From positions 1-25,739 of IMG/VR virus record IMGVR_UViG_3300042402_000638: a stretch of DNA of 25,739 bases. One strand, 5' to 3'. Below the pieces are notes generated by a model that was not told the DNA's origin, did not search any database, and was given only the letters and a program-made list of their open reading frames with translations. Made by a program: the position numbers and the translations under genes. The DNA comes from a virus (taxonomy: Duplodnaviria > Caudoviricetes). Position 1 is the first letter of the stretch. Every line of letters starts with the position of its first letter. Below are positions 1 through 25,739 of the stretch, one piece after another.

Positions 1-212
1 CTAGTTGTATCATCAACAGTATGGGTATAACCACCACGATAGAACTCATCGTAGTTTGCTATATCTTCATCTACTGGATATCTTACTTGTGAATAAGTAG
101 CACCAGATTTAGCAATACTGATACCCCTATTTAATTTATAAAAGTAAAACAGCCTAGCACCACCTGCTGGTCCCTCTTCTACATTAGGTGTTTTAAATAA
201 ATAATATGCCAT
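1..212 (-). CDS. Hypothetical virion-module protein following MCP, truncated by the window edge (MAYYLFKTPNVEEGPAGGARLFYFYKLNRG...)
   Basis: Not in the ORF track. Manually translated from ATG at 212 with RBS AAGGAG just upstream; open to position 1. Confidence 0.8.
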   Translation of the reverse strand, partial: MAYYLFKTPNVEEGPAGGARLFYFYKLNRGISIAKSGATYSQVRYPVDEDIANYDEFYRGGYTHTVDDTT

Positions 213-234
213 TGTTCTCCTTAATGAACTTACT

Positions 235-276
235 GTAAGACACTGCAACGTATTCGCCGTATAAACAGTGTCTTAC
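235..276 (-). other. Stem-loop after MCP stop (attenuator, processing site or stability element)
   Basis: Perfect 11-bp inverted repeat GTAAGACACTG (235-245) / CAGTGTCTTAC (266-276) with a 20-nt loop; no U-tract. Confidence 0.6.
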
Positions 277-286
277 CGTCAATCAA

Positions 287-1255
287 CTAAGCAGCGATTG
301 AAGAACCTGATTCGATTCTGTATAGAGCCTCTTCGCGGTAGCGAGCAAAGCCTAGTACGCCGTACCAGCCCATTGGGCGATGACGCATCAAGCGGTCCAC
401 TACTGGTCCGATTACTGTGTGTGGCTCTTCTGCTACAGCCTCAGCAAGTGCTTGCTGTCCGCAAATAATTGTGCGGTATACGCTGTTAGCAGCGGTTCCA
501 CCAGAACCATCTGCAGCCTTGTACATACGTGGAGTCTCTACGAAGTATGCTCCGCCGTATACACCGATTTCTCCAGCCCATACGCGGTCTTGTGAAGCAC
601 CGTATTGGTTTGGTACTAACCAGTTACCTGTGTCAGTAGCAAGGCGGAAATCGTGTGATACCTCTGGGTGAATACCAGCCCAGAAGTTTGTACCCTTACG
701 AGGTACTGCTTTGTTAGCACGTAGTTTTGCAACTGCCTTTAGAACGTTAGCAGAACTTAGAGTTGCTGCTGAAGTAATTGTTGCAGTTGAAGTTGCTGTT
801 GAACCTGAATAGATTACGTTTGAACCACCACGCAATGTTGTCATTGCGATAGAGTCAATAGAATCTGCAAGGTTAAATGCAATGATGTTAGCAATTGCTG
901 GGTCTACATCTGCAAGAGAGAATAACTCTAATGCACGAGTTACCAATACTGAGTTACCATACTCTGAAAGAGTAATGGTTACTGAGGTTGGTGTAGACAG
1001 CGCCACTGAATCGACATCATCTGTCTCTGTCAATGGTGATGTTGCTGTTGAAAGGTCAACGTAGCGTTGTAGAACAACTGTTGAACCTGGGATTGCTTGT
1101 CTTGCTGGACGCTTATCTGCAACTGAACGAATTAGTGGTTCAGAACGGAGAGCGAATTCAAGAAGACGGTCATACGCCTTTTGAACTAAGCCAGCAGAAC
1201 CAGCGGTTCCTCCAAGAGAGGATGAACCTGTGGTTGTATAATTTACTGTAGGCAT
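287..1255 (-). CDS. Major capsid protein (HK97 fold, N4-gp56-like family)
   Basis: 322 aa, follows the scaffold-like gene, strong RBS GGAGGTGA. Typical MCP motifs: ITLSEYGN, GIHPEV..D, GEIGVYGG..FVET, VDRLMR...GWY. Confidence 0.9.
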   Translation of the reverse strand: MPTVNYTTTGSSSLGGTAGSAGLVQKAYDRLLEFALRSEPLIRSVADKRPARQAIPGSTVVLQRYVDLSTATSPLTETDDVDSVALSTPTSVTITLSEYGNSVLVTRALELFSLADVDPAIANIIAFNLADSIDSIAMTTLRGGSNVIYSGSTATSTATITSAATLSSANVLKAVAKLRANKAVPRKGTNFWAGIHPEVSHDFRLATDTGNWLVPNQYGASQDRVWAGEIGVYGGAYFVETPRMYKAADGSGGTAANSVYRTIICGQQALAEAVAEEPHTVIGPVVDRLMRHRPMGWYGVLGFARYREEALYRIESGSSIAA

Positions 1256-1288
1256 TTCGTCACCTCCAAGTGACTATGAACGGAATTA

Positions 1289-1759
1289 TTATTGTTGTGA
1301 CCGCAATAATGCAATTAACTCATCGGCAGATTCTGCACTGTCGATTCTTGAATTAAAGTCTTGCTCACGGTCTGGTGTAATAGCCCCTTGAGTAACTACA
1401 TCCTGTTGGCGTAATGCCGCAAGGGATGCGTTATCCGCATTAGACTGAGTAGGAACACTAATTCCAAATAAATCTGCGTTATCGTCAAGCCAGTTAGAAA
1501 CTGTATCTTCGTTAACATCATCTAAATCTTTTAGTACTAGTCTTGCTGCTTTAAGGTTTACACCTTTTTTCTCTAGGACTTCCTTGACGACTCGCTCACG
1601 CTGCACCTTGGTTAAACCCTCAAGTTGCTCAGTAAGTTCCTTGATACGCTTCTCATCTGCACGTTTGGCTTTTCTTAGTTTCTTAACTAAGTCATCACCT
1701 TGCAGAGGTGTATCGTTATCTTGGTCTTCGTCTTCGTCTTCCCAGTAATTGTTGCTCAT
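1289..1759 (-). CDS. Capsid scaffolding protein (putative)
   Basis: Acidic N-terminus, coiled coil (KKLRKAKRADEKRIKELTEQLE), immediately upstream of MCP. ATG at 1759 (MSNNYW) fits RBS GAAAGGGTGG better than the tracked start at 1768. Confidence 0.7.
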   Translation of the reverse strand: MSNNYWEDEDEDQDNDTPLQGDDLVKKLRKAKRADEKRIKELTEQLEGLTKVQRERVVKEVLEKKGVNLKAARLVLKDLDDVNEDTVSNWLDDNADLFGISVPTQSNADNASLAALRQQDVVTQGAITPDREQDFNSRIDSAESADELIALLRSQQ

Positions 1760-1789
1760 AGCAACCACCCTTTCTATTCGTTGATTAGT

Positions 1790-1880
1790 TCGTAGACCAC
1801 AGTTCAGTTCGGGGAAACTGGCTGGCTTCTACTCCCAGACTTATACACCTCACGGGGCTGGTAGGTCCGTGTAGGGAATC
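1790..1880 (-). ncRNA. Candidate structured cis-regulatory RNA in the scaffold/MCP leader
   Basis: Stems CACGG/CCGTG, GTAGA/TCTAC, CCA/TGG, CAGTT/AACTG, plus possible loop CCAG pairing with downstream CTGG (pseudoknot), fill the intergenic gap. Confidence 0.45.
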
Positions 1881-1883
1881 TAT

Positions 1884-3140
1884 TTAGAAGTAACCTGCAG
1901 AACTAGACCTACGCATGTAGGTAGTTGATAGTCCAGGTTGTGCTACTCCTGATGAACCTTGGAAGGCTGCTTTTTCACGCTCTACCAATTGTTCTTTTTT
2001 GCGTTTAGCAGATGCTAACCCTTTAAAGGTTGCTTGCTCTGCCTCTGTTTGACCGTAAGTAATTCCTTCTTCATCATAAATCTGACCTAACTTAGTAGCA
2101 GTAGGTAACTCTCCTGCAATGGTTTCATAACCAACCTGTGCCTGCTGTCTAGTAACACCAAATCTAGCAAGGTCTTCAGCAGTAGTAGTAGTGGCTGCTA
2201 ATCCTTGACCTATTGCAGCACCACCAATTTCAGCAGCAGTTGCCTTTTCTTTAAGGTTTACTAAAGCCTTCTTAGGGTCTAAGAAATACTTAACAAGGTC
2301 TGCTTCACCAATACCATAGAATTGTTGGAATGCACTTTTAGTTGCTGGGTCAGCCATCTTAACTCTATCTACAGCAGTAGATACTCTGTCGGTAAATTCA
2401 ATAGCAGATACATCAGCACCAATAACATCGGCTATTGCTGATTGTTTAGTAGCCTTATCTACACCAAAATAACTTTCAAGACCATATGATTTAAGAGTCT
2501 TTGTGTAATCATCTTCTAGCGCTAAGTACTCAGCCTCGCTTAATACATTCAATCCAGCAGTACGTCTTAATTCATTTCCTCTGAATCTTGCAATATAGGC
2601 TTTGTTATATTTAGGGTCAGTCTTCAGGGCAAGGGTTGCCTCTTCTGGCTCATACCCTTCCTTCATTAAAGTTTCTATTACGCTAGATAAGTCATCTAAA
2701 CCATACTGAGCAAAGACACCTTTAAGTAAAGCAAAAGCATTTCTAGTGCCTTTATCTATATCAACATTTTTATTACCACTAGCATCTCCACCAGTATTTA
2801 CATTAGTATTTACATTAGTATTTCCTTTGGGAGTTACTTGTCCAGTATCTGGATTATATACATAACCAAGGTCCTCATATTGTTTTGCAACTTTTTCTGT
2901 TTGAACATCTATACCAGCATAGGCTTTTTCAAATGCTGCTCGTGTTTTTGGGTCAGATATCTGTGAAACTAAACTTCTTGATTCTTCATAAGTAGATTTA
3001 GCAGTAATGGTTGGTAAAGGGACAGCCCCAGTTTTTATTATTTCTTGTGCCTTTGCTAGTCCAGTATCAGCCTGAACGGCTGCTAATGCATCTCTAACCG
3101 CTTTTTCTTCTGCGGACATTTTAGATTTTTTAGTTGCCAT
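1884..3140 (-). CDS. Putative internal virion / ejection protein
   Basis: 418 aa, Ala/Gly/Thr-rich and helical, inside the structural operon, start overlaps the upstream stop. Function inferred from context only. Confidence 0.5.
   Translation of the reverse strand: MATKKSKMSAEEKAVRDALAAVQADTGLAKAQEIIKTGAVPLPTITAKSTYEESRSLVSQISDPKTRAAFEKAYAGIDVQTEKVAKQYEDLGYVYNPDTGQVTPKGNTNVNTNVNTGGDASGNKNVDIDKGTRNAFALLKGVFAQYGLDDLSSVIETLMKEGYEPEEATLALKTDPKYNKAYIARFRGNELRRTAGLNVLSEAEYLALEDDYTKTLKSYGLESYFGVDKATKQSAIADVIGADVSAIEFTDRVSTAVDRVKMADPATKSAFQQFYGIGEADLVKYFLDPKKALVNLKEKATAAEIGGAAIGQGLAATTTTAEDLARFGVTRQQAQVGYETIAGELPTATKLGQIYDEEGITYGQTEAEQATFKGLASAKRKKEQLVEREKAAFQGSSGVAQPGLSTTYMRRSSSAGYF
2793..2823. repeat. 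In-frame 12-bp tandem repeat (AGTATTTACATT x ~2.5) encoding the NTNVNTNVNT linker
   Basis: Read directly from the sequence. Confidence 0.8.
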
Positions 3141-4810
3141 TATGCTATCAATCCAAAGTTACGAAGAATATTGTTGGCATATCCAGCAGCAGTCTCTAGA
3201 GCATTTGAAGTATTACCCCAACGTGGGTCCTTTTTAAGGACACGTTCAAATTCAGTCAAGTTCATTGCTCCTTTATTTCCGTTATTCTTAAGTGCTAATT
3301 GAATGGTTGGATTCAATGTATCAACTTGGTTTTCTGGTATCTCTAAAATCTGACGCATTGCATATTTATAGTTAGCAGATAAATCATCAAGGTCAACATC
3401 TTCAGATAGAACATCTGCTAGGTTAGAATAGGTAGCCTTAGATATAGCAAGTATCTTTGCATTAATTGCTTTAGTATTGTTTTCATTATTCTTTAATGAA
3501 TTTGCTACATACTTCAAGGCATCTTGATTAGTTAGTGTTACGCCATACTTCTTAGCATAGGCTAGTGTGCTATTAACTGCTTGAGCAGCACCTGAACCAC
3601 CCTTTAATACTGTATCAATATCAGAGCCATCAAGTGCTTTGCCAGCAATTTTACGCTGTAGTTGAAGTATATCTTCAGCATCTAATTGATACTCACCCGT
3701 GGTTACCTTTGAGGTACCACCAGAATCTGTATCTTTAGTAGTAGTAACTTGAGCATTTTTCTTTTCTAGTGCTCTTAAATCTTTGTAGTATTTGTTTAGT
3801 TCTTCATCTGTAGCGGCTCTTCCTACATAGTCTATAAAGAATCTATTTAGGTCAGAATCTGCTTCATCCTTTTTAGTTACATACTCATTGTAATCTACCT
3901 GTGGACCACCAAGGCCAGCACTCTTAAGGTCTTCCTGTACATATTGAAAAAATGACTTTGGGTTAATATTCTTATTAATCTCTAAATCATTTACCATTGC
4001 CTTAGTATGTTTTTGTAAGGCGTATGATAATGCTTTGCCAAAACTCTCACTAGTAGTATCAAGTCTATTGTAATCGTTCTGAGGGATTCTAAGACCAGCA
4101 TTTCTTAAGTCATCAAATAAACCCTTAAGACCACGAGGAGATTTAATAGAATCTTCTATAACTCTTTTTCTTACTCCATCAAAATTAGATGTAGAAGGCG
4201 CATAATCATTAACAAGTTGGCCAGGCTTATCTTTCATAAATAATGGAACTTTAGTTTGAGGTCCTATGTAAATATACTGTTGAACCTGACTATCACCTTC
4301 AGTACCACTAACCCAACTACCACCAGTACCAGGGTCAACTGTTACCTTTAAACCTTTAGCATTAACATCTTTTACAAACTCATTATCACCCTCATATGGC
4401 TTAATGCCAGGAGTACCACCATCTGCAGTTATCTGTGCCGCTTCTAAGGTTTCAATCTCTGCTTTTAGTTTTGCGGCTTTATCTCTCTGAAGAGTTTCTT
4501 CCGCTCTTGCTTGTTCTTTTTTCTTATCTTCAATTTCTTTAGTTCTTTTTTCTTTTGCTTTAGCATCTGCAATAGTAGATAACTGAACACTAATTGATTC
4601 TATTTCAGCAATACGTGCAGTAACCTGAGCATCTAATTCAGTTAATCTAGCCTTTGCTGCATTGTATCTACTAACAGCACTTGGTCTATCATCATCATCC
4701 CAAATAGCCATATCCTGACGCTGAAGGTCCATATCCCGCTGGTCACGGGAATTTAATGCTTTAAGACCTCTTTGCTTGTCTCTTAAATCACGTTCTGTTA
4801 ATTGAGCCAT
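3140..4810 (-). CDS. Putative internal virion / ejection protein with N-terminal coiled coil
   Basis: 556 aa, charged coiled coil over the first ~125 aa, stop/start overlaps with both neighbours. Function by context. Confidence 0.5.
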   Translation of the reverse strand: MAQLTERDLRDKQRGLKALNSRDQRDMDLQRQDMAIWDDDDRPSAVSRYNAAKARLTELDAQVTARIAEIESISVQLSTIADAKAKEKRTKEIEDKKKEQARAEETLQRDKAAKLKAEIETLEAAQITADGGTPGIKPYEGDNEFVKDVNAKGLKVTVDPGTGGSWVSGTEGDSQVQQYIYIGPQTKVPLFMKDKPGQLVNDYAPSTSNFDGVRKRVIEDSIKSPRGLKGLFDDLRNAGLRIPQNDYNRLDTTSESFGKALSYALQKHTKAMVNDLEINKNINPKSFFQYVQEDLKSAGLGGPQVDYNEYVTKKDEADSDLNRFFIDYVGRAATDEELNKYYKDLRALEKKNAQVTTTKDTDSGGTSKVTTGEYQLDAEDILQLQRKIAGKALDGSDIDTVLKGGSGAAQAVNSTLAYAKKYGVTLTNQDALKYVANSLKNNENNTKAINAKILAISKATYSNLADVLSEDVDLDDLSANYKYAMRQILEIPENQVDTLNPTIQLALKNNGNKGAMNLTEFERVLKKDPRWGNTSNALETAAGYANNILRNFGLIA

Positions 4811-7800
4811 TAGTATCCTTTATATGCTTTAGCGGTATAGGTATCGCGTGAGTAGTAACCAAGAATTGATTTAAATATTGCTCTGCTTGCTTCTGTCAAG
4901 ACAGCATCTCCAGTACTTAAACTTGCAATTAAGTTCTCTACTTCATTTCTGAAGTTTCTTTTAATATCAGCAAAGTTTTCTGCCTCACGAAGTGAAGCAT
5001 CATTAGCCAAAGATACAAACTGACGGACTCTTGATGTAACCATTGCTAGTCTTTGACGTGTTCCAACTGGCATATTAATAGATGAATCTTTAATCATCTC
5101 TTCAAGGTTAGACAACATATTTAGTTCTGTTGCTACCTCATTACCACCAGCCACAAGGGCTGCCTCAAGTAATGGATTAGATACCTTAAGTAAAGCACGC
5201 TGTCTTGTTGCTTCAGCAATCTTTGCTCTACGAGCACTAATGCTAGGTGTTGACCTTAAGAACTCTTTTTCTTCTTTAGCAATATCGTAATAGGCTTGCT
5301 TGTCCTTAGCCACCAAAACATCTAGGTAGTATCTCTCTAAAGACTTATCCTGAAGTAGTCCTGCTGCCTCTAGATATGCATAGGTAGGGGCATCAAACTC
5401 TCCTGTATGTGGTGCAAATATCCAGGCTGCCTCACCATACTTTTTAACATTGCTTTCATTCTGTATAGCCCAAGACTTAACAGCCTTAGTCTTCTGAATA
5501 ACTACGTTAGTTTGCTTCTCATTACGAGCAACTGTATAGATTAACTTACCTGGATTCTTACCTACAAATGTAGCAACTGCTAACTCATATGGGTCTTGAA
5601 CATCACCCTTATATTTCTGAGTTACTGCATTAACTAGGTCATAAAACTCTGGACGTAGTCCTGTTATACCCACCTCTTTGAGGTAGTCTGGAACGTTAAT
5701 ACTCTCTTGAACTGATGGTGCAATTGGTGAGAATAAACCAATAATATTACGCATAACAACTACGTTATGTGCAGATATTCTAATTTGCTTTAAGTAGTTG
5801 TATTTATCCTCTGCTGATGCATTAGGGTCTAAGTACTTAGCCATCTGCTCATCAGTACTAAAGGCTTGATTGTAAGCAATAGCCTGCATAGCAGCAGTAG
5901 ATTCTTGCCTATCCTTTTCATCTTTAGGTACTATTGAATATAGTTTTTGCAATGATGAAGGAACTAAAGCACGCATTACTGTCATACCATCGCCTATATC
6001 ACCAAGGGCGTAGTTATCTAACTCTTCTGATAACTCTTTGGCTGGTGGTACTTTACCCAATAAAGACTTCATAGTTAGCACGCTTAGTGCACCAATAGGT
6101 CCAGATAGCGTGGGCATACCAGCATCTGGGCTGAATGAAGGGTTAGCCAAGGTTAGTTTAAATGTAAACTCATTAAACTTTGGTTGCTTGAAACTCTGCT
6201 CACCTGGTCCTAATGCACGAACTGTGGCATCTACAACGCCAAATATAACGTTGTCTGTTGGCATCATAATGTATGGTTCGCCATTGTTATCTTTATATAC
6301 GCCACCTGCAGCATCTAAACCAAGGTGCATTAATCGCATACGGTATAGAACTCTAGGTCCTATATCTTTTAGACGGTAAATTCTGCGCCAAAAATCCTCA
6401 GTGGCACGGTAGTAGCGACCAGTATTACGGACTGCTACAGCAAAGTTAGTTCTAACATTAGGGTTATCAACAAACTTTAATACAGAATCTGCTGCTTCTT
6501 GAACAGATACTTCTGTTATAAGTTTCTGAGCATGCTGTTTTGTATCCTCTAGGATTGCTGATTTAACTTTATCTCCTAGAACTTTACCTTCGTCTTCATA
6601 CTCTTTTAGTTTGTCTAAGTAAAGTTTTGTAGCCATTTGTTTTTCTAATGCAGCATAATTTTTGCGTACATCTAAGTACTTAATCATTACTACTGGTTGA
6701 CGCAGGATACCTGTTACTTGGTTATCCATTAATTCCATCATACCGTTGCCTAGTTTGGCATAGGCACTTTCCATATCAGAAATACCTGGACCTTCAAGGG
6801 TAGTAAACAATTTACCTTTAGGTTGATAGCCTTTAGTTAACTCTTCAAACTCTTCAAATGTTATTCTTTGTGCTGCCTTTTGAGCCTTATTGGATACTCT
6901 GTTTCCAGACTCTAATTCTTCTTTTACTATATCATCGTAGGTAGATTTTAACTTATTAAACAATGCTTCATTGAACCCTGATGCACTACCGTGGAAAGTC
7001 TGACGCATATCTAGTAGAACACGGTCAATTAAAACCTCAGCAATTTCCATATCATCTAGTCCTTGCAAACGCAAAGCGCTAGTATGGGCTGTCATATTTA
7101 AAAAGTCTTTTAGTGCTTCTGGGTCTTTAACTGAGTGTGTAATTTTTACACCTAATGTAGGTATTACATCCTCATCAAATCTACCAAGTAGGTCTGTATT
7201 TTTTCTTAGACCTACGTTTTCTAATAGGTAAGTTTTAGCACCAGCAAAGTCACGCTCTGTTCTTAAGCCTTTGCTTAATACAAACGCAGCAACTGGATTA
7301 AACTTATACTTCTCACTAATACCTTGAATCTTTCTAGTATTACCATAGAAGCGTTGCACAAAATTTTCAAAATGAACTAAAGAAACACCACGACCTGCAA
7401 GGGCTTGAAGTGAAGCCAACTTCTCTGTATCTATTCTTTGACCAGTTTTACCTTTAGCCAAATCTGGGAAAAGACCTACGGCTATATCAAGGTTACTCAT
7501 ATTAACTAACTCTTCAGCAACCTCAGTTGACTGACGTCCAACAAGGCTTGCTCCTGCAGCAATAGACCTGGTACCTGCAGTTAGATATTGTGAGTTTAAA
7601 GTTAATCCTTGTATTAAGAACTGAACTTCATTATCATTTAGTTTACCAAGAAAACCTTTACGGTTCATTGCCTCAGTAATATATTGGGCTTGGGCTAACT
7701 TACGCTCTAAAGATGTTAGTTCTTCTGGCTCTTTGCCAACTGTATTAGCGTAATCGCTAATCATTGCCAATCTTGCATCTTTATCGTACATATCAGCAGG

Positions 7801-9933
7801 GGTTTTTCTACCCATTGCTCTAGAAATCTTAACTCTTAACTGTTCACCACTCCTAGAACCAGAGTATGCAGCAGCAATTCTGCCCATTCTATGACCTTTA
7901 CGGTCTAAGTATTGGAATAAATCCTTAGCAGGTGCTGTCAGATAGTAAATAAAACCTTCATCAATGCTGCTTCGTATACCTAAACGTGGGAAAAGTGTAA
8001 ACAAAGACCAGAAATTAACAATTCCAGTTGCTAATGCGCTACTTGTAGCGCCACCAAACATAGCGGAAACTAATTTTCCTCTGTTTGCTTCATAGGAATA
8101 CTGTGCTAGTTGTTGATAATCAAGGGTAGATATTGCACCACGCTCTTGAAATGGGTGGATAATACCTTCTGAGTCAAATTTTACTGCATCGCCATCTAGT
8201 TTAACACCAGCCTTGGATACAACATTTTCAAAACCTATAGGAACATCTAATTTTTCAGTAACTGCTACACCAACTGAAGAACCATATTTTTCTTCAAGGG
8301 TTTTTCTTATGTAATCTCTACCCTTTTCTGTGCCTTCAATTCCCAAACGTTGCATAATTGCAACATCAAGGCTACGAAGCATAGCAACTTGGTCATTTGC
8401 AGTAGAGTTAATAAACTTAACAGTTAAAGCCTCTGACAAATCCTTTGGCAATACCTGACGTGCTGTATCTCTAAAGACGTTTGCAGTTTTAATAGACTGG
8501 TTACTGTCAGTAACATTAAGTTTAATCTCTTTATTTTGTGGAGTACGTGCTAAAAGAAGAGAAACTTTTTCTTTAAGATTCTTACGGGTAAATTTTGTAA
8601 AGTCTATTATTTCTGGACCTATTAACTCAGCCTCACGGGTAGAACCTGCTTTAACAAGTGACTTTGATATTTCATCAACTGACTTAGCAATTTCTTTAGT
8701 AGTACCAGATGCAGGATTTAGGAAATTACTTAGTGCTTTTTGAGCACCAGTAGTTAACCTGCGTTGGTTTCTTGCAGTGGCTATACCATTGCGGAAGAAC
8801 TGAGCACCCTCAACTCTACCTGCCATAAACATAGATAGATTATCAACATTTGTAAAAACTGTTTGAGCACGACTAGCATTGACAACATTGTTTCTTTCTA
8901 GGAAGTCAATGGCCTCATCGTTGTTATAACCAGGAAAACGTCTTTTAATATCATTACGTATTCCAATTTTAGCAATCTCATCTGGCTCGGCATTAAGTCT
9001 TTTAATTTCAGGACCTAGTTGGTCATCCCATAACTTAACTACATCTTTGTTGTCTCGGAATATATCTCTTACTCCAGCAACACCAAACTGCTCAATAGTC
9101 TTACGCATTTGAGTACCAGTTTGATTAGCCATACCAAGTACTCTGCCTTTAATAGCAGCGCTTACACCACCAGTAACATAAGTTAGTGGGTCAACTGCAA
9201 TTTGATATATAAAATCTATAGGACCAGAGATGCCTTGTATTCCAGTAGCACGGCTAATATCTCTACCTGGAGATACTTGTGCATTCTTAACGCCATCCAT
9301 TACTTGCTGAAATGCTTCTGGATTATTATACGCTTCTTCTAAAGCATCTAGCATTTTTGGATTTATTGCACCACCAGCGCTAGCAATAATCTCTCCTGGT
9401 TTTTTACCAGCAATTAAACCTTTTGCTATCTCTACTTTTTCAACACCAAAATAATCCATAGCATTTGTTAATGCTCCTTGGTCATAAACTCTGCGACCAT
9501 CCCAAGCATCACTAAATGATTCTTTAGTAAATAAACCTTCACCTTGTGCAGCCTGACGGGCTAGTAGGTAGGGTGTATTAATTGCTCTATTGAAAACACC
9601 AGCAGCCTTAAACAATAAAACTAATGGACTCTTAAGAACTGTAAATCCAGTTTTTATTGCACCAGTAAGATAGTTACTAGCACCTGGTTCTGCTAATTGA
9701 TAATCTGATTCTGGAAATAAAAACTTTAGTTTTTCTTGAGCACTAGGGTCTAAACCCTCAAATTCTTTACGGGCAGCATCAATAGGTAATTGATTTAATT
9801 TTTTATTTTTTTCAACAGTCCAACTAAATTGTTCTAATTGGGTTCCCTGTTCCATAGGAATATTTGCGGCTTTAGCAGCGGCATAAAGGTTGGGACTAGC
9901 CTTGGCTACTATTGGATTAAGACGATATGCCAT
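4810..9933 (-). CDS. Large virion-associated protein (putative DNA ejection / internal core protein)
   Basis: 1707 aa, appears mostly helical, in the structural operon. No tape-measure periodicity or polymerase motif recognised. Confidence 0.55.
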   Translation of the reverse strand: MAYRLNPIVAKASPNLYAAAKAANIPMEQGTQLEQFSWTVEKNKKLNQLPIDAARKEFEGLDPSAQEKLKFLFPESDYQLAEPGASNYLTGAIKTGFTVLKSPLVLLFKAAGVFNRAINTPYLLARQAAQGEGLFTKESFSDAWDGRRVYDQGALTNAMDYFGVEKVEIAKGLIAGKKPGEIIASAGGAINPKMLDALEEAYNNPEAFQQVMDGVKNAQVSPGRDISRATGIQGISGPIDFIYQIAVDPLTYVTGGVSAAIKGRVLGMANQTGTQMRKTIEQFGVAGVRDIFRDNKDVVKLWDDQLGPEIKRLNAEPDEIAKIGIRNDIKRRFPGYNNDEAIDFLERNNVVNASRAQTVFTNVDNLSMFMAGRVEGAQFFRNGIATARNQRRLTTGAQKALSNFLNPASGTTKEIAKSVDEISKSLVKAGSTREAELIGPEIIDFTKFTRKNLKEKVSLLLARTPQNKEIKLNVTDSNQSIKTANVFRDTARQVLPKDLSEALTVKFINSTANDQVAMLRSLDVAIMQRLGIEGTEKGRDYIRKTLEEKYGSSVGVAVTEKLDVPIGFENVVSKAGVKLDGDAVKFDSEGIIHPFQERGAISTLDYQQLAQYSYEANRGKLVSAMFGGATSSALATGIVNFWSLFTLFPRLGIRSSIDEGFIYYLTAPAKDLFQYLDRKGHRMGRIAAAYSGSRSGEQLRVKISRAMGRKTPADMYDKDARLAMISDYANTVGKEPEELTSLERKLAQAQYITEAMNRKGFLGKLNDNEVQFLIQGLTLNSQYLTAGTRSIAAGASLVGRQSTEVAEELVNMSNLDIAVGLFPDLAKGKTGQRIDTEKLASLQALAGRGVSLVHFENFVQRFYGNTRKIQGISEKYKFNPVAAFVLSKGLRTERDFAGAKTYLLENVGLRKNTDLLGRFDEDVIPTLGVKITHSVKDPEALKDFLNMTAHTSALRLQGLDDMEIAEVLIDRVLLDMRQTFHGSASGFNEALFNKLKSTYDDIVKEELESGNRVSNKAQKAAQRITFEEFEELTKGYQPKGKLFTTLEGPGISDMESAYAKLGNGMMELMDNQVTGILRQPVVMIKYLDVRKNYAALEKQMATKLYLDKLKEYEDEGKVLGDKVKSAILEDTKQHAQKLITEVSVQEAADSVLKFVDNPNVRTNFAVAVRNTGRYYRATEDFWRRIYRLKDIGPRVLYRMRLMHLGLDAAGGVYKDNNGEPYIMMPTDNVIFGVVDATVRALGPGEQSFKQPKFNEFTFKLTLANPSFSPDAGMPTLSGPIGALSVLTMKSLLGKVPPAKELSEELDNYALGDIGDGMTVMRALVPSSLQKLYSIVPKDEKDRQESTAAMQAIAYNQAFSTDEQMAKYLDPNASAEDKYNYLKQIRISAHNVVVMRNIIGLFSPIAPSVQESINVPDYLKEVGITGLRPEFYDLVNAVTQKYKGDVQDPYELAVATFVGKNPGKLIYTVARNEKQTNVVIQKTKAVKSWAIQNESNVKKYGEAAWIFAPHTGEFDAPTYAYLEAAGLLQDKSLERYYLDVLVAKDKQAYYDIAKEEKEFLRSTPSISARRAKIAEATRQRALLKVSNPLLEAALVAGGNEVATELNMLSNLEEMIKDSSINMPVGTRQRLAMVTSRVRQFVSLANDASLREAENFADIKRNFRNEVENLIASLSTGDAVLTEASRAIFKSILGYYSRDTYTAKAYKGY

Positions 9934-10340
9934 TAGTACCCTTCGTCAAGTAAACTTCTATATATTAATTCTGCATCACCAGATGGGTCGTATGGGATTA
10001 AGTTTCTAATTACTTCTTGGATTGTATATGAAGGATTAGGCAATGTCGGCTTTGCTTCTGAGCCAGGTCCAGCACCTATATCAACTCCAGATGTAATAGG
10101 TTCATTAGGACGTGCAGTAGGGGCTAACAATGGTGTTGGCATTTCCATTTGTGGAATTGGATTACCAGCCATAGGTGCTGCTACTTGATTGTCGTAGGTT
10201 TGTTGTCCTTGTCCATATGGTAATCCTGGAATGTAGGTTGCAGGTTGTGTTGGACCCCCGTCAGTACGTTGACTAAGAGAGCCAGGGCCTGATACTGGGG
10301 CTGGGTTATTCGGTTTTCTATATCCACCTTGCTGTGCCAC
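9933..10340 (-). CDS. Pro/Gly/Gln-rich hypothetical structural-module protein
   Basis: 135 aa, GTG start with RBS AGGAGG, coupled to the 1707-aa gene. Confidence 0.75.
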   Translation of the reverse strand: MAQQGGYRKPNNPAPVSGPGSLSQRTDGGPTQPATYIPGLPYGQGQQTYDNQVAAPMAGNPIPQMEMPTPLLAPTARPNEPITSGVDIGAGPGSEAKPTLPNPSYTIQEVIRNLIPYDPSGDAELIYRSLLDEGY

Positions 10341-10348
10341 ACTTCCTC

Positions 10349-10918
10349 CTACTTAGTAAATTGTGTTTTAATGTTTGCGGTACCACCGCACCACACGTTA
10401 TATTCAATTGCTATATTAATTGCTTTCTTTGCTGCACCAGATGCTTTAGCGTGGGTTTTAACTTCAGACTCCATTGCTGCTAATGCACCAAGGGCTAATG
10501 TTCCACCAGAACCTATAGCATACAAACCTTTGTCATCCCTCATATATCCATAGTCATCACTAACTTGGAATATCTTTCCATTAAAACAAACTAATGCGTC
10601 CCATCCAGAATCATCATCATTCTTTGTTTTAGGTGTTGGGTCATACCCACCATCTATTATGGTTTGTTTCATAGATGGCAATACCCTAATCATCATAAAT
10701 CTATCTGGGTCTTGCGTCTTAATTACTTTAGGTGGTTGCCATAAGTTATTTAAGATATCTCCTACAATTGCATCACCTGCAACTGCAATTAGATACTCAC
10801 CAATTTTAACTATTTTGTCGCAGCCTTTGGCTACGTATGGTCTATCTTGGTAAGAGGTTACTGTATCTGCGCCAAGCACAGCCCAACCTTTTCCCTGAAT
10901 GCCTACTATTGCAGTCAT
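10349..10918 (-). CDS. Ntn-hydrolase peptidase, HslV / proteasome beta-subunit-like
   Basis: Starts M-T-AIVGIQGKGWAVLGADT (Thr1 nucleophile after Met removal, AD motif). Conserved Lys in CDKIV, IAVAGD and the YAIGSGG..ALGAL motif. Confidence 0.85.
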   Translation of the reverse strand: MTAIVGIQGKGWAVLGADTVTSYQDRPYVAKGCDKIVKIGEYLIAVAGDAIVGDILNNLWQPPKVIKTQDPDRFMMIRVLPSMKQTIIDGGYDPTPKTKNDDDSGWDALVCFNGKIFQVSDDYGYMRDDKGLYAIGSGGTLALGALAAMESEVKTHAKASGAAKKAINIAIEYNVWCGGTANIKTQFTK

Positions 10919-10932
10919 AGTCCCCTTCTAAC

Positions 10933-12681
10933 TTATCGCCTTACAACTGTCCTTGCACTTGCACTAGCCTGTCCGCCAGCGGTTAAACTAGATAAAAGAC
11001 TTTGTAGTCCACCACCTTGTGCTGCAGCAGGTGAGATGCCTCCTACTGGTGCAGCGGGAGCAGGGGACGTTTGCTCAACCTGAGTAGCGCCAGCAGGAGG
11101 TAATTCTTCAGGTTTAAATATTTCCTCAATTGCGTCTTCAATTGCTACTCCCTTTTGACGGGCTTTAATTACATCAGCAATCTTCATAACAATATCGCTT
11201 GGGTCGCCACCTTGAGATGCAATCTGTGGAATTGCTTGCGTATAGGCTTGTAGTGAACCCATCAAAGAGTTACGCATCTCTTCAATTTCAATCTTCTCTT
11301 GTTCTTGAGTTACGTTGATACCAAATGGTAGTTCACGCATAACCATATCTTTAGAAATAATTTTAGCGCCTAACGCCTGTAGCATAAAGATAAGTCCCTG
11401 TGCTGGATTAAGTCCTGCCAACATTCCATAACGGACATCGGCTGAGTAATCCTTCTTAATATCTTTTGAAGGCTTGTAATCAATGCTATATGGAGAACCA
11501 GCATCTACACCACGGACTGTCTTGTCAAAATCAAAGTATGTCTCATCAACCTCAAAACAGATTGAGATAACATCTTTAAGTGCTGAAGCAAAGATAGCCT
11601 GAGCGGACTTAACTTGTGTATCAAAACCACCCATAAGGGCTTGAACACCCTGACCAGTAATAATGCTTGCATCAAGATTACCAGTACGTGATTCTGGATA
11701 ACGAGTTCCAGTTCTTAGTTCTTGCTGTAGTAATGTTTGTTCAGTAAATGCACCATTAGGTATAGGCAGTTCAACACGGCGAACACCTGCTGGGTTATTT
11801 GTGCGGATGATTGAATCTCCGCCAAACTCAATTTCTTGAACATCTTGTGGAACAACAATTGGTGATTGAACAGATTTCTCTGCTGCTTCCATCGCAAGTA
11901 ATGCGAACCTATTACGAAGCAGTTGGATACCTAGAACATCATCAAACTGTCCACGCATTTCACCATCAACAGTTGGACGTCTAGCAACAACAACCATCAT
12001 CTTTCCAAGTGGATTAACCGCTTGAGATAGAACTAGGTTATTACGGCTAGGTATATAAATTAATGATTGGTCTTTATCGTAATAACGAACAAAGTCAACC
12101 GTTGCATTTAAGTCCTGGCGATAGCCTTCTCTACCCAGAAGTTGCATTTCATATTCTGGGAATTGAGATACCAATTCTGCAATTGATAGTGAGTATCTTT
12201 TAGCGAAGGCAATGCAGCGTCCGTAGCGGTCAAACTCTGGGTAAGCCCCTATTGGACTTTCTACTCTAATACGCGGCAGCCCTGCCTCTTCGTCTAATTC
12301 AATTATGAATGGGACGAAACCGAATGTGATGTAGTGGTCTGCACCTGTGTACATCTGTACTTGTAAATCTGAGTGAGCAAAATAATTAGCGGCAATGCGA
12401 GTACGCTTATCAGCAAAAGAACGAGCACGGTCGCTGACCTGATTAGCGGCCGAGCAGTTAACTGCAGGAAGTGGTGCCATAACCTCTGACAGGTCTCTGG
12501 CAACGATATCAATAAAATTTGCAACGACATTTGCGTCTACACCCTCTGGAAAAAACTCTGGATAGACAGATGCAATCTTGCCTTTACGGACAGCAAGAAC
12601 ATCTTGTGCTCTAGCATCTTGGTCAGCAGCACGATGTTTAAGAGAGTCAACTCTCGCTGCAATTTGTTCAATACTTAGCAA
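10933..12681 (-). CDS. Portal protein (head-tail connector)
   Basis: 582 aa, TTG start, downstream of terminase. Size and long helical C-terminus with low-complexity tail fit podoviral portals. Confidence 0.8.
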   Translation of the reverse strand: MLSIEQIAARVDSLKHRAADQDARAQDVLAVRKGKIASVYPEFFPEGVDANVVANFIDIVARDLSEVMAPLPAVNCSAANQVSDRARSFADKRTRIAANYFAHSDLQVQMYTGADHYITFGFVPFIIELDEEAGLPRIRVESPIGAYPEFDRYGRCIAFAKRYSLSIAELVSQFPEYEMQLLGREGYRQDLNATVDFVRYYDKDQSLIYIPSRNNLVLSQAVNPLGKMMVVVARRPTVDGEMRGQFDDVLGIQLLRNRFALLAMEAAEKSVQSPIVVPQDVQEIEFGGDSIIRTNNPAGVRRVELPIPNGAFTEQTLLQQELRTGTRYPESRTGNLDASIITGQGVQALMGGFDTQVKSAQAIFASALKDVISICFEVDETYFDFDKTVRGVDAGSPYSIDYKPSKDIKKDYSADVRYGMLAGLNPAQGLIFMLQALGAKIISKDMVMRELPFGINVTQEQEKIEIEEMRNSLMGSLQAYTQAIPQIASQGGDPSDIVMKIADVIKARQKGVAIEDAIEEIFKPEELPPAGATQVEQTSPAPAAPVGGISPAAAQGGGLQSLLSSLTAGGQASASARTVVRR

Positions 12682-12695
12682 TTAACTACCTACCC

Positions 12696-12893
12696 TTATT
12701 TGTATTGTTCAGGAAATGTTTCTCTTCTTAGTTTTGCAATAAACTCAGCAGAGGCTCTTCCACCTCTTGCTTCTAGTTCTCGTTCTCTTTTTTGTTCAGC
12801 ACCACGAATTTGATAAGTTTTTTGTTTAGGACTCATTGGTTTTTTCTTTGTAGCCTTTTTAACAGCCTTAACAATTTTTTTAGGATTAGGCAT
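12696..12893 (-). CDS. Small highly basic protein
   Basis: 65 aa, K-rich N-terminus (KKIVKAVKKATKKK), start overlaps upstream stop. Confidence 0.65.
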   Translation of the reverse strand: MPNPKKIVKAVKKATKKKPMSPKQKTYQIRGAEQKRERELEARGGRASAEFIAKLRRETFPEQYK

Positions 12894-13486
12894 TATCTAC
12901 CTTGTCTATTTCTTTTTTCTACTTGCTTAACTTTCTTTTCTGCTGCCTTAATTTCTCGTAAGGCTTTAATAACCCTACGGTCTGCTTCTTGTTGTTGCAC
13001 TTTAAAAGCAAGTGGATTTACTCCACCTTTATTATAATCACGCTTGCCTACTTCACGTAGAATGTTAGTTTCTAACTTTGATAAAGGCTTTGGCCGTGGC
13101 TCACGCTCATCTATTTTAGAAGTAAACTTTAAACCTGCTGGACGATTTTGAGGAGTTGGTGGATTAATTGGTCCAGTATATTTCTTGGGTTTACGTGCAG
13201 GAACTCCAGTTCCTTCTCTAACAGCCTTCTTAATTTTTTCTTGATAAATGCTACGCTTACCAGGTGGTGGTGTAATTTTTTTAACAGTAAGGTCTTTAGG
13301 AACTTTAGTTGGTCTAGTTGGAATAGTTCCACCAGAACGTTTAAGAGCACCCATACCGCCTATAGGTTTGCGTGCTTCACGAGCAGCCTCACGGGCTTCT
13401 TTGGTAGATACCTTTGCTATTTTTTTCTTAGCAATATCAGCGGCACGCTTCTTAGCAATGATGCTAGCAATTTTAGCGACAGGCAT
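12893..13486 (-). CDS. Lys/Arg/Pro-rich basic protein
   Basis: 197 aa, strongly basic and low-complexity, tiles the gap between neighbours. Confidence 0.7.
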   Translation of the reverse strand: MPVAKIASIIAKKRAADIAKKKIAKVSTKEAREAAREARKPIGGMGALKRSGGTIPTRPTKVPKDLTVKKITPPPGKRSIYQEKIKKAVREGTGVPARKPKKYTGPINPPTPQNRPAGLKFTSKIDEREPRPKPLSKLETNILREVGKRDYNKGGVNPLAFKVQQQEADRRVIKALREIKAAEKKVKQVEKRNRQGR

Positions 13487-13487
13487 A

Positions 13488-13700
13488 TTATCTACCCATG
13501 TTTCTATAAACTTTACCTACAAACTTTGCACCTTTTTTAGCAATACCGCCTACTGCACGGGCAGCCTTACCATAAGGAACTGCATATAAAGCAGCATCAG
13601 AAACAGTCTTAGGAATAAATACATCGGAAAGTATTGGGGCAATTGGTGAAGTCTTTGATTTCTTAAAAGCACCAGGTGCCATCTTTCTAGATTTAGCCAT
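13488..13700 (-). CDS. Small basic protein
   Basis: 70 aa, RBS AAGGA, basic amphipathic C-terminus. Confidence 0.65.
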   Translation of the reverse strand: MAKSRKMAPGAFKKSKTSPIAPILSDVFIPKTVSDAALYAVPYGKAARAVGGIAKKGAKFVGKVYRNMGR

Positions 13701-13709
13701 TATCTATCC

Positions 13710-15596
13710 TTATCCGTATATGTCTTGCCATTGCTCTGCAAAGGCTTCGTCTAAATTAACTGAAAATCTTCTATCCTTCTGCGCTCTGGTTGCCCAGCGG
13801 TTATTGGCATACCTGCTTATGTTGCCAGTCTGTTGCATAAATTCCCTTGCTCTTAGCACAGTGAACCACAACGCCATAACACAGTCAGTCTTACCACGGG
13901 TATTAGGTTTCCAAGTTATTAACTGTTGGACTAGTGCCTTCATACCCTCTGAGTGTTCCGTAGAAGGAAACTCAATAACGTTATTTTTTTGGAACTTTTC
14001 ATCTCGTAGAGTTCCCATTAGCATAGACATACCTGCTACACCAAAGTTAGAATCCCATTTGTTCTTGCCAGTAAAGTGAGACTCTAATCTACACCCATAC
14101 GCTGCAAGCCAATTTCTTAAATCATCATCTAATGAGTAAGCCTTTTGATGAGCGTTAATCTCAACTCGTAGTTCTTGTGGTTTATATTTATCAACCAATT
14201 GCTCAATGGCTTCTTGAATCTTCTGTGGTGTTGGGTCTGACATATTTACACAGTCAAGAACATATATTCTGCTATCACGTCTGTTATAGGTAGTCACCAC
14301 AAACGCGGCATTCCCGCCCATTGCGGGGTCAAACCCTATTATTGTATACCCCTCAATGTGCGTGGGATGTCCCACGGCACCCGCTTTCAGCGGGCCGCGT
14401 TTGCGTTGTCCATTAATACAACCTTGGACAATCGCTGGAGGAAATATATTATCTTCAGAAACATCTTCTTGTTGGTACACCAACGCCCATGTTGATGGTG
14501 TTACCTCACTACGTCTTCTTGCTAATGCTTTGCCGTCCCACTTCGGGAAGAATCCTTCTTCGTCAGGAACATCAGAATCCCCATCCCAGGGAGTATCCGA
14601 CTTAGGCCAGAGCGTTTGCCAGTCCTTCGTACTTTCCGCATATTCCAATACAGCAGGCATACCCATATAAGTAAAAGGGCTTTTACCACCAGACCAGTGT
14701 TTGGCTTCCCTGAGTTCTTTGTAAAAATCTTGCGCTGCAATTCGTGTCCCTACGATTAATAACTTACCGTTCTTACCCAGACGGGTAATAACTTCTTTTT
14801 GTAGCCAGTTGATTTGCTTCTCATACTCGTGTGCGTTGGCTGTAGTAATGCAGTCATCAAGTATGATGAGGTCAGCACGTGCACCGTAAATCTGTCCACC
14901 CATACCAAGTGCTTGGATGGTTGGGTCTTTCTCGCTTGAATTTCGGGCATCGCCCCCAAGGTAAACGGTATCAACTCGCCAAGTATCTGAGTCTTCCTTC
15001 CAACCCCCTTCTGGTCCAAAAGTTGTTTGCAACTTTAACCATCTTGGGTGAGAGAGTCTCTGCTTGATTGCGTACACGAACTCGCGTGCTTTGATAAGCG
15101 TTTTAGAAACCACTATGATGCGGATATTTGGATTGAGGGCAATGCGATATGTGGAGTAGTTTACGGTTATGACTGTGCTCTTGGCGTGCTCAGGTGGCAC
15201 GTTAATTAGCAGACGTGTTGGGTCAGCCTTTTCGTAAACCATACTAGGGTGGAGCCAAGAAGGCTCTCTATCCTCTAGTAGGTCAATCCAATCCATATGG
15301 TGAGGGAACACCCTCTGGTTTAAAAATATCTCGGAGAACTTAGGGAAATCTATTTCTTCTTTTGGGATACCTAGAGAGGCAAGGGAAGCATCCTTTGCGG
15401 TCTCCTTAGCCTCGGCTAGGTCTGAGGCAAACTTCTTATCTCGTAGGCACCAGATTCGGACGGTGTCAGGTTTCTTCCCGCACATCTCCATAGCCTTGTG
15501 GACAGAGTGGCCTTCGGCCACCAAGGCTAGAACTTTAGCCTTTGCTCCTGCCATAGCCAGCGTTTTTGGGTTAGTAGTACCCTTATTAAAAGTCAT
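13710..15596 (-). CDS. terL: Terminase large subunit with N-terminal HTH extension
   Basis: Walker A-like INVPPEHAKST, GARADLIILDD (Walker B), coupling motif IVGTR, RNase H-type nuclease IIGFDPA and C-terminal DCVMALW. Confidence 0.92.
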   Translation of the reverse strand: MTFNKGTTNPKTLAMAGAKAKVLALVAEGHSVHKAMEMCGKKPDTVRIWCLRDKKFASDLAEAKETAKDASLASLGIPKEEIDFPKFSEIFLNQRVFPHHMDWIDLLEDREPSWLHPSMVYEKADPTRLLINVPPEHAKSTVITVNYSTYRIALNPNIRIIVVSKTLIKAREFVYAIKQRLSHPRWLKLQTTFGPEGGWKEDSDTWRVDTVYLGGDARNSSEKDPTIQALGMGGQIYGARADLIILDDCITTANAHEYEKQINWLQKEVITRLGKNGKLLIVGTRIAAQDFYKELREAKHWSGGKSPFTYMGMPAVLEYAESTKDWQTLWPKSDTPWDGDSDVPDEEGFFPKWDGKALARRRSEVTPSTWALVYQQEDVSEDNIFPPAIVQGCINGQRKRGPLKAGAVGHPTHIEGYTIIGFDPAMGGNAAFVVTTYNRRDSRIYVLDCVNMSDPTPQKIQEAIEQLVDKYKPQELRVEINAHQKAYSLDDDLRNWLAAYGCRLESHFTGKNKWDSNFGVAGMSMLMGTLRDEKFQKNNVIEFPSTEHSEGMKALVQQLITWKPNTRGKTDCVMALWFTVLRAREFMQQTGNISRYANNRWATRAQKDRRFSVNLDEAFAEQWQDIYG

Positions 15597-16163
15597 TAGT
15601 CCTGTCCCGTTTTCATTCTGTTACAACCTGTTAGTAACAGGTAGTAGATACAGTCTGTAACGCAAGTTCCTGAAGAACTTGCTACTATAAAAAATAAATA
15701 GTCTCTATATAGTATTAACCTGTCCAAATGGCCAAAACGGACGTTTTTGGCCCAACTATTTTTTAAAGCCTGCCCAAAAGTAGTACAAAATAGGACATAC
15801 TGGGACAGTGGTAGGGGATATACTTTGTACGGGAAAATCTTTTCTGTAGATACATATACTGCTTCTACTCTCCATTAAACATCCTGGGGTCAATACGAGT
15901 TGACCCTAGTCTGCTACTGCTACCTATCATACTGAATAGAAACGTGCTGATAGGAGGACAGTCTTCGGCGCTTGCCCATACTTACTGGCGCCTCAGATAA
16001 GTTTAGTTTCTATCCTGACATGGCAATCAAGTCCATGGAAAGACTGGACTTGACAGCCATGTAATGTGGGATTTGTTTTTAGTAAATTACTAAGAACCGC
16101 ATGGGATTTTCCCCTGCGCTGATTGCTAGGGGAAAAGTCCCCTAGTGTAAAGGAGATAGCACC
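15597..16163. promoter_or_regulatory. Divergent control region between late (minus) and early (plus) arms; possible genome-end/packaging region
   Basis: Coding strand switches here. Palindrome ACCTGTTA-G-TAACAGGT (15626-15642), inverted repeats at 15662-15682 and 15730-15752, AT-rich tract 15685-15718, TATACT hexamers at 15819 and 15855. Confidence 0.65.
15884..16146 (+). ncRNA. Candidate structured RNA / leader made of five consecutive stem-loops
   Basis: Back-to-back inverted repeats at 15884-15909, 15936-16013, 16018-16062, 16064-16102 and 16103-16141. Confidence 0.45.
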
Positions 16164-16466
16164 ATGAATAAGTTCTCATTTGAGAATGCCCGCGTTAACA
16201 AGGTCTGGGATAACAAGAACCGTTTCAATCTTGGTATCCTTGACACCAGAGCAGTTGCTCAACCAGACGGTTCCTACCAATCCGTCTTCGTTGCTTCCCG
16301 CATCGTGACTACTGCTAACCCTGACCACCTTGAGTTCATCCGCAAAAATCTTGTGGATACCGCAGAAGCAGTGGTCAACATCAATGGTTACATGGAAACC
16401 AAGGCTGGCAAAAAGCCTGGCACTTGGTATGACAATCTAGTAATCACCGATATCGCACTGGCCTAA
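16164..16466 (+). CDS. Putative OB-fold single-stranded DNA-binding-like protein
   Basis: 100 aa, strong RBS AAAGGAG. Beta-rich with an SSB-like VNINGYMET...WYDNLVITDI pattern; no acidic tail. Confidence 0.55.
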   Translation: MNKFSFENARVNKVWDNKNRFNLGILDTRAVAQPDGSYQSVFVASRIVTTANPDHLEFIRKNLVDTAEAVVNINGYMETKAGKKPGTWYDNLVITDIALA

Positions 16467-16477
16467 CCAACCAGCCG

Positions 16478-16909
16478 ATGACATCATTTGCTTTGTCATC
16501 TTCTACGCAGTCTTTCTCATGCTCCCATGAGAATCCAGCCACTCAGTTGGATTCTCGTGAGGAGTATTGCGTAGAATGTAATCTACAACAAGAAGGTTCT
16601 AGTTGCGAATCAGCACTAAACCTTCACGAGATTAATAGATGTGAGCAGGAGTCAGAACCTGCTCTATCTATAGATACACCTGACGAGAAAGGGTTCAACC
16701 ATCAATGGACTAACCGTGATGGCGAATACCTAGAAGGTGTATACGATATAACCAATCGTCTTCCCAGTTGGTTATTCCTTGGCAAGCATGTCTTCCCTAT
16801 GTTTGAACCAGATGAGATGACTGCTTATCTGGCTCTTCCATCATGGGCTACGATTTGTAGCACATGCCATTATCAAATCAATAAATACATGGGTTGCTTA
16901 GAACATTAA
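16478..16909 (+). CDS. Cys/His-rich hypothetical protein (possible Zn-binding)
   Basis: 143 aa with CSH, CVEC, CSTC and CLEH clusters. Confidence 0.65.
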   Translation: MTSFALSSSTQSFSCSHENPATQLDSREEYCVECNLQQEGSSCESALNLHEINRCEQESEPALSIDTPDEKGFNHQWTNRDGEYLEGVYDITNRLPSWLFLGKHVFPMFEPDEMTAYLALPSWATICSTCHYQINKYMGCLEH

Positions 16910-16915
16910 GCAACA

Positions 16916-16960
16916 GGCAAGGTGGGGTTTCTGCCTCACCTTGCCACCAAAAATTTTTTT
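16916..16960 (+). terminator. Strong hairpin, probable terminator or processing site
   Basis: 12-bp stem GGCAAGGTGGGG / CCTCACCTTGCC (one G-U), loop TTTCTG, T-run 8 nt downstream. Confidence 0.6.
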
Positions 16961-17020
16961 ATTTAATGGGACCGCAAAGTAGGTTCATTGGATAACTACG
17001 AGTCGAACAGGAGATAGCAG

Positions 17021-17182
17021 ATGTATCTAGATGTAGGAACCCTAATAGGTATTATGATAGCACTGGTAGGCAGCATACTTGCAATTGCCTACTCAATCTA
17101 TATAATCAGACTACAAGACCAGCACATTGAACGCTTAAGTAGAAACAACTACGATAGAACTAGGAGAGAAACCCATGCGTAG
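17021..17182 (+). CDS. Small single-pass membrane protein (53 aa, MYLDVGTLIGIMIALVGSILAIAYSIYIIRLQ...)
   Basis: Not in the track; manual translation. RBS AGGAG at 17009, hydrophobic N-terminal helix. Confidence 0.75.
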   Translation: MYLDVGTLIGIMIALVGSILAIAYSIYIIRLQDQHIERLSRNNYDRTRRETHA

Positions 17183-17348
17183 TCAGTCAGAACTACTAAA
17201 GATTAAAGAAGCATTTGCCCTTGCAATGCTTGACCTGCTAGATGTATACGATGAACTGCTAGCCACAGGTAGAATCTATGTGGCAGATGACAGTGATGAG
17301 CCAACAGTAAATGACCTGGCCAAAAATCAGGAGGAATCCAATGCTTGA
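17175..17348 (+). CDS. Small acidic hypothetical protein (57 aa, MRSQSELLKIKEAFALAMLDLLDVYDELL...)
   Basis: Manual translation; RBS AGGAG at 17162; overlaps both neighbours by 8 nt. Confidence 0.7.
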   Translation: MRSQSELLKIKEAFALAMLDLLDVYDELLATGRIYVADDSDEPTVNDLAKNQEESNA

Positions 17349-17526
17349 TGAAGATACCCCAGTATGGGAACACACCGTGTGGATTATGGCAAAAGTTAGA
17401 TGCCGAACTACACATATAAATATAGATACAGCAGGTAATGAAGCCCTTGATGACCCATCAGAATGGTATGTGTTAGAGTTTGATAAGGGTATTAAGCATA
17501 GCCAAGAGATTGTAAGGGTGAAATGA
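17341..17526 (+). CDS. Hypothetical protein (61 aa)
   Basis: Tracked ORF 17311-17526 re-started at ATG 17341 behind RBS AGGAGG. Confidence 0.7.
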   Translation: MLDEDTPVWEHTVWIMAKVRCRTTHINIDTAGNEALDDPSEWYVLEFDKGIKHSQEIVRVK

Positions 17527-17621
17527 TTGAACAACTCATTACAGGTTCATACCTCACACCATCACAGTCCTGGACATTCTTACTACTCTTTGGATATATC
17601 ACATGGAGGTTCATTAGATGA
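17523..17621 (+). CDS. Small hydrophobic peptide (32 aa, MIEQLITGSYLTPSQSWTFLLLFGYITWRFIR)
   Basis: Manual translation; ATGA overlaps with both flanking genes. Confidence 0.6.
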   Translation: MIEQLITGSYLTPSQSWTFLLLFGYITWRFIR

Positions 17622-18037
17622 AGAGATTGTTAGCAGGGTATTTAAGTTGGCTACTAGCGTTCTTATCAGCACCATTCTTTCCCAGTCCAGCATACGCAGC
17701 AGCAGTGGCAACGCAATTGCAGGCCAATTGTATAGACACATCTACCTGGACACCACGAGTGGCGAAGGCATACGCCAAAGCATTAATGAAGTGGAACTAC
17801 CCCAACTGGAACAGGTCTGAATGGTCAGCCCTATCCAAACTTTGGGGTAAAGAATCTGGCTGGAAACATACAGCAGATAATCCTAAGTCCAGTGCATATG
17901 GAATTGCACAAGTATTAAATACTAAACCTGGAACGCCAGCCCCGCTTCAGATTGAGCGAGGGCTGGCTTACATCCAGCATCGCTACGAGAAACCATCAAT
18001 TGCTTGGGCACATTGGCGCAACAAAGGATGGTATTAA
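17618..18037 (+). CDS. Secreted lytic transglycosylase (lysozyme-like fold, actinobacterial type)
   Basis: Signal peptide (MKRLLAGYLSWLLAFLSAPFF..AYA). Catalytic ES motif LWGKESGW, ADNPKSSAYGIAQ, QIERGLAYIQHRY, terminal GWY. Confidence 0.85.
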   Translation: MKRLLAGYLSWLLAFLSAPFFPSPAYAAAVATQLQANCIDTSTWTPRVAKAYAKALMKWNYPNWNRSEWSALSKLWGKESGWKHTADNPKSSAYGIAQVLNTKPGTPAPLQIERGLAYIQHRYEKPSIAWAHWRNKGWY

Positions 18038-18166
18038 GTTTCTACCTATGCACTCCAGCGCTCAAGGTAGGAAATCACAAGGCTAAAACTAATCAACAGC
18101 CTTCCTTGTGGGTGGTCCCGCCACCGTGAACACGGGACACTAACAACCAACAACTAAAGGAGATAT

Positions 18167-18595
18167 ATGGCAAGAGGAAATGGCAGGACTCTTAATGTTA
18201 AGATACCTACAGCCAAGGTAATCAAAGCATTAGAAACTAAGTTAGCCCAGATAAAAGTTGACTATGCAAAACAAGATGAGAATGAAGCAAAGTATCAAAA
18301 GCAAATGGAAACTTGGAGAAAACAAGTTACTAAATTTGCAGTTGCTAACATATCAAAGGCTGAAAATCTACGTACCAATTATCGTGCTTGGAATAATAAT
18401 CTTAATGTTGACTTTGATTTAAAAGTTGACGAGAAAGATTTTCCTACAGAACCACAACGCGAGTTTGAATCAATGCATCAAACCACATACAATGATATGA
18501 AAGAAGAGATTGAGAATGCTATTCGTATTCTTAAAATGACAGATGAAGAAACGGTGTCAACATCTACTTACAATTCGATAGCAAGATACCTCTAA
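18167..18595 (+). CDS. Hypothetical phage protein
   Basis: 142 aa, strong RBS AAAGGAG. Confidence 0.8.
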   Translation: MARGNGRTLNVKIPTAKVIKALETKLAQIKVDYAKQDENEAKYQKQMETWRKQVTKFAVANISKAENLRTNYRAWNNNLNVDFDLKVDEKDFPTEPQREFESMHQTTYNDMKEEIENAIRILKMTDEETVSTSTYNSIARYL

Positions 18596-18651
18596 ACAAA
18601 TCGGGCGCCCGCCAAAAGGGGCGCAGCGCCCTCAAAACCAAAGGAGATAAA

Positions 18652-19203
18652 GTGGTAGAAAGCAACACAATGGATACACTTCGCAGTGAAGTAAAGTCCG
18701 AGTTGATTAATCAAGCAGGCAGATATAATCCAGATGACCGTGATGTAAATGTCCGCATCGTGGAGGATATCCGTGTAGCAATTGATGAGTTGGCAGATGG
18801 AGTTATACCATCAGCCCAACACATAGCAGAGGTAGCCATTGCTACTAATGAGAACCTACAAATCCGTGACTTCCTAATGGGTGTCCAATTAGAAACTGAA
18901 ATGGATTTTGTTGGTGAGTACATCTCATTACTTGGTAATGTAATTGAAAAAGAAAAAGCAATTCCATTAGCCACAATATTTTGTGGATACTTATATCAAG
19001 TAGAACAAAAAGAATATGCAACACAATTCCTTGATGAGGTACTACAAATTAAACCAGATTATCCATTGGCTACATTATTAAAGCGAGTCTTTGCTGCAGA
19101 GTGGCCACCATCTGAGTTAAGAAAGATGGCAGAAACATTACATCCAAAAGTAATAGATACTATCTATGAAATTGAAGAAGGAGATACAACAGATGACAAG
19201 TGA
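18652..19203 (+). CDS. DUF4192-like helical protein
   Basis: 183 aa; NLQIRDFLMG and ...LDEVLQIKPDYPLATLL resemble the DUF4192 C-terminal pattern (recognised from memory). Confidence 0.55.
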   Translation: MVESNTMDTLRSEVKSELINQAGRYNPDDRDVNVRIVEDIRVAIDELADGVIPSAQHIAEVAIATNENLQIRDFLMGVQLETEMDFVGEYISLLGNVIEKEKAIPLATIFCGYLYQVEQKEYATQFLDEVLQIKPDYPLATLLKRVFAAEWPPSELRKMAETLHPKVIDTIYEIEEGDTTDDK

Positions 19204-20176
19204 TACTATTATAGGTACAGCCAGGAAAGCAGCCTGGCATAAAGCAGGTGTTGCAGTTGAAGCAACATCAGCCAGTGAGGTAGCCAGTCAAGCAGGATTA
19301 GATTGGTCAGTATCTTTACACGACATAGAAGCAAACTATGTAATTCCAGGTAGCGATACAGTTAATCGTATACCAGTGGATAACAAAAAAGCGGTTATTA
19401 AAACCACACCATTTGGTGAGACATCAGCCATTGGTGTAGTTGGTAATCGCTACAAAGTATTTCAGAATGCTGAAATCTTTGGAGCACTAGATAACTTAAT
19501 TGATTCTGGTGGTATGAGATATGCAGCAGCAGGTGAGTATGATGGCGGTGGTAAAGTCTGGATGTTGATGGAAACTCCAATGGAAATGACTATCGCTAAT
19601 GACCCACACGCTGCATTCTTACTGGCCAAAACTAGCCACGATGGTAGTAGTTCAGTAATCATCAGACCAATCATTGAGCGTTTGTTTTGTATGAATCAAA
19701 TCAATAAGATATACAAAGGCAAGAACAAGTATACTTATCAGTTGAGCCATACAACTAACGCTCAGTTATCTATATCAGAGATTAAAAATATTATTCAATT
19801 AAGTTATGATATGGCTACTGATTACACAACACTAGCAGATACATTACTTAGCAAAGAGGCTAGCCACGAACACGCAAAGAATTATTTCAAGCGTGTGTTT
19901 CCACTACCTACCAAGATAGAAGAAGTTAGATACGACCTTCTATCTACAGGTGAAAAGAAACAATACACTCGTGCTATCCAAGCCAGAGAAACAGCATTCA
20001 ATATCTATGCTGCCTCTCCTACACAGGAGAACATACGAGGCACAGAGTTTGGTATGTGGCAAGCAGTTATAGAATGGGCTGACTACAATGCAAAGGGTAA
20101 GAACTTAGCATTGCGTGCCATCTCAGGTGCTAGTGATAACATCAAGACCAGAGCATTAGAATTGCTAGGTGTATGA
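19193..20176 (+). CDS. DUF932 / TIGR03299 family phage-plasmid protein
   Basis: AWH..G, AGLDWSV, GVVGNRYKVFQN, GGKVW, SHDGSSS, RLFCMN and GMWQAVIEWAD motifs. ATG 19193 follows RBS AAGGAG. Confidence 0.85.
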   Translation: MTSDTIIGTARKAAWHKAGVAVEATSASEVASQAGLDWSVSLHDIEANYVIPGSDTVNRIPVDNKKAVIKTTPFGETSAIGVVGNRYKVFQNAEIFGALDNLIDSGGMRYAAAGEYDGGGKVWMLMETPMEMTIANDPHAAFLLAKTSHDGSSSVIIRPIIERLFCMNQINKIYKGKNKYTYQLSHTTNAQLSISEIKNIIQLSYDMATDYTTLADTLLSKEASHEHAKNYFKRVFPLPTKIEEVRYDLLSTGEKKQYTRAIQARETAFNIYAASPTQENIRGTEFGMWQAVIEWADYNAKGKNLALRAISGASDNIKTRALELLGV

Positions 20177-20337
20177 TGGGTAGAATATCAAACTATAAAG
20201 AATGTAATGTATGCAGACAAAATAAAATAGTAGTATCCGAATCATTATTTGCTAATGGTTTGTATGGCTATTGGTGTGATGACTGCGACAAAGCAGAGGG
20301 TGCTACTCACTCACAAACATCAATCAAAGTTAAATAA
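20173..20337 (+). CDS. Small zinc-ribbon protein (CNVC...CDDC)
   Basis: Manual translation MMGRISNYKECNVCRQ...WCDDCDKAE...; exactly fills the gap with stop/start overlaps (start could be 20176). Confidence 0.7.
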   Translation: MMGRISNYKECNVCRQNKIVVSESLFANGLYGYWCDDCDKAEGATHSQTSIKVK

Positions 20338-20603
20338 TGGGTAGAAATTTTGCTACAGAACTAGCCAGTTCTGATACAGATTTAGAGTGGCAAATAAAAC
20401 TACACTTACAACACAACCATTATCCAATGGTTCCAGTATCTATGGTAGAACCTTGCATATCCGCTATTGCAGCGTGTAATGAAGAGTGCTACAATAGAAT
20501 GATAGAACTTCCAGAAGGTGTTCTCTGGCGTGGCCAGAGTTCAGCGCCTGCCCACGCCATCGTGGAAGGACACCACCTTGAACCGTGGTTACTACAAGAA
20601 TAG
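20337..20603 (+). CDS. Hypothetical phage protein
   Basis: 88 aa, coupled to the upstream ORF (TAATG). Confidence 0.75.
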   Translation: MGRNFATELASSDTDLEWQIKLHLQHNHYPMVPVSMVEPCISAIAACNEECYNRMIELPEGVLWRGQSSAPAHAIVEGHHLEPWLLQE

Positions 20604-20611
20604 GAGATAGA

Positions 20612-21064
20612 ATGACAATGTATTACAGTGAGGTAGATGGTGCCGAACCAACAGTATCTATCCAGGTAAAAGATACTAAGTATACCTTTACCAATGAATC
20701 ACTTACTAGATTAATAGAAGAGAAAGATGCTTTTAAACTAGAACTAGCACAAGTAGAACGTAAGTTAAAGAGTGCTCAGTTTGATGTAAGAGAGTTCTTT
20801 CAGGCTAGATATGAAACAGACCATCACGAAATTGTGGCTGAAGTAGATGATGTTAATAGTCTACTTAAAGATATAGGTAGCGAAGAGTTAACTAAGTCTT
20901 GGTCAGCAACAGTTACTATTACAGCCACAGTTACAGGTATAGAAGCACCTAATGCTGAGGCAGCACAGGAGATTATTGAAAACAATATTGAAATTAATCT
21001 TACTGAAGATGGTGATATATGGGTAGATGATATTACAGTAGAGTCTACCTACCCTGAAGTTTAG
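20612..21064 (+). CDS. Acidic hypothetical protein with coiled coil
   Basis: Tracked ORF 20585-21064 re-started at ATG 20612 behind RBS AGGAG. Confidence 0.75.
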   Translation: MTMYYSEVDGAEPTVSIQVKDTKYTFTNESLTRLIEEKDAFKLELAQVERKLKSAQFDVREFFQARYETDHHEIVAEVDDVNSLLKDIGSEELTKSWSATVTITATVTGIEAPNAEAAQEIIENNIEINLTEDGDIWVDDITVESTYPEV

Positions 21065-21066
21065 TA

Positions 21067-21077
21067 TGTGATATACT
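21067..21077 (+). promoter_or_regulatory. Extended -10 promoter (TGTG-A-TATACT) for the replication block
   Basis: TGnTATACT match at 21069-21077 in the intergenic gap; no consensus -35. Predicted start site near 21083-21085. Confidence 0.6.
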
Positions 21078-21082
21078 AATCT

Positions 21083-21125
21083 TGGGTGCCCTGATTTCGG
21101 CTATCTCCTTTCTCAGGGCAACCCA
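21083..21125 (+). ncRNA. Hairpin with anti-Shine-Dalgarno loop (candidate sRNA or translational switch)
   Basis: Stem TGGGT-GCCCTGA / TCAGGGC-A-ACCCA with 18-nt loop TTTCGGCTATCTCCTTTC. Confidence 0.6.
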
Positions 21126-21137
21126 TAAAGGAGAGTA

Positions 21138-21917
21138 ATGGCAAAGGTAGAAATAGAAAGAGATAGATATGGTAGACCATTAATAGTTCCACCATCAGGT
21201 GGAAAAGCAGTGGCCTATACCAGAGCAACTACAATTGCTAACTCATTAGATGATGCGTCAGCACTAGTAGCCTGGAAGATGCGTATGGCAGCAATAGGTT
21301 TAACTACCAGGCCAGACATATTACTATCTATTAGTGCAGCACAAGAAGATAAGATGGCAGTTAACTCTTTGATTGAAGATGCTATGCAAGTAGCAGGTGC
21401 AAACAAAGCAGCCAACATAGGTACAGCCATACATTCATTTGCAGAACGATTAGATTTAGGACAAGACTTAGGTGTAATACCACCAGAGTATTTGCCTGAC
21501 ATCAAAGCCTATGAACAAACAACTAAGATTCTCAACAACAAGTTCATTGAACAGTTTAGTGTGCTAGATAAATACAAAATTGCTGGCACACCAGACAGAA
21601 TTGTTGAGTATAACGGTGAGTTATTTATTGCAGATATTAAGACTGGTCGAATAGACCATCCAAATAATATCTCAATTCAGTTGGCAATATACGCCAACGG
21701 CTTGCCGTATGATGCGGCTACGGCAATCCGTGGCAGTTGGGGAGAAATAAACAAAGACAAAGCAATCATTATCCATCTACCCGCAGGAACAGGAAGTTGT
21801 AAGTTAGTGTGGATAGATATTAAAGAAGGCTTTAAAGGTTTACAATTCGCAATGAAAGCAAGAAAATGGAGAGACCAAAAAGGTCTATCCTATCCGTTCG
21901 AACAGGAGAACAAATAG
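21138..21917 (+). CDS. PD-(D/E)XK exonuclease (RecB/Cas4-like, phage type)
   Basis: GTAIH, AGTPDRIV, IADIKTG and QLAIYA motifs. Confidence 0.85.
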   Translation: MAKVEIERDRYGRPLIVPPSGGKAVAYTRATTIANSLDDASALVAWKMRMAAIGLTTRPDILLSISAAQEDKMAVNSLIEDAMQVAGANKAANIGTAIHSFAERLDLGQDLGVIPPEYLPDIKAYEQTTKILNNKFIEQFSVLDKYKIAGTPDRIVEYNGELFIADIKTGRIDHPNNISIQLAIYANGLPYDAATAIRGSWGEINKDKAIIIHLPAGTGSCKLVWIDIKEGFKGLQFAMKARKWRDQKGLSYPFEQENK

Positions 21918-22345
21918 TGTCTCACTCAGAAGCACCAATCAGCATCACAATCAAGACAGCAGCAGGTAGTTTAGTAACAGTCCGTGCAGAAAACGGAACA
22001 GAACTAGATGGTTTAGTTGCACAAGGATTAGATGCAATTACATCAGCAACAATGGAACTAGAGAAAGCAATTCGTGGTTCTATACCAACACCTATGACAG
22101 TAGGACAAGTTGCATCAGCACTAGGCGCAAGTATCACACCACTAGATAACTCAACTACTACGCTTGGTGGACGCAATTGTCCACATGGAAAAATGACAGC
22201 GATTCAAGGAACAGGTAAAGATGGTTCTATGTATCGTGGTTATTTCTGCCCAGCACCAAAAGGTGCCTTTGATAAATGCAAGAATGTTTATCTAAAGACA
22301 ACAGACTCAGCCTGGAACACATTTGTTCCAGAACAGGTTAAGTGA
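21917..22345 (+). CDS. Hypothetical protein with C-terminal Zn-binding motif (CPHG...FCP...C)
   Basis: GTG at 21917 behind RBS AGGAG; lies between exonuclease and helicase. Confidence 0.75.
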   Translation: MSHSEAPISITIKTAAGSLVTVRAENGTELDGLVAQGLDAITSATMELEKAIRGSIPTPMTVGQVASALGASITPLDNSTTTLGGRNCPHGKMTAIQGTGKDGSMYRGYFCPAPKGAFDKCKNVYLKTTDSAWNTFVPEQVK

Positions 22346-23160
22346 AAACACTTAGACGCTCAATCAAAAAAGCAGAAGTGGGGGGTGAACCATTGCCCCC
22401 TGCTTTTCAAGCATTTGAAAGAGCGGGAATTATACTACGCAGAGCAGAAGTAACAGTAATAGCAGGCACTCCAGGTGCAGGTAAGTCATCAGTTGCACTA
22501 GCAATTGCAGCCAGAACTAAATTACCAACACTTTACTTTAGCGCAGATACTAATGCTCATACTATGGCTATGCGTTTAATTGCAATGGCAGGTAATATGA
22601 GTCAAGCAATGGCCGAAAACTTATTAAAAAAAGACCCAGAAAAAGCAAATGAAATACTATTACTAAACAACCATTTATTCTGGTCATTTGAATCTACACC
22701 TACATTAAAAGATTTAGACGAAGAGGTGTCTGCATTTGAAACAGTATGGGGTAGAAGCCCTACACTTATAGTTGTAGATAACTTAATGGATATAGCAATG
22801 GATGGACACGAAGAGTTCCAAGGTATGCGAGCAGCAATGAAAGAACTTAAGTATCTAGCCAGAGATACAAACGCAGCAGTACTTGTATTGCACCATACCA
22901 AAGAAGGCTTTGAAGGTTATCCTTGCCAATCACGGTCATCTATCCAAGGTCTAGTCAATCAAATACCAGCAATGGTATTAACTATCGGGCAGATGAAACA
23001 GGGAGATGATAACTTCTTGTGTGTAGCCCCAGTTAAGAATCGTTATGGTAAGGCTGACCAGACAGGTAATAACTATGTTACTCTATCATTTAATCCTGAG
23101 TCTATGCATCTAGATGATGTTATGATTCGGTACCTACCACAACAACAGGAGTTGGGATGA
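22342..23160 (+). CDS. DnaB-like (SF4/RecA-fold) replicative helicase, motor domain only
   Basis: Walker A GTPGAGKS, Walker B LIVVDNL, LKYLARD...VLVLHH, VKNRYG arginine finger. Confidence 0.88.
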   Translation: MKTLRRSIKKAEVGGEPLPPAFQAFERAGIILRRAEVTVIAGTPGAGKSSVALAIAARTKLPTLYFSADTNAHTMAMRLIAMAGNMSQAMAENLLKKDPEKANEILLLNNHLFWSFESTPTLKDLDEEVSAFETVWGRSPTLIVVDNLMDIAMDGHEEFQGMRAAMKELKYLARDTNAAVLVLHHTKEGFEGYPCQSRSSIQGLVNQIPAMVLTIGQMKQGDDNFLCVAPVKNRYGKADQTGNNYVTLSFNPESMHLDDVMIRYLPQQQELG

Positions 23161-23498
23161 GCAATCCACGCAAAGCAAAGGGTTCTAGTGCTGAACGAGA
23201 TGTAGTTAATTGGTTAAAGAAATGGTTCCCTTATGCAGAGCGTAGAATTGCAGGTGCTCATCTAGATAAAGGAGATATAGCAGGAGTTAATGGTGTAGTT
23301 ATAGAAGTAAAGAACCATAAACGATTAGATTTATCTGCCTGGATAAAAGAGTTAGAAATAGAAATTAAAAACGATAAGGCTTGGACAGGTGTAGTATTAC
23401 ATAAACGTATAGGTAAAGGAGATGTAGGAGAATGGTATGCAACTATGCCAGCAAAACTTTGGATAGAACTAATAAGGAAGATTAATGGACAAACATAA
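23157..23498 (+). CDS. Holliday junction resolvase (Hjc-like PD-(D/E)XK)
   Basis: KAKGSSAERDV, DKGDI and VIEVKN motifs. Confidence 0.8.
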   Translation: MSNPRKAKGSSAERDVVNWLKKWFPYAERRIAGAHLDKGDIAGVNGVVIEVKNHKRLDLSAWIKELEIEIKNDKAWTGVVLHKRIGKGDVGEWYATMPAKLWIELIRKINGQT

Positions 23499-23871
23499 TG
23501 TGGGTGACTACCTAGAATATGTAGGCGCCACCCTGCCAGCCGTGGGCAGTGGTTGGCGCAAAATGAAATGTCCATTTCACGGTGACAAACACGCATCAGC
23601 AGCAATAAACTACGATGAGAATAGATTTAAATGTTTTGGTTGTGAAGTTAAAGGCGATGTATACGATTTAATAATGTACAAAGAAGGAGGTAAATATAGT
23701 GAGGCTATCAAATTCGCAGAGAACATATCTCTTTCAAGCAGCGGAGGAATACGCAAGGCACATTCATCTAGCAGAGGAGTATCTTTCAACCCGTCATCTC
23801 TCGGTAGACGAAGCGAAAAAGTTTCATCTGGGGATAGTGAAAGACGCTCTTCCAGGTCACGAGAGTTATAA
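23485..23871 (+). CDS. DNA primase zinc-binding (CHC2) subunit
   Basis: CPFHGDKHAS...FKCFGC...GDV motif; low-complexity tail overlaps the TOPRIM gene. Confidence 0.85.
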   Translation: MDKHNVGDYLEYVGATLPAVGSGWRKMKCPFHGDKHASAAINYDENRFKCFGCEVKGDVYDLIMYKEGGKYSEAIKFAENISLSSSGGIRKAHSSSRGVSFNPSSLGRRSEKVSSGDSERRSSRSREL

Positions 23872-24334
23872 AGGTAGATTAGCAATCCCATACATTACAC
23901 CATCAGGTGTAGTTGATATGAGATTTAGAAGTGTTAACAACCATCCAGATGAACCTAAATATATGGGTGTACCTGGGGCTAAGACTACAATGTTTAATGC
24001 ACAGGCAGTACTAACAGCAGGTAACTATATATGTGTAACAGAAGGTGAGTTAGATACAGTAGTACTATCAGCCAAAACTAATCATCCATCTATTGGTATT
24101 CCAGGAGTAAATAACTGGAAGCCATACTATGGAAAGATATTAGATGATTTTGAAACAGTAATTGTATTAGCAGATGGAGACAATGCAGGACTTGAGTTTG
24201 GTAAAAAGTTAAGTAGAGAATTACCTAATGTTAATTTATTGCAAATGCCAGAAGGCCACGATGTTAATAGCATCATAGTACAAGAAGGAAAGGAGTGGTT
24301 AGATGAGCGAATTAGAAAATGCTTGGGAGAGTGA
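23699..24334 (+). CDS. DNA primase catalytic TOPRIM subunit
   Basis: RLAIPY, PKY, VTEGELD, LADGDNAG and DVN motifs; GTG start with RBS AAGGAGG at 23684-23690. Confidence 0.9.
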   Translation: MRLSNSQRTYLFQAAEEYARHIHLAEEYLSTRHLSVDEAKKFHLGIVKDALPGHESYKGRLAIPYITPSGVVDMRFRSVNNHPDEPKYMGVPGAKTTMFNAQAVLTAGNYICVTEGELDTVVLSAKTNHPSIGIPGVNNWKPYYGKILDDFETVIVLADGDNAGLEFGKKLSRELPNVNLLQMPEGHDVNSIIVQEGKEWLDERIRKCLGE

Positions 24335-24614
24335 TGAAGAGTTTTGGGATTTTGTAGGACAAAATAAACGTATGGTTGGTATGGCAATCTCAGATGGCCA
24401 AGGACTAGACATACTTAATGCACTACGAGATATCTATTTAACTATAGATAAAGAACCAGATAGTGCAAAGCGAATGCTCACACTACTAGCCACAGTTATA
24501 TATGCCAGCAGCATAGGTGAAGGTCAACAATTTACAGATGAAATACAAGTACTATCAGCAATGGAACAATTTGATACCAGTATTAAGGAGATACTAGATG
24601 AAGAATCCAGGTGA
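24303..24614 (+). CDS. Acidic hypothetical protein
   Basis: 103 aa, overlaps both neighbours in the operon. Confidence 0.7.
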   Translation: MSELENAWESDEEFWDFVGQNKRMVGMAISDGQGLDILNALRDIYLTIDKEPDSAKRMLTLLATVIYASSIGEGQQFTDEIQVLSAMEQFDTSIKEILDEESR

Positions 24615-24879
24615 TATAGATACAATTACAAATGAATTAACTACTATTTTACTTAAGAAACAACAAGATTATGGCCCATTAAATATAGCCCACGCTCCAG
24701 GCGGGGCTATGAATGGACTAAGAGTTAGGATGCATGACAAGTTAGCAAGGTTAAATAACCTAGTAGATAAAGGAAACACGCCGAACTATGAGAGTATAGA
24801 AGATACTCTTATAGACCTGGCTAACTACGCTATAATCGGACTATTAGTACAAAGAGGACAATGGGAAGGCGCTGATTAA
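24598..24879 (+). CDS. DUF1599 / nucleotide-modification-associated domain 1 (all-alpha NTP pyrophosphatase-like)
   Basis: KKQQDYG, RMHDKLARL and ESIEDTLIDLANYAII motifs. Confidence 0.8.
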   Translation: MKNPGDIDTITNELTTILLKKQQDYGPLNIAHAPGGAMNGLRVRMHDKLARLNNLVDKGNTPNYESIEDTLIDLANYAIIGLLVQRGQWEGAD

Positions 24880-24882
24880 AAA

Positions 24883-25545
24883 GTGAACGAGGCGTGGGTA
24901 CAAGAGTATGAATTGCTTGTATCCTCCCTTGCTTCCGAGTATTTTAGAAAGTATCCCATGCTTGAGCCTGCGGATATCAGACAAACATTATGGATGTGGT
25001 TTGTTACTCATCCAGTTAAATACACAGAGTGGTCTAAGTTACCAGCCAAAGATAAAGAAAAACTAATTGCTAAATCATTACGCAATGCAGCAATAACTTA
25101 TTGTGAAAAAGAAAAATCCGTTAAGGTTGGCTATGAACTAGCCGACCTTTATTACTATGACGCCTCAGTTATTGAGGCGTTTCTGCCATCTATTATTGCA
25201 GATAGTTATGAACTGCCTAGTAAAATCAAAGACCTTAACTTTAAGTTTGGTAAAGGCGAAGTTACAGATGGAAATAATTGGCTAGTCTTACGGTCAGATA
25301 TAGAGAAAGCATTCAATCAATTAGCAGAGGCTAAACAAAATATTTTAAGACTACGTTTTACTGCAGATAACTACGAGTGGAGTGACTTAGCCAAGGAATT
25401 AAATACTTCTGCAGACGGTGCAAGAAAACGAGTTGAACGTGCAATTAATTCTTTAACCAGAATACTAGGTGGTTGGCGTACATATAACGATACAGATGTA
25501 GTTGAAAATAAATCAGAGGATAATGATGACAGAACAGAATCCTAA
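24883..25545 (+). CDS. Phage RNA polymerase sigma-factor-like protein (ECF-like regions 2 and 4)
   Basis: DIRQTLWMWF and SLRNAA (region 2-like); DIEKAFNQL..KQNILRLRF...WSDLAKELNTSADGARKRVERAINSL (region 4 HTH). Confidence 0.75.
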   Translation: MNEAWVQEYELLVSSLASEYFRKYPMLEPADIRQTLWMWFVTHPVKYTEWSKLPAKDKEKLIAKSLRNAAITYCEKEKSVKVGYELADLYYYDASVIEAFLPSIIADSYELPSKIKDLNFKFGKGEVTDGNNWLVLRSDIEKAFNQLAEAKQNILRLRFTADNYEWSDLAKELNTSADGARKRVERAINSLTRILGGWRTYNDTDVVENKSEDNDDRTES

Positions 25546-25739
25546 AGAAATAAAAGATTTATTTAGAAAAGATTATAGTAAGGCTATGGATTTACGAGGC
25601 CATCCTATTGGGGATATATGTGTATGTGGTTCAGAATTATTTACTGCTATAGTAGCCTTTGAAATGGGAGAGATTTGCTTTTACTTTTTAGATGGTGAGT
25701 GCGTAGATTGTGGTTCACTAGTCACTTTACCTACACCAA
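25526..25739 (+). CDS. Zinc-ribbon hypothetical protein, truncated (…DLRGHPIGDICVCGS…ECVDCGSLVTLPTP)
   Basis: Manual translation; RBS GAGGA at 25516; open to the window end. Confidence 0.7.
   Translation, partial: MTEQNPKEIKDLFRKDYSKAMDLRGHPIGDICVCGSELFTAIVAFEMGEICFYFLDGECVDCGSLVTLPTP

Follow-up and report, generated by a model that had tools for sequence, protein, structure and literature searches.

The stretch of DNA analysed here, hereafter the window, is a single phage contig of 25,739 bases that comprises two gene arms: (i) a minus arm with the terminase, portal and capsid genes, and (ii) a plus arm in which small early-type genes (transglycosylase-like, DUF4192, DUF932) are followed by the replication genes. 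The first gene of the replication module encodes an exonuclease of the PD-(D/E)XK/Cas4-like type (21138-21917, plus strand; PHROG 466, E 2e-61, and Pfam), after which the order is L5 gp49-like, DnaB, RusA, two primase parts and a sigma-like gene. The position of the plus-arm genes upstream of the exonuclease suggests that they are early. Atlas searches gave no name to the products of genes 16164 and 20612, with one DUF3127 lead for the former. The cultured phages with the best protein matches to the window are actinophages, the closest cultured exonucleases being less than 42% identical to that of the window. Pfam WhiB is encoded in two relatives and a WhiB homologue in 17 representatives of the window's clade. 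Phages of about 39 kb with whiB and sigma genes have been described for Nanopelagicales (PMC10202952). RNA libraries containing window-related sequence are mostly freshwater or aquatic. The host appears to be actinobacterial, plausibly a member of the Nanopelagicales; a GTDB match of a phage of the family (L400) to a Methylococcus bin was taken as a probably mis-binned phage contig and set aside as host evidence.

The intergenic region in front of the exonuclease contains a 12-bp hairpin with one bulged A (stem 21083-21094/21113-21125, plus strand), located at the predicted +1 of the replication-operon leader. The region 21080-21128 folds with a z-score of -4.7, with none of 200 shuffles reaching equal stability, and the fold recovered the 12-bp stem and open loop of a preliminary description of this DNA, the only caveat being a 2-bp GG/CC mini-stem that the MFE structure places inside the loop, at an opening cost of ~2.2 kcal/mol. 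The loop spans 18 nt (21095-21112) and comprises a U-rich 5' linker and the anti-RBS segment GCUAUCUCCUUU (21100-21111). Upstream of the stem, an extended -10, TGATATACT (21069-21077), is the predicted promoter of the replication operon. The short palindrome TTAGTAT/ATACTAA (21061-21079) spans both the upstream stop codon and this -10 and is, judging from relatives, probably the remnant of a longer upstream hairpin seen in other clades, named HP1. HP1 lies 100-140 nt upstream of the exonuclease (L205, L253, L471, L595), carries the -10 in its 3' arm and displays a pyrimidine-rich loop, either anti-SD-like or UUCAUUU-like, of which the window's clade keeps only the 7-bp palindrome; it could be a terminator overlapping a promoter, or the site of a dimeric regulator.

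The loop segment GCTATCTCCTTT (21100-21111) is the complement, over 12 nt, of positions 16149-16160, the RBS of the first plus-arm gene, 16164. Shorter matches on the plus strand define five further predicted targets, the RBSs of genes 17021 (17009-17018, 10 nt), 18167 (18156-18165, 10 nt), 18652, encoding DUF4192 (18640-18649, 10 nt), 19193, encoding DUF932 (19178-19186, 9 nt), and 20612 (20602-20610, 9 nt). Gene 20612 directly precedes the hairpin, and its orthologues change their tag together with the loop. The preliminary description had reported the 12/12 match and the nested ones, and on re-reading the sequence these were verified as 12, 10, 10, 10, 9 and 9 nt, all coordinates for the -10, the hairpin, the loop and the RBS matches being correct. 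Its association of the tag with early genes stands at these six RBSs and is incomplete in two respects. First, 9-12 contiguous Watson-Crick nucleotides with the loop are found in 6 of the 12 upstream plus-arm genes, the other six, including the transglycosylase-like gene 17618, being untagged. Second, one of the eight downstream genes, 24598, also shows a 9-nt match at its RBS (24585-24593, plus strand), which is not tracked in other clades and is probably background, and gene 24303 shows an 8-nt match. The minus-arm starts examined pair with the loop over at most 6 nt; TTAAGGAGA, which precedes an ATG of the leftmost minus-strand gene (position 221), reaches 7 nt at most, and AGGAGA is absent upstream of the alternative start 23699.

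The motif AGGAGATA occurs 11 times in the window, for an expectation of 1.0, a count reached by none of 100 shuffles. Predicted net binding, computed with opening costs included and loop-topology penalties left out, ranges from -7.3 to -12.8 kcal/mol for the six targets, compared with -6.3 for the exonuclease's own RBS, -6.7 for 24303 and values weaker than -4.1 kcal/mol for the remainder. The loop had also been proposed to mimic the 16S rRNA tail: CUCCUUU is indeed common to the loop and the Actinomycetia anti-SD, CCUCCUUU (PMC10783764), but the 5' part of the loop matches the phage spacer and not the rRNA. The letter that follows GGAGA in the tagged RBSs falls outside the match to CCUCCUUU.

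A total of 348 usable loci was reduced to 120 representatives at 97%, of which 79 carry the hairpin; the other 41 comprise G4/N1 (38) and N2/N3 (3). The same loop core was recognised by eye in all 79 close relatives with upstream DNA (80 close relatives in all), and TTTYGGCTATCTCCTTT is present in 36 of 36 dereplicated representatives of the window's clade. Later sets added the hairpin in 23 of 23 new metagenome representatives, all from clades already seen, and in 49 of 50 members of another set, giving 151 of 193 dereplicated relatives examined. Neither Endor1 nor Dulem virus 32 has such a hairpin before the exonuclease, and blastn of the element against GenBank phages gave no match.

In G4/N1 the hairpin is absent and a pseudoknot-like element stands in its place. 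N2/N3 (L400, L451, L469) were at first counted as hairpin-less, an assignment that was rejected, as a different hairpin with an anti-SD loop follows right after the upstream stop; the only clean hairpin-negative clade is G4/N1. The alternative hairpin of L400, L451 and L469 displays a U-flanked anti-SD loop, that of L400, ACCUCCUUU, being an exact mimic of the 16S tail. The pseudoknot-like element of G4 lies directly before the exonuclease in 34 of 34 representatives (e.g., L471). The same element occurs in the window at 18110-18140 (plus strand), before gene 18167, where it comprises a GGUGG/CCACC stem and a GUCCCG loop facing a downstream CGGGAC; it has no Rfam match. L374, L333, L362 and L388 carry an insertion ~40 nt before the exonuclease start; it separates the pseudoknot-like element from the exonuclease RBS and has a conserved CCUGAG...UAAACUGCUCA hairpin at its end. 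A further hairpin with a partly open loop containing ACUCCA follows the transglycosylase-like gene of the window (18038-18073, plus strand). The anti-AUG-like loop UUCAUUUC of G4 was considered as an equivalent element and rejected, being part of HP1 and failing to track start regions, of which it reaches at least nine Watson-Crick pairs in 2% (n=221).

The stem covaries across relatives, a check that the preliminary description had proposed. Two-sided changes affect 5 of the 11 pairs within the window's clade and 9 of 11 in the other clades (38 hand-picked sequences), both scores exceeding all 500 shuffles and every slid control. The promoter-like -10 is likewise conserved: of 128 representatives with the hairpin, 124 have TGnTAnnnT 15-60 nt before the loop core, compared with 30 of 500 control windows, and in those 124 the extended -10 is 25-33 nt from the loop core. 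Because this spacing is fixed, the stem is placed at the predicted +1 of a new transcript. This placement bears on an alternative in which the hairpin is the 3' end of a read-through early mRNA that folds back on the RBSs of the same molecule, the promoter serving the downstream operon only. The layout of the window accommodates such a fold, given that the hairpin begins 18 nt past the last early stop codon with no terminator found between them, that contigs from RNA libraries span the junction (X2, 21007-21735), although a contig is not proof of one transcript, and that the 3'-UTR/5'-UTR pairing of icaR offers a precedent (PMC3868564). Metatranscriptome contigs (Logan) cover the hairpin region as well, but carry no information on strand, start or level. 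Beyond the fixed -10, other clades interpose the separate hairpin HP1 between the early stop codon and the anti-RBS hairpin, and the targets can be as far as 5 kb from the hairpin, with intervening gaps that contain hairpins of their own; overall, we regard the read-through fold as unlikely.

Loops and tags were compared between lineages. Genes were called by a simple SD-based script blind to the loop, and the letter after GGAGA was scored in distinct upstream RBSs; letter-level and contiguous-pair tests were chosen since the GC content of the loop confounds mean duplex energy across loops. Where the loop carries A (G1, the window's clade), T follows GGAGA in 108 of 115 upstream RBSs; where it carries G (seven groups), the letter is C in 115/138 (G2), 17/27 (G3), 6/8, 5/7, 4/7, 5/7 and 3/5; where it carries U, the letter is A in 4/4; and the hairpin-less clade G4 shows the default A in 42/60, all of these being counts which, together with their Fisher values, overstate independence, because RBSs inside one clade are related. 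Downstream genes lack such a bias (T in 16/36 in G1, C in 11/35 in G2). The shift is concerted among non-homologous genes, T being modal in 8 of 10 orthogroups of G1 and C in 11 of 13 of G2. The gene adjoining the hairpin illustrates the pattern, with ATAG or ATAA in 31 members of G1, ACTA in 20 of G2, ACGA in 6 of 7 of G3, and AATC or AATG in 27 members of G4. The loop thus tracks the early RBS motif, although some small lineages track poorly.

Sequences added later largely agree with the pattern. In hold-out metagenome representatives, from clades already seen, 13/15 and 53/61 RBSs bear the letter that the loop predicts. The last clade to be added is distant, its exonuclease being 63% identical; its loop predicts G, and G is found in 63/114 upstream and 8/50 downstream RBSs. 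L622, nested within this clade, combines an A-loop with T in 4/6. Of the hairpin genomes, 44 have 4.5 kb or more of upstream sequence, and each of these contains 2-7 upstream RBSs with at least nine Watson-Crick pairs to its own loop, whereas downstream RBSs with at least nine pairs number none in 38 of them and one in 6. The deviations from the expected letter are asymmetric: T, compatible with a G.U pair, occurs in 24/199 RBSs of the G-loop groups, and C, which would give an A.C mismatch, in 1/115 of the A-loop group, an asymmetry that can stem in part from C-to-T mutation bias. Tracking is incomplete in places: L488 follows at the first letter only (C in 3/5, second letter 0/6), the second letter is untracked in G2c, G3b and G3c, and within the distant clade, A and not G is the commonest letter of the AGGAGAGAACC subgroup (9 A, 4 T, 3 G, 1 C). 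The G3c case is inseparable from tag loss, because AT-rich spacers such as these have A by default. Trees built from 52 of the 120 rows and from 33 chosen rows require just seven changes across all loop states, and the hairpin and the early region may travel as one block. A scan with the loop 14-mer was dropped as evidence, since it mostly picked up ordinary opposite-strand RBSs in unrelated phages.

These comparisons address the simplest account of the element, an ordinary 5' stabilising or terminating hairpin whose matches arise from strong SDs and clade-specific sequence bias. Hairpins at 5' ends are common and the loop core does resemble a generic anti-SD; nevertheless, the upstream RBSs of clades without this hairpin reach at least nine Watson-Crick pairs with the window's loop in only 4.1% of cases (n=241), the downstream genes of the same genomes are unbiased, and four different letters are matched in different lineages, by which this account is largely excluded and becomes extremely improbable.

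The RBS closest to the hairpin behaves differently from the predicted targets. The exonuclease's own Shine-Dalgarno (21127-21134, plus strand) matches the loop over 8 nt and lacks the tag, T following GGAGA in none of 26 distinct G1 sequences. This RBS follows the loop letter in G2 (19/19) and G3 (6/6) and never in G1 or in the main distant group (0/27). Its pairing extends over 7-8 nt in 108 of 128 representatives, 9 nt in 4 and 4-6 nt in 16. The exonuclease RBS thus stays within eight pairs of its own loop in 124/128, while the loops of other clades often reach nine with it, which suggests selection against self-binding.

A possible cis switch would have the loop and the adjacent SD form an H-type pseudoknot that holds the replication operon off until early mRNAs, with their longer match, displace it, activation being the main output. 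The geometry is feasible in the window's clade if the lower 4 bp of the hairpin melt, giving an 8-bp stem 1, a 9-nt loop 1, an 8-bp stem 2 and a 6-nt loop 3; the own RBS pairs over 7-8 nt in most representatives, and the 12-bp trans helix (-17.4) is stronger than the 8-bp cis helix (-9.0). The lower stem nevertheless covaries (A-U/G-C in four sequences) and therefore forms; stems in G2, G3 and the distant clade are long (at least 11 bp) and for the most part uninterrupted, with short linkers; any AAGGAGA SD gives 7-8 nt of pairing by default, and the 16 representatives at 4-6 nt fall below even that. A pseudoknot acting in cis only also leaves the invariant 5' half of the loop, and the tag, unaccounted for. 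The cis switch is accordingly quite improbable, and the cis-only pseudoknot offered as an alternative in the preliminary description is disfavoured relative to pairing with early RBSs, because the stem covaries, loop and tag co-vary, the -10 is fixed and the adjacent RBS lacks the extended match. A cis pseudoknot could still be coupled to pairing in trans.

Taken together, the comparative support for RNA-RNA pairing with a tagged class of early RBSs is strong, at the level of sequence, and the hairpin loop is probably part of a leader RNA that pairs with these RBSs and likely represses them. Transcription would start at ~21083 when the replication promoter fires, so that the hairpin would form the 5' end of the replication-operon transcript, and the acting form would be either the long mRNA itself, through its leader, or a stable hairpin that outlasts its decay. 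The loop would then base-pair over the SD and spacer of the tagged mRNAs, about half of the early genes, and the duplex would occlude the SD and block 30S loading on all tagged genes together, as with RsaE, at the transition from early to middle expression. Specificity would reside in the one to four spacer letters 3' of GGAGA; because the 16S rRNA does not read these letters, a phage can tag genes without altering SD strength. The exonuclease RBS, having no tag, would escape strong binding. The proposal that early genes are silenced as a group thus gains comparative support as regards pairing, from the conserved stem, loop/tag relation and -10, and is narrowed by the tag being present in only about half of them. 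Further points count against the reading, namely the one tagged downstream gene and the U-tract 3' of the stem, which is missing in the window's clade and present in most of G2. A closed 18-nt loop also restricts an intermolecular helix to about one turn.

Co-variation reveals complementarity and not the sign of the effect, and it fits pairing in cis and in trans equally. Pairing might therefore be real with an outcome other than shut-off, such as stabilisation of the tagged mRNAs, enhanced translation, or a surplus of early mRNA that titrates the leader; the tagged genes include the conserved DUF932 and DUF4192, which may be needed all through infection. The duplex would, however, cover the SD core itself, and known loop-displayed anti-SD pairings inhibit initiation (PMC2790875), so that such outcomes are considered very unlikely.

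By analogy, the element would work like an RsaE-type anti-SD RNA and belongs to no catalogued family that was found: Rfam gave no match at E<=1 in the window, including to c4 (RF01695), RsaE and RNAIII, and among nine related loci only a tRNA reached the gathering score, with no family for these elements. RsaE and RNAIII of S. aureus provide the precedent for loop-displayed anti-SD motifs, RsaE blocking the initiation complex in toeprinting experiments (PMC2790875). As in those RNAs, the phage loop, UCUCCUUU, exposes an unpaired, conserved, pyrimidine-rich motif complementary to several SDs, with six matches of 9-12 nt. It differs in (i) the motif, UCUCC instead of the UCCC of RsaE/RNAIII-type RNAs, (ii) its context, the predicted 5' leader of a phage-encoded replication operon and not a stand-alone sRNA with a terminator, and (iii) its predicted targets, the phage's own genes bearing a co-evolving spacer tag, with no sequence homology in Rfam. 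The icaR 3'-UTR/5'-UTR interaction (PMC3868564) likewise opposes an untranslated segment to an RBS region at long range, but involves one gene and one site, with no multi-gene tag and no promoter of its own.

The c4 RNA is a phage RNA with loop-displayed segments against repeated sites in its own genome. The element described here is a single hairpin directed to the SD and spacer of many early genes, and not to elements of an immunity operon; no immunity region was found in the window. The c4 antisense RNA of phages P1 and P7 is listed as Rfam RF01695 in PMC2864571. The literature search, with most subscription journals outside its scope, returned no paper on the element or on a phage RNA aimed at a tagged class of its own RBSs, and the main text of a survey of 10,000 candidate phage RNAs does not mention Shine-Dalgarno, although its supplementary tables may list the hairpin (PMC10690425).

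Among cultured phages, the closest parallel to the tag is the start-associated sequence (SAS), a motif found at gene starts in cluster K mycobacteriophages and cluster EF Microbacterium phages, with ESAS inverted repeats upstream of about half of the sites (PMC3203893, PMC7302621, PMC11373665, PMC12699233). Pope et al. recorded a single reverse copy, without explanation, in four K1 phages and did not settle on an RNA or a protein as partner of the SAS (PMC3203893), and the role of the SAS was still presented as ill-defined or needing verification in papers of 2024 and 2025. The window tag is SAS-like in its location at the RBS, its conservation past the 16S pairing, its single orientation and its restriction to non-structural genes (6/12 upstream, none of the minus-arm structural genes). 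It matches neither the 13-bp SAS consensus GGGATAGGAGCCC nor the EF consensus, the tag of the window being AAAGGAGATAGC and all AGGAGA contexts differing; furthermore, the tag spans 8-12 nt, is lineage-specific and tracks the loop, whereas the cluster K SAS is near-invariant.

In Adephagia, a phage cultured on M. smegmatis, a long hairpin at ~58,682 holds the reverse SAS copy in its loop. This hairpin occupies the gap between genes 92 and 93, the place at which late transcription "appears to initiate" according to PMC11373665. The surrounding region (58,559-58,819; L401:30560-30800) is a conserved, multi-hairpin, non-coding stretch behind a TTGAC../TAGACT promoter-like element, apparently a late leader, and has no Rfam match. 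It matches 194 phage records; Adephagia was aligned with 15 of the more divergent phages chosen from 40 of these. Of the 16, 5 have a loop complementary to the SAS, 6 have an imperfect pyrimidine run there, and in the other 5 the loop is unrelated or missing. SAS copies are kept in all 10 genomes searched; the whole genomes of TM4 and Pixie have no reverse copy of the 10-nt SAS core, and bases 6708-56707 of AnnaSerena have none with up to two mismatches. The SAS is retained even where no complementary loop exists, so the loop alone cannot account for its upkeep. A cultured phage thus shares the anatomy of hairpin loop and tag but not the co-variation. The view that the SAS is in general a product of the loop mechanism was rejected as unsupported, there being no loop/tag co-variation in cluster K. 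Gene 39 of Adephagia (L401:3345-3743), which bears an SAS, encodes gp39, for which an Hfq-like structural match is given in Table 1 of PMC11373665; gp39 is a possible RNA chaperone for SAS pairing in cluster K.

The persistence of the cluster K SAS also lends itself to the idea that the tag is a site in double-stranded DNA, an operator or an SAS-like protein site, of which an inverted, promoter-proximal copy merely lies in the hairpin loop. The motif is a dispersed repeat in both orientations, and relatives encode WhiB and a sigma-like protein. Against a DNA site, the forward copies occupy the SD position and the only reverse copy sits within a hairpin loop, the stem of which has undergone compensatory and G.U-type changes, exceptions to the tag are G.U-compatible more often than not, and a protein would need a one-letter change of specificity at every switch; the idea is judged highly improbable.

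Temporal control in phages is usually credited to promoters, sigma factors, antiterminators, repressor proteins or nucleases. Here, in a widespread family of freshwater phages, one 43-nt RNA element would address a class of genes via a tag hidden in their RBS spacers. A private address tag in the SD-to-start spacer, read by one loop RNA at the start of the next temporal transcript, would amount to a protein-free translational switch and would also explain reverse SAS copies such as that of Adephagia, a wider reading that we advance tentatively, its probability falling a little short of even. If true, it would provide the first candidate partner for the SAS motif in a cultured phage, and it gives a testable form to a role called unresolved in papers of 2011, 2024 and 2025. 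The natural loop/tag pairs, one or two letters apart, would be a ready set of orthogonal translational regulators.
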